Source of the DNA: Halobacteriovoraceae bacterium
Lineage (GTDB): Bacteria > Bdellovibrionota > Bacteriovoracia > Bacteriovoracales > Bacteriovoracaceae
NCBI GenBank assembly: GCA_963719505.1
Contig: CAVRCF010000002.1
Span: 32,001-96,000 of the forward strand
DNA: 64,000 bases
Direction of reading: 5' to 3'
This document shows, piece by piece, positions 1 through 64,000 of the stretch. How positions within the stretch are numbered: the first letter of the stretch is position 1; each line of letters opens with the position of its first letter. The translations under genes were made by a program, and so were the position numbers. The notes below the pieces were generated by a model. It saw nothing but the letters and a program-made list of their open reading frames with translations. It was not told where the DNA came from and made no database searches.

Positions 1-1
1 C

Positions 2-2725
2 ACGCCAGATGGAGGAACGTCTTCACTTTTGAACGCTTTAACTTTGACGCCAGCGCCTATTATTACGGGAATCAGTTTTGGAGGTTCGGGAGTGACAGCG
101 CTTCCGGTGGATGGGGTTTTGAATAATGGGGTTTCAAACTTTACTTTAACCCTAGTCGGAAAACATTTAAAAGCAGGACTGTCGGTGAGGCTTGCAGGTA
201 ATACTGCGGGATCTTGTACATTTTTTAATGCAACTCAAGTCCGGTGTACTTCTTTGCCATCAGTTACAACAGCGGGTGGATTTAATTTTAATATTACTAA
301 CAATGACGGGCAGAGTTCAAGTTTTAATACGAGCTTTGTCGATAAGCCTGTTGTCTCAGATTTCTCTCCAGCGAGAACCGCTTTTACGGGGGGAGATGTA
401 ACGATCAATGGTGTTGGGTTGAGTATTCTTAGTGCACCCTCAGTTGTCATTCATAGGCAGAGTGATTCTAGTCTACTTGCAAATTGTACAGTCTCGAGTT
501 CATCACCACTAGTCTGTACTGCGCCTGATTTGGGTTCTGAAGTGGATGTTTTTTTTAGAATAACAACTGAGTATGGTTATCGTGCCGATAGTGGAATATA
601 TTTTTTTAGTGGAAGTACAGAACTTGGAATAAATGGTGATTTCAATTTAGAAAGAGTTACACTCGGCTCAACATTAGAAAAGAGTTTTATTCTCACAAAT
701 CCTTCTTTAGGTGTTGATATAACTAGTCTTAACTTGGACTTTAGCGCTTTAGGCGGTGCTTATTCATTTGTTTCTTCAACTTGTACCGCAAATCTTAATG
801 CGGGGCAGGTATGCAATTTCGTTGTTAGATTTATGCCAACAGCTCTTGAGTACTATGAATCCGGCAATATTAACATTAGTTATTTTGACGGCTTAACTAA
901 TGTAGCTTCTAGCTACAAGCTTAACGGTTGGGGAATTGAGCTAGAAGTTGGACCACCGGTTATAGATTTTAGCTCTGTCTCTGTTGGTCCGAACCTTCAG
1001 GGTATTGCCCCAAAATTTCTTAAAGGTGTAGTTATTAATAATCGTTCAAATGCTTCGGTTCAGGTAGATATTTCAAGACCATCTGATTTCTCAAATTCAA
1101 CAGATTTTCATTACATGGGTGGTAGTGGCTTTCCAGGGATTTGGCCTACAACACCCGCTGAGGCTTGTCCAGTTTCAGGAGAAATACCACCTAATACTTA
1201 CTGTGTAGCAGCTGTCGAATTTGAACCTCAAAGTTTAGGTGGAAGTACCTCAACATTTTCTCTTAGCTATAATTCAATATACACAACTAAGCCTATTGAA
1301 CTAGTTGGTAATGGAAATGGACTCACGACCACGGTCTGTGATCCTTCCGGAGTACCTTACGGTGCAGGAGATGGAACAAGCATTAATCCTTGGCAACTGT
1401 GTTCAGAAGCCCACATGGTGAGAATGCGAACAAGAATTAATGATACTGATACTGTGGAGGCTAACGATTTTTTTCTGCAAATGAGTGATATTACTTTTAC
1501 ATCTTCTTTTCCTGAGTCAATCGAGATGACTGGTGGGTTATTTGATGGAGGAGGTTACAAACTGATTGATTTTGAAATTAGTAATACAGGTTTAGGAGCG
1601 GCTTCTTTATTGTCAGATAATATTGACGGATACACTAGTCCTTATAGTTGTAATACAACGAGAATGCAGTTGTTAAATCTAAAAATTACAGCCGGTATTG
1701 TAGCTGGGCTTTCATCTTGTAGGAGTTCTAGTGTTGGTAATTCAACACTTCAAGGAGCACTAGTTGGTTCTAGTCGTGTCGGTGGTGTTATTCATCAGGT
1801 TGTCGGCGCAGCTCCGAGCAATACTCAGTATATTGGTACAATAAAAAGCTCCTCGTCCGGTGGTGGTATATATTATGGTTTCAACAATTCTACTGATACT
1901 ACTCAAAATAACTTATTTATTGGATCGGCTGATGTTGTTGGCGGCTTTGGAGGAATAACGATTGGAGGAAGAATTAGTACTATAAATAGCTATGTCTACG
2001 CTGATATCGTTGCAGCTTTAGCGTCAGGGATTAGTGCCAATCAATATGGTGTCCAGGATTCACATTTCTTTGGATCGATAAATGTATCTGGAGATTTTGA
2101 AGGTGTTGGTGCTGCTAGGTACGGCAGCATAGGCGTGGTTCGTTCAAGTTCCAGAGGGACAGTGTCTGGTGGTGGAGGTTTATACTCGGGAGGGGTCAGT
2201 GGCAACTTATCTAGTGCAGTAGGTGTCGAGCAGTCATATTCAACTTTGAAAATAGATTGTCCTTTGGGTTGTGGAGGTTTATCTGGAAGGCACTTAAGTA
2301 CCTCAGTCGGTCTTCAAGATAGCTTTTTTGCCGGGAAGATGAGCTCGGTTATGAGTGGTATTTCTAGCGACAATTCAAGCCTTACACTCGCTCCAGTTGA
2401 ACGAATATATGTGGCAAGTTCAGATATGTTAAGTATTTTAAGTGACTCTGATGATGATGACGCAAATATGATTACTAGAGATCCAGAGGGTTTTGACTTT
2501 AAGGATGTCTTTTACTTGAGAGATTCATCTGCGGGTAATTATGTTTCAACTGGTGTCACTGAGCTCAACAATGCAGAGATGATGAATATTACTAGGTTTA
2601 GAGATATAGGTGGATGGGATTTTAAAGATACTGCCGAGGATGGAGACCCTGCAGTTTGGAAAATGGGAACAGCTGGCTATAAGTACCCCATTCTCGACTG
2701 GATGGAGGACGACTGGATGCCTTAA
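2..2725 (+). CDS. Large surface/adhesin-like protein (IPT/TIG repeats, choice-of-anchor-D/ASH-like Ig domains, C-terminal GLUG-like beta-helix); 5' end lies outside the window
   Basis: Frame is open from base 2 (TPDGG...). IPT/TIG-like ends (TNNDGQ, PVVSDFSP...GGDVTING), Ig-like segments (C..NL.AGQ.C.F.VRF.P), GxGTxxxPW motif, Gly/Ser-rich repeats and a terminal GWDF...VW...YP.L.W typical of GLUG proteins. Confidence 0.7.
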   Translation, partial: TPDGGTSSLLNALTLTPAPIITGISFGGSGVTALPVDGVLNNGVSNFTLTLVGKHLKAGLSVRLAGNTAGSCTFFNATQVRCTSLPSVTTAGGFNFNITNNDGQSSSFNTSFVDKPVVSDFSPARTAFTGGDVTINGVGLSILSAPSVVIHRQSDSSLLANCTVSSSSPLVCTAPDLGSEVDVFFRITTEYGYRADSGIYFFSGSTELGINGDFNLERVTLGSTLEKSFILTNPSLGVDITSLNLDFSALGGAYSFVSSTCTANLNAGQVCNFVVRFMPTALEYYESGNINISYFDGLTNVASSYKLNGWGIELEVGPPVIDFSSVSVGPNLQGIAPKFLKGVVINNRSNASVQVDISRPSDFSNSTDFHYMGGSGFPGIWPTTPAEACPVSGEIPPNTYCVAAVEFEPQSLGGSTSTFSLSYNSIYTTKPIELVGNGNGLTTTVCDPSGVPYGAGDGTSINPWQLCSEAHMVRMRTRINDTDTVEANDFFLQMSDITFTSSFPESIEMTGGLFDGGGYKLIDFEISNTGLGAASLLSDNIDGYTSPYSCNTTRMQLLNLKITAGIVAGLSSCRSSSVGNSTLQGALVGSSRVGGVIHQVVGAAPSNTQYIGTIKSSSSGGGIYYGFNNSTDTTQNNLFIGSADVVGGFGGITIGGRISTINSYVYADIVAALASGISANQYGVQDSHFFGSINVSGDFEGVGAARYGSIGVVRSSSRGTVSGGGGLYSGGVSGNLSSAVGVEQSYSTLKIDCPLGCGGLSGRHLSTSVGLQDSFFAGKMSSVMSGISSDNSSLTLAPVERIYVASSDMLSILSDSDDDDANMITRDPEGFDFKDVFYLRDSSAGNYVSTGVTELNNAEMMNITRFRDIGGWDFKDTAEDGDPAVWKMGTAGYKYPILDWMEDDWMP

Positions 2726-3007
2726 CTCTAGTTTATTCCAGTAATTTAAGCTACTTATTTACGTTCGCTTTGATTGATCAAGTTTGATAAAATTAAAAAA
2801 AATCAGAAATCTAAAGCTTTTTTCTTCACGCACTTAGTTGTCGCTAGCAAAACGTATAGAGACTAGACACTTTTTTATTTAGTGTTACTAAATTACAATC
2901 CTATATCTTCGGTCCCTTAAATACTGTATATTTGTCTTATAACTTAATCAACGGTTTAAGTCGTCTATGGTAAGACTTTGTAATCAGACTCAAGCCAAAG
3001 GAAAATT

Positions 3008-3547
3008 ATGAAATTATTAATTACTTTCGTTGGGATTGTCTCATTTATTGGTTCAGCATTCGCATCCTCTTCTTCGCTACATATGAAAAGAACTATTCAA
3101 GAGTGCATATCTGCTGACAAGGTTGAGCTTCAAGAAAATGGCTATTTAAGAATATCTGTGTCTCCAACAAAAATTAAAGACCTGAGGGATCATACATTAG
3201 TAGGTATAAATTCTAAAGAAGAATCAGTTCGCGTTTACAACCAACTCGTTCACTCTAGCATGAGTATGTCTCCAGATGAGTTTCAAGCTGAAGATTTCAT
3301 GAATAGTACCTATAGACTGAACGAAGGAGATATGACGACGAGGAGACAATTACTTCTTTCAAGTCTTAAGTCCTCTAATGCAGAAGTTGGACAATTGGTA
3401 CAAGATTCATTAGTTAAGGCTTATAGTGGTAACTCTGGTGCAAAAAATAAACTTATTGCATATTACATTTTTGAGTTGATGTGGGCTTGTGAGAACAACG
3501 ATTCTAGTGATACGAAGTTAGTGAAGATAAACATGAGAAATATTTAA
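3008..3547 (+). CDS. Secreted hypothetical protein
   Basis: AGGA RBS, Sec signal peptide ending in SAFA, 179 aa. Confidence 0.75.
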   Translation: MKLLITFVGIVSFIGSAFASSSSLHMKRTIQECISADKVELQENGYLRISVSPTKIKDLRDHTLVGINSKEESVRVYNQLVHSSMSMSPDEFQAEDFMNSTYRLNEGDMTTRRQLLLSSLKSSNAEVGQLVQDSLVKAYSGNSGAKNKLIAYYIFELMWACENNDSSDTKLVKINMRNI

Positions 3548-3553
3548 AAAAAT

Positions 3554-3584
3554 TGAATAGTGCGGTTTTTTTCTGCACTATTCA
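3554..3584. terminator. Bidirectional intrinsic terminator between convergent genes
   Basis: Stem TGAATAGTGCGG / CTGCACTATTCA between the stops at 3547 and 3585. Confidence 0.65.
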
Positions 3585-4502
3585 CTAATGATTTATAAGC
3601 TTTTTACCGTAATCAATTTTTATAACTTTATCAGTTTTCATGGCCTTTTCAGGCACTAGTTTATCAATGTAATTGAGCCATTGCTTGCACTGAGGTGTTA
3701 AAGCATTTTTTTTGTTAAAGCTATAAACTTGGTCGCAACTCTTTGGTGTAGATTCTATATTTTCAGTTAATCCACATCCTTTGAGGGGTTGAAAACTATT
3801 TAGGACTCTAAGTTCTTCTCTGTAATCCTCATTTAGGTCTTTACTTTTAAAGTGGCTGGGATAAGTAGTGGTATAAGCCTCACGCCTCATCTGGTAGATT
3901 TTATTATTGAGGTCCCTATTAACACACTTAAACTTTATTTGCACCATTGGACATCTCTGAAGCATCTGAGAGTCTTCAGCGTATTGAAAAAGTTTGAGCC
4001 ATTGATATTGTACTAATCGCATAAAACCTACATGGTGGTTCTTGATAATAGGTTTGAATTCTTCTCTCATAACTGCGTTGTATGCATTAATGACTGATGG
4101 AATTGATGTTTCGTTTCCAGTGAACTTAACAGGGTTTAAACCTGAGTTTTGGCGGGATGAATCACCACCTCTTGAATAATCACCATTTAGACCAACTTGC
4201 AGCCGCCAGTACTGAGGGGAGATTTTTACTCCAGCTTTTTGATTAATATTACAACCCATTCCAGTTCCAACGAGATTATTGTTAGTTAAGTATGAGTGAG
4301 GGTTATCGGAGTGTCCCCAAGCGAGAGTGAGTTCACAAACATTGGCGCTAGCGGCATCGTTTAAAAATTTTTGCTCTATTTCCTCTGTTGACGTTGGTAA
4401 GTTGGAGATAGAGTCAATAATTGTAGGTCTAGTTGCAGCTATACTTTCCTCTTGGGATTGGCACAAAGAGCTAAATAAGATTAGTATAAGGATGTAAATC
4501 AT
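3585..4502 (-). CDS. Secreted Cys-containing hypothetical protein
   Basis: Start revised to the ATG at 4502 (GGAG RBS, signal peptide MIYILILILFSSLCQS). Confidence 0.7.
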   Translation of the reverse strand: MIYILILILFSSLCQSQEESIAATRPTIIDSISNLPTSTEEIEQKFLNDAASANVCELTLAWGHSDNPHSYLTNNNLVGTGMGCNINQKAGVKISPQYWRLQVGLNGDYSRGGDSSRQNSGLNPVKFTGNETSIPSVINAYNAVMREEFKPIIKNHHVGFMRLVQYQWLKLFQYAEDSQMLQRCPMVQIKFKCVNRDLNNKIYQMRREAYTTTYPSHFKSKDLNEDYREELRVLNSFQPLKGCGLTENIESTPKSCDQVYSFNKKNALTPQCKQWLNYIDKLVPEKAMKTDKVIKIDYGKKLINH

Positions 4503-4632
4503 AAATCTCCTCGATTTGATAATTACAAGAAAGATCATCTCATGTTTTGACTTACAGTAATAAGTATTTTTTTGTCGGAAAGAAATACTTTTATCTCAAT
4601 TCGAGTCTTCTCTGTCTGAAAGAGTCAAGTTT

Positions 4633-4659
4633 TAATGATTTTAATTATTCTGCCGATAA
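4633..4659 (+). promoter_or_regulatory. sigma28/FliA-type promoter
   Basis: TAAT-N15-GCCGATAA, 52 nt upstream of the ATG at 4711. Confidence 0.65.
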
Positions 4660-4710
4660 GGTTTAGTGGGCTATATATGGCCTTTTACTAAAAATTTGGA
4701 GTTAAGAGAG

Positions 4711-6420
4711 ATGATAAGAATTCTTCTGATTTTATGCTTTGTGGTTTCAAGCATGGCTTTTGCACAAGATAAGCCTTTAGTAGGTTTTGAGGTTGAAGGT
4801 TACCTGAAGTCGTCTGACTACTTTAAAGAATCAAATTCCTCTACAATGATGAAGAAGACAGCCGAGTCTCTTCATAAGACCCTCTCTGAAAAGTACGAAA
4901 ATACTGTCTTAAGACAAAATAATAGTAAGCTATGGGAGGTAGAAGTAACTAATAATGATGGTAAGAGTCTAAAGTTTGAGGTCACCCAAGATATGAGTGT
5001 TGTGACTCCTTATGAAGTCGCTAATCCTAATGTAGTTGATGCTGGTTTAGAAGTAAGATCTATAGGAGGACAAAGGTATGATGGCTTTACTAAAGATGTG
5101 TATAGCCTTATTTCTGATCCAAGTTCGGAATTTTCTAAATCTTTTACGACTGATAATAAAATTGACATGGGATTTAAAAAAACTTCGACAGAAAGTGGTT
5201 TGCATTTATGGAGAGGGATATATGAAAAAGGCGTTCAAGACTTCAATTTGGATCATCTAGATCAAACTGACAGCTTTGTTAAGCAAACTGAAAAGCTTAC
5301 AACTTTTCTAGAATCTTACCAAAAAAATTACAATTCAATTGTAGATGGAACTATTAATGACCCTAAAAGAGGTCAATTTCCATTTAATAAAACACTCAAA
5401 AGTAAAGATTTAGAAAGAATAGGTGAGGTTGTAGTAAGACTGAAGGAGCTTAGTACTCAATTTAATAAAATCATTCCTGAGACACCTTTGAAAAAATACA
5501 CTCGTAAGCAAATTGCTTTAGAAATGAAAGACATCGTCTCAAATTTAGCTGAAAAGCCTAAAGAAGGATTGAACTCATCTTCCAGACTATCACTATCTAA
5601 ATCAAAGGTTCTTAATCTAGGTGGGTTAGTAGACAAAGGCGCTGTTGAGATGAGAAATTTTGATTCTCAGGAATTTGTGAGATTAATTGAACATTTGGAC
5701 AAAATTGATAATCTGATTGAGGGTAAATCTCTGCCTTCAGTCAAAAAGCATTTTTCAAACAGTGAATTAAAAATTATTGATCCAGCAGGTAAAAAATCAT
5801 TGCCAAAAGAAAAAATAATGTGTGATCCTGAATTGCGTGGTGTTAAACCTGGGCTTCATGCGATTAATCCTATCCTTGAAGTATTGGATGTCGTAATGAC
5901 GGCGAAAAATATGACGGCATCAAGTTTTGATGAGCGCTTCATCACATGTGAAAGTGCAAGATTAAGAATGGGTAACTTGTATTGTAAAAGGCAGTACTGG
6001 GCAAATGAGTCTTTACCGCTTACAACAGTTTTTAATGATCGAAAATACTATCTTTGTGAAATGTACGTAAATTCTTATCTCTCTCCAATTTCTGTTACTC
6101 CAAAGGGTGAAGATGAAAAAGTAAAGGCATGTCCAATCAGAGGGCTTCATTTTATTGTGTCTCTTGATAAAGAAAACGAATTGAACTACATAGATAAGGA
6201 GAGCTTGCTTGTTCTAAAAAGTGGCTACGAATTTCTTGTCGATAGTGAAAAATTTCACAATGATGTTAACCGCGTGATAGGTGAAATAGAAGAATTTTTT
6301 AAGGAGTATAAATCGCTTAAAATTGAGACAGAGTGGAAAAAAACTCACGATATGCCCTCACGAAAGACGATTATAGAGCTTTTGGAACGAGATGCAAAGG
6401 AGTCTTCGCTCAGGAGCTAA
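4711..6420 (+). CDS. Secreted putative amidoligase (COOH-NH2 ligase / glutamine-synthetase-like fold, Amidoligase_2-like)
   Basis: Signal peptide MIRILLILCFVVSSMAFA, then ordered motifs GFEVE, D.SV, GLEVRS, SGLHL and LNL..L...G.VEMR.FDS. Confidence 0.55.
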   Translation: MIRILLILCFVVSSMAFAQDKPLVGFEVEGYLKSSDYFKESNSSTMMKKTAESLHKTLSEKYENTVLRQNNSKLWEVEVTNNDGKSLKFEVTQDMSVVTPYEVANPNVVDAGLEVRSIGGQRYDGFTKDVYSLISDPSSEFSKSFTTDNKIDMGFKKTSTESGLHLWRGIYEKGVQDFNLDHLDQTDSFVKQTEKLTTFLESYQKNYNSIVDGTINDPKRGQFPFNKTLKSKDLERIGEVVVRLKELSTQFNKIIPETPLKKYTRKQIALEMKDIVSNLAEKPKEGLNSSSRLSLSKSKVLNLGGLVDKGAVEMRNFDSQEFVRLIEHLDKIDNLIEGKSLPSVKKHFSNSELKIIDPAGKKSLPKEKIMCDPELRGVKPGLHAINPILEVLDVVMTAKNMTASSFDERFITCESARLRMGNLYCKRQYWANESLPLTTVFNDRKYYLCEMYVNSYLSPISVTPKGEDEKVKACPIRGLHFIVSLDKENELNYIDKESLLVLKSGYEFLVDSEKFHNDVNRVIGEIEEFFKEYKSLKIETEWKKTHDMPSRKTIIELLERDAKESSLRS

Positions 6421-6667
6421 TACATCATTGGAAGTAAAAAAAGACAGCTTTAATTGATTAGACTGTTAGGGATCTGTTTCATTTCCATGCTTCAGATTAA
6501 AATCTATACTATCCGGAAACCAAGCTTCTTCTATTATCAAAGTTAATGCTTTGTATTGGAAATAACATCTTTTAATAATGAGTAAAAAATACTTATTTTC
6601 ACGATGAATATTTCATATGAGAACAAAAGTGCTAGATATAGTATAAACATTTAGCCCCGAGGATTTT

Positions 6668-7021
6668 ATGAAAAAAACATTACTATTATTATTATTGTTA
6701 ACAGGATTTACTGTTCAAGCATCAGAAGCTAGCCCTCTAAGCCAAGAAACAAAAGAATTGATTTTCGATGCAATCACTCAATATGTGTACTTTGAAGATG
6801 ACGGATTCGAGAGAACTCCACAAAGATTAGATGATTTTATTTTTACAATAGTGGATGACCTTACAGTTAGAGCCGTTGGAATCTCTTATAGCATATGGGA
6901 TGTAAAGGATATCGGATATTTTTGTGATATAACTGTATCGACAGATTCTTCTCGTGGAAATTCTAAAACTATTTCAGTTAAATCGTGCTCATTAGAAGGT
7001 GAGAACTGGCCTCACTTGTAA
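6668..7021 (+). CDS. Small secreted hypothetical protein
   Basis: GAGG RBS, signal peptide ending in VQA, two Cys. Confidence 0.75.
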   Translation: MKKTLLLLLLLTGFTVQASEASPLSQETKELIFDAITQYVYFEDDGFERTPQRLDDFIFTIVDDLTVRAVGISYSIWDVKDIGYFCDITVSTDSSRGNSKTISVKSCSLEGENWPHL

Positions 7022-7295
7022 GAAATCATAGAGAGTTTTATCTTTCGTTCGGTTCATATAGATGCTTTACTTTCAACACAGTGTCAGTCTTTCTATCGGC
7101 TATTAGTATGATCATAAAACTCTAGTTTTCACACTGAATTACTCTATATTGAAGTGTTCATTGATAGCTTAATGTTTAGTTATAGCTTTTATTAAGCATA
7201 GCTCTGGACTGCGGTCGTAATATCGGAGTCCAACATACTTATTTAAAGCCCTGAAAATAGGTCAATTCTTAAATCTGATATAATCAATTTAGGAG

Positions 7296-7697
7296 TTGAA
7301 AATGACAAAAAGAAACAGAAAAACATTTACCAAAGAGCAAAAAGACTGGGCCGTCGACGAATTCATTGCCGGAAGCCTCAGTGTCGATCAAATTGCAGAG
7401 CAACTCAGAGCTGAACCTCAATACATTTATCGATGGAAAGTTCTCAGAGAAGAAAAACTTAAAGGTCTCAGAGTTGAAGAGCTAACAGCTCGCGGAAATT
7501 CTATCGAGGAATCACAAAGGATTTTTGAACTTGAGCTCGAAGTTGATGCCTATAAAAAGAAATTTGCCGAACAAGTTCTCATAAGTGACCTTTTAAAAAA
7601 ACTCCTGAAGTATCCACCCTTACAACGAGAGAGCGAATTGACTGAGTTACTAAAAACTATAAAAGCACAGGAACTAAAAAGAAGGCAATCCAAATAA
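7296..7697 (+). CDS. IS3-family transposase OrfA (HTH + coiled coil)
   Basis: RKTFTKEQK...AV...IA..L......IYRWK HTH and a C-terminal leucine-zipper-like segment. Confidence 0.9.
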   Translation: MKMTKRNRKTFTKEQKDWAVDEFIAGSLSVDQIAEQLRAEPQYIYRWKVLREEKLKGLRVEELTARGNSIEESQRIFELELEVDAYKKKFAEQVLISDLLKKLLKYPPLQRESELTELLKTIKAQELKRRQSK

Positions 7698-8518
7698 TGG
7701 AGCTATCATCATCTACTTATTATGAAGATTCAAAAGTTAGCAGGGCAGAAAAAGAAGAACATGATGCTGATATTCGAGGTAAAGTTGAACAGCTAAGAGT
7801 AGCGTTTCCAAGAGCCGGTTACAGGCCATTACTACAGCACTTAAAAAGAAATGGTGTCTCAGTTGGAGAAACTCGTTTAAGACGAATTCTTGGTGAATCA
7901 GGGCTCTTTTTAAAGCCTAAAAGAAAGTATATGAGAACAACGATGTCAGATCACGATGAACTTGTTCATCCAAATTTGATTCAAGGGATGACTATTGATG
8001 GAGTTAATCAAGTTTGGGCCGGAGATATAACTTATATTCGAATTAACAATGGATTTGTTTTCCTGGCAGTCCTTCTTGATCTTTATTCACGTAAAGTTAT
8101 CGGTTGGTCAGTCTCTAAAAGAATTGATGGACAGTTAACATTGGATGCTTTGAAGATGGCGATCAAGCGAAGGCAGCCACCAGATGGAGTTATTCATCAT
8201 ACAGACAGAGGAGTTCAGTATCTCTGTGAAAAATATGTAAAAGAATTGAAGGAAAATAATTTTCACCTATCTTGTTCTCGAAAAGGAAATCCTTATGACA
8301 ACGCTTGGTCAGAATCTTTTATGAAAACTTTAAAGTACGAAGAAGTTTTTTTGAGGAAGTACGATACATTTTTAGACGTGATTGATAAGCTGCCATATTT
8401 TATTGAAGAAGTTTATAATAAGAAAAGATTGCATTCATCTTTGAATTACTTGCCACCGGAAGAATTTGAAGATATTTACACTGAAGAAAAAAATGATCGA
8501 CCTGTTTTTATACTTTAG
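7697..8518 (+). CDS. IS3-family transposase OrfB (rve integrase core, DDE)
   Basis: WAGDITYI, HHTDRGVQY, DNAWSESF..TLKYE and YN..RLHSSL.Y..P motifs. Lies in the -1 frame relative to orfA with a TAATG overlap. Confidence 0.95.
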   Translation: MELSSSTYYEDSKVSRAEKEEHDADIRGKVEQLRVAFPRAGYRPLLQHLKRNGVSVGETRLRRILGESGLFLKPKRKYMRTTMSDHDELVHPNLIQGMTIDGVNQVWAGDITYIRINNGFVFLAVLLDLYSRKVIGWSVSKRIDGQLTLDALKMAIKRRQPPDGVIHHTDRGVQYLCEKYVKELKENNFHLSCSRKGNPYDNAWSESFMKTLKYEEVFLRKYDTFLDVIDKLPYFIEEVYNKKRLHSSLNYLPPEEFEDIYTEEKNDRPVFIL

Positions 8519-8591
8519 CGTGTTGGTGTCCGATCAGACGACCGCAGTCCACTCTCTAGTACTAAACTTTTATTAAAAGGTTTTTTTATTG

Positions 8592-9536
8592 ATGAAAAAG
8601 ATAGAATATGTTCTATTCCCTACGATTTTGTTATTAATTTTATTTTTTATATATTGTTTCGTTCACTTGGCTAAGGATATAAGCGTCTCAGAGTTAGTAC
8701 CTAAATGGTCAACTCCTGATTCCAAGTTCTTGAAGATTCAAGGTATGGAGGTCCATATTACTGATGAAGGATTAAAGAATAATCAAGATCCCATCGTTCT
8801 TATACACGGCACCTCAGCCTCCCTACACACTTGGGATGGTTGGGTAAAAGAGTTAAAGAACAAGCGTAGAGTCATACGTATTGATTTACCTGGTTTTGGA
8901 TTAACTGGGCCTCACCCAACTAGTAATTATAGCATTGAAAATTATGTTAGAACGATAGTGAGTGTATTAGATAAGCTAAATATTAAGCGTTTTATTATCG
9001 CTGGAAATTCACTAGGAGGTTATGTTTCTTGGATGGCCGCAATTTTAAATCCCGAAAGAGTTTCGAAGCTAATATTAGTCAATTCGAGTGGATATCTCTT
9101 CGAACCTGAATCTGTGCCACTTGCATTTTTACTATCTTATAGTTCTTTGACGAGTTTTTTTACGCAGAAAATACTTCCAAGACACATAGTTAAAAGTAGT
9201 CTTAGAAATGTTTATGGTGATCCTAATTTAGTAAATGAGGATCTTGTTGATAGATACTATCAACTCACTCTTCGTGAAGGGAATCGAATTGCTTTGACTA
9301 AAAGGCTAGGGCAGTTGGAGCCTGGAGCTTACTCTCATAGGATCTCTAAAGTAAAACAGCCTACCCTTATATTGTGGGGCAAAAAAGATAGATTAATTCC
9401 ATTGAAATTTGGTATTAAATTTCATGAACAAATCAATAATAGCAGACTTGTGGTTTTTGATGATTTAGGTCATGTGCCTCAGGAGGAAAATCCTGAGGCA
9501 ACAGTTAAAGAGGTGATAAAGTTTTTAGATAATTGA
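8592..9536 (+). CDS. Alpha/beta fold hydrolase with N-terminal membrane anchor
   Basis: LIHG, DLPGFG, GNSLGG nucleophile elbow, WG..D..IP and GHVPQEE motifs. Confidence 0.9.
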   Translation: MKKIEYVLFPTILLLILFFIYCFVHLAKDISVSELVPKWSTPDSKFLKIQGMEVHITDEGLKNNQDPIVLIHGTSASLHTWDGWVKELKNKRRVIRIDLPGFGLTGPHPTSNYSIENYVRTIVSVLDKLNIKRFIIAGNSLGGYVSWMAAILNPERVSKLILVNSSGYLFEPESVPLAFLLSYSSLTSFFTQKILPRHIVKSSLRNVYGDPNLVNEDLVDRYYQLTLREGNRIALTKRLGQLEPGAYSHRISKVKQPTLILWGKKDRLIPLKFGIKFHEQINNSRLVVFDDLGHVPQEENPEATVKEVIKFLDN

Positions 9537-9570
9537 TTCGTTTAATTTAAATTTACTCTTTTTTATTACT

Positions 9571-10893
9571 TTAGAATTCAACCTTCAATTTATTTGGTCC
9601 TGTCAAAAAAACTCTGTCAATTTCATGATCGTTTAGAAAAATCTTGATTTCTTTATTGAAATTGAGCATTTCATTATCGATATTGATATAAATGCTTTTT
9701 GCAATTGAATCTGAAAAGCTTAATCTGATATTATTATTTTCTATATTTGCTTTAAAATATATCGAAGCAAGCTCTTTAGTCGTTTCTCCAAGTTCTATCC
9801 AAAAATATTTCCTTCTAGCTCCTATAAAGAGATCATAGTTATATGTGTATTGATTATTATCTACTCTGTCAGCGGAGAGAAAGTTTCCAAAAAGAACTTT
9901 TTGATTTCTGTTGATCTTCAACTTGAAATGATCCTTTAGTTGATTTTTTAGAAGTACTTTGTCGTAGTTATGACTTCCTTCATAAAAAATAACTTTGTAA
10001 GGTGCTTTCATGCTGTGTAGTTTTTCAAGCTTTGTCACAGCATCAATTTGGTTTTCTGTTCTAGATATAAATGATTGAAAATGGTCATACTTTCCTTGCA
10101 GGTGAGTATATGGAAAATTAAAATATGAAAGAAGATTATGGTCTTTTCTCATATAATCAGCCATTCCAGCTGCTATTGGCATCATGAAAGCGTATTGATC
10201 TGCTAAATTTTGTGCTTCTCTCGTGATGGCCATTCCACCCATTGAGTGTCCAGACAACCCAATTGACTCCATGTCGATGAGACCGGTATCTGAGAGTTCT
10301 TTGTTTATTGCTCTTAGATATGTTGAAGTATGATATGACCACTGATGACTACTTCCTGATGGTAGAATTAGCATTATATTTAGGTCTTCAGCTATACTTA
10401 TAAGGTCATCCATATAGCTTTTAGCAACTGAGAGAGAACTCGTTCTATTTGCTGTCGATGCACCTCCACCGTGCAAAAATACTAGAGCTTTTATTGCAGT
10501 TGATCCTTTGAGATTTTTTGGAATATAATAAAGAATATCGTATTTGAAATCTAGGGGACTTTTTGGGATTTGAAATTTACGATGTTGAACACCACCATAA
10601 ACGAGAGATTCAAAAATGGATTTATCAGAATTGGAATCATTAATATTTATTCTTTCTAGAGTTTGGTCTGCAACTGCACTTTCACTCGTTTTAAGCTGGC
10701 ATTTTTTTGCCGCTGTTATATATGGTAAAAATTTTCTTTGAGCTTTGTAACATGCTTTTTTTACAGATTCACATTCATAAAGCGCTTTTTCAGTATTGAA
10801 ACTTCTTTTAATATCTCTAAAACACTTTCTGTCAACTTTTGCTGTCAGGCTTGAAGTATAGATAGAGAAAATAATGATGATTAATTTGAACAT
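9571..10893 (-). CDS. Secreted alpha/beta hydrolase (esterase/peptidase-like)
   Basis: Signal peptide from the ATG at 10893; VFLHGGG, GHSMGG, G.YD and GSH catalytic-triad motifs. Confidence 0.8.
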   Translation of the reverse strand: MFKLIIIIFSIYTSSLTAKVDRKCFRDIKRSFNTEKALYECESVKKACYKAQRKFLPYITAAKKCQLKTSESAVADQTLERININDSNSDKSIFESLVYGGVQHRKFQIPKSPLDFKYDILYYIPKNLKGSTAIKALVFLHGGGASTANRTSSLSVAKSYMDDLISIAEDLNIMLILPSGSSHQWSYHTSTYLRAINKELSDTGLIDMESIGLSGHSMGGMAITREAQNLADQYAFMMPIAAGMADYMRKDHNLLSYFNFPYTHLQGKYDHFQSFISRTENQIDAVTKLEKLHSMKAPYKVIFYEGSHNYDKVLLKNQLKDHFKLKINRNQKVLFGNFLSADRVDNNQYTYNYDLFIGARRKYFWIELGETTKELASIYFKANIENNNIRLSFSDSIAKSIYINIDNEMLNFNKEIKIFLNDHEIDRVFLTGPNKLKVEF

Positions 10894-10933
10894 TCTTTTT
10901 ACCTTGAGTGAAGTTAACTCTGATATAATTAAA

Positions 10934-10964
10934 AAGTCGGGCACAGGGGTAATGAGCCCGACTT
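10934..10964. terminator. Hairpin, probable terminator of the 11021-11341 gene
   Basis: AAGTCGGGC / GCCCGACTT inverted repeat with A/T-rich flanks. Confidence 0.5.
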
Positions 10965-11020
10965 CTTTATTTTTTAGTGACCTCGTGACAGGTACTAATA
11001 CTTTTTATTAAACTATTACA

Positions 11021-11341
11021 TTAGTAGTCGAGACAAAGTTCGTGAGAGCCACTATTCCAAGAAATCTCAATACATCTTCTTGAAGTTGTACGAATGGAAA
11101 ACTTCTGGTTATTGTTTGGCGAGTAGTAAACCGAGCCTTGACCATTTTGAAAAGGCACATCAGACATGTGACCATTGTAGTTATACGTACCTCTTAGCTG
11201 TCCATTAGCTTTTTGACTAATATTTATAGCTCTTCCAGAACCTTCAATAGATGAATAAGTTGTAAGTAGAAGTGACTGATTAGATTGTGAGTAGCCAGAA
11301 ATTCCGCTTAGATTAAGCGCTAATACAAATAAATTTTTCAT
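11021..11341 (-). CDS. Small secreted hypothetical protein
   Basis: AGGAGA RBS, signal-like N-terminus, two C-terminal Cys. Confidence 0.65.
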   Translation of the reverse strand: MKNLFVLALNLSGISGYSQSNQSLLLTTYSSIEGSGRAINISQKANGQLRGTYNYNGHMSDVPFQNGQGSVYYSPNNNQKFSIRTTSRRCIEISWNSGSHELCLDY

Positions 11342-11846
11342 ATATCTCCTTGAGGCTTATTTAGTAGCACTAAAACAACATGATTTGCGCGCGATGTCAT
11401 GAACTGCGAATATTTTACACGAATCACTTATAAGTTGTTTGGGCTGATCGTATTTTATTAAATAAGATGATTATCTCTTAGAAATAGATCCATCGTTGAT
11501 ATAATCACGATATAACTTGAATTGATCTGGGTAGTAAAGCTTGAATTAAATATTGGTTTGACTGGCCTAGAATTAAACCTTAGTGCATTCTCACTATAGC
11601 GTCTGACAAAAAATGTTGGTCTTTTGAAAGTTTAAGAGTTCGGCTAAAAAAAGTAATGGTAAAATAAAAGGCTATATTTGAATTTTTTTTTGATCGCTGG
11701 TGTCTCACTTCGATTGAGCTCTAGTGGAGGCTATCAATTTAGATCAAATATTGGCCTAAAGACATATAAGCCACTGTTTTGACTTAAAATAGTCTTTGCT
11801 TGCCACAGATTCGTGCCACTCTTTTTTCATTTTTCTTAAATACACC

Positions 11847-11873
11847 TAATGTATCTCATCGAAAGTACGATAA
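11847..11873 (+). promoter_or_regulatory. sigma28/FliA-type promoter
   Basis: TAAT-N15-TACGATAA upstream of 11947. Confidence 0.5.
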
Positions 11874-11946
11874 GAAGCTGTAATGCAGTATTACTAAAGT
11901 AAAAATCGATTAATATATGCAGTAGAATCCAAACGGGAGAAATAAA

Positions 11947-14577
11947 ATGATTTTAAAAATCTTGTCGATAGCGCTATTATTTTCAACCTCGCTCCGCGCA
12001 GGTATTAATGATACGGATGTTTGTTCTGAAGTTGACAGAGGTGATTCAGCGACTCTTGGTGGTTATGCTGGAGAAATCCCTGAAGCTCTTATGAAGCAAA
12101 TAGAGTCTTTTAAAGGTGAGGTCGACTGTGTTGAAAAGGCTCGGGAGGCTGCAGGTAGTATCAACTGGGTTAAAGAGATGAACAAAGGTTCAGTCGAAAG
12201 AAATATTGCAGGAGGGCTCGTTCTACAGGTAAAAGCAGATTGTCCGCTCGGAGACTGCAGCGATAGTTCCATGAAAGTATGCACCAAGGGTGATGTTTTT
12301 GAGGAGCGTCTAGGAACGCTCGATCATTATTGTCGTCAGCTTGAGAGAAGGTTTCGAGTCGATCAGTGCAAAGAGAATGTTAATAACAATGAGTTGTACA
12401 ATAGTACTCCTCCAGCATTCCTTAAGAAGAGAATGGAGACTGCATCGCTTATAGGGGAAGCTTATAATGATTATAAGCTGAACTATAGAAAAGCTTTTGA
12501 GGAGATATCGAAGCTTAAACCTTCAGCGATTCACGCAATTGCTAACGCTGAAAAAAGCAATCTGAAAATTAATGAGGTTTTAACTAGCTTGAAGAAAGAG
12601 AATAATGATAGTCAAGAACTCGACTTTAATGGAGAAAAACCTTCAAAACTTGGTGTCGAAAGTTTTAGAGAATTTAATAAATTTTCTAATCCAGCGGGAA
12701 ATCTTGCTCAAATTAACAGTGATGTTGACGAGTATATAAAGTCTAATCCATTCGAAGACATAACCAGTTCCTTTAAAAGTTTAGATGATTTTATTTCTAC
12801 TAATAGTAAGAGCGTTAAATCCATCAGAGAAGAAATTGATCAGAAGATTGTCTTGAGAAAAAAGATAAGCGGCAAGGAGTTTAAAGAAAACTTGCAGGCA
12901 TTTATTGATAAAAAATCAGATGACCCAAAATCAATAAATTATCCAAGAGTAGAGTTTTTTGATATAGTAAATTCTATTCTTAATTCAACCACTGACGATG
13001 AACTCATCATTATTAAAGAGGGAAATACTCCATTAAATGAAACGTTAGTTGAGAGAGTCTTTAAAGATCCGTCTCTCAAAAGAAAATATGATTTAGCTTC
13101 TACTAGGTCTGTTGAGACTGCCTCGGATTCGAATAAAAACACAAATATTGATGTTAAAAAAAGAATTATTATTCAAAAATTAATTGCTGAAAGAAAAATC
13201 AGAAAAGACAAAAAAACTGGAGTCTACTCTGTTAAACCTTTTGACGATATGAGAAAAAACATAGCGGATAACTATATTAAAACTTTGAAAGATTGCGTCT
13301 TAAGTAAAGGATCTTTGACGGGATCAATTGATCCCGATTTAGTTACATCTAATATTGTTAATGAAGACTATCTTTCAGACTCAGATGTTCAGATAAAGAC
13401 AAGTCAAAAATTTACAGTTGATGGCTCTCTCAGTAGCGATGAAGCACTCTATCATAATGTATTTAGCGATTACTCCAATATGGACTCTTATAATAAAGTA
13501 AAAAATGTCAAATTGTCGTGCAGTGACATGGAGTCAAAGAATCATCCTAATGATTTAGTTCCTCTTTTTGGATTTGGCAACCCTGAAAAACAACGAGAGT
13601 TCTACAAAAATGATTGTGAAATTAGTCAAGGAGCTGAGCTTGTGTCAGGTGTGAACAAGAGCAGCTTAGCGAGGGAGCTCAGACCTGGAAAGAAGCTTTT
13701 TGAGGACGCTCAGTTGCATGTCAATGAAGCGCAGAACCAGTCAATTGTTGACTCTTTTCTCCAGAATCCTAAAAATTTCACATATGGTATGAAGTTAAAT
13801 GTCTCTGGTGGTGCTTCTGACGTTTCCATGTCTGCGGATCACTCTGATATGTACAAGAAAGAGTACGGATTGGATGCTAAAATTCCAAACGAGTTTAAAA
13901 ATGAGTATCTTGCGTTGTCCAGAGGGATATATCAGATTAACGATATTCGCAAAAAACTTAAAGAAAGCTTAAGCAATGGCGCATCCACCGTACAAAAAGA
14001 AAATGGCAAAGACTTTTTGAATAAGTTGAAAATATCTAAAGTCGACTTTGTCAAATCTACTTCAGCTATGGGAGAAGGTTTTAGGGAAGAAGCTAGGAAG
14101 ATGTGGTCTTCAATTCCTGATGAGTTAAAGACCGAATCATCGAATGATTCTTTAGCTTTTGATTTCAAGGTTGAAAAGGCGAAAGTTGATGGAGAAGAAT
14201 TACCTTGGATTTCTATGGGTTCTAGTCGAGACGATATGTCGAAGTACTTGAGTAAGGTTATTCCTGGAGACTCTGATAATATAAAAGGTATGAGTCTTGG
14301 TGAGCTTCAATATTTGAAAAAAAGATGGATGGCAGGTGATGTTTTAGGGCCTGGGAAGGTTCATACGTATGATGATCTTTATCGAGGACTGAGAAAAGAA
14401 GAACTTCTGGCAGATATACCAAATTCAAAGAAACTTAAAGTTGAGAGATCTTTAAGAAACTTTATCAAAATGAAGTCTAAAGTTGTTCTTGATTGTCTAG
14501 ATGAATCAATTGCTCTTGCTTGTGAGGGGAAATATGAAGAATCTACGGTTAGAGGTGTTCAAGCGGTTTCTAATTGA
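11947..14577 (+). CDS. Large secreted hypothetical protein (876 aa) with a possible degenerate OmpA-like peptidoglycan-binding motif
   Basis: GGGAG RBS, signal peptide, Cys-rich N-terminus, LNVSGGAS...NEYLALSRG segment. Confidence 0.7.
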   Translation: MILKILSIALLFSTSLRAGINDTDVCSEVDRGDSATLGGYAGEIPEALMKQIESFKGEVDCVEKAREAAGSINWVKEMNKGSVERNIAGGLVLQVKADCPLGDCSDSSMKVCTKGDVFEERLGTLDHYCRQLERRFRVDQCKENVNNNELYNSTPPAFLKKRMETASLIGEAYNDYKLNYRKAFEEISKLKPSAIHAIANAEKSNLKINEVLTSLKKENNDSQELDFNGEKPSKLGVESFREFNKFSNPAGNLAQINSDVDEYIKSNPFEDITSSFKSLDDFISTNSKSVKSIREEIDQKIVLRKKISGKEFKENLQAFIDKKSDDPKSINYPRVEFFDIVNSILNSTTDDELIIIKEGNTPLNETLVERVFKDPSLKRKYDLASTRSVETASDSNKNTNIDVKKRIIIQKLIAERKIRKDKKTGVYSVKPFDDMRKNIADNYIKTLKDCVLSKGSLTGSIDPDLVTSNIVNEDYLSDSDVQIKTSQKFTVDGSLSSDEALYHNVFSDYSNMDSYNKVKNVKLSCSDMESKNHPNDLVPLFGFGNPEKQREFYKNDCEISQGAELVSGVNKSSLARELRPGKKLFEDAQLHVNEAQNQSIVDSFLQNPKNFTYGMKLNVSGGASDVSMSADHSDMYKKEYGLDAKIPNEFKNEYLALSRGIYQINDIRKKLKESLSNGASTVQKENGKDFLNKLKISKVDFVKSTSAMGEGFREEARKMWSSIPDELKTESSNDSLAFDFKVEKAKVDGEELPWISMGSSRDDMSKYLSKVIPGDSDNIKGMSLGELQYLKKRWMAGDVLGPGKVHTYDDLYRGLRKEELLADIPNSKKLKVERSLRNFIKMKSKVVLDCLDESIALACEGKYEESTVRGVQAVSN

Positions 14578-14604
14578 TAACTTAAATAAGGGGCGATATC
14601 TCTA

Positions 14605-17132
14605 GTGTACATCTTGATGATACTTTTCTCATTTTCTGTTTTTGCAAGCTACGAAAGTGATAGATTATCATCTTTGACTCTTTTTGAATCATTAAATTGC
14701 AAAGGGTATATTGAAAAGGCTGATCCACAATTTTATACGCAAATAAATACTGATGTTCTTTACAGTGGAGAGACTCAGCTTGGAGAAACAAACTGCTCTT
14801 TAGGAATAGGCTGTAACACTCGCTATAAGTATCTTCAGCCTACAGGTAACAGTGGAAAAATAAAAGAAGTTTATATTAATCAACTCGATGAAACGAGAAG
14901 CATTAAAGCCAGAGTGACGTCAAATTATCAAAATAACGGTTTGAGATCCCTCGTAGATGATATTAAAAGTACCGGCGCCCCTTCAGCTTGCATCGTTTTT
15001 GCCCACCTTGAGGTCGCAAAAAAACTAGAAAATTGGTATAAGAAAAACTGTAAGACAGCGGATCAAAAAATGAAGTACAACACTCATTACTGTAATAATA
15101 CCAGAGAGACAATTGACAATGTATTCGGACACTTAACAAAGTCAAAAGAGAAAAGTAAATTTTCTCTATCCGCAGATGACTTCTATTCCATTTTTTGTAT
15201 TGATGTCGATAATGAAAGTCAATCGTATAAAAAAACTCTTCATAAGAATAATAGCAATAATAAAGTTTCTTTTGATGAGAAAACGTTAAGTATTCCATCG
15301 AGTTTTACCCAGACATCTTCAACTTACACTCCGCACAAAAAATATCTAGATAAAGCCGTTGATAAATATGAAAAATCGTCAGGTGTCAGAGCAATATTTG
15401 AAATGTCTCCATTGAGGTCACCAGCTGTTTGTACTGACTTTTTTAGAGAATTACATCAAGAAAGCATTAAAAACTTAGAGACTTTTGATACTAAAGCTTT
15501 TAGTGATTACAATAAATCATGCGATAAGAGCTACAGAGACTCGATAGATAAACTGGCGAAAGTGAATCCAGTCTTCTGGGAAAATAATAAAAATGATTAT
15601 ATTAATGCCTTAAAATCAAAGAACCCTCGTGAAGTACATAAAAGTTTAAAAACAGTTATTGAAAAAGATCGAAGTAAAGTTTTGTCATATCTTGCAGGTT
15701 TAGATAAAGAGAACATTGTTAAGCATAAGGCTCTGAGTATTGCCGATCTTCTTGAGTATTCTGAAAACTTTGGTAATGTCGAAGGTGGAACTTGTAGTAC
15801 CGCTACAATAAAATATGGTGCTGGTTTAAATCTCAACTTATCTATGAACAATAGGGGGGGGTATATTCAAGGAGAAACAACGATAGAGTGTATTGGACCT
15901 GAAAACTCCATTGACGAACTTTTGAAAGTCCCATCAGGCGGCACATACACTTAAACTGCTATTGCTCTGGCGGTTCAAGCACAGGCTTTACGACTAACCT
16001 TGGACCCGGTGCGGGTGTTAATGTTGGAGGACTAGCTTTGAAAACTTTTGGGGATTGTAGAGAGGCCGGAGATTACGAGGGAGGTTTTTTTAATACATCT
16101 TTCGGAGGATCTTATTCAGCTGCTCCAGTAGATATCGGCATGGGATTTAATTTGGGAACGGGGTTAGATTTAGAAAAAATGAATAGGGCTTTAAAGGAAG
16201 CTAGAGTTGATGCAAAAACTGCAAAGTTATTCGATAGACATATGGAGGAATTATTTAAGTTCTCTGTAGTTGAAGCGCAGAAGGATCACAAACTTGCACT
16301 AACTTCCTTGGCTCTCTCTGGTATGGTCGCGCCAGTCATCGCTCAAACATTTTTGGTAAATAAAGACATTTTTAACTCAGCAAAAGAGATATTTAAAAAG
16401 TTAGAAGAAAAAAAGAATGGATTAAATGCTCCAACAGTACCCAGTAATTATAAGTACCAAAATCCTACTCCTACTGATGAAGTACTCTCTTACTATCACG
16501 ATCCGATGCAAAGACTTTTGACTTCCTTTTACAAGAAAAAAGGAAGTAGTGAACAAATGTCTTCTTTTAAACTCTTTTTCGATAAAATGCTCAAAGGGGA
16601 TGATAACAAGCTTGGTGGTGGATTTTTAGGGACCTGTCATGCTGTGTCGCTAAATGCTTCAGTCGGAAAATCTTTTCCTTCAGCGTCTCCAGTTGTCGCT
16701 TTTTCGGCTGGAGTTGGTTACACAAAGTACCATAATGGTTTTGATATTAATATTAACAAGGACTCTGTAGACTGTATTGTAAAGCACGGAATTGTAAACA
16801 GTATCGTTCTAGGAACTGGCCTTTTCGGCGACTCCTGTAATATTGTAGATTTAAAAAGTAATATGTTTAAGGAGTGTAGTAAGGCTACTGCTGAGGCGGT
16901 TAAAGATTTTGGTGAGACAGGTTTTTTAATTGCGAGTAGAACTAAGGAGGAGAGGCTGTACAAAACTCCTACAAAGTATACTGACCACTATTTGGATGAT
17001 GCAATTATTAAAGTCTCAGGAAAAAGGGAAATCTATAAAAAATTAACCGAAAACTACGAAGATAGTGTTCACTTAAGTTTAATGAAGCATCAAGAAGAAG
17101 CTTCATTATTTGAAATAAACTGTGGCTTATAA
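14605..17132 (+). CDS. Large secreted Cys-rich protein with Gly-rich beta segments; one gene split by a frameshift near 15951 (ORFs 14605-15954 and 16038-17132)
   Basis: The downstream frame is open back through 15951 (LNCYCSGGSSTGFTTNLGPGAGVNVGGLALKTF). Adding one T at ACTTAAAC fuses the two ORFs. Confidence 0.7.
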
Positions 17133-17151
17133 GCAAAAAAATGTGTTAAGT

Positions 17152-18388
17152 TGCAGTAGTCACGACTTGCGTTTACAAAACGCTCTCAGTCAAAGCTAAT
17201 TTTTATTGTACAGAGATCTCATCACCTGTACTTTTGTTATCGTAAACCATCTCTCCATACTTTAGAACTCCTTCGGTAAAAGTTTCATAAGGAGTTCTCC
17301 CTTTGCACCTCTTTCCTTGATTCGTTCTTTCAAAGTTATAGATCTTCATGAAATCGTCTAAGTCTTTCTGCATTTGATCTAGGCTTTTATAGAGGGTCTT
17401 TCTAAAAGCAACACTATAAAATTCAGCCTGAATCGTTTGATTCAGCTTCTCTACGGCTCCATTTGTTTGGGGATGTCTCACCTTGGTTCTACTGTGTTCA
17501 ATATCGTTAAGGTGAAGAAAAAGCTGATAGTGGTGTTGTGTTTTTACTCCACAGTACTCTCGACCGTTGTCTGTTAAAACTCTCAGAACTGAGATCGCAT
17601 GCTCATCAAAGAATGGAAGAACTTTACTGTTAAGAAAGTCCGCTGCGACTGTTTGGGTTTTATCAAGATAGAGTTTTGCAAAGCCGACATTTGAATAAGT
17701 ATCGATTCCCGTTTGCTGATAAATTTTTCCAACACCTTTGATGTACCCTACGTAGTAGGTGTCTTGAGCAAAAAGGAACCCACTGTGGTGTGTTTCAATT
17801 TCTCCATGTGCCTCTTTCTCGAGCTTTTGATCTTCTAATGCTTTAACTTGAGATTCTGTCAAAATGTTCTTCTCGTTTTTAGACCACTCTTCAAGTCTTT
17901 TAAGGCGGAGTTTTTTGTTCTCGATTTGATGACGAAGCCATACACTTCTCACGCCACCTGGACTAATCAAGATACCGGCTCTTTTAAGCTCGTTAGAAAC
18001 TCTTACTTGTCCATGAGTAGGATTTTCTAGGGCATAGTCTAGGATCGATTTCTCTGTTTCTGGGGCACAGCGATTGGCCATTCTCGGGCCTCGTCTAGTC
18101 TTCTGAGTAAGTCCTTCAAGGCCTTCTTCTTTAATCGCTGTTTTAATGTCGTAGTAATGTTGTCTGCTCACACCCATTTGTTTGCAAGCTTTTGAAATGT
18201 TCATCATCGTGTCAGCAAAGTCTACTATGCTAAGTTTCCGATTAATGAGATACTGTTGTTGAGTCATGTGTTTCTCCTTTTTGTTAAAACTGTTTTGTAG
18301 TAATTACAATTTTAACTGAGAACGCATGACTCAAAAATTACCGGCAATCTTTAGTCAAGTGTTGTAAATGCAACTCGTGTTACTTCCA
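17152..18388 (-). mobile_element. IS481-family insertion sequence (1237 bp)
   Basis: TG...CA ends. Imperfect IRs (TGCAGTAGTCACGACTTGCGTTTACAA vs TGGAAGTAACACGAGTTGCATTTACAA). Direct repeat GTTAAGT at 17145-17151 and 18389-18395. Confidence 0.9.
17203..18267 (-). CDS. IS481-family transposase
   Basis: N-terminal HTH (NISKACK.MGVSR..YY), QDT, LTDNGREYCG and PQTNG.VE DDE motifs. Confidence 0.95.
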   Translation of the reverse strand: MTQQQYLINRKLSIVDFADTMMNISKACKQMGVSRQHYYDIKTAIKEEGLEGLTQKTRRGPRMANRCAPETEKSILDYALENPTHGQVRVSNELKRAGILISPGGVRSVWLRHQIENKKLRLKRLEEWSKNEKNILTESQVKALEDQKLEKEAHGEIETHHSGFLFAQDTYYVGYIKGVGKIYQQTGIDTYSNVGFAKLYLDKTQTVAADFLNSKVLPFFDEHAISVLRVLTDNGREYCGVKTQHHYQLFLHLNDIEHSRTKVRHPQTNGAVEKLNQTIQAEFYSVAFRKTLYKSLDQMQKDLDDFMKIYNFERTNQGKRCKGRTPYETFTEGVLKYGEMVYDNKSTGDEISVQ

Positions 18389-18395
18389 GTTAAGT

Positions 18396-18860
18396 CTATT
18401 GACACTTATATATTGATCTTTCTGAACCTTTTATTACTGTAAGATCTAGGGAACTATTTAAAATCATAACCTTCCTGTATTTTCGAGAAGGTCTATAAAC
18501 ATTGCGAGTGTTTTCAATTTGATAAAAAGCTGAACCATTTTCACATCTAGACTTAACAATTAAATTGTCTCCAAACGCTTCATTAGGGCCATAACTTTGA
18601 TCAATGTAATAATTGAAAGTTAATCTTTCATGCGAAGTGATCATATATTCATGCTGTGCTTTGTCTTCTATGATTTTTAAAATGAGACTCTTATCATTGA
18701 ATACTCTATCTTGTGTTTGTAAGTTGTACATCGGTAAGGGGGTTAATACTAAGCTTTTACTACCATTCGTATGAATGCATGTATACTCTTGCCTTGATAG
18801 GTTTGGGCAAGTTGAAGCTATAGCCGCGAAGCTCACTAAGATGAATACTAAAATTTTCAT
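18396..18860 (-). CDS. Secreted hypothetical protein
   Basis: AAGGA RBS, signal peptide, CP.L....Y.C N-terminus. Confidence 0.7.
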   Translation of the reverse strand: MKILVFILVSFAAIASTCPNLSRQEYTCIHTNGSKSLVLTPLPMYNLQTQDRVFNDKSLILKIIEDKAQHEYMITSHERLTFNYYIDQSYGPNEAFGDNLIVKSRCENGSAFYQIENTRNVYRPSRKYRKVMILNSSLDLTVIKGSERSIYKCQ

Positions 18861-18881
18861 TTTTATCCTTTTTTATTTATA

Positions 18882-19478
18882 TTAATTACAATTCAATGTA
18901 AGGGATTTTAATAACGTTTGTTTGACCTCTCGATATCTTTCTTGCTTGGATAGAGCTATTTGAAGATCTTGAATCTCATGTTTTATGGCATTTGTTTCTC
19001 GAGGGGTTAATATTAGGTTCTCATCTCTAATGGGAGGTTGTGAGAGCCGTATTCTTTCTTTATTCTTATTAATTCTAAGTAATAATGAAGCTTTGAGGTT
19101 ATCAATAATTTGGCTATTATCTACAAATCCTATCTCTATGGGGGACCTTAAAAAAAAACTTTTATTCTTAAACATCAATTTTTCCTTTAGTTCAAACGTA
19201 ATTTGATTATCTTCTACAATAAAGAAGTTGAGAGAGTAGGTATTTAAGTTTTTAGATATGTCATACTCAATTCTTGATCTTTTATCCGAGTAAGATTGAA
19301 AAATAGTAAAGTTGTTTAAATCACCGGAGGGAATATTTTCGATTAATAATCTCAGATCTCCACTCATTTCAACTCTCGCTCCATTTAACATATTAATCTG
19401 TGTCACTTCAGCATCAAGATGACAGCTTGTTCTAGCATCTAAAGAAAATAGAGTTAGAAATAAAAAAAATGTTTTCAT
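18882..19478 (-). CDS. Secreted hypothetical protein
   Basis: Signal peptide; ATGA overlap with the upstream gene. Confidence 0.65.
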   Translation of the reverse strand: MKTFFLFLTLFSLDARTSCHLDAEVTQINMLNGARVEMSGDLRLLIENIPSGDLNNFTIFQSYSDKRSRIEYDISKNLNTYSLNFFIVEDNQITFELKEKLMFKNKSFFLRSPIEIGFVDNSQIIDNLKASLLLRINKNKERIRLSQPPIRDENLILTPRETNAIKHEIQDLQIALSKQERYREVKQTLLKSLTLNCN

Positions 19479-20119
19479 ATATTATCTCTTATGAAGTTAA
19501 CTAAAAAAAGGTGAGACTTTAACCTCGATAGCTGCTGATGATCTTCGGCTGGTGTTTGGCTTATAAGGCTGCGAATTTTGTAAAAATCCCATTTTAAGTT
19601 TGTGATAACCCCCATATTGACTATTTTGATGTCTGCATAGTCTGTTTCAATTAGCGATGGAATTGATAGTGATAAACTAGAATAATTTTGCATAAAAAAC
19701 TTTTTCTTTTTTATTGAAATTGGCAGACTGTAAGATTCATTACCTTTTGTAACTAAAATTTCAATCTTTATCGCTTTTCGCTTTTTATCTATCTTTTCAT
19801 TATGAGCTAAAAGACTACCGATCTTACATACCTCTTTTGGATTAACATAAAAATTAGTTGGGAAAACTACTTTTTCATTTCCCCCGATGATTTTTATCTT
19901 TGATATATATTTAAGATTTCTTGTTTTGTTCTTGAGTTTAATTAAGCTCTCACATAGCCTCAAGCCTTGATCATCATTTTTAAATCGGCTACTAATTGTT
20001 TCAACAATTTCTCCGTTCCTGTATAGGTTATTCTTTATGGAAGTCATGAAGTTCAAACTGAAGTGCTTTGCTGCAAATACGTTTGTTGATAATATTAAAA
20101 TAATACATAAATATTTCAT
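19475..20119 (-). CDS. Secreted basic hypothetical protein
   Basis: GGAG RBS, signal peptide ending in VFA. Confidence 0.65.
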   Translation of the reverse strand: MKYLCIILILSTNVFAAKHFSLNFMTSIKNNLYRNGEIVETISSRFKNDDQGLRLCESLIKLKNKTRNLKYISKIKIIGGNEKVVFPTNFYVNPKEVCKIGSLLAHNEKIDKKRKAIKIEILVTKGNESYSLPISIKKKKFFMQNYSSLSLSIPSLIETDYADIKIVNMGVITNLKWDFYKIRSLISQTPAEDHQQLSRLKSHLFLVNFIRDNI

Positions 20120-20130
20120 CTATTAGCTCC

Positions 20131-21330
20131 TTAGTTGAAAAATGAATAATACTTTAAGTTGTAGTCTATCGTTTCTTCGTCTACCCAAATTTGACCCTTT
20201 TCACACTCCCAATCTTTACTATAAGGAGAGCAAGTTTCACCCCAAGAGTTTCTAATGAGTAATTCACACTTATTAGTTTTCCTGTTTTTTCTAGAGCCTA
20301 TAACGATAGATGCGTGACCGCTGCATTTTTCTAGGGCCATAGTGTTAGTAGATCCTTTATGGGAAAACTTTTTATATCTCTTTCCTTTGAATAAAAAGTT
20401 TGCACAATAGCTAATTCCAACTGGTAAGTTAGACTCTAGTAGTCTCTGTGAGATGTCTTTTGTCATTTCTTTGGTTTCACTTCTTGTCAGAGTGGTTAAA
20501 TCGAAACTTGGAACCTGTTTTTTTGAGCTATCTTTGCAGGCTAGTCCTAAAAGATAAGATAGGTATTTAGGACTTTCTAAGCTATTGACTGAAAAATTTT
20601 TGAAAAATATATCTTTTTCAGGAAGTTTAATTCCCAGCTTTGAGTTAAGATATCTGTAGAGTTTTTCTTCAAATTTTTGCTGAATTACCGTCTTTTTACC
20701 TACAAAAGATGACCATGCTTCTCTGTCTTGCCTGTCTCTAATTGATCTAGAATTTTGATATATCGAATCAGAGCCAGGTGCTTGAAAATATATATCACTT
20801 CTAACTTGGTTGTATATTGCCCCATCAATTCGATCAATCTTTTCGATTCTATCTCTAAGTTTGATATCAAAGTTTCTCATTCCTTTTAGGACGCTACTAT
20901 AGCTAAAATTATCTTGAAGAACGTTGAATAGTTCGTCTACTGATCTTTTGTCACATGTTCCAATTTCTCGTAGCTCTAATAATGTATAGTTTAATAGACC
21001 TCCTTCGAATTGGAAAGAATCACTTGCAGAATAGTCTTTTTTCCATTGGTCTCGCTCTAATGATATTGCTGTAAAGAGAGGTGAAGTGTTTGATACTTTG
21101 TTGTGGATACCTTTATTTATATTATCTAAATTAATCTTTGCATCAATCATTTGATTTGCAGTATGGGCATAGCAGATACCTAGTTTTTTTTGATCAGTCA
21201 TTTTCATGTTCTTTACAGGAAGTTTTGCATACTTCATACCCTCCTGGTACTTATCAAGTCTTATGTTGTCACATGCAGAAGCTTTGAGGGTAAACAATAG
21301 AGCTATAAATATTACACAAGTCGCTTTCAT
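20131..21330 (-). CDS. Secreted papain-like (C1 family) cysteine peptidase
   Basis: Signal peptide; DQ..LG.CYAH (oxyanion Gln and catalytic Cys), GHAS.VIG (His) and IRNSWG (Asn). Confidence 0.85.
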   Translation of the reverse strand: MKATCVIFIALLFTLKASACDNIRLDKYQEGMKYAKLPVKNMKMTDQKKLGICYAHTANQMIDAKINLDNINKGIHNKVSNTSPLFTAISLERDQWKKDYSASDSFQFEGGLLNYTLLELREIGTCDKRSVDELFNVLQDNFSYSSVLKGMRNFDIKLRDRIEKIDRIDGAIYNQVRSDIYFQAPGSDSIYQNSRSIRDRQDREAWSSFVGKKTVIQQKFEEKLYRYLNSKLGIKLPEKDIFFKNFSVNSLESPKYLSYLLGLACKDSSKKQVPSFDLTTLTRSETKEMTKDISQRLLESNLPVGISYCANFLFKGKRYKKFSHKGSTNTMALEKCSGHASIVIGSRKNRKTNKCELLIRNSWGETCSPYSKDWECEKGQIWVDEETIDYNLKYYSFFN

Positions 21331-21459
21331 ATCTTTCCTTTTTTAGTATTACTTAAATATACCAATATTTTACTTTATTCCCATAACGGGTGAAAACATT
21401 ACAATAGTGTCGATTTATTAGACACTTTTTTAAAAGCATTAGATTGCGAAAGGATAAAA

Positions 21460-21807
21460 ATGTTAAAATATTCAATTTTCTTATTAATACTTAGTTTTTC
21501 AGCCTGGTCTGGCTGTAAAGATATATTGAGTAAATCTCACACTGTTAACGCTAGAGTTTTTGAGTTTTCTGAATCAGATTTAGTACTTGAAGATAGTTGG
21601 TCAAAAAATTTGTTAAGTCACTTATTACTCGATGAGCTTTCATGTGACGAGGCAGAGTTCAAATATAATAGAGAAAACCTTAATTGTTTAGATGCAAAAA
21701 GCACCTCTATATGTGAGTATCAGGATCCTAAGCTTGGTTACTTTGTAATAGTAACAGGGAGTTTTGGTCATTATGAATACAGAATTATTTGGTCTCGATG
21801 GGATTAA
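21460..21807 (+). CDS. Small secreted hypothetical protein (4 Cys)
   Basis: AAGGA RBS, signal peptide, C-terminal GYFVI...WSRWD. Confidence 0.7.
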   Translation: MLKYSIFLLILSFSAWSGCKDILSKSHTVNARVFEFSESDLVLEDSWSKNLLSHLLLDELSCDEAEFKYNRENLNCLDAKSTSICEYQDPKLGYFVIVTGSFGHYEYRIIWSRWD

Positions 21808-21877
21808 GTATTTATTAAAAACCCTTTAAATATTCAGATAATTGCCTTATAGATACAGAGTGGGTAGTATTTATATT

Positions 21878-22453
21878 ATGGGAAAAAAGGGTGAAAACAG
21901 GAAAAAGTCAATCTTAGATGCTGCATTGTTACTTGTAGGTGATATTGGCTTTGAGTCTGTTACCTTCCAGATGATAGCGGACAGGTTGAGAATAACTCAG
22001 CCTAATATTTTTTACTACTTTCCCACAAAAGATGCTCTCTTTTTTAATCTTATTGAGACTGTTTTGACATCAAGCCGACAGGCCAGTACGCCACAAAATT
22101 TAAATTTTAATGATAGTATTAGGTACCTTATTGTTGAGAGCTTAAATTGGGCGCGCGCAAGCTCTGACTCTGCTAAAGTCATTGTTCTTTTGAATTCAAA
22201 AGCGTGTTATGATGAGAAGTACTCGGAAATCTTTGCAAGAGTTACTAGAAATGGTGCAAGACGGGTGCAAGATGAAATTATAAAAGAATTTGGCTCTCTA
22301 AGTGAAGAGCAAGAAAGATTCTCTTATATTCTGCAAAAATTTTCTTTTTCGTCCCTTATTTATCTTTCAACTACTAAAGGTGAGGCTCATATAAACCTAC
22401 GCGTAGAAATTGAAAAACAACTTGAAGATCTAATCTCTTTTTTTCCTACTTAA
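21878..22453 (+). CDS. TetR/AcrR-family transcriptional regulator
   Basis: ILDAA..L....GFE.VT...IA..L.I....IFYYF.TKDAL HTH. Confidence 0.9.
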   Translation: MGKKGENRKKSILDAALLLVGDIGFESVTFQMIADRLRITQPNIFYYFPTKDALFFNLIETVLTSSRQASTPQNLNFNDSIRYLIVESLNWARASSDSAKVIVLLNSKACYDEKYSEIFARVTRNGARRVQDEIIKEFGSLSEEQERFSYILQKFSFSSLIYLSTTKGEAHINLRVEIEKQLEDLISFFPT

Positions 22454-22525
22454 CTATGTCAAAAATTCATACAATCTTTTAATTTAATTAATTTAGTGTT
22501 ACTAAGTTTCAACAAGGAGATTACT

Positions 22526-22930
22526 ATGAAAAAAATTATTTTACTTACCCTGCTTACCTCAAATTTTGTCTTTGCTAGTAATGTTGCAAATCTTATTACT
22601 TGTACAAGTGCAAACGGCTACAACGTTGACACTCTTACGGTATCTTATAATGATAGAAGTAGCGCTCTTGAGGTTGAAGTTACTCATCTAGACGAAAGTA
22701 TAGAGGTTTATGATATACCTTCCTCGTTGGATTTTGCTGAAATGTCTCTTCAGCTGATGGAATTAGATCTGCATCTCGGTATATCTAATATGGTCTACGG
22801 AACTCGTGAGGCTCTTGAGCTAGAAGTCTCAATCGTTGGTGATGTTGGTTATGCAAAGAGTTCATTGGAAGACCAGTACCTAGATTGTGAATGGTCTGAC
22901 GAAATCTTGGAATGGTACGAAGAGCTTTAG
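22526..22930 (+). CDS. Secreted acidic hypothetical protein
   Basis: AAGGAG RBS before the ATG at 22526, signal peptide ending in VFA, two Cys. Confidence 0.75.
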   Translation: MKKIILLTLLTSNFVFASNVANLITCTSANGYNVDTLTVSYNDRSSALEVEVTHLDESIEVYDIPSSLDFAEMSLQLMELDLHLGISNMVYGTREALELEVSIVGDVGYAKSSLEDQYLDCEWSDEILEWYEEL

Positions 22931-22941
22931 ATTTTTCAATG

Positions 22942-22964
22942 AGTCCACTTCAGTTAAGTGGACT
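22942..22964. terminator. Bidirectional terminator hairpin
   Basis: AGTCCACTT-cagtt-AAGTGGACT between convergent stops. Confidence 0.65.
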
Positions 22965-23569
22965 TATTGTTTATTAACTTGAGCTTCTTGAGATAATCTT
23001 TTAATAACTTTAAGTCCTCTGGAATTTACAGATTCTGGAGGTGAAAAATACAAATTACATTTCTCTATTTTGTACCTAGACAACTGTACTTCACAAGACC
23101 TTGTATTTTCAGTATTTGAACTAGTTCTTAGTATTGACTTACACGAATCTTGGTCTATTTGGATAAGGTTATTACCAACCTTAACCCTGATTTGCTTTGG
23201 TTGACATGTAGTCTTATTTATAGTGATAAAGGTGTTGGAATCGTGACCCATCAAATCTTTGGTAGTTGCAGAAACTTTTATTTCATTCTCATATACTTTT
23301 CCAGAAAAAATATCCCTCGGTTTTCGGTTGATCTCAAAGGAGTTATTTTCTCTTTGAAACTTTGTCGATTCGTCAAGTTTCGTATAGGTTACATCGCTAA
23401 TTGGTTCGAATTTATAGTCCGATCCAGTTCTGGTTTTCTTTATCAAGCCCAACGGTTGCCATGCCTCAGTGTATCTCCTCATGAGTAACTCATTAGAGCA
23501 AGAAGTTGATTCAGCTGAAGCAGCCGAAAAACTTGAAATGATGAATAGCAAATGAATGTATTTGAACAT
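22964..23569 (-). CDS. Secreted Cys-containing hypothetical protein
   Basis: AAGGAG RBS, signal peptide. Confidence 0.75.
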   Translation of the reverse strand: MFKYIHLLFIISSFSAASAESTSCSNELLMRRYTEAWQPLGLIKKTRTGSDYKFEPISDVTYTKLDESTKFQRENNSFEINRKPRDIFSGKVYENEIKVSATTKDLMGHDSNTFITINKTTCQPKQIRVKVGNNLIQIDQDSCKSILRTSSNTENTRSCEVQLSRYKIEKCNLYFSPPESVNSRGLKVIKRLSQEAQVNKQ

Positions 23570-23590
23570 ATTATCTCCTTGGTTTTTAAC

Positions 23591-23617
23591 TTATCGTCTA
23601 ATGTTTAAATTAGTTTA
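23591..23617 (-). promoter_or_regulatory. sigma28/FliA-type promoter
   Basis: Minus strand TAAA-N15-GACGATAA, 22 nt upstream of the ATG at 23569. Confidence 0.65.
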
Positions 23618-23663
23618 ATTTATTTTTATGTAATTATAGTAGTGTTTTAATGGAGCAAATTAT

Positions 23664-24371
23664 ATGGGTATTAAAAGAGTATTAATTGTCGGTGGAACAA
23701 AAGGTTTGGGTTTAAGTTTGAGTGAAGAGTATAGGCGGGGTGGTCATGAGGTCGTTATTTTAGGGGCTTCGTGTCAAGAATCTTTGAGTTCGATAAAGTG
23801 TGATATTTCGAGCTCTGATGATCTCTTTCTTTTAAAAACTCGACTTCAGAGAGAGGGTAAATTTGATATTATTCACCTTAATTCTGCAGTAGCATTTATC
23901 AGTAAGGACTCAATAAACTTTGAGCATATTTACAAAATGATTGATATTAATTTAATGGGGACTCTCAAAGTATTAGAGATACTTATTTCTGTTTATAAAG
24001 GTCAATTCCATATAGTGTTTACATCCAGTGTTACTTCTTTTAGAGGTTATTTTAATGTCGCAGATGGAAGTGCATCTAAGTCATTTATGAGTAACTTTAT
24101 TGAGTCAAATTCAGAACGGTTCAAGAAACAAGGTATATTTTACTCGATCATATATCCTGCATATATAGAGACTAGGCTGAGTAACCAGGAAGCTAATCAA
24201 AAGCCCTTTATTATGGGCCCTGATGCAATGTCGAAGTATGTGGTTAGAAAGGTTTTGAAAGGGGACGTATCAATTATGCCCCAAAGGGGAGCATTCTACT
24301 TAGCGAAATTACTTTCACTTTTTAGCTACGAGATTTATTTTAAGGTTTTGAAGTACTGTCTTGGTAAGTAA
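23664..24371 (+). CDS. Short-chain dehydrogenase/reductase (SDR); catalytic Tyr apparently absent
   Basis: GGTKGLG Rossmann motif, N..G, TSS, xSASK and PAYIET motifs. Confidence 0.85.
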   Translation: MGIKRVLIVGGTKGLGLSLSEEYRRGGHEVVILGASCQESLSSIKCDISSSDDLFLLKTRLQREGKFDIIHLNSAVAFISKDSINFEHIYKMIDINLMGTLKVLEILISVYKGQFHIVFTSSVTSFRGYFNVADGSASKSFMSNFIESNSERFKKQGIFYSIIYPAYIETRLSNQEANQKPFIMGPDAMSKYVVRKVLKGDVSIMPQRGAFYLAKLLSLFSYEIYFKVLKYCLGK

Positions 24372-24467
24372 GGCTTTTGACTTTTAAAGTATGTAGAAAT
24401 TACAGTTTTACTTACTGCGTTAGCTAGTCGTGATACTTTAGTATTACTATAAAAGTAAGGAGTCAAG

Positions 24468-24935
24468 ATGAGTTTAATTTTTAGAGTGTTTTTATTGTTA
24501 TCTTTTTCAATGGTCATCGTGGGTTGTGATATAGAGGACTCGCTAACTAACTATGAAGTTCTGGCAGCCTCATCAAGCTACACTTCTGAGAAAGTTGATG
24601 ATTATCATGTAGACTTCCATATAATTAGGAATCGACCCTATCGAGAACCTTTGACGATTACTTACCTGGTTTCGATTCAGGACACTCACACTGCAGAGAT
24701 CGAAGAGTTCTCATTTGATCAAATTAACGCTGATATTGACTACTTATATGGTTTGCCAAAGACTATTGAATTGTTCGACTCCAGAACGAAAGCTAGTTTA
24801 AAGGGGATTTTTGATCATACAACCACCGAGACAAGGGGTGGAGACGGTTACAGTGTCAGAATACACAAGGGAAAATTAACTCTGGATAGAGGAGCACTTA
24901 AGCCAAAAATTACAATTTGGGTTCAAACTAAATAA
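24468..24935 (+). CDS. Hypothetical lipoprotein
   Basis: AAGGAG RBS, lipobox IVGC. Confidence 0.7.
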   Translation: MSLIFRVFLLLSFSMVIVGCDIEDSLTNYEVLAASSSYTSEKVDDYHVDFHIIRNRPYREPLTITYLVSIQDTHTAEIEEFSFDQINADIDYLYGLPKTIELFDSRTKASLKGIFDHTTTETRGGDGYSVRIHKGKLTLDRGALKPKITIWVQTK

Positions 24936-24972
24936 ATTAATCCTAAAAAAGAACTTTATCTTTCAAATAGTC

Positions 24973-24999
24973 TAAAGAATTCTTCGCATTAACCGATAA
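24973..24999 (+). promoter_or_regulatory. sigma28/FliA-type promoter overlapped by an inverted repeat
   Basis: TAAA-N15-ACCGATAA; IR TTCGCATTAAC (24983-24993) / GTTAATGCGGA (25009-25019). Confidence 0.65.
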
Positions 25000-25025
25000 G
25001 TACACATTGTTAATGCGGAGGTTTT

Positions 25026-26339
25026 ATTACAAAGCTACTACTTACCATTTTAGGACTAACTTTATCTATTATTTCTTATTCAAAGGAATATATCTCCAAA
25101 TATAATATCTCAGACGTCAAGAGTTCGATTTTAAAGAATTATGCCGTTCAAACTCCTTTGTGTAGAGATAGGGTAGAGTTGTTTTTAGATTCTGTTGATG
25201 AACTAGAAAGTGAGAATATTGTATACTCTCAATCTAGGGAGGTGGGGGCGGGCACCTTTGATTGTTCAAGTGCAGCTAAATGTATCTGGAATAAGTTCAG
25301 TGCTAAAAACAAGTCATTGAATACATATGGCATGAACACCTCTTCACAAATGATAGAGAAGGCTCACAGTAATTCTTCGTTAACTATAATAGGTCAAACT
25401 AAACAAAAAGTTGGTTCTAATACTTACACTGGTTTTGAAACTAAAATTGGATCAACTATTGCATATCAGGGAAGTAGTGGAGGGCATGTTTTCATAATGG
25501 TCGATCCGGCCAATTGTATTGCCTTCAATGTCTCTGTGGATCACGATTCATCAAAATCTTCTTATCAAGGCTACGTAGATAAGGCCAATAAGAATGATTC
25601 ATCAAAGCTAATTAAAATAAAAGGATGCAGTAATGGATTTGTTTACGCTTTTAACAAAACAAACTCTGGAAATGGACATTTTTTTGGAGCTAAGTCAGCG
25701 CCAGGCGGAGACATTGTCTCAAGCATTGTAAACTTCATTCCAACATCTCTCGATGAGTGCTTAAAAAAAGTTGCCGATGATCATTGTGAAGACTGTAAGC
25801 CTTCCTTGAGGGGGCATGAAACGAGCAATATAGACAATCTTAGTACCAATATAGAAAATATAATCTCTAATTCAGGATCAAAATCTTATAAAGTGAAGGC
25901 TGGAGATACGATGTATTCACTTTCTCGTAAATTTGGCTTCAAGAAGACTGAAGATTTTATGAATGAGGTTGGAAAAAAAAGTAATAACTTATCTGCTGGA
26001 GAACTTTTAATCTTTAAAAGTGCTGAGAGCTCAGTTGATCCAGAAAAAGATGATTCTTGGATGAATAGACCGATTGGTATAGCAAGCAATTCTAGAAAGC
26101 CATCCGAATCACCGTCTAAGGTTTATGTAAGTGGTGTTGAATTTGATGAGGTTATACCGGACACTCTTGCAGATGGATTGACCCAAAATGCGTCTAATTG
26201 CTCAAAAATGTGTATTAATAGCTATCTTGGTGTTTGTGTTAGGGAGTCTTCAAGGAGCCAGACAAGGTCTCAAAAATATTCTTTATGTGTAAGAACTGAT
26301 AGTGATAGGTTTTTATTTGTTGATGAAAGGGAGTTGTGA
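25026..26339 (+). CDS. Secreted NlpC/P60-like (papain-fold) peptidoglycan endopeptidase + LysM + novel C-terminal Cys domain
   Basis: Frame is open upstream of 25158 and encodes a signal peptide (ITKLLLTILGLTLSIISYS). Y.....FDCSS (Cys), GHVFIM (His), LysM YKVKAGDTMYSLSRKFG...L.AGE.L. Confidence 0.7.
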   Translation: MTKLLLTILGLTLSIISYSKEYISKYNISDVKSSILKNYAVQTPLCRDRVELFLDSVDELESENIVYSQSREVGAGTFDCSSAAKCIWNKFSAKNKSLNTYGMNTSSQMIEKAHSNSSLTIIGQTKQKVGSNTYTGFETKIGSTIAYQGSSGGHVFIMVDPANCIAFNVSVDHDSSKSSYQGYVDKANKNDSSKLIKIKGCSNGFVYAFNKTNSGNGHFFGAKSAPGGDIVSSIVNFIPTSLDECLKKVADDHCEDCKPSLRGHETSNIDNLSTNIENIISNSGSKSYKVKAGDTMYSLSRKFGFKKTEDFMNEVGKKSNNLSAGELLIFKSAESSVDPEKDDSWMNRPIGIASNSRKPSESPSKVYVSGVEFDEVIPDTLADGLTQNASNCSKMCINSYLGVCVRESSRSQTRSQKYSLCVRTDSDRFLFVDEREL

Positions 26340-27907
26340 TGAGGACATTAATAGTGATGATTTTTTTTAGCCTCATTGTTGTTGCTGGAGAGTATTCACA
26401 TATTGAGTACGTGGTAAAGAGTGGTGACACACTTTACAGTTTGAAAAATAAACTGGGATTCGGAAGTGTGAATTTGTTAAGGAGTGCCATGAATCCAACG
26501 CCTAATTCTGATTCAATAAAAGTGGGGGATGTTTACATTATAAAGCTCGATTATGATGCAGACGCAGACTTAAAGAGTGTAGTGCACTTATCCACCAAAT
26601 CCTTTCTAGAAATTGATCCAACCAATGATTTGGTAGGTAAATCATGTGTGTCTAATAATAATTCTCCAAATAATCATGAAGTTTCCGGTTTTTATGTCAA
26701 ACCCAGACAGTTTGTTGGAGGCGGATGCAACTTTTATCCAACCAGTGTCAGCGACATAAGTCTAAGAGATGTGATTGCGCAGCTAATAGTGTCTACGTCT
26801 AAGGACAAGAAGTATAAAGAAAACGCTTCAGCATCACAAGACCTTGCTACTCAGATTGTGATAATGTCAAAATATGCAGGAGTTGATCCCAGAGTAATAT
26901 CAGCGCTTATTCTCAAGGAGAGTTTTTTTGTAGATGCCGCAACGGCTCAAATGCAATTCTCTATTGGTAAAACAACAGGTATGGGGCAAGTGAGTTCTGA
27001 TATACAATCCCAAGTTAAAAATCTACCCAATACTGAGGTCCTTCTCAATCAAGTCAAATCAGAGCTAGGTAATTTAAAAATTAATTACGATGTCTTTAAT
27101 TCTATTATGGCTTTCAAAATAAAAGAGGCAGATATTTTAGATGCTAGCCCTTCCAGAGCTTTTTATTTAAAGAAATATAGTTCGTCAGATGAATCCATAT
27201 TTGGTCGCTTTAATGGAACAAATGAATTGAAAGTTGATTGCAATTCAGATCACTTAGTGGGAGCCACAATAGGTTCATACAACGCAAATAAAGAAGTCCT
27301 TCAAGGTGGGAGCGAAAAATTTTCGCGTGCTGCTTTTTACACTCATGATGTTTTAAGCGTAGCTCAAGGTTTAATGGGATATCCATACTCCCCAGAGAAT
27401 GTTTTTAAAAGGGATAAAATTCCAATATTGAAAAATGTGAAAAGGCTTTCTGGAGATTTTGAATCTAGTAAATACATTGAAACCTCTAGTCTTGTATTAA
27501 AACCTGCAACACCTAAAAATAAAATAAAGAATGATTTAAAATCAGTCAGTAAAAATAATGATTCTGAACAAAATAATGCTTGGATGCATAAACCTATAGT
27601 TGATTCTAGAAAAGATGATTCTTGGATGCATAGGCCTATAGTTGACTCAAAAAACTTTAACGACGGCTCAGTTCGTGTGATGGTCGGGCGGGAAAATCTT
27701 GAGATTGTTGAGGGGGACGACTTGATGGAGGGGCTAGCTGTCTATCAGAAGGCGGATGACTGTCAGAGTCAATGCTATAATAGATTTATGGGGAGATGTG
27801 TTGATGTATCTTCTCGATTTAATTCTTCACATGTACAGGTTGGCATTAATAAGTATGGCTATTGTAGAAAAACAAACTCAGGCTTCTTTGTTTTTACCAA
27901 AGATTGA
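26336..27907 (+). CDS. Secreted LysM + SLT-type lytic transglycosylase + novel C-terminal Cys domain
   Basis: Signal peptide; LysM YVVKSGDTLYSL...IKVGD; SLT motifs GVDPRVISALILKES.F, GMGQV and GSYNA; GTGA overlap with the upstream gene. Confidence 0.75.
   Translation: MMRTLIVMIFFSLIVVAGEYSHIEYVVKSGDTLYSLKNKLGFGSVNLLRSAMNPTPNSDSIKVGDVYIIKLDYDADADLKSVVHLSTKSFLEIDPTNDLVGKSCVSNNNSPNNHEVSGFYVKPRQFVGGGCNFYPTSVSDISLRDVIAQLIVSTSKDKKYKENASASQDLATQIVIMSKYAGVDPRVISALILKESFFVDAATAQMQFSIGKTTGMGQVSSDIQSQVKNLPNTEVLLNQVKSELGNLKINYDVFNSIMAFKIKEADILDASPSRAFYLKKYSSSDESIFGRFNGTNELKVDCNSDHLVGATIGSYNANKEVLQGGSEKFSRAAFYTHDVLSVAQGLMGYPYSPENVFKRDKIPILKNVKRLSGDFESSKYIETSSLVLKPATPKNKIKNDLKSVSKNNDSEQNNAWMHKPIVDSRKDDSWMHRPIVDSKNFNDGSVRVMVGRENLEIVEGDDLMEGLAVYQKADDCQSQCYNRFMGRCVDVSSRFNSSHVQVGINKYGYCRKTNSGFFVFTKD
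27579..27648 (+). repeat. 42-bp-period tandem duplication encoding WMHxPIVDS; a third copy lies in the upstream gene at 26045-26063
   Basis: CTTGGATGCATAaaCCTATAGTTGAtTC (27579) vs CTTGGATGCATAggCCTATAGTTGAcTC (27621). AAAAGATGATTCTTGGATG is identical at 26045 and 27610. Confidence 0.9.
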
Positions 27908-28612
27908 AATTTCACTAGGATTTATTTATTAAAAAGGGGGGGGGATTTTTGTTATCTGACTTTTTTTCATTTAAGTCTAAACTCAAGTAGATTTAAAGCA
28001 AAAGTGGTATTCGGTTCGTTTAGTGAAGGAGTGGTATAGGGAAGGGATCTGGATAAATTCTTAACTCTTCTAATGGATTATTTGAAACCCATCATGCTTA
28101 GATGCAATTTAATTTCTGTTGATGATAGCCTCGCAAGTTCTCATTGTGACTTCTTCAAAAAATGGTAAAAACACTTTTCTAAAGCAATAATTCTCGCTGC
28201 TTTTATAGCAGATTGAATTCACTTTGTTCGTGAATACTTAATTGACACTAATACAAATTTATTATCTACTAGAGTTGACGTTACCTTTTTACCTTTTTAA
28301 AATGGAGAAGTGCCTGGTGTGAAACCATCATAAACATCCTGAATCACGTAGAATTAGTGAGTATTATTTTCGAAAAATAAAGTAAGTTGCGACTGAAAAA
28401 TCTGGGAGAGTCAATAATCAAATTTGTGTTGCGAAAGTTAGGCATGCTTTTTATCTGTTTCGAGCTTTTATAGCGGTGGAAGTGGGTTGGTTATTGACCT
28501 AGTATAGATTCAATTTCTTAAAGTGGTGTCAGAAATAAATATACTTTTGATAACTATAATCGCACGCAGTAACTGTAATATTTTATGTAGAATAATTCCA
28601 AAGGTTTAAGTT

Positions 28613-29764
28613 TTGAGATTTATTAAGCGTCGTAGTAAGGTTGAAAAAACCATTATAGTTATTTCGGATGTTCATTTGGGAGCCGGCTCTTTATTAAATG
28701 GAAAGCGAAATAATCTAGAGGATTTTGATTCTGATCAGGAGATGGTTGAGTTTTTCAACTATTACTCTTCAGCTGAATATTTAAGCTCTGAGGTTGAACT
28801 CATTATTAATGGCGATTTTTTGGACTTACTGGCTGTTCCTTTTGTGCCTTACTTTGATGATGAGTTTTGGAGCGAGAAGGCGAGTCTCGCAAAGTTGGAT
28901 ATCATTATATCAGCTCATTCTGAAGTTCTCGATGCACTAGTGAGTTTTGTAGCTTCGAAAAATAAAAAATTAACATATATTATTGGAAATCACGATGCTG
29001 AATTAATTTTCGACAGTCTTCAAGATAGATTTCTTGCATTGTTCAATGACAAAGATAGGGGCAAGATCAACCTTTCAAAAACTAACAAGGCATTTAGCCC
29101 TAGTCTTGGAGTTTACCTCGAACATGGTCATCAGTATGAGCTTGCTCATAGCTTTGAGCCAGATGAATCAATAGTTGAAACGACTAAGGGGGAGAAATAC
29201 TTTATTCCATCTTGGGGGGCATATTATGTTACCCATGTAATTAATAAATACAAAAGCGAGCGAGATCATGTTAACGCTGTAAGGCCTATTAAGAATTTCC
29301 TTATTCATGGATTAATATTTGATACTTTTTTTATTTTGAGATTTCTCATTGCAAATGCTTATTATTTTGTCATGGTTAGATTCCTTTACTACTACCGGTT
29401 AAGAATCGGAATTCGGAAAGTACTACAAGAGAGCCTCAAACAGTTAAAACTTTTTGAAGACTATGAAACAATCACCAGAGAGTTTTTTCAGCGAAACCCC
29501 GAGGCAAAAGTACTTGTCGTTGGACACACCCATGAACCAACATTGAGAGAGTACGCTGATGGGACTACTTTTATCAATACTGGAACTTGGACAAAAATGA
29601 TTAATCTTGAACTCAATACTAAAAAAGATGATTCAGCACTGACATATGCAAAGATACAAATTACGAAAAAAGATTATGAACTAAGTGAATTTCACGAGTT
29701 TGTATCGGTAGAGCTTAATAAGTGGGAACCTAAAACAGATCTCCCTTATTCACAATATTCTTAA
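28613..29764 (+). CDS. Calcineurin-like metallophosphoesterase (LpxH-like superfamily)
   Basis: SDVHLG, NGDFLD, GNHD, EHGH and GHTH motifs. Confidence 0.85.
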   Translation: MRFIKRRSKVEKTIIVISDVHLGAGSLLNGKRNNLEDFDSDQEMVEFFNYYSSAEYLSSEVELIINGDFLDLLAVPFVPYFDDEFWSEKASLAKLDIIISAHSEVLDALVSFVASKNKKLTYIIGNHDAELIFDSLQDRFLALFNDKDRGKINLSKTNKAFSPSLGVYLEHGHQYELAHSFEPDESIVETTKGEKYFIPSWGAYYVTHVINKYKSERDHVNAVRPIKNFLIHGLIFDTFFILRFLIANAYYFVMVRFLYYYRLRIGIRKVLQESLKQLKLFEDYETITREFFQRNPEAKVLVVGHTHEPTLREYADGTTFINTGTWTKMINLELNTKKDDSALTYAKIQITKKDYELSEFHEFVSVELNKWEPKTDLPYSQYS

Positions 29765-30222
29765 GCAGCTTCTTTTATTTCTACTTCTGTAAAACTTCCT
29801 CGTTTGAAGTTTTCAATCGTCTGCTTGACTTGAACAGGATAGTCGACAAAAAAGAAAGTATGTCTTTTGTCATCTTTTGTTAATATCGTTAAATTAGAAA
29901 ATGGACACTCCTCTTCAGAAGTATGAATTTCTAAAATGTCAGTCAGTTTTATTTTCTTATCGAGACCAAATATCCCGAAGCTCAAGTGAAGATGGTCCTC
30001 AAAAATCATCACATGGTGATTATTATCATAGTACATCATTGAAAAAATTAAGCCTGCAAGCATGACACCAAGAGAGAGTGCATAATCACCTATATTTATA
30101 TCGTGAGCAAACTTATACATCACAAAACACTGAATGCAGTACACAACTGTGAGAATGGGCATCACTTTTACAAGGTGTTTTTGGTGATTTTGTCTTCCGA
30201 TTTTTGCGAGTGGCTTTTTCAT
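29761..30222 (-). CDS. Hypothetical membrane protein (2 TM helices + PH-like C-terminal region)
   Basis: Two hydrophobic helices followed by a beta-rich segment (I.L.DI.EI...SNLTILTKD). Confidence 0.7.
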   Translation of the reverse strand: MKKPLAKIGRQNHQKHLVKVMPILTVVYCIQCFVMYKFAHDINIGDYALSLGVMLAGLIFSMMYYDNNHHVMIFEDHLHLSFGIFGLDKKIKLTDILEIHTSEEECPFSNLTILTKDDKRHTFFFVDYPVQVKQTIENFKRGSFTEVEIKEAA

Positions 30223-30228
30223 ATTTTC

Positions 30229-30255
30229 TTATCGGGGGAGGTTTTATAAGCTTTA
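30229..30255 (-). promoter_or_regulatory. sigma28/FliA-type promoter (transcript would be almost leaderless)
   Basis: Minus strand TAAA-N15-CCCGATAA ending 6 nt before the ATG at 30222. Confidence 0.6.
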
Positions 30256-30363
30256 ACGTAAAATGCCCCAAAGCCGTGGCAGGCTAAATACTGAAAAACA
30301 CGTTAAGTTATTGAAAACTGATGAAATCCTTCCTTAAAACCTAACATAGACAGATAATATCAC

Positions 30364-30391
30364 TAAGGTTTAGGTCAGTTTTAGCCGATTA
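30364..30391 (+). promoter_or_regulatory. sigma28/FliA-type promoter
   Basis: TAAG-N16-GCCGATTA upstream of 30425. Confidence 0.5.
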
Positions 30392-30424
30392 AGCCTTAGT
30401 ATAAAAACTTCTTTGGAGAAGCTT

Positions 30425-33103
30425 ATGAATAGCTCAGTAAAAGTTTTATTTTTCGCATTGGTGCTCTCAAGTAGTGTAAGGGCTTTTGGGCAAGTTATTG
30501 CTTCAGATTTTTTTAAGTTTAAAGAAGGAGAAGTTCAGGCCTATAGAGATGTAGAAACATTAAAATGCTTCAGTACAGGAGTGATGAGTCGTGTCCGAAC
30601 TGAAAAAGAAAAAGCCTGTTTGGATGGTGTTGATCAAAGAGTCTCAGAGCATTTTTCAAATAAAGCTTATGAAAAGTTGAATGGTGAAAATGACGATGGA
30701 GGTGATGATATATTACCTGGAGAAGACAAGATCTCACCAGATACGTTTTATGATAGTTTAACAAAAGAACAAAAAGGTTACATCTCAAACAAAGAAAAGT
30801 TCTTTAAAGGTGAAGGCTTAGATAAGTTGAACTGCAAAAATTTAGTTTCAAAGAATGTGGATGCTCTTAAGCAAAGTAATGACATTACTTCTATTGTCGT
30901 CGGTGGAGTTACAGATTCATCAGGTTTTGAAAATCTAAATGAGTGTCGAGACGAAAGTTATTTCAAGAAGGGTAAAAAATTCTATGGTTATACAAAAACC
31001 TTTACTGGATTGTTAAATGAAAATGGAGAGGCCCTGGCTTGTGCTAAGATGGCGATGTACGACCAGGCAGGAGTTCAGTATTCATGTCAGAGTATTCTAA
31101 GTCAAAGAGCTTCTTGTCAAAGTACTTCATACAGCGAAGAGTTGTTGTCCTCAGACGATATTAAAGTTCTTGTGAAATCTTTGAATAGACGGCAAAAAGT
31201 ATTAAATGAACTATACACAAAGAGAGATGAAATAAACCAAGAAGCCGATGAAGCTAATAGAAAGAATATGATTCGGGATACTCTTAATAGTTATGTTGTT
31301 CTTAATCCTATCGCAGACTTTCCTTTCCAGGAGCGAGCGGAGAGTTTTGATGATATTGAAACTAATTACAAAGATGAGCTAGATGTATTTGTTGGCAGAA
31401 TGGATAAAGAGATTAATCAAATTGTAGGAATTATAAATAAAAATGTTGTTACCGCAGAAGCTGGTGGAAATACTTTTCAATTTAGAAGTCGTGACGTTTG
31501 TGAAGACGTGTTAATGGACCAGTTTAAAGCTTGTATGGGGGATACACCTTCATATGATCCAAGTCAGGCAAGTGATGTAGTAGCAAAAAAAGGAATCAAA
31601 GCTTCATTAATTCGCGACAATAAAGGAAGGGAACACTCTGCTCTTGATTTTGATCCATCAAAAGAACTAGTTGTGTGTAGTGATGGTTCCTGTGGTGAAA
31701 AACAAAAAGAAGAGTTAGAAGTAAGACTTTCAAACTCTTATTATAAACAATTTTATAAATGTAATTCATGGAAGCACGTCATCGGAGCAGTTGACGAGGG
31801 AAAGCAAGTTCAGTGGGAACCTGGTGAATACTATGAGTCATTTGATCGTCGTTTTAAGTGTGTGAATACATCTCCGTGGACGATGGACTACCACTCTTGT
31901 AAAGCAGCGGTAACATTTTATGATGGAGCTGCGGTTGGAACAGTAGCAATGGATACGGCGAATATGGCTATCGTTGCTGGTAAAAATAACAAAATTCAGC
32001 AAGAAGCTCTGAGTAATTCAGTTGGTGGTGGAGATCAATTAAATACAAGTTTAAATGCTCAGGCTAAATCCTTAACAGTTAGAGAGCAAGCAGAAACTAG
32101 AAAAGCGGTCTTTAGTGGGAGTAAAGTTGCGGGTCTAACAACTATTCTCTTATCTTACAAAACGCCTAATAAGTTTAAAAGAGATTGTGTCGAAGGACAA
32201 ACTGATCTTGCGGGAGGTGAGATTCACTTCTGTGTTGCAGCTGATTCAGCAGAGGGAGAATCCCCCAATGCCAAAGAAATTTTCGCTAACCAACAAGTAA
32301 GAAAAGAGATGTGGTCTGAAGTTGCTAAAGCGAGTGTTGAAACAACTCTTGCAATTATGGCAGCCACCCAAGCCAGTAAGCAAAGATCTGACGTTAACAA
32401 ATACAAAAAAATGTTTGAAGAGCAAAAAGATGAATCTAATACAGAGGGAGTTGCGGTAGGGCTTGATTATTGTAAGTACAATCCTGCATCACCTCAATGT
32501 CAAAATAGAGGACCTAGAGTTTCAAGTGGAGGAGACTTTGCTTATGGAAATGTAGGGCTTCAAGGTCAAGGTCAAAATCTTGCTATAACAGATAAAGACG
32601 ATAGCTTCGGTGAGTACAAAGATGAAACGATTGCAGACGGAAGTACTGATGCTATAGATGATCTTGGCAATATGATTGATAATAGTGATATTGGAAGTTT
32701 CGGTAACGACTTTAACGCTCCTGGAGCCGGTGGTACGACAAAAGGTACTGCTCTTGGTGGTGGTGGCGGAGGCGGCGGTGCCGGCGGTGGTGCTGGAGGT
32801 GGCGGTAGTGCCCCTGCTAAAGCGAAAGCTGGTCAATCTAATTATGCGGTTACCTCAACCAAAGGCGCTTATGGAAAGCGTGGTGGTGATGCTAAATATT
32901 CAGGTGGTGGATCTGCCAATAAAAAGAAAAAATCTTCAAATCCATTCTCTAAAATGTTTGGATCAAAGAGCTCGAGAAATATTGCAAGTGATGTTAAAGA
33001 TATAGCACCTGCTCACAGTGGACTATTTGATAAGATATCTAAGCGATATGAAAGAGTTGCAACAGATAAAAGATTACTGGATCTTTCAAAAGTGAATAAA
33101 TAA
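30425..33103 (+). CDS. Giant secreted Cys-rich protein with hydrophobic Ala/Gly helices, poly-Gly linker and C-terminal LFxxISxRY motif
   Basis: GGAG RBS before the ATG at 30425, signal peptide ending in AFG, GGGGGGGGAGGGAGGGG tract, SGLFDKISKRYERV. Confidence 0.8.
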   Translation: MNSSVKVLFFALVLSSSVRAFGQVIASDFFKFKEGEVQAYRDVETLKCFSTGVMSRVRTEKEKACLDGVDQRVSEHFSNKAYEKLNGENDDGGDDILPGEDKISPDTFYDSLTKEQKGYISNKEKFFKGEGLDKLNCKNLVSKNVDALKQSNDITSIVVGGVTDSSGFENLNECRDESYFKKGKKFYGYTKTFTGLLNENGEALACAKMAMYDQAGVQYSCQSILSQRASCQSTSYSEELLSSDDIKVLVKSLNRRQKVLNELYTKRDEINQEADEANRKNMIRDTLNSYVVLNPIADFPFQERAESFDDIETNYKDELDVFVGRMDKEINQIVGIINKNVVTAEAGGNTFQFRSRDVCEDVLMDQFKACMGDTPSYDPSQASDVVAKKGIKASLIRDNKGREHSALDFDPSKELVVCSDGSCGEKQKEELEVRLSNSYYKQFYKCNSWKHVIGAVDEGKQVQWEPGEYYESFDRRFKCVNTSPWTMDYHSCKAAVTFYDGAAVGTVAMDTANMAIVAGKNNKIQQEALSNSVGGGDQLNTSLNAQAKSLTVREQAETRKAVFSGSKVAGLTTILLSYKTPNKFKRDCVEGQTDLAGGEIHFCVAADSAEGESPNAKEIFANQQVRKEMWSEVAKASVETTLAIMAATQASKQRSDVNKYKKMFEEQKDESNTEGVAVGLDYCKYNPASPQCQNRGPRVSSGGDFAYGNVGLQGQGQNLAITDKDDSFGEYKDETIADGSTDAIDDLGNMIDNSDIGSFGNDFNAPGAGGTTKGTALGGGGGGGGAGGGAGGGGSAPAKAKAGQSNYAVTSTKGAYGKRGGDAKYSGGGSANKKKKSSNPFSKMFGSKSSRNIASDVKDIAPAHSGLFDKISKRYERVATDKRLLDLSKVNK

Positions 33104-33502
33104 ATGAAGTTTGAATATAAGTTAGAAATCAAAGAACACCACCTAGATACTTTTGGACATGTGAATAATGCTACCTATCTCGCCCTTTACGAAGAGGCGA
33201 GGTGGGACTTTATTCAATCAAGAAATTATGGGCTGGATGTTATTCTCAAAGAAAAAAAAGGTCCTGTTCTTCTTGAAGCCAATCTCAAATTTAAAAGAGA
33301 GATTAAAAATAGAGAAATGATAACGATAGAGACTGATGGTCAATGGATCAAAGGTAAGATCATGGGACTCACTCAAAGAATGGTTAATTCTCAAGGGAAG
33401 ATCTGCTCTGAAGTTGCACTCGTTATTGGTTTTATGAGCTTTGATGAAAGAAAATTGATTACTCCAACTGCCAAGTGGCTTGAAGCTTGTGGTCTAGAAT
33501 AA
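33104..33502 (+). CDS. Acyl-CoA thioesterase (4HBT/YbgC hot-dog fold)
   Basis: DTFGHVNNATYL..YEEAR motif. Confidence 0.9.
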   Translation: MKFEYKLEIKEHHLDTFGHVNNATYLALYEEARWDFIQSRNYGLDVILKEKKGPVLLEANLKFKREIKNREMITIETDGQWIKGKIMGLTQRMVNSQGKICSEVALVIGFMSFDERKLITPTAKWLEACGLE

Positions 33503-33507
33503 AAAAA

Positions 33508-33525
33508 GCCACTCTTTCGAGTGGC
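33508..33525. terminator. Intrinsic terminator between convergent genes
   Basis: GCCACTC-TTTC-GAGTGGC preceded by an A7 run (U-tract on the minus strand). Confidence 0.7.
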
Positions 33526-33553
33526 CCAACTTATTAATTAAATTTTTAGTTTA

Positions 33554-34369
33554 TTAGTAACCATAACCATTGTTATAAGTTTCTGCACAGAAGTATCTGT
33601 CAGTGTACTCTCTTTGGTTCATGTCATCTCTAACATATGAACAAGAGTCGTAACCAGTATTACAAGTTTGGTTGTAATATGTTTGGATAACTTGATCAGT
33701 ATACTTATCAACTAATTGGTAGTCACAAGTATCATATGAAGAATATCTGTGTTGGTAACCGTTATAAACATAGTACGGATAGTTGTTACTTACGTAGTAC
33801 CCATTGTTATAAGTAGATGGATACATTAACCAGTTTCTATAGATATAGTTTGAGTTGTAATTTCTTAACCATGAGTAATAAAGACCTGTTCTTTGGTATC
33901 TATTTTGGTGTCTAAGAATATCTCTTCTTACAGAGTGTCTGTATGGAGAGTACGGTCTGTAGTTGTAGTTATATGGAGAGTAGTGTTGTCTTGTTCCATA
34001 ATATCTATTGTCGTTACGTGGATTATATCTTGATCCAGCATAAACACTTGTTCCTCTTGGAGGATTGTTACGAGTTGTTGTTGTTCTTGGGTTATAACGT
34101 GGAGAAGGAGAAGTCGATCTCGGGTTATACCTTGGAGATGTTGTCGTTCTTGAAGGAACTGTTGATCTTGTTGGAGACGTTCTGTTTCTTTGTCTCGCTT
34201 GGTTTCTCATAGCGCTTCTGTTTGGAGTAGATGTTCTACTTGAAGAACCACCTTGACGAGTTGAGCTTCCCCTACTTCCCCTAGAAGTTCTGCTCTGAGC
34301 ATACGACTCGCTGACGAAAGCGGTTAGGAAAAGAACTGCAAATAATGACGTAAAAAGTGTTTTGTTCAT
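33554..34369 (-). CDS. Secreted low-complexity Arg/Ser/Tyr-rich protein with a C-terminal 4-Cys domain
   Basis: Signal peptide ending in SYA, three RYNPR repeats, Tyr/Asn-rich middle region. Confidence 0.75.
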   Translation of the reverse strand: MNKTLFTSLFAVLFLTAFVSESYAQSRTSRGSRGSSTRQGGSSSRTSTPNRSAMRNQARQRNRTSPTRSTVPSRTTTSPRYNPRSTSPSPRYNPRTTTTRNNPPRGTSVYAGSRYNPRNDNRYYGTRQHYSPYNYNYRPYSPYRHSVRRDILRHQNRYQRTGLYYSWLRNYNSNYIYRNWLMYPSTYNNGYYVSNNYPYYVYNGYQHRYSSYDTCDYQLVDKYTDQVIQTYYNQTCNTGYDSCSYVRDDMNQREYTDRYFCAETYNNGYGY

Positions 34370-34599
34370 GTCTTGAATCCTTGTTGGTTTGTTTGTTAAA
34401 CGCTTTGTAGCAAAGAAGATGAATCAGTAAAAGTTAAATAATCTTACTTAATTCGAGCACTTAGTGGTGTCAAAATGTCACACCACGCCATAAGTAGTTA
34501 TTATTAAAGATAAATTTACTATAGGAACTGTCGAGTTGAGGAAAATTGTGGCGAAAAAAACATATTTAAGGGGTGTAATAATTTCATGAAATAATGCTC

Positions 34600-35274
34600 T
34601 CAAAGGGGAGGACATATATTTTTAACAAACTTTTCATAAAAGAAATCTAAATCTTTCATCACATGATCCTTTAAAAGCATCTGAGATGTATCAATATTCT
34701 TTTTAAAAATATCAATTGAATATTCTTTAAGGAGTTCATCGGCTATAGGAAAGAAGCTTAGGTGCCACTTCTCCACGTTTACTCCGCCTAAGTCTTTGTC
34801 GTAAGGTCTAAAGAATGGACAATTATTTTGAAGCCTTTCATCTAACCATCTGTGAAAGTCAAACAGAACTCCACCTGGATCAGACTCAGACGAGACAAGT
34901 TTTAGCTCGTCTTTGCTAATCTTATTAGCATCGTAGACATCGAAATCAGATCCCCAGTGATGCCTTGATGCCCCTGGAATAGCAGACCAGCGCATGATTG
35001 ACTTAAGCACTTCATCTTGTGAAAGGTCATCAAAAACTAACTCATCTCCATTTGTATCAAGAAGCTTTCTTTTACCCAAAGCTTTTGCATTCCAAATTTT
35101 TTCTTGAGCGTCGAAGCTTCTGAAGGAGCTAACAATTTGGAGATCTGCCCCAATATCAGCCTTCGCTTGCTTTTGTAGATCTATAAAAGAGGGGAGAGCA
35201 TCTTCGTGCAAATAAAAATCATTATACTTAATTAATTTATTATTCGCTCTTCCTGTGAGTAGATTAAAATTCAT
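34600..35274 (-). CDS. M15-family D,D-carboxypeptidase (VanY-like)
   Basis: SSFRS...Q, PGASRHHWG.D.D (SxHx6D) and EKWH Zn-binding motifs. Confidence 0.9.
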   Translation of the reverse strand: MNFNLLTGRANNKLIKYNDFYLHEDALPSFIDLQKQAKADIGADLQIVSSFRSFDAQEKIWNAKALGKRKLLDTNGDELVFDDLSQDEVLKSIMRWSAIPGASRHHWGSDFDVYDANKISKDELKLVSSESDPGGVLFDFHRWLDERLQNNCPFFRPYDKDLGGVNVEKWHLSFFPIADELLKEYSIDIFKKNIDTSQMLLKDHVMKDLDFFYEKFVKNICPPL

Positions 35275-37471
35275 CTAGATTCCATTAATTTGAGTCCCTG
35301 AAGCTTCGTCAACACTCGATTTTCCAGACTCATCAAAGAGTCTTCTAAGAGCACTTCGTTGATAACGAATACTTAAGATTTTAAAAATATCTTGAGAGGG
35401 GTTGTTATTAATATCGCCTTTGATCTCATACTCTTTATCCATTACACTTGCGACATCATCAACTTTTATATCAGAGCCTGAGTCCCCGCCAAAGTCTAGG
35501 TCAAAGTCGTTATTTTGACTTTTTCCTTTATTGAGATCTTTCCCTCTTTTGAAGTTCGGGCCCTCTTTTTTTGCAATTTCTTTTTTCGCATCATTCATTA
35601 TTTTTTCTAGATTAGTGTCAGCAAGTGTAGGAGCGGCGAGACCCATATCAGCGGAGCTTAAGCCTTGAGGGAACTGTTTATTAACAAAACCAGCATGATT
35701 TTTTTGAAGTTGAGCTGAGATCTTGTCAGCTTTTTTCAAGATATCAGAATATTTTTTATCCTCTTTAAGATCGTCAGCTTTTTTCCTGATGGCCAAAACT
35801 TTGTTTCCAAAAGAGCCGTTATTGAAACTACCTTGTTCTAGACCGCCGGAGTTGAGAGAATCATAGCCGCCAGCAAAAGGGGAGGCGAAAGAGGATAGTG
35901 AACCTGTGTTTACCTGAAAGTTTCCAGAGAAAGTTGCACAATTATCTTGCCCACTTTTATTTTTCTTTCTTTTACAATTACACTCAAGATCGAGTTTGTT
36001 TTGTTTATCGACGCATCCACTATGATTTTGGGCGAGCATATTATTAGTTTCATTCCAATTGAATTTATTATTTTTAAATTTTTCTTTAAAACAATCTTTT
36101 CCTTCACATAGTTTAATTCCTTCCGTTCCTCCGGAGTTCACAAAGTCAGATTTAATTTGCCTAATGGCTTCAATTCTTTTTTCAAGCTGTTCTGCATTTT
36201 CTTTAGCTTTTTTGTGAACGATAAAAGAGTAAGTTCCAAAAGCTAACCCCATGGCAATTCTTGTTATAGGCCACGTAAAAGCTTTACTGATGATATCTGT
36301 TTGTTTATCGAACTCGGGCTTTACAGCACTTGATGCAGCCTTCGCAGCTTCTGCTCCACCAGCCGCTGCGCCACCACCGCCACCGCCGCCACCTTTAAAG
36401 AAAGTAGCAAGCATGGGAAGTATTGAAGTTATTATTGAGAGGAAACCTCCACCGGACTTTTGTTGAGCTGGCTGTTGCTGAGGGTTCGTTTGAGCATGTA
36501 AAGTTGGTAAGAGATTAGAATATATAATTCTTAAAACTGATTCTTCGACTTCCTCTGGTGTAATATTTTCTAGATTGTTAAGGTGGTCAAAGCGTTTATC
36601 GATAACTGACAGCCTTTTTACCTGATCAGAAAGGCTGGCATCGTTTAATTTAGATGTGTAGAGAAGATCATTTGATTGTGGTTCAATCGCTGAAGTTGTT
36701 GAAGGCGTTGACTGACCTTCCACAATAGTACATTTATTCGACAATGCTGTCGTACCAAGACTAGCACCATCCTGAGCAGCTTCTACAATCCCTGCAACGA
36801 CTGCTGCTCCATAGAGCCCTGTTGCAACGAGGTGAGCAGCCTTTCTGACATTTTCAGATTTGAGCGAACTCTCTTCAAGCTTTATTAAATAGTCAAAAGC
36901 TAAAACTTGATTATTATCCATATTTTCATAATTGCCCTGTTCGCTTTCTGGGTCGTAAGACTTTACATTTTCTTCATATTCTTCAGCGGCTTTTTTAGTT
37001 CGTCTTTGATGACCAAAGTAAGATATGGCTTCACCTGTAATCCCTGCGATTCCCGCACCCATTAAAAGTTTCATTGATAAAGAACTACATTTGATGGCAT
37101 TTTTATTTTTGAGGATATAAAAGCCCGCAACGGAAGTCATCACAAGTGGAATTAAACTTCGGTCTGAAGCGCCTCTAAAAAATCCGCCTTTTATTTCGTC
37201 TTCATCTGCTTTGATTTCATCGACACCAATTCTTGCAGCATTTTTGTAACACTCTTGCTGAGCTGATCCTGACAGTCCTTCACATTTTCTTGGCCCCGTC
37301 TCTTGCCGCGATTGATTCGTCAGTCATCTGACACTGACCTTTAGAGGCATCCCAAGCCCAACCAGACTCACAGCTTTCAACAGGTGTGTCTGAGTCTTGA
37401 GCAATTGCTATACTCGGCCCCAGGGGCTGCATAAAAATACAAAGTGCGAGTAAAAGTGATGTCAGTTTCAT
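35275..37471 (-). CDS. Giant secreted Cys-rich protein with hydrophobic helices, poly-Gly tract and C-terminal IFxxLSxRY motif; frameshift near 37285-37295 joins ORFs 37280-37471 and 35275-37143
   Basis: Signal peptide lies in the small upstream ORF. The main frame is open upstream of 37143 (KCEGLSGSAQQECYKNAA...), and removing one base fuses the two. Confidence 0.75.
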
Positions 37472-37504
37472 AATGGTTCCAGTTTTAGTTTATTGTTTTT
37501 AAAC

Positions 37505-37531
37505 TTTTCGGCTAACTAGCAGAAATCATTA
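37505..37531 (-). promoter_or_regulatory. sigma28/FliA-type promoter
   Basis: Minus strand TAAT-N15-GCCGAAAA upstream of the ATG at 37471. Confidence 0.6.
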
Positions 37532-37720
37532 ACTTTTATATATTATAGGCCCTAAACAAGCCCAATTTAAAAACTTGTCTGCAGTCAAATTCAAAATCAC
37601 GCTTAAGGTATTGAATTTAAAAGATTAATTCTGATATTTATCGAAGATTCTTGTATGGAAATTCGAATTTCAGTGACCCAAATTAATGGCAAATTCAACA
37701 ATATTTGATACGTTTTAGGA

Positions 37721-38287
37721 ATGAAGCTAATTATTCTCATCATTTGTTTTTCTCAACTGGCTTGGTCTTTGGATCTTAAGGTGGGAGATATCTTACTGCA
37801 GCCTCTGCACTGTTACGCCTGCAATCTTATTGAAGCTCAAACGCAAAGTGAATACTCTCATATTGGCGTTGTTATAAAAAAAGAGAATCAGGAAGTTTTT
37901 GTGGCTGAAGCATTTGGAAAAGTGAAAGTTGTGAGCTTTGATGAGTTTAATAAAAAAACTCAAAAAGGGTTAAGAATAGAAGTTTTAAGACCACGCTATG
38001 TCCATTCAGAAATTTATGCCACTTATAGGGAACATTTTGATTCTAAACCATATGATTCAAATTTTTTGTGGAGCGATGATAAAATTTATTGTAGTGAACT
38101 CGTTCAAAAATTATTTCATCAACTCAATATGACTGTTCCAAAAGCGAAGCCCATGACTTTTGATATTAATCGAGCACTTTGGGACAAGTACTTCAGAGGA
38201 AACACCCCCGAAGGACATCTTGGGATTTCTCCAGCAGACTTTAAAACGTCCAATCTTTACAAGGAACTTGGATTCTATGAAAATTAG
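37721..38287 (+). CDS. YiiX/YebB-like permuted papain-like NlpC/P60 hydrolase (C92), secreted
   Basis: L..GDIL, YSHIG, AEA, PYD..F and IYCSELV motifs (His precedes Cys). Confidence 0.85.
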   Translation: MKLIILIICFSQLAWSLDLKVGDILLQPLHCYACNLIEAQTQSEYSHIGVVIKKENQEVFVAEAFGKVKVVSFDEFNKKTQKGLRIEVLRPRYVHSEIYATYREHFDSKPYDSNFLWSDDKIYCSELVQKLFHQLNMTVPKAKPMTFDINRALWDKYFRGNTPEGHLGISPADFKTSNLYKELGFYEN

Positions 38288-39245
38288 TCTCTCTAAAAAA
38301 GAGCTAGAATTGAAAGTGAATTGGAAGCTTTCTAGAAATGAAACTCTTAAAAAAGAAAATTATTTTATTAGCATTGAAGATCAAGGACACACTGGAATTG
38401 GAGAAATCGCTCCAAATATTCGCTACGGTGAAACACCTGAAGTCATTGAGAGTAACTTTAAAACTATAGAAAATCTAAAAGTCGATTTAGATAACTTCTC
38501 CGAGCTAGTCCAGGGCTTGGATCTTTGTCATTCCTTTTTATTTGGCTTTGAGTCTGCTCTAAATCATCTTGTTGCAAAGGTAGAAAATAAACCCATCCAC
38601 CAACATTTAAATCTTAGTGCTCCAGTTGAAATCGCAACTTCTTATTCTGTTCCGATAATGGAAGAGAGTGAGCTTGAAAGCTATTTAAATAAAATTGAGA
38701 GGTTTCATTATATAAAGGTTAAGGTTAGTCGGCACAATGCTAAAAGCTTCGTTTATGCCATAGCGGCACTAACGAATAAGCCCCTTCGGATCGACGGTAA
38801 CGAAGCCTGGGATTCTTTGGATGAGTACTTAGAATTTGAAGAATCGGTAAAGAATATAAATATCCAGTTCATTGAGCAGCCGCTTAAATCCTCGATGGTC
38901 GAGGACTATATAAAACTTAAGGCAGTTTCGAAGTTTAAAATTATGGCCGATGAATCAATTGAGTCAGATGTTGATATGGAACTCATTGCGAAGCAGTTTC
39001 ACAGTGTAAATATTAAATTAATGAAGGCTTCTGGTTATAATAACGCGATAAAGCTTTTAAAAGAGGCAAAAGCCTTTGGTTTAAAAACGATGATTGGCTG
39101 TATGATTGAGACGAGTCTAGGAATATCTAGTGCCATTAATATTTCTAGTCTTGGAGATTATTTTGATTTAGATGGGTCGCTTCTTTTAAAAAACGACCCA
39201 TACAATTTGATTATAGAACAAAAAGGTCTATTAAAACTTAATTAA
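38277..39245 (+). CDS. Dipeptide (L-Ala-D/L-Glu) epimerase, enolase superfamily
   Basis: GIGEIAP..RYGET, KVK, DGNE, EQP, ADES, NIKLMK, GCMIE and DLDG motifs; start revised to the ATG at 38277. Confidence 0.85.
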   Translation: MKISLSKKELELKVNWKLSRNETLKKENYFISIEDQGHTGIGEIAPNIRYGETPEVIESNFKTIENLKVDLDNFSELVQGLDLCHSFLFGFESALNHLVAKVENKPIHQHLNLSAPVEIATSYSVPIMEESELESYLNKIERFHYIKVKVSRHNAKSFVYAIAALTNKPLRIDGNEAWDSLDEYLEFEESVKNINIQFIEQPLKSSMVEDYIKLKAVSKFKIMADESIESDVDMELIAKQFHSVNIKLMKASGYNNAIKLLKEAKAFGLKTMIGCMIETSLGISSAINISSLGDYFDLDGSLLLKNDPYNLIIEQKGLLKLN

Positions 39246-39712
39246 TGCTCGTGTCCACCAGCTCCATGCGCGTGACCATGAGATTTCTCTTCTTCTGTTG
39301 CAGCTCTCTTTTCAGTGATCTCAACATCAAAGTGTAATTCAACACCTGCCATTGGATGATTTCCATCGACATGAACATCATCATTTTCAAGGCTAACAAC
39401 AGTAAAAACCGGAGCGTTTGGCTCTTCGTTTACTTGGAACTGATCACCAAGTTTGAGATCTGCTCCCTCTGGGAACTGGCTTCTTTTAACCGTTATTTTT
39501 AAATCATCAATCACTGGACCATAACCATTTTCAGGGTCGATCGTAATATTCTTTTTATCACCAACTTCCATTTTTACAACTTCGCTCTCAAGTCCAGGAA
39601 TAATATGACCGCTACCAACAAGAAACAGAAGAGGTGCTTGGTTTTCAGAGGAATCAATAAGATTTCCTTCTTTGTCTTTTAGTGTGTAATGAAATCCGAT
39701 TACGTCGCTCAT
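39242..39712 (-). CDS. slyD: FKBP-type peptidyl-prolyl isomerase SlyD
   Basis: HYTL...G..IDSS....PL.FL.G.G.IIPGLE, DGNHPMAG, His-rich tail. Confidence 0.93.
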   Translation of the reverse strand: MSDVIGFHYTLKDKEGNLIDSSENQAPLLFLVGSGHIIPGLESEVVKMEVGDKKNITIDPENGYGPVIDDLKITVKRSQFPEGADLKLGDQFQVNEEPNAPVFTVVSLENDDVHVDGNHPMAGVELHFDVEITEKRAATEEEKSHGHAHGAGGHEH

Positions 39713-39723
39713 AGTTTTTCCTT

Positions 39724-40599
39724 TTAAATTATTGGAGTAAGGCAGATATGCTCATCGCCAACTCGATTGATTATCTCTTTAATATTTAACTTTCTAAAAG
39801 TTTTGCTGATTTTAACTATCGTACTATTAGTGGTATCAAATCTATCTTCATTTTTCAAAGGCAACTCAAAAATATCACAAAACTTTTCCCAAAAATGTTC
39901 TTCGACGCAGGCCAGTGCGACGTATTTATCATCTTTTGTTGTATAAATATTGTAGCAGGGAAGAGCTCCGTTATGGAGAAACCTTGTCATACCGGAGCTT
40001 TCCAAGTTTTCGCTCCAAAAGAGATCTAAGGTTTGCTGAGCACTTCGATCAAGAAAAAGATCGATAATCTGCGTCTGTCCTAATTCGTGAAGCTTTAACA
40101 TTCCGGCAAGGGCGGTCAATGCAATCTTTTGACCATATATAATTCCAGCAATGGGAAGGTAGGGAGGGTCTATTTGATCGGAATCAAACTCCTCTAAATA
40201 AATCTTAAAACTTTTAGATTTCGCCAGTGCATTGAGATCATGCATTGGACTCAAGTCTACACTTCCTCCAACTTTTATTAACACCTTCTTATTCAAATCA
40301 AAGTTGGTTTCGCTAAAAGTTGAAGGGGCAATAATAATATCGTTGTTTTTAATTAAGTCTTTTAAGCTTTCATCTGTGAAAGACACTTTTGTTTTTTGAT
40401 CGTTAAAATTTTTAAACCACTCATTAAAGAGAAGATCATTCGCTTTTTCAAAAGCATCTTTTTTTTCCAAGGGAGTGGCTTTCGTTACGACCGCTCCAAG
40501 CATCTCTAGCTCTTTCGTTGCAAGGGGACCGGGAAGTCTCTGTGAGAGATCTAAAATTCTTAAATTATTCAGAAGGTTTAACATCAAAAATTTCCTCAA
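39724..40599 (-). CDS. CoA-transferase family III (CaiB/BaiF/AMACR-like), short divergent member
   Basis: [14 protein letters not shown]...L..LGA.V, HDLN and PCYNIY.TKD..YVAL.C.E..FW motifs. Confidence 0.8.
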
Positions 40600-42604
40600 A
40601 CTCTTTTAGTGTCGAACCTTGAAGCTCCACCTCATTGTAAGTTCTAATTTGCCACTTCTCATTATTTTCCTCAGTGAAGTTTAGAGCAAATCGAACTGAG
40701 AAGTGAGGGTTGTATTTGGAAAAGATATGATCTTTTAACCATGTTGTTGGAACTGTGATCTCTCTATAAGCTTCATCTGGGTAGGAGAGACTTCTGAGCG
40801 TCTCTCCAAACATAAGAGGGTTTTGAAGACTGAGGTGAGTAAGGGTATCTATTGTTTTCACCACTTCATTAAGTCTCTCTTGTCCCTCTTCTAAGTGCTT
40901 CCATTTTCTTAAGAGGCCTATAAAGATGGCCAGTGACGATTTATAGTTTTGATCAAAGATTGGTGTGTGAATATTTTTATATTGATGAGAGTCTGAAAAA
41001 CTTAGGGGCCTTGTCATGAAGCGACCCTCTTCGTAAAACTCTCTCATGATGTAGTCGATTGTTTTGTCCCCTGACTCTTTAAAGGTCTTGTTCCCTGAGA
41101 TCTCATAAAACCTAAACTGACACTCACAAAACATCACATAGTTTTCAAAAAGTGCAAGGTGAGTCTCTCTTGTTGTGGAGGTAATAATTTTTGATTTACC
41201 ATCAACGCTTTTGATAAATGTTTTGTGGATTGATGTGATTGTCTGGTTAAGAAGTTCTGAAGCTTGCAGGGCAATGGAGTCGACTTTACAATACTGAACA
41301 ACATCCACAAGGGCCGAAATCATCTGGAAGTTCCAGCTTGCAACCCCTTTACTGTCCGTCGCTGGAGGGATTCTCATTTTTCTGGCCTCTGCAAGAGCCT
41401 GTCTAACTGCTCTGACGTCATTCCACCCCTCTGGAGAATAATAGTCTTCCTTGTACTTGTTATTGAGACTGATAACGTTGAGATCTCTTTCGAAATTTCC
41501 TTTTTCAGTTATATCAAACCACTTTAAAAGGGTATCCATCTTGTCTGTGAGATTTTCATCAAAGTCGACAATGGCATCCATGAATTCATTCTTGGTGAAA
41601 GTGAAATAAAGTCCTTGAACATTTTCACTATCTGAATCTTGCCCAGCAAAAAAGAATCCTTCATCTGAGAGCATCTCAACTTTAAGATAGTCAAGCGTTT
41701 GAATAATAGCATCAAAAATTAGAGGTGAAGGATAGATCAGACTTGTTTTCGCCAAAAGTTTTAAAAGGGCTGCTTGGTCGTAAAGCATTTTTTCAAAATG
41801 AGGAACTTTCCAGTCGCTAGAGACCGCGTAGCGATGAACTCCTCCTCGAGCGTGGTCATAGAGTCCACCCATAAGCATGTGCTCAATACTTTTAATGATG
41901 TGCTTACCATTTTCTTCTGGAATCATTCCTTCAAGCATATGTTCAATGGCCCATTCATAAAAAGCGAATTGGGGAAACTTGGGCTCAGTACCGTAGCCTC
42001 CATTTTCATTGTCCTGGTAATTCTTAATAGCATTTAAGATTCCTGCGGGGGATGGATAATGACCTTCGAACTCAACTCTCTCAGTGATTTTTGGATCCTG
42101 AGATATTGCATCTGTTAGATCTTTGGCGTTGGCTTCAACTGTGGCGAGATCGTCTTTAAAAGCTTGGTCTAAATTTTTTATGACTTCCATAAAAGAAGGA
42201 GTTTCGTTAACGGCAGTTTTTGGAAAGTATGTCCCGATGAAGAAAGGTAGAAAGTTTGGAGTGAGAAATGCATTGAGAGGCCATCCTCCTTTGCCGTTCA
42301 TCACTTGACTTGCCAGTTGAAAATACTGATCCAAGTCGGGGAGTTCTTCTTTATCTACTTTTATGCAGATAAAGTTGTCATTGAGGAACTCCGCTGTTTT
42401 CTTATCCTCAAAAGTCTCTTCGTTCATAACAGCACACCAATGTGAACCACTGTAACCAATAGATAAGAAAATAGGTTTATTTTCATCTTGAGCTTTTTGA
42501 AGGGCTTCTGGCCCATACGGCATCCAATGGACGGGGTTATTTTCGTGTCGCAGAAGGTATGAACTTTTCTCTATTTGCAAACGATTATGATTTATTGAAC
42601 TCAT
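40565..42604 (-). CDS. Thioredoxin-domain protein of the YyaL/SSP411 family
   Basis: NRL..E.S.YL..H..NPV.W, GGWPL..FLTP and PHFEKMLYD motifs. Confidence 0.92.
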
Positions 42605-42720
42605 TAAGACTCCTAATGATGAAAAAACAGTATTTTACGCCCCTATGATCTGTAATAATGTAAGGATTTTCAATAAATTTATTTACTTTGATGCCTATCT
42701 TGGGCTAAAACCCCCAACTT

Positions 42721-43509
42721 ATGAGAAATACACAAGTAATTACCGGACGCAAGAGATCTGAATTTTCTCGATTTGCTGCACTGAGTACAATTTTACGAAC
42801 AACCGAGGTTCAAATCTGTATCGGCCTAATTATCATAGGCCTAGTGACGATCTTTGCCAAAGAGCATATTGCAACCTCTCAACTCAATACTATTCAACCT
42901 CCTTCCTATTCTTTCTCTGATGTGAAGTTTGGTTTTGCTGATGCTGGAGTGACTCTAGAGAGTCGTCTTAATCTTGAGCACTCTCTTTTGATGTCTTTGC
43001 CTGGAGATATTAGAGGGAGAGCGAAGCCTTTTATCAAAGCAATTTTAAAGATCAGTGAGATTTATAGCCTTGATCCGATCTGGGTCTCTTCTGTTGTTTG
43101 GACAGAAAGCCACTTTAAGCCCCGTGCAAATAGTCCTATTGGGGCCAGAGGTCTTATGCAGCTAATGCCTACGACGAAAGCTTATATTTATAAGAAACTC
43201 AAAAAACGAAAAATGTACCTTATTGTTGAGAAACCTAATTTTAGACTCAGTGAGTTTTTTGATTTTGAAATCTCAAAAGAGGAAGAAAAGTATTACGCCG
43301 ATCGTCTCGTTAACTTGGAGATTGGAATCTTCTACTTAAAGCGCTTGCTTAAAAGATTTGATGGCCAACATAGGATTGCGACTATTGCTTACAACATGGG
43401 ACCGACTTGGACCCGAAGAAAGCTTCGAGAAAACTATCCTTTAGGCTCAAAAAATAATTATTTAGCAAAAGTCACAAGAGCTTATGACCATATTTTAAAA
43501 AGTATCTAA
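42721..43509 (+). CDS. SLT-domain lytic transglycosylase, membrane-anchored
   Basis: LDP..V..V..TES.F.P.A.S..GARGLMQLMP.T and AYNMGP motifs. Confidence 0.9.
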   Translation: MRNTQVITGRKRSEFSRFAALSTILRTTEVQICIGLIIIGLVTIFAKEHIATSQLNTIQPPSYSFSDVKFGFADAGVTLESRLNLEHSLLMSLPGDIRGRAKPFIKAILKISEIYSLDPIWVSSVVWTESHFKPRANSPIGARGLMQLMPTTKAYIYKKLKKRKMYLIVEKPNFRLSEFFDFEISKEEEKYYADRLVNLEIGIFYLKRLLKRFDGQHRIATIAYNMGPTWTRRKLRENYPLGSKNNYLAKVTRAYDHILKSI

Positions 43510-43931
43510 TGATGAATGATCTTGAAACCTCCAGAGCAGATCTGCTGGTCAAAACACAAGACCTTGTGAATTTGATTGTTCAAAGAAAGAAACTTGTCTC
43601 AAAAATTCAAAAATTAAAAGCAAAAAATACTCCTTTTGGAAACTTTGATCCAGAAAGAGAGTTTTTGGTTTTTCGAGGCCTCGACAATATCTCGAGCTTC
43701 AGCATGCTTGAACTTTTGAGCCTCTCGTGCATAATGGAAGATCAAGCGAGGGCCGATGGTTCATATCCTGCATGGAGCCAAGGCGAACACTTAGAGGAAA
43801 AGTTTCCACTTGGTGTTGAACAGCAAATTAATCCCATTTTACTGGCCACGGTTTATCCCAGTCGTTATGATTCCTTGCCTCTAAAAGTTGAGTTCAAAGT
43901 GGCAATTGAAAAAGCCTCGGAGAGAAAATGA
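43509..43931 (+). CDS. Chorismate mutase type II (AroQ)-like protein
   Basis: LVNLI.QR..LV.KI.KLK......FDPERE pattern; sits just upstream of cmk. Confidence 0.55.
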   Translation: MMNDLETSRADLLVKTQDLVNLIVQRKKLVSKIQKLKAKNTPFGNFDPEREFLVFRGLDNISSFSMLELLSLSCIMEDQARADGSYPAWSQGEHLEEKFPLGVEQQINPILLATVYPSRYDSLPLKVEFKVAIEKASERK

Positions 43932-44641
43932 AACAAAAAGTTATCGCCATCGATGGTCCATCTGGAAGTGGAAAGTCGACAATTGCAAAAATTATTTCAC
44001 AAAAATTGAATCTGACCTACCTCGATACTGGTGCGATGTTTCGTGCCATAGCTTATTCTCTCAAGGATCTTTCCATAGACTTCTCCCAAGAAAATCTTTC
44101 AGAGAATGAAATTCAAATTGTCAGCGACTACCTTCAGAATCTAAACTTTGAATACGGAATCGATGAAAAAACCTTGATAAGACTCAATGGTGTTAATCTC
44201 ACTGAAGAAATTCGAGAGCACTTTGTCTCAGAATTAGCATCAAAGACTTCTAAGTTTCCCATTATTAGAAATTATTTAAAAGAAAAACAACGAGAAATCG
44301 CCAGCACCAAGCCCTCTGTTTTAGAAGGTAGAGATATTGGAACCGTTATTTTTCCAAATGCTTTAGTAAAGATATTCCTTACCGCAGACTCAAAGGTGAG
44401 GGCAAAGCGAAGGTTTGAGCAACTTGTTGAGAAGGATCCAAAAGTCGCATCATCTTTAAGTGTCGACTCCATTCAAGCAGATATTGAGTCTCGAGATGAG
44501 GTTGATCAGTCCAGAGAGACGGCACCTCTTAAAAAAGCAAAGGATGCCATTTCTATCGATACTAGTCATAAATCTATCGATGCTGTTGCCGATGAGATAA
44601 TATCTGAATATGATAAGAAAAAAGATTTATTCAAAGCTTAA
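43928..44641 (+). CDS. cmk: Cytidylate kinase
   Basis: IAIDGPSGSGKST, YLDTGAMFR and EGRDIGTVIFP motifs. Confidence 0.97.
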   Translation: MKQKVIAIDGPSGSGKSTIAKIISQKLNLTYLDTGAMFRAIAYSLKDLSIDFSQENLSENEIQIVSDYLQNLNFEYGIDEKTLIRLNGVNLTEEIREHFVSELASKTSKFPIIRNYLKEKQREIASTKPSVLEGRDIGTVIFPNALVKIFLTADSKVRAKRRFEQLVEKDPKVASSLSVDSIQADIESRDEVDQSRETAPLKKAKDAISIDTSHKSIDAVADEIISEYDKKKDLFKA

Positions 44642-44655
44642 CTAAGGCCACTAAA

Positions 44656-45660
44656 ATGATCTCTCAATCAAGACTAAATGAAATAACGAAAAAATTTGAT
44701 CAAATAAAACCTATTCTTGTTATAGGTGATGTTGGGATTGATAAATATTCTTTGGGGGCAGTCAATAGAATTTCCCCTGAAGCACCCGTGCCTGTTATTG
44801 AAGTGCAAAAAGAGTGGATGAAACTTGGTCTTGCGGCCAATGTCTCTGATAACTTAAAAAGTCTCTGTGTTGCGACAACTCTTTGTGGAGTGATCGGGGA
44901 TGATAAAAACGCCAACACTCTAGAAGAATTACTGGAGGAGTCAGAACTTAAAACCTGGGGACTTGTCAGAGATGAACAAAGAATGACAACTTTCAAAGAG
45001 CGAGTCGTCACCAGTGTTCAACAAATTTGTCGAATTGATTATGAAACAAAAGAGGGCATCTCCAATAGTACCTATGAGAGACTGAAAGAGAGATTTAACG
45101 AGTTTAAAGCCGAGCACTCCTCAATTATTCTTGAAGACTATGGTAAGGGGCTTTTTACAAAAACAGTTCTTGAATTTATTTTGAGCGATGCAAAAGAAAA
45201 TAACTTAAAAACATATGTCGATCCATCTCGCTCGACACCAGCCCATTGGTATAAAGGAGCAAGCTTCTTAAAGCCCAATGAGGTGGAAAGTGAAATCCTC
45301 GTCAAAGGACTGGGCTTTGATAAGAAAACCTCTATAGAGGAAAGAGCTAATATCCTAGTGGATAAACTAGATCTCGAAAAAGTGATCATCACCTTAGGTG
45401 CAAATGGTATGGCTTTACTAGATACAAGCACAGATGGAAAGGTTCACATTATTCCTACTGTTGCCAAAGATGTCTTTGATGTTTCTGGAGCGGGGGACAC
45501 TGCAATTAGTGCTATCGTTGCCTCTTTATCTGCTGGAGCAACTCTTGAGGAAGCTGCCTGGATTGGTAATTGCGCCTCTGGAATCGTGGTGGGTAAAAAA
45601 GGAACGGCTCTCGTTACTGTAGAAGAGCTAAAAAAGTATCACTCCAATCTCTCTTTTTAA
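44656..45660 (+). CDS. rfaE1: D-glycero-beta-D-manno-heptose-7-phosphate kinase (stand-alone RfaE domain I / HldA)
   Basis: RISPEAPVPV, DYGKG, KPN..E and DVSGAGDT motifs. Confidence 0.9.
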   Translation: MISQSRLNEITKKFDQIKPILVIGDVGIDKYSLGAVNRISPEAPVPVIEVQKEWMKLGLAANVSDNLKSLCVATTLCGVIGDDKNANTLEELLEESELKTWGLVRDEQRMTTFKERVVTSVQQICRIDYETKEGISNSTYERLKERFNEFKAEHSSIILEDYGKGLFTKTVLEFILSDAKENNLKTYVDPSRSTPAHWYKGASFLKPNEVESEILVKGLGFDKKTSIEERANILVDKLDLEKVIITLGANGMALLDTSTDGKVHIIPTVAKDVFDVSGAGDTAISAIVASLSAGATLEEAAWIGNCASGIVVGKKGTALVTVEELKKYHSNLSF

Positions 45661-45753
45661 AAAAGCCAAAGAGCTGCGCCAATAAACTTTGGCAAAGTCA
45701 GCAAAATGGTGCTTAAACCATTTCGGACTGGATTTTTGTAAGCGACCGAAATA

Positions 45754-46168
45754 TCTCACTTTAAGTCTTAAATGCACAAACCTCTTTTTTCAAAGTGTGT
45801 TGGGCTTTATCATGAAGAGAACAAATACCCGTCGAAACGGTGACTGTGTTGCGAAAGCCTCAGGAACAAAGTTCTGCCCTAAACAATACTGCATGGGTTG
45901 AGGGAACTGCCGAAACGGTTGAAAAGACAATTGCCCTTTGTGTTTGGATACACTTTAAACATGTCGGGTCACCTTATGGTTCTAAACTTTAAGGCGAGGG
46001 AGGTTGTGCTTTTTGGGAGGTTCTAGTGGGGCCATAACTTGGCTTTTACATTCATAACAACATTCATATTTACATCCCTCGCGGGAGAAATGGTAAAACC
46101 ATTAATTTAGCTAACACGCATTTCTTAAAATAAATCAGACCTGAGCATAGCCTCGGGTCTTTTTTTTT
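45754..46168 (+). ncRNA. Structured non-coding RNA with a degenerate c-di-GMP-I/cGAMP (GEMM)-like module; possible merRNA counterpart; boundaries approximate
   Basis: Nested long-range stems with G-U pairs on the + strand (45754-60/46025-31, 45774-84/46000-09, 45792-801/45947-56). GEMM-like order GAAA hairpin-GAC...GCGAAAGCCUC...CCUAAAC...GCAUGG...GAGG..CUGCCGAAA. Ends in a strong terminator. Confidence 0.55.
46137..46168 (+). terminator. Strong intrinsic terminator
   Basis: AGACCTGAG / CTCGGGTCT stem followed by T8. Confidence 0.9.
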
Positions 46169-46274
46169 GTCTAACTAAATCGATTTTGTTAATCTTTGCT
46201 CCACTTTATAAAGTAGGTATAAAGTAAGTTCGAATAATCATCATTAATGATTCATAGCAATAAGTGGGAAGAAG

Positions 46275-47315
46275 ATGTTACAAAAATTAGAAGAGTTACA
46301 AAAAAACTTTGATGCCCAAATTGACGGGTGCCTAAAACAGGCGGAAGTTCTAAATTTAAAATCACAAGTTCTAGGAAAAAAAGGTTCACTTTCTGAAATT
46401 TTAAAGTCCTTAAAAGATGCTTCAAACGAAGAGAGAAAAGCTATTGGACCTAAGTCTAATGAGGTTAAACAACATATTGAAAAAGCTGTCTTGAGTAAAC
46501 TCAATGAGATTGAACTCAAAGAAGTCAATGAAAAGCTAGAGCAAAATAAAATTGATTTCTCACTCCGCGACTCTCTTTTAGAGAGAGGATTGACGGACGC
46601 AGGTGTTCATCCAGTCAATAAGATCCAGCGTGAAGTTGAAGATATCTTTCTTTCTATGGGATTTGATGTCCTAGACGGACCCCATATTGAGGATGAATGG
46701 CACAATTTTGAAGCCTTAAATATTCCAGAGACCCATCCGGCTAGAGATATGCAAGATACGTTTTGGTTTAAAGATATGAAACATCTTCTCAGAACCCATA
46801 CTTCAACCATTCAAGTTCGTGGAATGGAGTCTCGCAAACCACCTTTTAAATTTGTAGGACCTGGAAAAGTCTTTCGTTGTGAAAGAACTGATGCCACTCA
46901 CGAGATGTGTTTTCATCAGTTGGAAGGAATGATGGTTGGTAAGGATATAACCGTTGGAAACCTTATCTATTTTATGAAAACTCTTTTAAAAGAAATCTTT
47001 AAAAAAGATATGGAAGTTCGACTTCGACCAGGGTTCTTTCCGTTCGTAGAACCGGGGTTTGAATTAGATATTAGATGGAAAAAACCAGACCCTAAAAAGG
47101 GAGAGTCGGAGCACTCTGGGTGGCTTGAACTTCTTCCGTGCGGGATGGTTCACCCCAATGTTCTCAAGGCTGGCGGGATAGATCCAGATGAATACAATGG
47201 TTTCGCTTTTGGACTTGGTCTCGATAGGCTTGTGATGGTTCGCTATGCGATCGAGGATATTCGTCATCTGCACTCTGGTGACCTTCGATTTAACAAACAA
47301 TTTAAAACTCACTAA
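46275..47315 (+). CDS. pheS: Phenylalanine--tRNA ligase alpha subunit
   Basis: HPARDMQDTF, LRTHTS, FPFVEP.FE and GFAFGLGLDRL motifs. Confidence 0.98.
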   Translation: MLQKLEELQKNFDAQIDGCLKQAEVLNLKSQVLGKKGSLSEILKSLKDASNEERKAIGPKSNEVKQHIEKAVLSKLNEIELKEVNEKLEQNKIDFSLRDSLLERGLTDAGVHPVNKIQREVEDIFLSMGFDVLDGPHIEDEWHNFEALNIPETHPARDMQDTFWFKDMKHLLRTHTSTIQVRGMESRKPPFKFVGPGKVFRCERTDATHEMCFHQLEGMMVGKDITVGNLIYFMKTLLKEIFKKDMEVRLRPGFFPFVEPGFELDIRWKKPDPKKGESEHSGWLELLPCGMVHPNVLKAGGIDPDEYNGFAFGLGLDRLVMVRYAIEDIRHLHSGDLRFNKQFKTH

Positions 47316-47350
47316 AAACTTTAGTTTATTAAAAGATAAGGAAAAAGACT

Positions 47351-49774
47351 GTGTTAATTTCACTCAATTGGATAAAAGAATTTGTAAATCTTCCCTCGCG
47401 TAGCCCTGATGATCTGGCCAACGATTTTACGATGACTACGGCAGAGGTTGAAGAGGTTAGTTCAACCTTTCAACATTTAAAAGCGATCAAAGTGGCCCAG
47501 ATTAAATCAATGCGCGCTCACCCTGAAGCGGATAAGCTAAATCTTGTGACCATCGATTTTGGCGAAAGCGAAAAGGAAGTCGTCTGTGGTGCTGGAAATG
47601 TGCGAGTAGGATTAAAAATTCCCTACGCTCCTCTTGGAGTAACTCTTCCAAATGGTCTGACCTTAGAACCAAAAAAGATTAGAGGTATTCTCTCTGAGGG
47701 TATGCTTTGTTCTGCCGATGAGTTAGGCCATGGTGAAAAGACAGATGGTCTTCTCGAGCTAGACGATGAAGCAAAAATTGGGACTCCTATGTTGGAGTAC
47801 TTTGGACTTGAGGCAGATACTATCATCGATGTCGATAATAAATCATTAACACACAGGCCTGACCTTTGGGGACATTACGGACTGGCCCGGGAGTTTTCTG
47901 CTCGCTATGAAACGGAGTTAAAAAATCCTTTCAATAGCGATTGGGCCCATAAGCTTGAGGCAAATTTCAACGCCGAAGAGAGTCCCATTAAACCAAAAGT
48001 TGATTCGGACTCCTGCTGTCTTGCCTATTACGGGTTGAGCCTAGATGGCGTTACAGTAACTGATTCCCCAGACTGGATGAAGGCAAAACTTGAGGCCGTG
48101 GGACTTCGGTCAATTAATAATATCGTGGATATTTCAAACTACGTGATGATGGAACTTGGAATGCCTTTGCATATTTTTGACAGAGAGACCATTAAAGACA
48201 ATACCATTCATATCCAAAGAGCAAAAGCTGGATCTACTTTTGTGACATTAGATGAAGTTGAAAGAAAGTTAGAAGAAAAAGATACAGTTATTTGCGACAG
48301 TGAAAAACCGCTTGTTCTAGCCGGGATAATGGGGGGACTCAATTCTGGAGTTTCTAATAAAACGACCAAGGTTTTTATTGAAGTTGCCAATTGGAAAGCT
48401 GAAGAAGTAAGAACGACTTCAACTCGCCTAGGACTTAGAACGGACTCTTCTGCAAGATATGAAAAGTCTCTGGATAGCCTTCAGTGTTATAAAACACTTC
48501 TGAGAACTTTGGATTTAGTTAAGCAGTTGTGTCCGGAAGTTAAAGTGATAGGAAAGCCGCAATACGATGGTGTTGACTTATCTACGATTAAAAATCTTGT
48601 TATTAAAACGAGTGCGACAAAGATTAATAAGACCTTAGGCCATGAAGTTTCAATTGATAAACTCAAATCAATTTTTTCTCATTTAGAATTCGAAGTGAAA
48701 GAAAACGGTGGCGATTTTGAACTCACAATCCCATCATTTAGAACGACGAAAGATATCGAATTAGAAGCCGATATTATTGAAGAGGTTGGAAGAATTATCG
48801 GTTATGACAATATAGAGCCTGTGAGTCCAATGACGGGTATTAAGTCGACACGATTTACTCCTGCGAAAACTCTTCACCGAAAAATTCAAGACTATTTAAC
48901 TCTTCAAGGAAAGTCTTTGGAGGTTATGACTTATCCTATGATAGGAGAGAAACTTTTGGACAAAGCAAAGTGGAGTCAAATGAATGAAGAGCTTGTTCTA
49001 GTGAACTCTCTATCGAAAGATGCAGATCGCATGCGACCAAGTCTTATACCGCATGCCCTCAATACTGCAGCTATAAATGCAAAACAATTTAATTCATTTT
49101 CTTTTTTCGAAATTGGGCGCGCTTATCTTCCTGATGCAAAAAATTTCTCTACAGAGAGACATCAAATTCTCATTGGTGTCTATGATAAAAAAGAAACTCC
49201 TTTCTTAAAGCTTTTAAATACAGTTGAAGGACTGATGGAATATTTAAATATCTCATTTGATTTCTCTACTGATTCAGGAAAGTTTGAAAACTTAGTTATT
49301 CCAAAGCAGTGGGAAGGAACTCATCCTCATGAATATATCAATATGAGAATTCAAGGAAAGTTCCTAGGAGCGTGTACTACTATTCACCCTCTCATGCTTA
49401 GAAACTTTAAAGCTAAAGGCTTCTTTTCTATCGCCGTGATAGATATTGCCGACCTTGAAAATAGAGAGCAAAAAGATAAAACTATGTACGCTCCTATTTC
49501 AAAGTTTCCAGGGTCAAAGTTTGACTGCACTGTCGTCGTAGAAAACAATGTTTCGGCATCTGAAGTCTTAGAGGCTTTAAAGAAAACGAAGATCAAGGAA
49601 CTAACTGAGAAAAAAATTGTTGATGTTTATCCTCTCGAGCTGGGCAAGCGTGCTATCACTATCTCTGTGACTTTCGAAGATGCTAGTAAAACGCTTGAAG
49701 CGGACTTTCTAAAGGCGTCAGAAAATAAGATAGTTTCGACTTTAGAGGGAGCTGGATTCCCGCTAAAAGCATAG
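47351..49774 (+). CDS. pheT: Phenylalanine--tRNA ligase beta subunit
   Basis: HPEADKL, VVCGA.N, SEGMLCS, HRPDL, VDISNYVM.E.G.PLH.FD and DIIEEVGR..GY motifs. Confidence 0.98.
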   Translation: MLISLNWIKEFVNLPSRSPDDLANDFTMTTAEVEEVSSTFQHLKAIKVAQIKSMRAHPEADKLNLVTIDFGESEKEVVCGAGNVRVGLKIPYAPLGVTLPNGLTLEPKKIRGILSEGMLCSADELGHGEKTDGLLELDDEAKIGTPMLEYFGLEADTIIDVDNKSLTHRPDLWGHYGLAREFSARYETELKNPFNSDWAHKLEANFNAEESPIKPKVDSDSCCLAYYGLSLDGVTVTDSPDWMKAKLEAVGLRSINNIVDISNYVMMELGMPLHIFDRETIKDNTIHIQRAKAGSTFVTLDEVERKLEEKDTVICDSEKPLVLAGIMGGLNSGVSNKTTKVFIEVANWKAEEVRTTSTRLGLRTDSSARYEKSLDSLQCYKTLLRTLDLVKQLCPEVKVIGKPQYDGVDLSTIKNLVIKTSATKINKTLGHEVSIDKLKSIFSHLEFEVKENGGDFELTIPSFRTTKDIELEADIIEEVGRIIGYDNIEPVSPMTGIKSTRFTPAKTLHRKIQDYLTLQGKSLEVMTYPMIGEKLLDKAKWSQMNEELVLVNSLSKDADRMRPSLIPHALNTAAINAKQFNSFSFFEIGRAYLPDAKNFSTERHQILIGVYDKKETPFLKLLNTVEGLMEYLNISFDFSTDSGKFENLVIPKQWEGTHPHEYINMRIQGKFLGACTTIHPLMLRNFKAKGFFSIAVIDIADLENREQKDKTMYAPISKFPGSKFDCTVVVENNVSASEVLEALKKTKIKELTEKKIVDVYPLELGKRAITISVTFEDASKTLEADFLKASENKIVSTLEGAGFPLKA

Positions 49775-49800
49775 CGTTAAATGTTTATAAAAACTTAATG

Positions 49801-49871
49801 AAAAAAAAGTGAAAAAAAATATAAATAAAATGAGAAAAAGTGTTGACGGAGTTGTAAGAGGAATATAGTAT
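49801..49871 (+). promoter_or_regulatory. rRNA operon sigma70 promoter with UP element
   Basis: TTGACG(49843)-N17-TAGTAT(49866) with A-tracts upstream. boxA-like TCTTTGACA near 49951 and again in the ITS near 51840. Confidence 0.8.
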
Positions 49872-50153
49872 CCATGAACACTTTAAGACAAACGCAAGCA
49901 ACAAACAGCACATAGCTGCTGATTGGAAGTTTGCTGACTTAATTTTATGATCTTTGACATTTGAATAATGAAATAAGTTTTGAATCCCTCGGGATTCGAA
50001 AATAGACGAGAAAGAACCAAATTAATAGTTCTAGACAGATGAATTGATATAAAGACTTCGGTTTTTATTCTGTCGGCAACCATTATAATGATGAGTTGTT
50101 CTATCAAGCCACAAAACGAACATGAGTTAATTTATTAAATAATTTAAGTTTTA

Positions 50154-51697
<1,544 letters not shown>

Positions 51698-51926
51698 TTA
51701 AGGATATAAATTATCCAGGTCAATACTATTAAACATTTTGGTTCTTTCTCCTCTCTATTTTCTTTATATTTTTAATATAAAAAATTTCTATAAAATTAAT
51801 TACAATCTTCAATTAACTTGGAGTTTTTAATAATCTTATTCTTTGACAATTACATAACAGGATCAGATAGAAGACGAGAACATAGTAAATTAACGATACA
51901 TTTTCGAATGTATCGCCCAAAAAACT

Positions 51927-54853
<2,927 letters not shown>

Positions 54854-54984
54854 TTTAATGTTTTTTGGGAATGTTAATTTACTATGTTTGAATCTTTTAT
54901 CTGATTTTGTTTTGTAATTGCAAAAGCGACGTAGCTGTCGTAAAAGAGCTAAGTTAAAAATATTGCTTAAATTGTTATACGATT

Positions 54985-55101
54985 TGGGTGTGTTTATAGC
55001 GCAGGGGAAACACCTAGTTACATCTCGAACCTAGAAGTTAAGTCCTGTTGCGGCGAAAGTAGTGCATGGGCGACTGTGTGTGAGGTTAGCAAAATGCACC
55101 C
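54985..55101 (+). rRNA. rrf: 5S rRNA
   Basis: Terminal stem GGGTGTGTTT / AAATGCACCC, ACACC...CGAAC...GAAGTTAAG, position after the 23S. Confidence 0.9.
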
Positions 55102-55131
55102 TTTAATTTTTCTCTTCGGGGAAAGATATAT

Positions 55132-55161
55132 AAAGAGGATCTTCGGATCCTCTTTTTTTTT
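55132..55161 (+). terminator. rrn terminator
   Basis: AAAGAGGATC-TTCG-GATCCTCTTT plus T-run. Confidence 0.9.
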
Positions 55162-55256
55162 GTCTTTTTTGAACTGTCTTTGAGTAGTTAATTGCAAATA
55201 AAGTTGTATCAACAAAATTTCTCGACAGAGCAAGATGACTTAAGGAAAATATTTAA

Positions 55257-57092
55257 ATGTACAAATCAGATTACTTACTACTTTTTAAAAGACTCTTTTT
55301 GTCCTTCTCTTTGTTTTTCTTTTATAGAGTATTATTCTACCTTTTCAATTTAAGCTACTTTGGGAATATAGCATTTTCGAAAATTGTTTTAGCTTTCCTC
55401 TATGGTCTACGCTTCGATCTTGCAACAGTAGCAATTGCGAATGCAATTTTCATCATACTTTCTATCATTCCTCTACGCTTTCCTTTGTACAAGAAATTGA
55501 TAAAGTTCATTTTTGTCGTTTTTAATACTGCTTTTTTGGCTGCCGTTGTGGTGGATATTGAATTTTTTACTTTTCTAGGTAAAAAGATGACTTTTGATTT
55601 CTTCGATATGGGCGGAGATATTAAGGATCAACTCCCACAGATCATGAAGAATTATTGGTATTTTACTCTTTTGGTCATTCTAAATTTATTTGTTCTCTTT
55701 AAGTTTTATCCAAAAAAGAAAGAAGACTTTTTCACAAGTAGAAAATTAAGTCTTTTTAAAACTCTTCCTTTAGCTTTTTTTATTTTAGTTGTGACAGCTA
55801 TAACTATTCGTGGAGGTGTCCAGCTTAGAAGCCTCAGTCCAAAAAGCGCATTTATCTTTGAAGAGCACGAACTTGGAAATTTAGTTTTGAATGCTGCGTA
55901 TACGATGACAAGGTCGATTGGAAGTAAAGGGTTAGAGAAAATAGATTATTTTGAAAGTGATAAAAAAGCGCGTGAAGTAATTCTGAGTAGCCGTGGTTTT
56001 AAAAATCAATATGATTCAGGCTTAGAGAATCAAAACCTCGTTATCATAATAGTTGAAAGTCTATCCCAAGAGTACGTCGAAAACGGCTATGCTCCGTTTA
56101 TTAAGGAACTAGCGGAAAAATCTCTCTCCTTTAAACACGCTTTTGCAAACGGAAGAAGGTCGATTGAAGTACTACCTTCAGTAATGGCATCCTTCCCATC
56201 CGTTATCGGCAAGCCAGTTTATCAATCACAATATCAGTCAAATAAATTCTATGCTCTTCCTGAGGTTCTTAAAGATAGTGGTTATTCGACAAGTTTTTTT
56301 CACGGAGGAAAGAGAGGAACAATGGATTTTGATACCTATTGCTCCTCGATAGGTTTCGAAAAATACTACGCTTTGGAGGATTATCCCAATCAAGATCATT
56401 TCGATGGACAGTGGGGTGTCTATGACCACCACTACCTTCAATACTTTGCAAAAGAAGTAGAGAGATTTAAGACTCCATTTTTTTCTACCCTTTTTACCTT
56501 GAGCTCACATCAACCTTATTCAATTCCAAAAGAATTTAAAAATCGTTTTAGGAAAGGGAAATTAGAAATTCATGAAAGCATTGGCTATATTGACGAGAGC
56601 TTAAAACTCTTTTTTGAAGAAAATAAGAGCAAGGCTTGGTTTCAAGATACCTTGTTTGTTATAACTGCGGACCATACTCAAAAACTTGAAGACAATACAT
56701 CTACATTAAAGAGGTACCATGTGCCTTTAATTTTTTATCATCCAAGGATTAATCTCAATGAGATAGAGCCCAGAGATCTTGCTCAGCATACCGATATTAT
56801 GCCAAGCGTTCTCGATTTTCTAAATATTACGCCAAAAACAAGCCTTCTGTTTGGCTCAAGTGTTTTTTCAAATGAAAAGGGAAGGGTTTTTAACTATAGT
56901 AGTGGTAGCTATTTTTACGTTAAAGATAAAAAATTAGTATGGTTCGATAAAGAAAAATCGAAGGTTTTACTCTTAGATGAAAACTTTTCAGAGGTTGGAG
57001 CTGGTGGGGATGAGTCTGATACCTTAGATGAGCTAAAGGCATACATTCAATATGTAAATAATGGCTTAAAATCTAATAATATATATGAATAA
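55257..57092 (+). CDS. LTA-synthase-family / sulfatase-like membrane protein
   Basis: About five N-terminal TM helices, GLRFD, RGG.Q, VESL, SSHQPY, TADH and DIMPS motifs. Confidence 0.9.
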   Translation: MYKSDYLLLFKRLFLSFSLFFFYRVLFYLFNLSYFGNIAFSKIVLAFLYGLRFDLATVAIANAIFIILSIIPLRFPLYKKLIKFIFVVFNTAFLAAVVVDIEFFTFLGKKMTFDFFDMGGDIKDQLPQIMKNYWYFTLLVILNLFVLFKFYPKKKEDFFTSRKLSLFKTLPLAFFILVVTAITIRGGVQLRSLSPKSAFIFEEHELGNLVLNAAYTMTRSIGSKGLEKIDYFESDKKAREVILSSRGFKNQYDSGLENQNLVIIIVESLSQEYVENGYAPFIKELAEKSLSFKHAFANGRRSIEVLPSVMASFPSVIGKPVYQSQYQSNKFYALPEVLKDSGYSTSFFHGGKRGTMDFDTYCSSIGFEKYYALEDYPNQDHFDGQWGVYDHHYLQYFAKEVERFKTPFFSTLFTLSSHQPYSIPKEFKNRFRKGKLEIHESIGYIDESLKLFFEENKSKAWFQDTLFVITADHTQKLEDNTSTLKRYHVPLIFYHPRINLNEIEPRDLAQHTDIMPSVLDFLNITPKTSLLFGSSVFSNEKGRVFNYSSGSYFYVKDKKLVWFDKEKSKVLLLDENFSEVGAGGDESDTLDELKAYIQYVNNGLKSNNIYE

Positions 57093-57175
57093 TGCATAGC
57101 TTCCCCCTTTGCCTAATTGAGTTCAAATAGATATTATCAAGACGTAATTTTATAAGAAGTTAAGGCGGTAAATGC

Positions 57176-58797
57176 ATGGATATCATCCAGTCAAAAATAG
57201 ATGTAAATTCAATTGAGTTTAAAGAAAATAGAGAGTTTGCAAACTCTTTATTAGAAACTCTAAGAGAGAGAAATAACTTAGTTAAGCTCGGCGGTGGAGA
57301 GACATCTGTAGCAAAACATAGGAAAAGAAATAAATTTCTTGCAAGAGAGAGAATTGAAAAAATTATTGATGACGGTTCTCCATTTTTAGAGCTTTCTTCT
57401 CTGGCAGGTTTTGAAGTCTATGATATGCATATTCCAAGTGCTGGAGTTGTGACTGGGATAGGTCGTGTCCATGGAGTTGAGTGCATGTTCGTCGCTAATG
57501 ATGCAACTGTTAAGGGCGGAACCTATTTTCCTTTAACGGTTAAAAAACATATTCGAGCTCAAGAAATTGCTATCAAAAATAATCTGCCTTGTATCTACCT
57601 TGTTGATTCGGGGGGAGCATTTTCTACCGATGCAAGATGAAGTCTTTCCTGATCGAGAGCACTTTGGAAGAATCTTTTTTAATCAAGCCCAAATGAGTTC
57701 CAAAGGAATTCCTCAAATAGCCATCGTACTTGGTTCTTGTACCGCGGGTGGAGCATACGTTCCGGCCATGAGTGATGAGACTGTTATCGTAAAAGGAAAT
57801 GGAACAATTTTCTTGGGAGGACCACCTCTTGTAAAAGCTGCAACTGGCGAAGTGGTGAGTTGCTGAAGATCTTGGCGGTGCAAATGTTCACACAAGTGTC
57901 TCTGGTGTGGCTGATCACTTTGCTGAAGATGAACAAGACGCTCTTCATATAACAAGAAATATCATTGAAAATTTAAATTTCAAAGTAAACGATAAAGAGA
58001 AGTTTATCACCGATAGAGTAGAAGATCCTCTTTATCCAGCTGATGAGGTTTATGGAATCGTCTCCAAAGATGCGAGAAAGCCTTTTGATGTTAGAGAAAT
58101 TATTGCAAGACTTGTAGATGGATCAAAGTTTCATGAGTTTAAAGCAAAGTATGGAGACAACTCTTGTTTGTGGATTTGCTAAGATTCATGGTTATAGAGT
58201 GGGAATCGTCGCAAATAATGGAATTCTTTTTTCTGAAAGTTCACTTAAAGGTGCACACTTTATCGAACTTTGTGGTCAGAGAAATATTCCACTTGTTTTC
58301 CTTCAAAATATTACAGGATTTATGGTTGGAAAAAAATATGAGTCAGAAGGAATTGCCAAGCATGGAGCCAAACTTAGTGACAGCCGTAAGTACCGTTTCA
58401 GTCCCCAAGTATACTGTTGTTATCGGGGGCTCTTTTGGAGCTGGAAACTATGGAATGTGCGGGAGAGCTTTTGATCCAAGGTTCTTGTGGATGTGGCCGA
58501 ATGCCAAAATTTCCGTCATGGGAGGACCTCAAGCAGCTGGAGTTTTAACGACAGTCAAGCAAGATGGATTAGGCCCTAAAAGGCAAAAAGCAAATGACTG
58601 AAGAAGAAATAGCTGAATTTGAAAAACCAATTTTAGAAAAATATGAAAAAGAAGGAAGTGCTTATTATAGTACGGCCAGAGTTTGGGATGATGGAATAAT
58701 TGAGCCCCATCAAACGAGAGATATCTTAGGACTTGCTCTTAGTACATCTCACAATCAAAAATACGAAGACACCAAGTTTGGTGTCTTTAGAATGTAG
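57176..58797 (+). CDS. liuB: 3-methylcrotonyl-CoA carboxylase beta (carboxyltransferase) subunit; five single-base frameshifts, probably sequencing errors
   Basis: [45 protein letters not shown] and FGVFRM motifs in order across consecutive frames. Confidence 0.9.
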
Positions 58798-58805
58798 GTT
58801 AGTTT

Positions 58806-59591
58806 ATGGGTTACAAATTTATAGAAAACAACATTGATGAAAGAGGTGTTTCTTATATCACTCTTAATCGCCCTGAGATTCACAACGCCTTCAATGATAA
58901 GCTTATCCAAGAGCTTATAGAAATCTTTATCGCGATCGAAAGTGATGAACAAGTAAGACTTGTTGTTCTAACTGGTAAGGGAAAGTCTTTTTGTGCTGGA
59001 GCGGATCTCAATTGGATGAGTTCTATGATTGAATACTCTATGGAAGAAAATGTAGAGGATTCTAAAAACTTAGCTTTGATGTTTGAAGCTATTAATAGTT
59101 GCAGCAAGCCAATAATTGGAAAAATAAATGGCCATGCCTTGGGTGGTGGAGTCGGAGTTGTAGCCGTTTGTGATTATGTCATCACTCACGATAAGGCTAA
59201 ATTTGGATTCACGGAGACGAGACTAGGTCTTATACCTGCTGTTATCTCACCTTATGTTTTAAATAAAATTGGAGAAAGTCACGCGAGGGCTTGGTTTTTA
59301 TCTGGAGAAATGTTCAAGGGAGATAGAGCCTTACAAATGGGTCTGGTTCATGAGGTCTCAAGCGTTGATGATTTTGAAACGAGATCGGAACAGATCATAA
59401 GCTCTCATCTTCTAGCAGCTCCAAAAGCCGCTAGTTTGGCTAAAGGCTTAATCTTTGATGTTCTCAATATGGATAAAAAAGAAACTCGCGACCATACATG
59501 CAAAGCGATTGCAAAACAAAGAATCTCAAGTGAAGGTCAGATGGGAATGAAAGCTTTATTAGAAAAAAAGAAACCGGGATGGGTTAAATGA
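58806..59591 (+). CDS. liuC: Methylglutaconyl-CoA hydratase (crotonase family)
   Basis: LNRPEIHNAFN, FCAGADLNWM and ETRLGLIPAVISPY motifs; position in the liu cluster. Confidence 0.85.
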   Translation: MGYKFIENNIDERGVSYITLNRPEIHNAFNDKLIQELIEIFIAIESDEQVRLVVLTGKGKSFCAGADLNWMSSMIEYSMEENVEDSKNLALMFEAINSCSKPIIGKINGHALGGGVGVVAVCDYVITHDKAKFGFTETRLGLIPAVISPYVLNKIGESHARAWFLSGEMFKGDRALQMGLVHEVSSVDDFETRSEQIISSHLLAAPKAASLAKGLIFDVLNMDKKETRDHTCKAIAKQRISSEGQMGMKALLEKKKPGWVK

Positions 59592-61067
59592 AAATCAAAA
59601 AAGTATTGATAGCAAATAGAGGTGAGATTGCACTTCGAGTAATAAGAACATGCAATGAGATGGGAGATTGAGACGGTAACTATATACTCTGAGGAGGACA
59701 AAAATCTTCCCCACAGCTATAGCGCTGATGAGTCGTTTTATCTTGGGCAGGGGACACTTGCACAGACTTATTTAAATCAAGAAAAAATAATAGAGATTGC
59801 AAAGAAGACTCAATGTGATGCTATTCACCCGGGATATGGATTTTTATCAGAGAATACAGAATTTTGTAAAAGAGTTATAGACAATAATATTATTTTTATT
59901 GGTCCAAGTGTTTCGGCAATCGAGCTCATGGGTGATAAAAAGACTTCAAAAGATAAAATGGGAGAGATCGGTATTCCCTTGATCCCTGGATATCATGGAG
60001 AAAACCAAGAACCAGATTTTTTAAAAAGTGAAGCTGACAAAATTGGCTATCCTGTGCTTATAAAAGCGACTGCCGGTGGTGGTGGTAAAGGAATGAGAAT
60101 TGTAGAGAGTTCTGAAGAATTTATTGAGTCTCTTGCAAGTGCAAAACGAGAAGCTTTAAATGCTTTTTCAAATGACAAGGTTCTCTTAGAAAAATATATC
60201 ACCAACCCAAGACATATTGAAGTTCAGCTTGTAAGCGATAGCCATGGGAATCATATGCACTTCTTTGAAAGAGAATGCTCAATTCAAAGGCGTTATCAAA
60301 AAGTCGTTGAGGAAACTCCAAGTCCGGCTCTCGATGACGAATTAAGATTAAAGATTTGCGAAAGCGCTGTAAAAATTTCATCTGGTATTAATTACCTGGG
60401 AGCGGGAACAATTGAATATATTCTAGCACCGGACAATAGCTTTTACTTTTTAGAAATGAATACGAGACTTCAGGTTGAACACCCAGTGACAGAAATGGTG
60501 ACAGGCGTTGATTTAGTTCGTTTACAGTTGCTGGCTGCAGCTGGAGAAAAATTTGATTTCAAACAAAGTGATATCAAACAAAAAGGTCATTCTGTTGAAG
60601 TTCGAATTTATGCAGAAGACCCAGACAATGATTTCTTACCAACCATTGGAAAAATAAAAAATATCGGATTCTCTAGTCAAGATAATGTCCGACTTGATTG
60701 TGGGTTTGCTGATAATACACAAATCTCAGTCAATTACGACCCTATGATAGCGAAGCTGATCGTCTGGGATGAGACTCGAGATCAAGCACTTTTAAAAATG
60801 GATAAAGCGATTGATGAGATTAAATTTACCGGAGTGAAAACAAATCGGGACTATTTAAAGCGAGTTTTAAAACATCCAAAGTTTGTTGAAGGGGATGTTC
60901 ATACCCACTTTATTACAGAGTATGCGGGTGACCTAAAGAAAGAAAAATCATCGACACTGATTGAAGCTGCTATGATAGCTGGAGCTTTGTTTTCAGAGAA
61001 CAAGGAGAAAATCTTATCAGGTAAAACTGATGCTTGGAAAGAACTCACAGGATTTAGGAATTTATAA
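59588..61067 (+). CDS. liuD: Biotin carboxylase subunit of methylcrotonyl-CoA carboxylase; one frameshift near 59662
   Basis: The ATG at 59588 gives MKIKKVLIANRGEIA; then HPGYGFLSEN, GGGGKGMR, RECSIQRR and EMNTRLQVEH. Confidence 0.88.
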
Positions 61068-61558
61068 TGAATAAAAAAATATTACTGGCCAATAGTGAAA
61101 TCAATATTGAAGTTTTCAAACTAACCAATAGTGAAATAAAGTTCAAACATAAAGGAGAGCTGTTTCATGCTTCTCTATTAAAGAGAAACAATGATGAAAT
61201 GGCTTTATCGATAAATGGTCAAGAGCTTAAAGTTAGTGTTACAGATTTCGAAAACAAAGGTGTGAAACAAGTTTTTGCTGAGGGGTTCGAGGAGTACTTA
61301 AAACTTATTCCAAAAGCAATTGGATCTTCAAGTAAGGGAGCAGCGGCAGGAAGCTTAGAAAGCCCAATGCCGGGGAAGATCTTCAAGGTTCTTAAAAAAG
61401 TTGGAGATAAAGTTAAAATTGGTGAGACTATTCTCATTCTTGAAGCCATGAAAATGGAGCACACGATAAAAGCGACAAAAGATGGACAGGTGGATGAGAT
61501 TTTCTTTAAAGAAGGAGAACAAGTTACAGGTGGCGCTGTACTTTGTGCAATAGAATAG
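61067..61558 (+). CDS. Biotin carboxyl carrier subunit (separately encoded)
   Basis: SPMPGKI and EAMKME biotinylation motif; TAATG coupling with the upstream gene. Confidence 0.9.
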   Translation: MNKKILLANSEINIEVFKLTNSEIKFKHKGELFHASLLKRNNDEMALSINGQELKVSVTDFENKGVKQVFAEGFEEYLKLIPKAIGSSSKGAAAGSLESPMPGKIFKVLKKVGDKVKIGETILILEAMKMEHTIKATKDGQVDEIFFKEGEQVTGGAVLCAIE

Positions 61559-62476
61559 ATGTTTAAAAACCTACCAAAGTCAGTAAAGATTGTTGAAGTG
61601 GGGCCAAGAGATGGGCTTCAAAATGAAAAGATTGTTATCTCCACTGACGATAAGCTCACCTATATAAAAAAACTTCTAGAAACAGGTTTAAAAGCCGTTG
61701 AGATTACATCTTTTGTGAGTCCCAAAGCTATCCCTCAAATGGGTGATTCGTCTGAATTATACAAAAAGGTAAAAGAGCTCAAGGTTTTGAATATAGATAT
61801 GCCTTGCTTGGTTCCAAATTTAAAAGGCTTTGAAAATGCTCTTAAACTTGGCGTTGAAGAAATCGCTCTTTTCACGGCTACAAGTTCAGAGTTTACCAAG
61901 AGAAATATAAACGCCACAGTTGATGAAAGCTTTCAGAAAATGGAAGAGATTAATTGCCTGGCGAAGAAGCATAAGATGAAGGTTCGAGGGTATATTTCAA
62001 CGGCATTTGGCTGTCCCTATAAAGGGCATATGGATGCAAAAAGCTTAGTCGAAGTGGTCAAACGCTTTAAGTCTTTTGATCTCGATGAGCTGTCTATTGG
62101 AGATACAATTGGGGTCGCGACTCCATCTCAGGTTGACCAATACCTAAAAGAAGTTGTGAACATTTATGATCGTAATAGGTTGGCGATGCATTTTCATGAC
62201 ACCAGAGGAATGGCCTTGGCCAATATCCTTGTTTCACTCGAGCATCAGATCTCAATTTTTGATGCCTCAAGCGGAGGCCTTGGTGGATGTCCTTATGCAA
62301 AAGGAGCAACTGGGAATGTTGCGACGGAAGATCTTATTTATCTGTTCAACTCTTTAGGAATTTCCCATGGGGTTGACTTTGAAAAGCTTGTTGAAGCCTC
62401 TCAATTTATCTTGGGGATAACGAAAAAAGTTACTCCCTCTAAATATCTCTCAGCCTATTTAAAATCACGCGAATAA
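61559..62476 (+). CDS. liuE: Hydroxymethylglutaryl-CoA lyase
   Basis: EVGPRDGLQNE, HFHDTRG and GLGGCPYAKGATGNVATED motifs. Confidence 0.95.
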   Translation: MFKNLPKSVKIVEVGPRDGLQNEKIVISTDDKLTYIKKLLETGLKAVEITSFVSPKAIPQMGDSSELYKKVKELKVLNIDMPCLVPNLKGFENALKLGVEEIALFTATSSEFTKRNINATVDESFQKMEEINCLAKKHKMKVRGYISTAFGCPYKGHMDAKSLVEVVKRFKSFDLDELSIGDTIGVATPSQVDQYLKEVVNIYDRNRLAMHFHDTRGMALANILVSLEHQISIFDASSGGLGGCPYAKGATGNVATEDLIYLFNSLGISHGVDFEKLVEASQFILGITKKVTPSKYLSAYLKSRE

Positions 62477-62490
62477 TATAAAGGAACATA

Positions 62491-63300
62491 ATGTCTTATC
62501 CGAATCTCACTGAAGTTAATCTTGAACTCATTGATCACAAGTTATGGATCACTCTCAATCGACCAAAATCTAGTAATGCTTTTACTCTCACGATGATTGA
62601 GGAGTTAGTTTCGACCTTGCAAAGAGCAGATGAAGACAATGAAGTTCGCTGTATTATTATTACTGGAGAAGGAAAACATTTCTGCGCTGGTGGCGATATA
62701 AAAAACATGCTTGCGAAAAAAGAAATGTTTGAGGGCGAAGCGAACGAATTAAGACAAAAATATAAAAAGGGGATTCAGAGAATTCCAAAAGCGATGGATG
62801 AGCTAACCACTCCTGTTATCGCCATGATTAACGGAGCGGCTATAGGAGCAGGCCTTGATATCGCTTGCATGTCAGATATTAGAATCGCTTCTTCAAATGC
62901 AAAGTTTGGAGAAACATTTACAAAAATTGGTTTGGTACCAGGAGATGGTGGGACATATTTTCTTCAACGAATTGTGGGCTTTGCTAGGGCAATGGAGCTG
63001 ACTCTAACTGCAGAGGTCATCAACTCAGAAGAAGCGAAATCAATCGGTCTGGTCAGCTCAGTGTGTGACAGAGAACAATTAAAAGAGAAAACAAATTTAA
63101 TAGCTGATAAAATTATTTCAAATGCCCCTATTGCGATTCAGATGGCAAAAAGGGCGATTAAACATGCCTATAGATCTGACCTATCTTCAAACCTAGAACT
63201 ACTTTCGGCTTACCAAGGGATCACTCAAAGAACGTCGGACCACTTTGAAGCTCTAGAATCTGCACAGAATAAAACAGTCGGACAATTCAAGCATAACTAA
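62491..63300 (+). CDS. Enoyl-CoA hydratase/isomerase family protein
   Basis: LNRP..NA, FCAGGD, GAAIGAG and F.KIGLVPGDGG motifs. Confidence 0.9.
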   Translation: MSYPNLTEVNLELIDHKLWITLNRPKSSNAFTLTMIEELVSTLQRADEDNEVRCIIITGEGKHFCAGGDIKNMLAKKEMFEGEANELRQKYKKGIQRIPKAMDELTTPVIAMINGAAIGAGLDIACMSDIRIASSNAKFGETFTKIGLVPGDGGTYFLQRIVGFARAMELTLTAEVINSEEAKSIGLVSSVCDREQLKEKTNLIADKIISNAPIAIQMAKRAIKHAYRSDLSSNLELLSAYQGITQRTSDHFEALESAQNKTVGQFKHN

Positions 63301-63409
63301 TTAATTTTTTATTAATAAAAAAATTAAGATGATAAATGAGGATATTTTTTTTGACAGACAAATAACTCATCGTCACAATAGTTATATAGAATCTTTTTTA
63401 GGAAGTGCC

Positions 63410-63748
63410 GTGGGGAAGTTGATAATTAATTTGATAAGTCTATCATTCTTAAGTTGTTCAACTACGCATTTCAAATCAAAAAATACTATAGTCGTTTCAA
63501 TGGACAAGAACGACGAACACACAAAAGACATTGAAGTAAAAGTCGATAAAGAATTTTTTCTTTGGGGATTATTTCCAAAGCATGAAGTTTTTATCGATAA
63601 AGAATTGGTTGACAGTGGAGCTGAGCAGGCTTCATCGGTGATGATCACTAATTCTCAAAATCTAAAGAATACTCTTTGGACAGTTTTTACTTTTGGTGTC
63701 TATTATCCGCAAACATTTACAATTAATGCTAGAACTAGTTCGCAATAA
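63410..63748 (+). CDS. Bor/Iss-family lipoprotein
   Basis: Likely GTG start at 63410 after AGGAAG; lipobox FLSC; FFLWGL and TFGVYYP.T motifs. Confidence 0.75.
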   Translation: MGKLIINLISLSFLSCSTTHFKSKNTIVVSMDKNDEHTKDIEVKVDKEFFLWGLFPKHEVFIDKELVDSGAEQASSVMITNSQNLKNTLWTVFTFGVYYPQTFTINARTSSQ

Positions 63749-63799
63749 TATAGATCTATATGTTAATCCAAGGAAGGATGAAAACTGCACGTTTTCAAC

Positions 63800-63817
63800 A
63801 GGGCCACGGAAGGCCCT
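63800..63817. terminator. Hairpin between convergent genes
   Basis: AGGGCC-ACGGAA-GGCCCT. Confidence 0.5.
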
Positions 63818-64000
63818 TTAATCATTAATAGAACTCAATAAATCATTAAAAAAATCAGACTTATATTCTTGTTCTTCTTCTTCACTCATATGATGGAAAC
63901 CAACTTTATCGATCTCTCTTAAGTGTTCATCACTAAGCTCAATAACAAATCTTGACTGGTGTCGCTTATAGTCTTTCCCATAAATTCTTCTCTCTTTAGC
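63818..64000 (-). CDS. 3' end of a Rep/UvrD-family helicase (partial)
   Basis: Minus-strand translation AKERRIYGKDYKRHQSRFVIEL...* resembles the R..YG.....SRF..E tail of SF1A helicases. Confidence 0.55.
   Translation of the reverse strand, partial: AKERRIYGKDYKRHQSRFVIELSDEHLREIDKVGFHHMSEEEEQEYKSDFFNDLLSSIND

Follow-up and report, generated by a model that had tools for sequence, protein, structure and literature searches.

A coupled gene pair of a Bacteriovoracaceae-like bacterium predicted to encode two secreted peptidoglycan hydrolases with a shared cysteine-rich C-terminal module

Introduction

Predatory bacteria have to breach the wall of another cell without lysing themselves. To our knowledge, only a few Bdellovibrio proteins have been described among the enzymes and controls that serve to breach the prey wall. 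Peptidoglycan offers two kinds of bonds to such enzymes: NlpC/P60 enzymes cut the stem peptides, while lytic transglycosylases of the SLT type cut the glycan strands. An earlier note, made from the letters of the sequence, read two adjacent genes of a Bacteriovoracaceae-like species as an NlpC/P60-LysM protein and a LysM-SLT protein that end in the same domain. Here, we asked whether the two proteins belong to these enzyme classes, what the common tail is, and whose wall the pair would act on. Positions are those of the window, that is, the whole stretch of 64,000 nucleotides that was analysed.

Results

A coupled gene pair behind a sigma28-type site

Direct reading of the sequence gave two overlapping genes, ORF-A followed by ORF-B, exactly where the earlier note had placed them (Table 1). 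The ORF-A frame is open from 25014 and stops with TGA at 26337-26339, which shares 1 base with the ATG of ORF-B (26339-26341) in the string TGATG. A Shine-Dalgarno-like AGGGAG lies 5 nt before this ATG, and an in-frame GTG at 26336 is an alternative ORF-B start. Given the overlap together with AGGGAG, translational coupling of the two genes is confirmed as far as sequence can tell, and it would yield both enzymes together. The motifs on which the two enzyme assignments had been based were all found in the translations: FDCSS (with Cys80) and GGHVF (His154) in ORF-A, and LILKES (Glu195), GMGQV and SYNAN in ORF-B.

Table 1 Features of the gene pair (positions in the window)
Feature	Positions	Strand	Description
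Sigma28 (FliA)-type promoter-like site, TAAAG-N15-CCGATAA	24973..24999	+	Pattern scan
ORF-A start region	25013..25028	+	ATG 25013 (other frame), GGAGG 25017-25021, T-run 25022-25025, in-frame ATT 25026
ORF-A	25026..26339	+	437 aa from ATT 25026; leader, papain-like Cys/His domain, LysM, KDDSWMNRPI, Cys-rich C-domain
ORF-A catalytic-type domain, residues ~40-215	25143..25670	+	Candidate Cys80 (25263-25265) and His154 (25485-25487)
LysM of ORF-A, residues 288-328	25887..26009	+	Pfam LysM 20.8 bits, cut-off 20.9; LytE LysM in PDB, E 1.2e-6
KDDSWMNRPI motif of ORF-A	26046..26075	+	19-nt run identical to ORF-B copy
Cys-rich C-terminal domain of ORF-A, residues ~365-437	26118..26336	+	BLASTP E 4e-14 vs ORF-B; four invariant Cys
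ORF-B	26339..27907	+	522 aa from ATG 26339; signal peptide, LysM, SLT-like domain, duplicated motif, Cys-rich C-domain
LysM of ORF-B, residues 25-66	26408..26533	+	Pfam LysM 17 bits, below cut-off
SLT-like lytic transglycosylase domain of ORF-B, residues ~145-358	26768..27409	+	Candidate catalytic Glu195 (26918-26920)
Tandem 13-aa repeat NNAWMHKPIVDSR / KDDSWMHRPIVDSK in ORF-B	27572..27652	+	Motifs unique within the six frames of the genome
Cys-rich C-terminal domain of ORF-B, residues ~444-523	27665..27904	+	Homology to ORF-A tail; model pLDDT 47.8

A sigma28 (FliA) promoter was defined by TAAA-N15-GCCGATAA-type -35/-10 elements upstream of a gene, with the transcription start a few bases downstream. 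The sequence before ORF-A matches this type, in agreement with the earlier note, and promoter activity is predicted from the match. Three such sites occur in the 64-kb window against 0.39 expected (2 of 100 shuffles reach 3), and the whole genome carries 37, where 60 permuted controls had a median of 16 and reached 49 at most; this is only a modest enrichment. The pattern scan found the same type of site upstream of a flagellin gene of this genome (C1:449378), and two further flagellin upstream sites were recognised by eye; none was seen before the distant relatives of ORF-A and ORF-B. For B. bacteriovorus, a promoter study gives the attack-phase consensus TTAAG-N16-CCGATA and has FliA-type sites driving 92 of 140 attack-phase promoters (PMC3627812). 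The site before ORF-A may place the pair in a motility or attack-phase regulon, and we infer its expression timing in this sense.

The start of ORF-A

The leader of ORF-B has a hydropathy of 2.74. ORF-A possesses a hydrophobic leader as well (hydropathy 2.11), which is absent when translation starts at TTG 25158, the first canonical start, where the database record (393 aa) begins; the signal-peptide-like segment is present only if translation begins upstream of this codon. Since no canonical start precedes the leader, the gene could be frame-shifted or its product not exported. As read from the sequence, translation might instead begin at ATT 25026 behind GGAGG, or at ATG 25013 if the frame shifts by 1 nt within the T-run (25022-25025). 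Three relatives of the ORF-A catalytic domain also carry leaders, and both proteins of the pair are presumably secreted.

LysM domains in both proteins

Matches to known LysM domains assign a part of each protein to LysM (PF01476), with Pfam scores just under the cut-off in both cases. ORF-B residues 6-88 are matched by 34 multi-LysM proteins (E 7e-16 to 9e-4). Among the model matches of the pair, that of MltD falls on the LysM part. Whole-protein searches returned LysM proteins only, and the PDB sequence searches gave only LysM matches besides chance ones (STN1, Tim9). One candidate, P0028, owed its 63% coverage to gaps in an alignment with a LysM-repeat protein and was discarded. LysM is thus present in both proteins by sequence, as had been proposed, on weak Pfam scores combined with the matches to known domains.

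A papain-like domain in ORF-A

Relatives of the ORF-A N-terminal domain were found in 3 of 300 other genomes of the phylum, as three stand-alone secreted proteins (E 7e-12 to 4e-11), and the same three were recovered from GTDB species genomes. ORF-A and these relatives share the invariant strings YSQ..DC, GH.F..VDP..C, DH and GC, with Cys80 and His154 kept in 4 of 4 sequences. The Pfam models for NlpC/P60 and CHAP (PF00877, PF05257) did not match ORF-A at E up to 10, nor did a genome scan with PF00877; one of the relatives reached 13.3 bits with NLPC_P60 (cut-off 23, E 0.087).

In a low-confidence structure model of the domain (pLDDT 49.8), helix 61-75 begins with the Cys and strand 133-141 contains the His (numbering of the modelled piece), that is, a nucleophile Cys at a helix N-terminus with the His in the following beta-strand, as in family members. 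When this model was compared with 48,161 PDB chains by VIA-align, NlpC/P60, CHAP or other wall hydrolases made up 23 of the best 30; the best Z was 4.6 (MepS) and no chain reached Z 5, a range that the tool itself calls common. Foldseek gave no match for the same model at E 0.001 or better. An Atlas feature search, taken as a lead only, linked the domain to NlpC/P60/CHAP clusters at 0.94.

The NlpC/P60 assignment therefore survives in a weaker form. The conserved Cys and His, the relatives and a structural list dominated by wall hydrolases speak for it, whereas the curated models miss the domain and the Z values are weak. With support that is still weak, from sequence and model, we take the domain to be a very divergent papain fold of the NlpC/P60-CHAP type, which would cleave stem peptides or an amide bond. 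Together with its three relatives, it would make up a small and hitherto undescribed branch of papain-like enzymes that numbers four members to date.

An SLT-like domain in ORF-B

The Pfam SLT model gave no match on ORF-B, at E up to 1 for the whole protein and up to 10 for its central part, and a scan of the whole genome with PF01464 at E up to 10 yielded 10 stretches, none of them within ORF-B. Weak matches connect ORF-B with 275-aa ORFs called SLT by Pfam, and hhalign aligned residues 164-205 with Pfam-confirmed SLT proteins (probability 82.6%, E 9.7e-6). A custom SLT profile was built from 25 of 30 fetched Bdellovibrionota SLT-family ORFs, ORF-B being left out. This profile ranked ORF-B 5th among the 6,256 ORFs of its own genome (E 5.7e-7, domain E 5.6e-10), and the other five significant matches were all PF01464 proteins.

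The significant match spans ~59 residues around the ES motif on the catalytic-Glu helix. The alignment there pairs ALILKESFF of ORF-B with TALIWRESNF from Pfam-confirmed SLT proteins, and the catalytic Glu and the following Ser, which belong to the end of the first conserved helix of the family, are kept. By eye, GMGQV and then SYNAN follow in the order of the SLT family, and a weak second stretch of the custom profile over the YN motif is colinear (0.0 bits). The Atlas search, again as a lead only, returned SLT clusters at 0.91-0.92. The SLT reading of the earlier note thus holds in the custom profile and hhalign comparisons, while the Pfam model stays silent. This statistical similarity points to a very divergent family-1 SLT-type domain, which would cleave the glycan strand with Glu195 as the candidate catalytic residue.

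A divergence so great that curated models all miss both domains, together with an ORF-A leader that has no canonical start upstream, would also suit decayed catalytic domains; the products would then be non-enzymatic, wall-binding or adhesin-like proteins, and ORF-A perhaps a pseudogene with a broken start. However, the candidate Cys, His and Glu are all kept, with Cys and His invariant in the ORF-A relatives, the frames stay open for 441 (ORF-A) and 526 (ORF-B) codons in a genome of 37% GC, and the proposed starts both follow a good Shine-Dalgarno sequence. We consider such decay very improbable.

The shared C-terminal module

The earlier note had described homologous C-termini with four conserved Cys. 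BLASTP bears this out: the tails of ORF-A and ORF-B share 38 of 102 residues (37%, E 4e-14), and four Cys are invariant between them in the spacing C-x3-C-x7-C-x16-21-C. In both proteins the Cys-rich domain is preceded by an invariant KDDSWM(N/H)RPI motif, which the earlier note had passed over. The homologous stretch covers ~100 aa including the motif and a linker, and its Cys-bearing part ~75 aa.

The view that the tail belongs to no described family also stood, as Pfam, NCBIfam, PDB and protein-database searches gave no match. With E values of up to 10 allowed, neither tail hit any family of Pfam, NCBIfam matches were confined to the LysM parts, and the best PDB match of a sequence-profile search with the tail was Tim9 at E 0.38. 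Neither among 1.84 billion representatives and 5.8 billion proteins nor in 236 genomes of the family, in metagenomes or in viral contigs did the tail turn up in another protein or genome. When ORF-B was searched with phmmer against the 1.84 billion representatives, residues 421-521 matched ORF-A alone, and a profile of the two tails, run on proteins of 185-2000 aa, retained ORF-A alone among 737 candidates. Forty relatives gave 0 matches, and pattern searches gave 595 matches in metagenome contigs and 49 in viral contigs, with 0 confirmed in either set. A single marginal match in the 236 family genomes was dismissed as noise (E 0.005, two internal stops, 33-aa frame). The own genome holds two copies only, those of ORF-A and ORF-B. 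The survey that the earlier note had suggested, of the catalytic domains to which the tail is fused across Bdellovibrionota, returned just these two genes.

The AlphaFold2 model of the tail is of low confidence (pLDDT about 48), and no significant match to it emerged with Foldseek or with VIA. Fibronectin type I (FnI, 'finger') modules occupied 11 of the best 15 VIA rows, and the best Foldseek rows were likewise FnI/finger-like (E 0.46). The last ~50 tail residues superpose on FnI or VWF-C modules over 39-47 residues with Z 4.5-3.1 and rmsd 1.5-2.9, which are chance-range scores on a model of pLDDT 47.8. FnI and VWF-C modules are animal extracellular domains. The tail shows no sequence similarity to them, and the FnI Cys spacing differs from C-x3-C-x7-C-x16-21-C. 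A heterodimer prediction for the two tails scored 0.00 with the partner fold uncertain, which counts neither for nor against binding. The short and strongly conserved linear motif KDDSWM.RPI and the ~75-aa, putatively beta-rich four-Cys domain would form a new accessory module.

Distribution and neighbourhood

The cassette was not found in three genomes of the same genus (82-90% complete). Since it is missing there and the tail is missing in the 236 family genomes, it is not a general Bdellovibrionota module; it is a single-genome, species-specific orphan. The loci of the relatives share only a metallophosphoesterase gene (28613-29764) and, in the nearest genome, the gene next to it. A transposase lies at 17203-18267 of the window, and the wall-turnover genes nearby encode VanY, a C92 amidase and a further SLT.

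These surroundings bear on two other explanations. The pair could be autolysins for the own wall, serving for example flagellum or pili insertion or daughter-cell separation. LysM+NlpC/P60 and LysM+SLT are architectures of known autolysins, among them LytE/LytF and MltD (compare the LytE LysM match and the MltD model match on the LysM part), the same promoter type stands before a flagellin gene of the genome, and VanY, the C92 amidase and the further SLT are close. Yet one would expect relatives to have kept genes with a housekeeping function, and the absence of the pair from the three same-genus genomes and of the tail from the 236 family genomes counts against such a role; moreover, at least 7 canonical SLT proteins are already present in the genome. 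An own-wall role thus appears rather unlikely.

Alternatively, an orphan cassette in a variable region, with the metallophosphoesterase and, in the nearest genome, the next gene as sole conserved neighbours and a transposase in the window, might be a recently acquired lysis or antagonism cassette of a mobile element or phage, with endolysin-like enzymes or contact-independent antibacterial toxins outside the predation programme. Viral clusters dominate the Atlas neighbours of the ORF-A domain (a lead only), and a PHROG endolysin family matches at E 0.0011, on the LysM part only. Against this, none of the 13 neighbouring ORFs has a PHROG match with E at or below 0.001, which lends a prophage no support, viral contigs gave no relative of the tail, the GC content (0.34-0.39) is like that of the genome (0.368), and the promoter type is native to the genome. 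We regard this origin as improbable.

Discussion

Taken together, the best explanation, to which we give a probability of about 0.6, is a two-gene operon for two secreted modular peptidoglycan hydrolases of one predatory Bacteriovoracaceae-like species, which share a tail and are probably meant for the prey wall. The shared module would have been born by duplication or shuffling inside the lineage, and it may direct both enzymes to one place or one partner. Glycan and peptide cuts would then coincide, probably in the prey wall at entry. The prey-wall role is plausible but inferred, and any role of the tail is likewise conjectural.

How the tail might act can be put in more specific terms. It could be a new kind of tag that gives predatory wall hydrolases an address or keeps them latent, either bringing the glycan and the peptide cutter to one predator-prey contact site or holding both inactive during their passage through the predator's own periplasm. 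KDDSWM.RPI would then be a docking or processing site. This proposal is tentative, and we think it more probably wrong than right.

Among known systems, ORF-A resembles the LysM-bearing NlpC/P60 D,L-endopeptidases of the B. subtilis LytE/LytF/CwlS type and the T. thermophilus protein 4xcm in combining LysM with a putative papain-fold Cys/His hydrolase domain; LytE and 4xcm appear in both ORF-A lists, that of LysM sequence matches and that of structural matches of the catalytic domain. Unlike these enzymes, ORF-A has the reversed order with the catalytic domain N-terminal, a single LysM, no response to PF00877, an added Cys-rich tail and conserved extra Cys pairs, and its YSQ is common only to the three stand-alone relatives. 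ORF-B is like the E. coli MltD-type SLT (PF01464, GH23 family 1) in its significant helix-ES motif, the order of GMGQ and SYNAN as read by eye, and the presence of LysM. It differs in that PF01464 is silent, the LysM is single and N-terminal, a Cys-rich tail follows, and long insertions extend the SLT-like domain to ~210 aa against 117 model positions.

A further comparison is with the secreted predatory wall enzymes of Bdellovibrio bacteriovorus, among them the DD-endopeptidases Bd0816/Bd3459, the MltA-like Bd3285 and the lysozyme DslA, some of which are reported to act at prey entry (PMC3276566, PMC10127604, PMC7511926). Like these, ORF-A and ORF-B encode predicted secreted peptidoglycan enzymes of predatory Bdellovibrionota; the B. 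bacteriovorus enzymes belong to other families (PBP4-type, MltA-type, lysozyme), and no sequence relation to ORF-A or ORF-B was seen. The common tail is not reported for Bd0816/Bd3459, Bd3285 or DslA in the accessible text of the same reports (PMC3276566, PMC10127604, PMC7511926).

As long as no relatives emerge, the confinement of the cassette to one genome limits its general importance. For the biology of a predator, the locus is a compact, testable case of two putative, complementary wall-cutting activities, each carrying the same previously unseen Cys-rich tail. Should the tail guide the enzymes or hold them back, it would add a new module to the control of muralytic enzymes and possibly offer a handle for the engineering of targeted lysins.

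Arrangement of ORF-A and ORF-B and the start of ORF-A

The earlier note described two coupled genes, ORF-A, encoding a LysM protein with a candidate NlpC/P60-like Cys/His domain, and ORF-B, encoding a LysM protein with a candidate SLT domain. Given that the ORF-A stop is overlapped by the ORF-B ATG (TGATG) and that AGGGAG lies 5 nt before this ATG, the pair is suited to translational coupling. ORF-B has a clear hydrophobic leader at its N-terminus (MRTLIVMIFFSLIVVAG, hydropathy 2.74). The leader-like segment of ORF-A (ITKLLLTILGLTLSIISYS, hydropathy 2.11) lies entirely upstream of the first canonical start, TTG 25158, where the database record of ORF-A (P0004) begins, and the leader is therefore missing from the record. 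The segment begins at an in-frame ATT (25026), 4 nt after GGAGG; the frame of ATG 25013 differs from that of the segment by one base, across a TTTT run at 25022-25025. Since no canonical start precedes the leader, ORF-A would either start at ATT or carry an indel in the TTTT run, genuine or an assembly artefact. The annotated start probably lies too far downstream, because the relatives of ORF-A carry leaders at the matching place in a four-sequence alignment.

Features of the cassette (ORF-A and ORF-B) and its surroundings
Feature	Position	Strand	Basis or remark
rve-type transposase gene	17203-18267	-	7 kb upstream of cassette
sigma28-type site TAAAG-N15-CCGATAA	24973-24999		upstream of ORF-A; pattern match
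ORF-A start region	25013-25028	+	ATG, GGAGG, TTTT run, ATT read from sequence
ORF-A	frame open 25014 to TGA 26337-26339	+	sequence
KDDSWM(N/H)RPI region, ORF-A	26046-26075		sequence
ORF-B	GTG 26336 / ATG 26339 to 27907	+	sequence
KDDSWM(N/H)RPI region, ORF-B	27572-27652		sequence
VanY-type D-Ala-D-Ala carboxypeptidase	34600-35274	-
Permuted papain-like C92 amidase	37721-38287
Enolase-superfamily MR_MLE protein	38160-39245
Canonical SLT protein	42721-43509
Complete rRNA operon (16S, 23S, 5S)	50154-55102

A C-terminal tail shared by both proteins

BLASTP confirmed that the C-termini of ORF-A and ORF-B are homologous (38/102 identities, E 4e-14), and the alignment keeps four invariant Cys (C-x3-C-x7-C-x16/21-C) as well as the other conserved positions of the earlier note. 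The Cys domain is preceded by the motif KDDSWM(N/H)RPI, which is nearly identical in the two proteins and tandemly duplicated (13 aa) in ORF-B (NNAWMHKPIVDSR / KDDSWMHRPIVDSK); its DNA has 19 identical bases in a row between the two genes, the remaining tail has diverged, and the motif was found nowhere else in the genome in all six frames. The LysM segments are also alike (12/18, BLASTP).

The tail had not been recognised as a known domain, and this still holds: Pfam gave nothing at E up to 10, NCBIfam matched only the LysM parts, and the best E in a PDB sequence-profile search was 0.38. An exhaustive phmmer search with ORF-B against 1.84 billion representatives returned 35 matches at E <=0.001, 34 of them aligning with the LysM part (residues 6-88) and the other being ORF-A, and a two-tail profile retrieved ORF-A alone from the longer proteins of a 5.8-billion collection. 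No tail was found in forty relatives or in metagenome and viral contigs, the own genome holds only the two known copies, and the single marginal match among 236 family genomes (E 0.005) contained stops and was at about chance level. The survey for other catalytic domains fused to the tail thus yielded no protein beyond ORF-A and ORF-B, and the tail appears to be an accessory module without detectable relatives in the collections searched.

The AlphaFold2 model of the tail, built from the two-sequence alignment, was poor (pLDDT 47.8, pTM 0.37). In this low-confidence model a small beta module is made up by the C-terminal ~50 residues. It superposed best, though never significantly, on modules of the fibronectin type I and VWF-C kinds (Foldseek E 0.46); VIA placed FnI or finger modules in 11 of the 15 top rows, at Z <=4.5. 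We take this resemblance as a lead only.

Candidate catalytic domains

When residues 20-260 of ORF-A were searched against 300 other phylum genomes, three real relatives (E 7e-12 to 4e-11; 38-39% identity over ~80 residues) were found in one genus of another family, and twenty more genomes gave only weak matches (E 1.4e-4 or worse), many with internal stops. A GTDB species scan confirmed 3 of 154 pattern matches, the same three. These relatives are stand-alone secreted-type proteins of 284-327 aa, and form a small undescribed family of ~280-aa proteins akin to the ORF-A domain, present in three Bdellovibrionota genomes. The alignment of all four sequences keeps YSQ..DC (Cys80), GH.F..VDP..C (His154), DH and GC, and Pfam NLPC_P60 reached one relative at E 0.087.

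The ORF-A domain model was of low confidence (pLDDT 49.8, pTM 0.55); in it a helix begins at the Cys, and the His falls within a strand. Among 48,161 chains compared by VIA, 23 of the 30 top rows were NlpC/P60, CHAP or other wall hydrolases (MepS, LytE, RipA/B, CwlO, SagA, CHAP endolysins), with Z <=4.6 throughout, where a single row carries little weight. A papain-like wall hydrolase is the best, though not proven, reading, since the rows are consistent, the Cys and His are conserved and the Atlas lead points the same way. Pfam NlpC/P60 did not detect the domain, and Foldseek gave nothing significant. Across the whole genome, PF00877 (NlpC/P60) had no match above cut-off, and PF01464 (SLT) matched at least seven proteins.

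For ORF-B, residues 90-375 gave weak matches (E ~1e-3) in the 300 phylum genomes to 247-275-aa ORFs that are SLT proteins according to Pfam (E 1e-8), and hhalign aligned residues 164-205 with them (probability 82.6%, E 9.7e-6). An SLT subfamily profile was made from 25 ORFs of 30 gathered loci; three ORFs that nearly duplicated others, a fragment of 144 aa and an ORF of 482 aa were left out. The genome's full set of 6,256 frames of at least 80 aa was then searched with this profile, unfiltered. ORF-B ranked 5th (E 5.7e-7, 27.8 bits), and the other five significant matches were all PF01464 proteins from the genome scan. The match is significant over the helix whose end carries the candidate catalytic ES (Glu195); SYNAN is covered by a colinear but unscored stretch, with GMGQV between the two. 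Although the Pfam SLT model does not detect it, the domain is probably a very divergent family-1 SLT with insertions. That both proteins are decayed non-enzymes would accord with these missed Pfam models; set against the invariant Cys/His and the profile match, it is the least probable explanation considered here.

A candidate sigma28-type promoter

TAAA-N14-16-CCGATA occurs at three sites in the window against 0.39 expected, a count reached in 2 of 100 shuffles. In B. bacteriovorus, TTAAG-N16-CCGATA is reported ahead of 92 of 140 attack-phase promoters (PMC3627812). Genome-wide, TAAAG-N14-15-YCGATA has 37 sites (median 16, maximum 49 in 60 permuted controls), 27 of which, as a raw share, have an ORF of at least 60 aa within 200 nt downstream, several opening signal-peptide-like. 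One site precedes a flagellin gene, and two further flagellin genes have TTAAG/TAAAG-N14-15-GTCGA(T/A)A upstream, read by eye. The promoter proposed earlier is credible but unproven, and genomic enrichment is modest.

The two other sites in the window lie on the minus strand (30230-30255 and 7221-7245). The first stops 7 nt short of the ATG of a 153-aa membrane-protein gene (30222-29761), and its transcript would therefore be nearly leaderless; several sites genome-wide end 4-7 nt ahead of a start codon.

Genomic context and distribution

The organism is a member of the Bdellovibrionota. Neither protein had a match in three same-genus genomes (82-90% complete). Relatives share the metallophosphoesterase gene that lies downstream of the cassette (74% identity in the nearest genome), but the DNA preceding this gene is different in every one of the five relatives compared. 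The cassette therefore lies in a variable part of the genome, where many ORFs belong to no family. The ORFs between the transposase gene and the cassette have no Pfam or PHROG family, which suggests an island-like stretch. An acquired lysis or antagonism cassette could suit such a setting; none of 13 neighbouring ORFs matches phage families and GC resembles that of the genome, and we consider this origin very unlikely.

The ~700 bp after ORF-B (27908-28612) contain no ORF of at least 60 aa, match no Rfam family and include a ten-G run at about 27936-27945. Wall-turnover genes form a loose cluster at 34600-43509.

A possible role for the cassette

The two genes, promoter-like site and shared tails of the earlier note were all confirmed from the sequence. 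Its interpretation as a peptidoglycan attack cassette stands in part: the proteins are paired and LysM-bearing, with divergent hydrolase-type domains and a tail matching no family, but had no match in the three same-genus genomes. Autolysins of the own wall would share the LysM and hydrolase-type domains and could fit a flagellar-type promoter; given the lack of matches in these genomes, they seem unlikely. We favour, at a probability of roughly 0.6, two hydrolases that are expressed together, exported and anchored by LysM, one acting on glycan and the other on peptide. Both would be produced alongside the motility / attack regulon and given the same address or partner by the tail. For the tail, common localisation is favoured over heterodimerisation, an export signal or auto-inhibition, and nothing separates the four. 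ORF-A and ORF-B would then be modular peptidoglycan hydrolases of a well-known kind, joined to an accessory module without detectable relatives and distributed in a single genome; the lifestyle, the type of promoter and the missing conservation lead us to infer that their target may be the prey wall.

Follow-up and report, generated by a model that had tools for sequence, protein, structure and literature searches.

A divergent c-di-GMP-I type aptamer joined to a covarying 3' domain in a predicted stand-alone RNA of Bacteriovoracaceae

The gap upstream of pheS and its transcription unit

In the window, i.e., the whole stretch of 64,000 nt analysed here, a gap of 614 nt (45661-46274) separates an ORF for a PfkB-family sugar kinase (44656-45660) from pheS (46275-47315), downstream of which lie pheT and then an rRNA operon. 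All features described below are on the + strand. Just one ORF of the gap is sizeable (45689-45901, 70 aa). It matched nothing in Pfam and begins ahead of the sigma-70-like promoter presented below, in line with a first, sequence-only reading of the window in which no credible ORF had been seen in the gap. At gathering thresholds, Rfam gave no match in the gap, and a search of 701 nt around it at E ≤ 10 returned just chance-level matches to sRNAs and terminators. Folded as single sequences, the two strands gave MFE z-scores of -1.48 (+) and -0.79 (-), and the trimmed RNA one of -0.87. Such scores are uninformative, arguing neither for nor against an RNA, and the MFE folds of the single sequence miss the covarying structure described in the following sections. 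The sequence-only reading had also proposed an ornate RNA of about 400 nt starting at 45754 and folding into nested long-range stems. All 31 pairs of these stems exist in the window, but at the chance level expressed by the z-scores of the two strands, and they are not conserved: about 44% of the pairs are formed in three relatives vs 34-40% with slid partners (58.1% of cells paired over the window plus the three relatives, the window alone giving 31/31). Moreover, their 5' arms (45754-45805) fall upstream of or inside a conserved promoter whose position puts the RNA start near 45820, and hence upstream of the transcript.

This sigma-70-like promoter (45785-45813) was located in the family alignment and combines a weak -35 element, in the region of TTTTTC, with the -10 element TATCAT (45808-45813). 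Clearer promoters stand at the same place in relatives, namely TTGTTT-17-TAGAAT in genome G002, TTGACA-17-TATTAT (11/12) in G011 and TTGAAT-17-TATAAT in G010, and the start of the RNA is predicted near 45820. The sigma-28 site previously suggested at 45745 has a poor -35 element and is without a conserved counterpart in the family alignment. At the other end, the strong terminator of the earlier reading was found again as an intrinsic terminator (46137-46168) made of a 9-bp stem with five G-C pairs (46137-46160) and a T-run, which is the predicted 3' end of the RNA and the sole terminator-like site in the gap. Among the best 30 family loci, most have a hairpin and a T-run 230-430 nt past the aptamer, at a distance of 70-150 nt from pheS where pheS follows, the hairpin sequences being unrelated between genera. 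Marine RNA libraries contain contigs that match 45839-46146 with identities of up to 100%, their spans being 45839-46000 (1 mismatch), 45998-46146 (identical), 45850-46013 and 45839-46064; these metatranscriptome contigs give neither the ends of the transcript nor its level nor its phase. That two of them stop at 45839 is not taken as evidence for a 5' end there. In the flanking PfkB and pheS sequence, the contigs match just a 32-nt piece with loose ends, which carries no weight.

Among the same best 30 loci, PfkB lies upstream in 27 and pheS downstream in 22, within 300-520 nt of the aptamer. This synteny would suit a cis-acting pheST leader, in which conditional read-through of the terminator (attenuation) would set pheST expression. 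The spacer to pheS (46169-46274) can be read in the same direction, since a promoter belonging to pheS itself does not stand out there: its promoter-like hexamers (TTGTTA-17-TAAAGT or TTGCTC...TATAAA) score 8/12 at best in the window and the mean over the 22 loci is 7.9 vs 7.66 for shuffled sequences. The succession of a Shine-Dalgarno (SD) sequence, a tiny ORF and a terminator, described below, likewise recalls attenuators such as E. coli pheM, a leader-peptide attenuator. However, the intact RNA is kept in five genomes (G010, G135, G072, G024 and G055) in which pheS is 1.5, 2.4, 4.9 or 33 kb off or on another contig, and an opposite-strand gene stands between the RNA and pheS in G010. Conversely, five genomes negative for the aptamer model R1 (see below) were examined, and in four of them ~20-35 nt separate the stop of PfkB from the start of pheS, without the RNA; one of these genomes belongs to the window's own genus. 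Besides, the tiny ORF is without a Phe codon, and the terminator, not conserved in sequence, lies at least 100 nt past it. A pheST leader is thus very unlikely, and neither pheS nor the RNA depends on the other. Because the RNA is kept where pheS has moved, and because PfkB and pheS abut without it in a congener, it is considered a stand-alone unit. Since its own terminator follows and pheS is separable, it lies outside any 5' UTR of a controlled gene. In silico, the gap thus shows a promoter-to-terminator unit without a protein gene, as the earlier reading had supposed.

A divergent GEMM-I aptamer and its distribution

BLAST against 41 related genomes matched the part of the window from ~45824 to 46044 in two congeners and one other genus. 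In the same 41 genomes, a search with RF01051, the GEMM-I (c-di-GMP-I) model of Rfam, gave a borderline match (36.5 bits) in genome G010, which belongs to yet another genus. Its copy aligned in cmscan over the full model and shows GGUGAC, a hairpin with GAAA, then GAAACAAAG, a CUAAGG...CUAUGAG hairpin and UUGCC. This copy is the same RNA as the core seen at the window locus, which led to the correct assignment of the parts there. The alignment to RF01051, the model R1 and the covariation delimit a divergent GEMM-I (c-di-GMP-I type) aptamer of ~95 nt at 45827-45920, closed by helix P1 (ACCCGU 45827-32 with ACGGU 45915-19). Inside P1 come G45839, which is aligned to G20, a 2-bp helix (G45840-U45841 with A45866-C45867), the tetraloop hairpin CUGUGUUGC-GAAA-GCCUCAG (45844-45863, with GAAA at 45853-56), the junction ACAAAG (45866-45871), equivalent to the 'GCAAAG' element and containing A45868 aligned to A47, the P3 receptor hairpin (45870-45908, with CCCUAAA at 45877-83 and CAUGGG at 45892-97) and UGCC (45908-11), which contains the C aligned to C92. 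Both the GNRA tetraloop of the first hairpin and the receptor sequence of the second are present in the window and in most of the aligned family copies. The GEMM-like order of the sequence-only reading stands as a likeness to RF01051, but its individual parts had been misassigned: the tetraloop hairpin had been read as CCCGUC-GAAA-CGG, the 'GCAAAG' element had been placed at GCGAAAGCC, and the supposed GAAC-AAA-GTTC hairpin is actually the junction together with the P3 5' strand.

When the 124 nt of the aptamer were searched alone, RF01051 was the sole Rfam family to align, over its full model, with 18.2 bits and an E-value of 0.1. The assignment to a cyclic-dinucleotide (GEMM-I) type module is thereby upheld, relatives reaching 35-37 bits, but the copy of the window stays below the gathering cut-off of 35 bits. 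Searches over longer sequence, including the whole genome, did not pick up the window copy at all, and the best RF01051 match elsewhere in the same genome does not exceed 14.7 bits. The family was then defined with covariance models. RNAalifold on MAFFT alignments recovered each domain in part only, and the domain structures were drawn by hand before re-alignment with the models R1 (aptamer) and R2 (3' domain). R1, built from five aptamer copies, scores 120.8 bits at the window copy and matches 62 of 151 Bacteriovoracaceae genomes (34 of 69 genera), nearly always once per genome; 59 matches were retained as genuine, three AT-rich ones being removed on inspection. In a phylum-wide sample, R1 matched 9 of 23 Bacteriovoracaceae genomes and none of 127 genomes from 24 other families. 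When a single genome from each species was scanned for the pattern, 26 matches came up, of which R1 scores 14, the remaining 12 scoring nothing and being put down to chance. These 14 are labelled Bacteriovoracaceae, Bacteriovoracales, Halobacteriovoraceae or Bdellovibrionota, with two exceptions, one 'Flavobacteriaceae' MAG and one 'uncultured bacterium'. Our data thus support an RNA specific to Bacteriovoracaceae, as anticipated by the earlier reading. In the same 151 genomes, RF01051 brought three loci over its cut-off (36.5, 36.9 and 35.1 bits) and seven at 23.9-33.9 bits, so that the curated model misses the class, with three of the 59 new copies passing. Conversely, two canonical aptamers (L007 and L008) gave no R1 match at E ≤ 0.01.

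Covarying structure was looked for in the relatives and found. Over the 59 sequences and 17 pairs of the aptamer, 91.9% of cells are paired vs 69.3% after shuffling and 34-52% with slid partners, and 14 of the 17 pairs show compensatory changes; these counts come from an alignment fitted to the model structure and from sequences that are kin, so that loci are not independent. Covariation in the family therefore supports the two side-by-side hairpins, the short helix and the P1 of the c-di-GMP-I architecture, and both the conservation and the covariation of the aptamer, like those of the 3' domain described below, are shown.

G20, A47 and C92 (Vc2 numbering) are nucleotides that we take to be the ligand contacts of the c-di-GMP-I aptamer. 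The columns aligned to them hold G in 58 of the 59 copies, A in 59/59 and CC in 59/59, the one non-G row being an alignment slip. As both hairpins, with tetraloop and receptor, are kept along with the contact-aligned nucleotides, c-di-GMP is most likely the ligand, judging from the sequence. The genome to which the window belongs holds two GGDEF genes. However, ligand identity is made insecure by the junctions, which depart from the RF01051 consensus. The consensus pair GGCAAA / GACGCAAAG occurs in none of the 59 copies, which all carry GGYGAC on the 5' side and G(R)RCAAAG, one nt shorter than GACGCAAAG, on the 3' side, while the pair adjoining the binding pocket, C-G in canonical RF01051, is U-A in 26 copies, C-G in 21 and U-G in 11. 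The remodelled GGYGAC / GRRCAAAG junction might then bind a different cyclic dinucleotide, or a molecule of some other kind, an explanation for which the departure of 59/59 copies from the consensus speaks, together with the existence of GEMM-I variants of altered specificity, such as the cGAMP-binding GEMM-Ib and the GGC and UAU variants. The known switch from c-di-GMP to cGAMP specificity is a change of G20 to A. A changed ligand appears quite unlikely here, given the G kept at the G20-aligned position, the equivalents of A47 and C92, and the retained tetraloop and receptor, and the hint of cGAMP specificity in the sequence-only reading is not borne out. The aptamer is a diverged descendant of GEMM-I, and because it scores below the curated cut-off and its junctions depart from the consensus, it is filed as a variant class rather than as a plain RF01051 member. 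For riboswitch curation, this provides a defined variant junction that is relevant to ligand specificity.

The 3' domain and the three-codon frame

Behind the aptamer, the family shows the same order: a pyrimidine-rich strand, a variable hairpin, CGGGUC, a hairpin with a UGGNGAG loop and a purine-rich strand pairing with the first one, followed by a U-rich linker, GGGAGG and NUG-GGN-CCN-UAR. In the window, this conserved 3' domain, delimited by model R2 and covariation, spans 45933-46001 and comprises helix Ha (CCCUU 45934-38 with GAGGG 45996-46000), the variable hairpin Hb (~45940-45955), the invariant CGGGUC (45965-70) and hairpin Hc (45971-45995), which carries the UGGNGAG loop in the family. 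No Rfam family matched the domain. R2 matches 45 of the 59 family loci, 0/15 canonical-aptamer loci of another family of the same phylum (f9) and 0/5 RNA-less pheS loci. Over its 18 pairs, in an alignment fitted like that of the aptamer to the model structure, 80.3% of cells are paired vs 62.3% after shuffling and 51-57% with slid partners, and 16/18 pairs show compensatory changes. Helix Ha is the weakest, with 72% paired, its own partners beating about three quarters of foreign partners. In one genus (G006), the 3' features are apparently kept without the aptamer, as read by eye. Two other functions were considered and dropped: a terminator formed by helix Ha and the U-run, as a spacer of 4-8 nt lies between them, and a CsrA/RsmA sponge, as about six GGA were counted by eye in ~350 nt, which is near the expectation from composition.

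CGGGUC is complementary to the P1 5' strand (ACCCGU) in 53/53 copies. The mean pairing energy is -9.1 kcal/mol, whereas the P1 3' strand gives -5.5 and shuffled partners give -4.7. As CGGGUC and its P1 partner hardly vary among the copies, this pairing rests mostly on complementarity, with a few covarying cases read by eye, and it is considered as a candidate switching helix. Because CGGGUC would compete with P1 and because the pyrimidine/purine helix resembles an anti-SD/SD pair, the 3' domain looks like an expression platform.

This platform is followed by a Shine-Dalgarno sequence, GGGAGG (46015-20), and a mini-ORF, GTG GGG CCA TAA (46026-37), that would encode Met-Gly-Pro-stop. NTG-GGN-CCN-stop stands at the aligned place in 29 of the 59 loci (starts TTG 22, ATG 5 and GTG 2), and any three-codon frame, 4-10 nt past an SD-like run, in 39/59; hence 20/59 loci are without the frame and 30/59 without the exact Gly-Pro. 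The other peptides after Met are Gly-Ile, Asp-Pro, Glu-Pro, Ser-Pro, Gly-Lys, Gly-Asn and Gly-Ser. In the 39 ORFs, which were chosen for a start and a stop, thereby fixing positions 2, 3 and 10, the third positions of GGN and CCN hold 0.07 and 0.49 bits vs 1.3-1.8 at the other positions. All four GGN codons are found, as well as CCA, CCT and CCG and all three stop codons, while no CTG start is seen. Such variation, in a very short frame and among sequences that are kin, has the pattern of a code, and the mini-ORF would then be translated. Instead of a frame, UUG-GGN-CCN-UAR could be a motif recognised by an RNA or a protein, the SD-like run being part of the fold. The frame is just four codons long, GGNCC is partly palindromic, the SD of some relatives can pair, by eye, with a CUCC right after the block, and the frame is absent in 20 loci, all of which suits such a motif. 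Yet the variation sits where the code permits it, at the starts (TTG, ATG or GTG, never CTG), the GGN and CCN codons and the stops, and the replacements still give X-Pro-stop in four cases (Asp, Glu, Ser). A recognition motif is a sizeable possibility, although we judge it the less probable of the two.

Downstream of the mini-ORF, the alignments show a conserved block, 'gACA..TT', before the terminator. It corresponds to the family-wide GACAUUCA motif, which takes in the window the form of two ACAUUCA copies (46048-54 and 46060-66). From the mini-ORF on, the window itself shows no sign of a coupling to a terminator: just a weak hairpin and UUUU are found at 46031-46047, and the terminator at 46137-46168 lies 100 nt or more further on.

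With slightly more confidence than doubt, we propose that the gap encodes a merRNA-like stand-alone RNA of ~350 nt (~45820-46168), in which a diverged c-di-GMP aptamer acts on a 3' domain gating a tiny frame. In this model, c-di-GMP would stabilise P1 and thus set CGGGUC free, whereupon the 3' domain would refold and alter the access of ribosomes to the SD of the mini-ORF. A ribosome slow to terminate at the Pro-stop could then change the fate or the folding of the 3' part, i.e., ACAUUCA and the terminator. In this model, we infer the ligand and the switching helix, as well as a translated mini-ORF and the effect that its translation would have. A simpler function would be that of a pure c-di-GMP sponge, the bulk RNA buffering the messenger while the 3' part would serve stability only and the frame would stay untranslated. 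It would agree with the stand-alone unit, with the conservation of the contact-aligned positions and with the RNA contigs in metatranscriptome assemblies, and it is the role proposed for merRNA, an orphan c-di-GMP riboswitch RNA (PMC3627812). However, a sponge needs the aptamer alone, yet the 3' domain covaries, the SD, the frame with its free third positions and ACAUUCA are kept, and the genus mentioned above (G006) apparently retains the 3' features, by eye, where the aptamer is missing. A pure sponge is hence unlikely in our opinion, and a riboswitch with an unusual output is more likely than a bare sponge.

Predatory bacteria and known riboswitch systems

In the attack phase of Bdellovibrio, few RNAs are as abundant as merRNA, whose role has been a question since 2013 and which was believed to be restricted to that lineage. 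A second predatory family now has its own single-copy stand-alone RNA of the GEMM-I type, in which a conserved, covarying second domain resembling an expression platform is joined to the aptamer. This platform would expose a three-codon Pro-stop frame, and the RNAs of a sister family also carry a Pro-stop frame right before the terminator, which provides a concrete alternative to the view of the orphan riboswitch as a sponge. More generally, the orphan c-di-GMP riboswitch RNAs of predatory bacteria might be riboswitches gating tiny Pro-stop frames rather than non-coding sponges, the ribosome at the Pro-stop deciding the 3' end or the fold. This reading would comprise a three-codon Met-Gly-Pro-stop behind a three-way-junction platform in Bacteriovoracaceae, and a frame of 7-22 codons ending in FHSP-stop directly before the terminator hairpin in the sister family. 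We put it forward as a tentative and rather doubtful generalisation; if true, a second messenger would be coupled to a ribosome-dependent switch inside a stand-alone RNA. No description of the present RNA was found in the article texts searched on merRNA, Bdellovibrio, Halobacteriovorax, Bacteriovorax and orphan c-di-GMP riboswitches.

Compared with GEMM-I riboswitches (RF01051), the RNA shares the order of an A-rich 5' junction, a conserved G, a 2-bp helix, a GNRA-tetraloop hairpin, a CAAAG junction, a receptor hairpin of the CCUAAR...YAUGG type, UGCC and a closing P1. It differs by GGYGAC in place of GGCAAA, by the G(R)RCAAAG junction shorter than GACGCAAAG and by an adjacent pair that is mostly U-A here and C-G in the canonical aptamer, as well as by its location outside a 5' UTR, with its own terminator following. 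merRNA of Bdellovibrio bacteriovorus is a stand-alone RNA of 445 nt with a c-di-GMP riboswitch and massive expression in attack phase (Karunker et al., 2013; PMC3627812). The same study proposes the sponge role and reports merRNA as not conserved outside Bdellovibrio (PMC3627812). Compared by description, both are single-copy stand-alone RNAs of a few hundred nt from predators of the same phylum; each begins with a c-di-GMP-I type aptamer, and neither unit includes a protein gene after it.

The f9 family, which is probably the Bdellovibrio (merRNA) lineage, has one canonical aptamer in 40 of 41 genomes. Neither pheS nor PfkB lies next to its RNAs, whose 3' part is different and unmatched by R2 at the 15 loci mentioned above. 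Among 21 loci examined, 15 have a conserved UUCCCCUUAR, and 13 of these 15 have an ATG frame of 7-22 codons ending at that stop, with peptides of the form ME(G/R/V)...(W/R)FHSP; in most, the T-run of the terminator begins 28-48 nt past the stop of the frame. Bacteriovoracaceae and f9 thus both have a short frame ending in Pro-stop behind the aptamer.

Pro-stop is a slow-termination context, stalling peptides such as TnaC are known, and small proteins are reported to stand under c-di-GMP riboswitches in C. difficile. A riboswitch gating a small upstream ORF has a precedent in the Mbox/rv1805A system of M. tuberculosis (PMC12810186). The present RNA recalls Mbox/rv1805A, pheM and TnaC in that its aptamer is followed by an SD and a very short frame, which ends in Pro-stop, with one or more terminators downstream. 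Unlike Mbox/rv1805A and leader peptides, it has three sense codons and no regulated protein gene within the unit. Finally, it departs from a pheST attenuator of the pheM type by its Met-Gly-Pro instead of a Phe-rich peptide, by a terminator 100 nt downstream instead of alternative terminator/antiterminator hairpins that the end of the frame overlaps, and by its absence from, or lack of linkage to pheS in, related genomes.

Presence and absence of the RNA between PfkB and pheS

In four genomes, G001, G009, G014 and G070 (loci L131, L132, L134 and L135), only ~20-35 nt separate the stop codon of the PfkB kinase gene from the start of pheS, so that this pair of genes flanks the RNA gene in some genomes and stands without it in others. 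Because G001 belongs to the genus of the window, presence of the RNA at this site varies even inside one genus. A different situation was found in G006 (genus g4, locus L133), a genome without a match to R1, the covariance model of the variant aptamer. Here a ~600-nt gap precedes pheS, in which no aptamer was found, and R2, the model of the 3' domain, gave no match to the locus. Inspection by eye of L133 ~1100-1500, in RNA orientation, shows CCGUCGA, an AAGGAGG run, AACAUUCAAA and CCACGGAU together with a sequence that resembles a promoter. Judged from its sequence, this gap may derive from the variant RNA by loss of the aptamer.

Downstream of pheST, the window carries a complete rRNA operon (16S, 23S and 5S; 50154-55102). 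In many relatives the variant RNA is located 4.0-4.5 kb from a contig end, a distance that is consistent both with contigs breaking at the rRNA operon and with a conserved order RNA-pheS-pheT-rRNA. Elsewhere in the window, a 140-aa ORF between an SLT-domain gene and cmk (43509-43931) had no match in a Pfam search.

Contig ends and mini-ORF region

Contigs assembled from RNA libraries of two runs, belonging to different studies, share an end at window position 45839, 19 nt past the predicted start; being an end of contigs, it cannot be taken as the 5' end of the RNA. Further 3', a small hairpin, GCCAUAACUUGGC, with UUUU directly behind it (46031-46047) includes in its 5' arm the proline and stop codons of the mini-ORF (Met-Gly-Pro-stop). 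In several relatives (e.g., L037, L038, L023 and L028), the terminator scan returned a stronger hairpin and U-run overlapping the mini-ORF. Such an arrangement may act as a first, ribosome-sensitive terminator. Direct reading of the window then shows ACAUUCA twice, 12 nt apart (46048-46066), and in the alignments a GACAUUCA block, 40-70 nt 3' of the mini-ORF, is kept family-wide in Bacteriovoracaceae.

Further c-di-GMP-I matches in the phylum

An RF01051 match of 45 bits occurs in G070 (C29:2320-2391), at an unrelated place. This member of the Bacteriovoracaceae lacks the variant RNA, its PfkB and pheS genes abutting on another contig, and the match scores better than the variant RNA copies do.

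In the sister family f9, canonical c-di-GMP-I RNAs were found as a single copy in 40 of 41 genomes. Among the 21 loci examined (L008, e.g., 1586-1715, and L111-L130), 15 bear an invariant motif, GGUUUCAUUCCCCUUAR. In 13 of these 15 it forms the 3' end of an ATG frame of 7-22 codons, preceded by a Shine-Dalgarno sequence and encoding ME(G/R/V)...(W/R)FHSP-stop, with a terminator hairpin immediately 3' of the stop codon. Since no synonymous variation was found in this motif, constraint also acts on it at the RNA level. It likewise includes CAUUC, as does the ACAUUCA of the window RNA.
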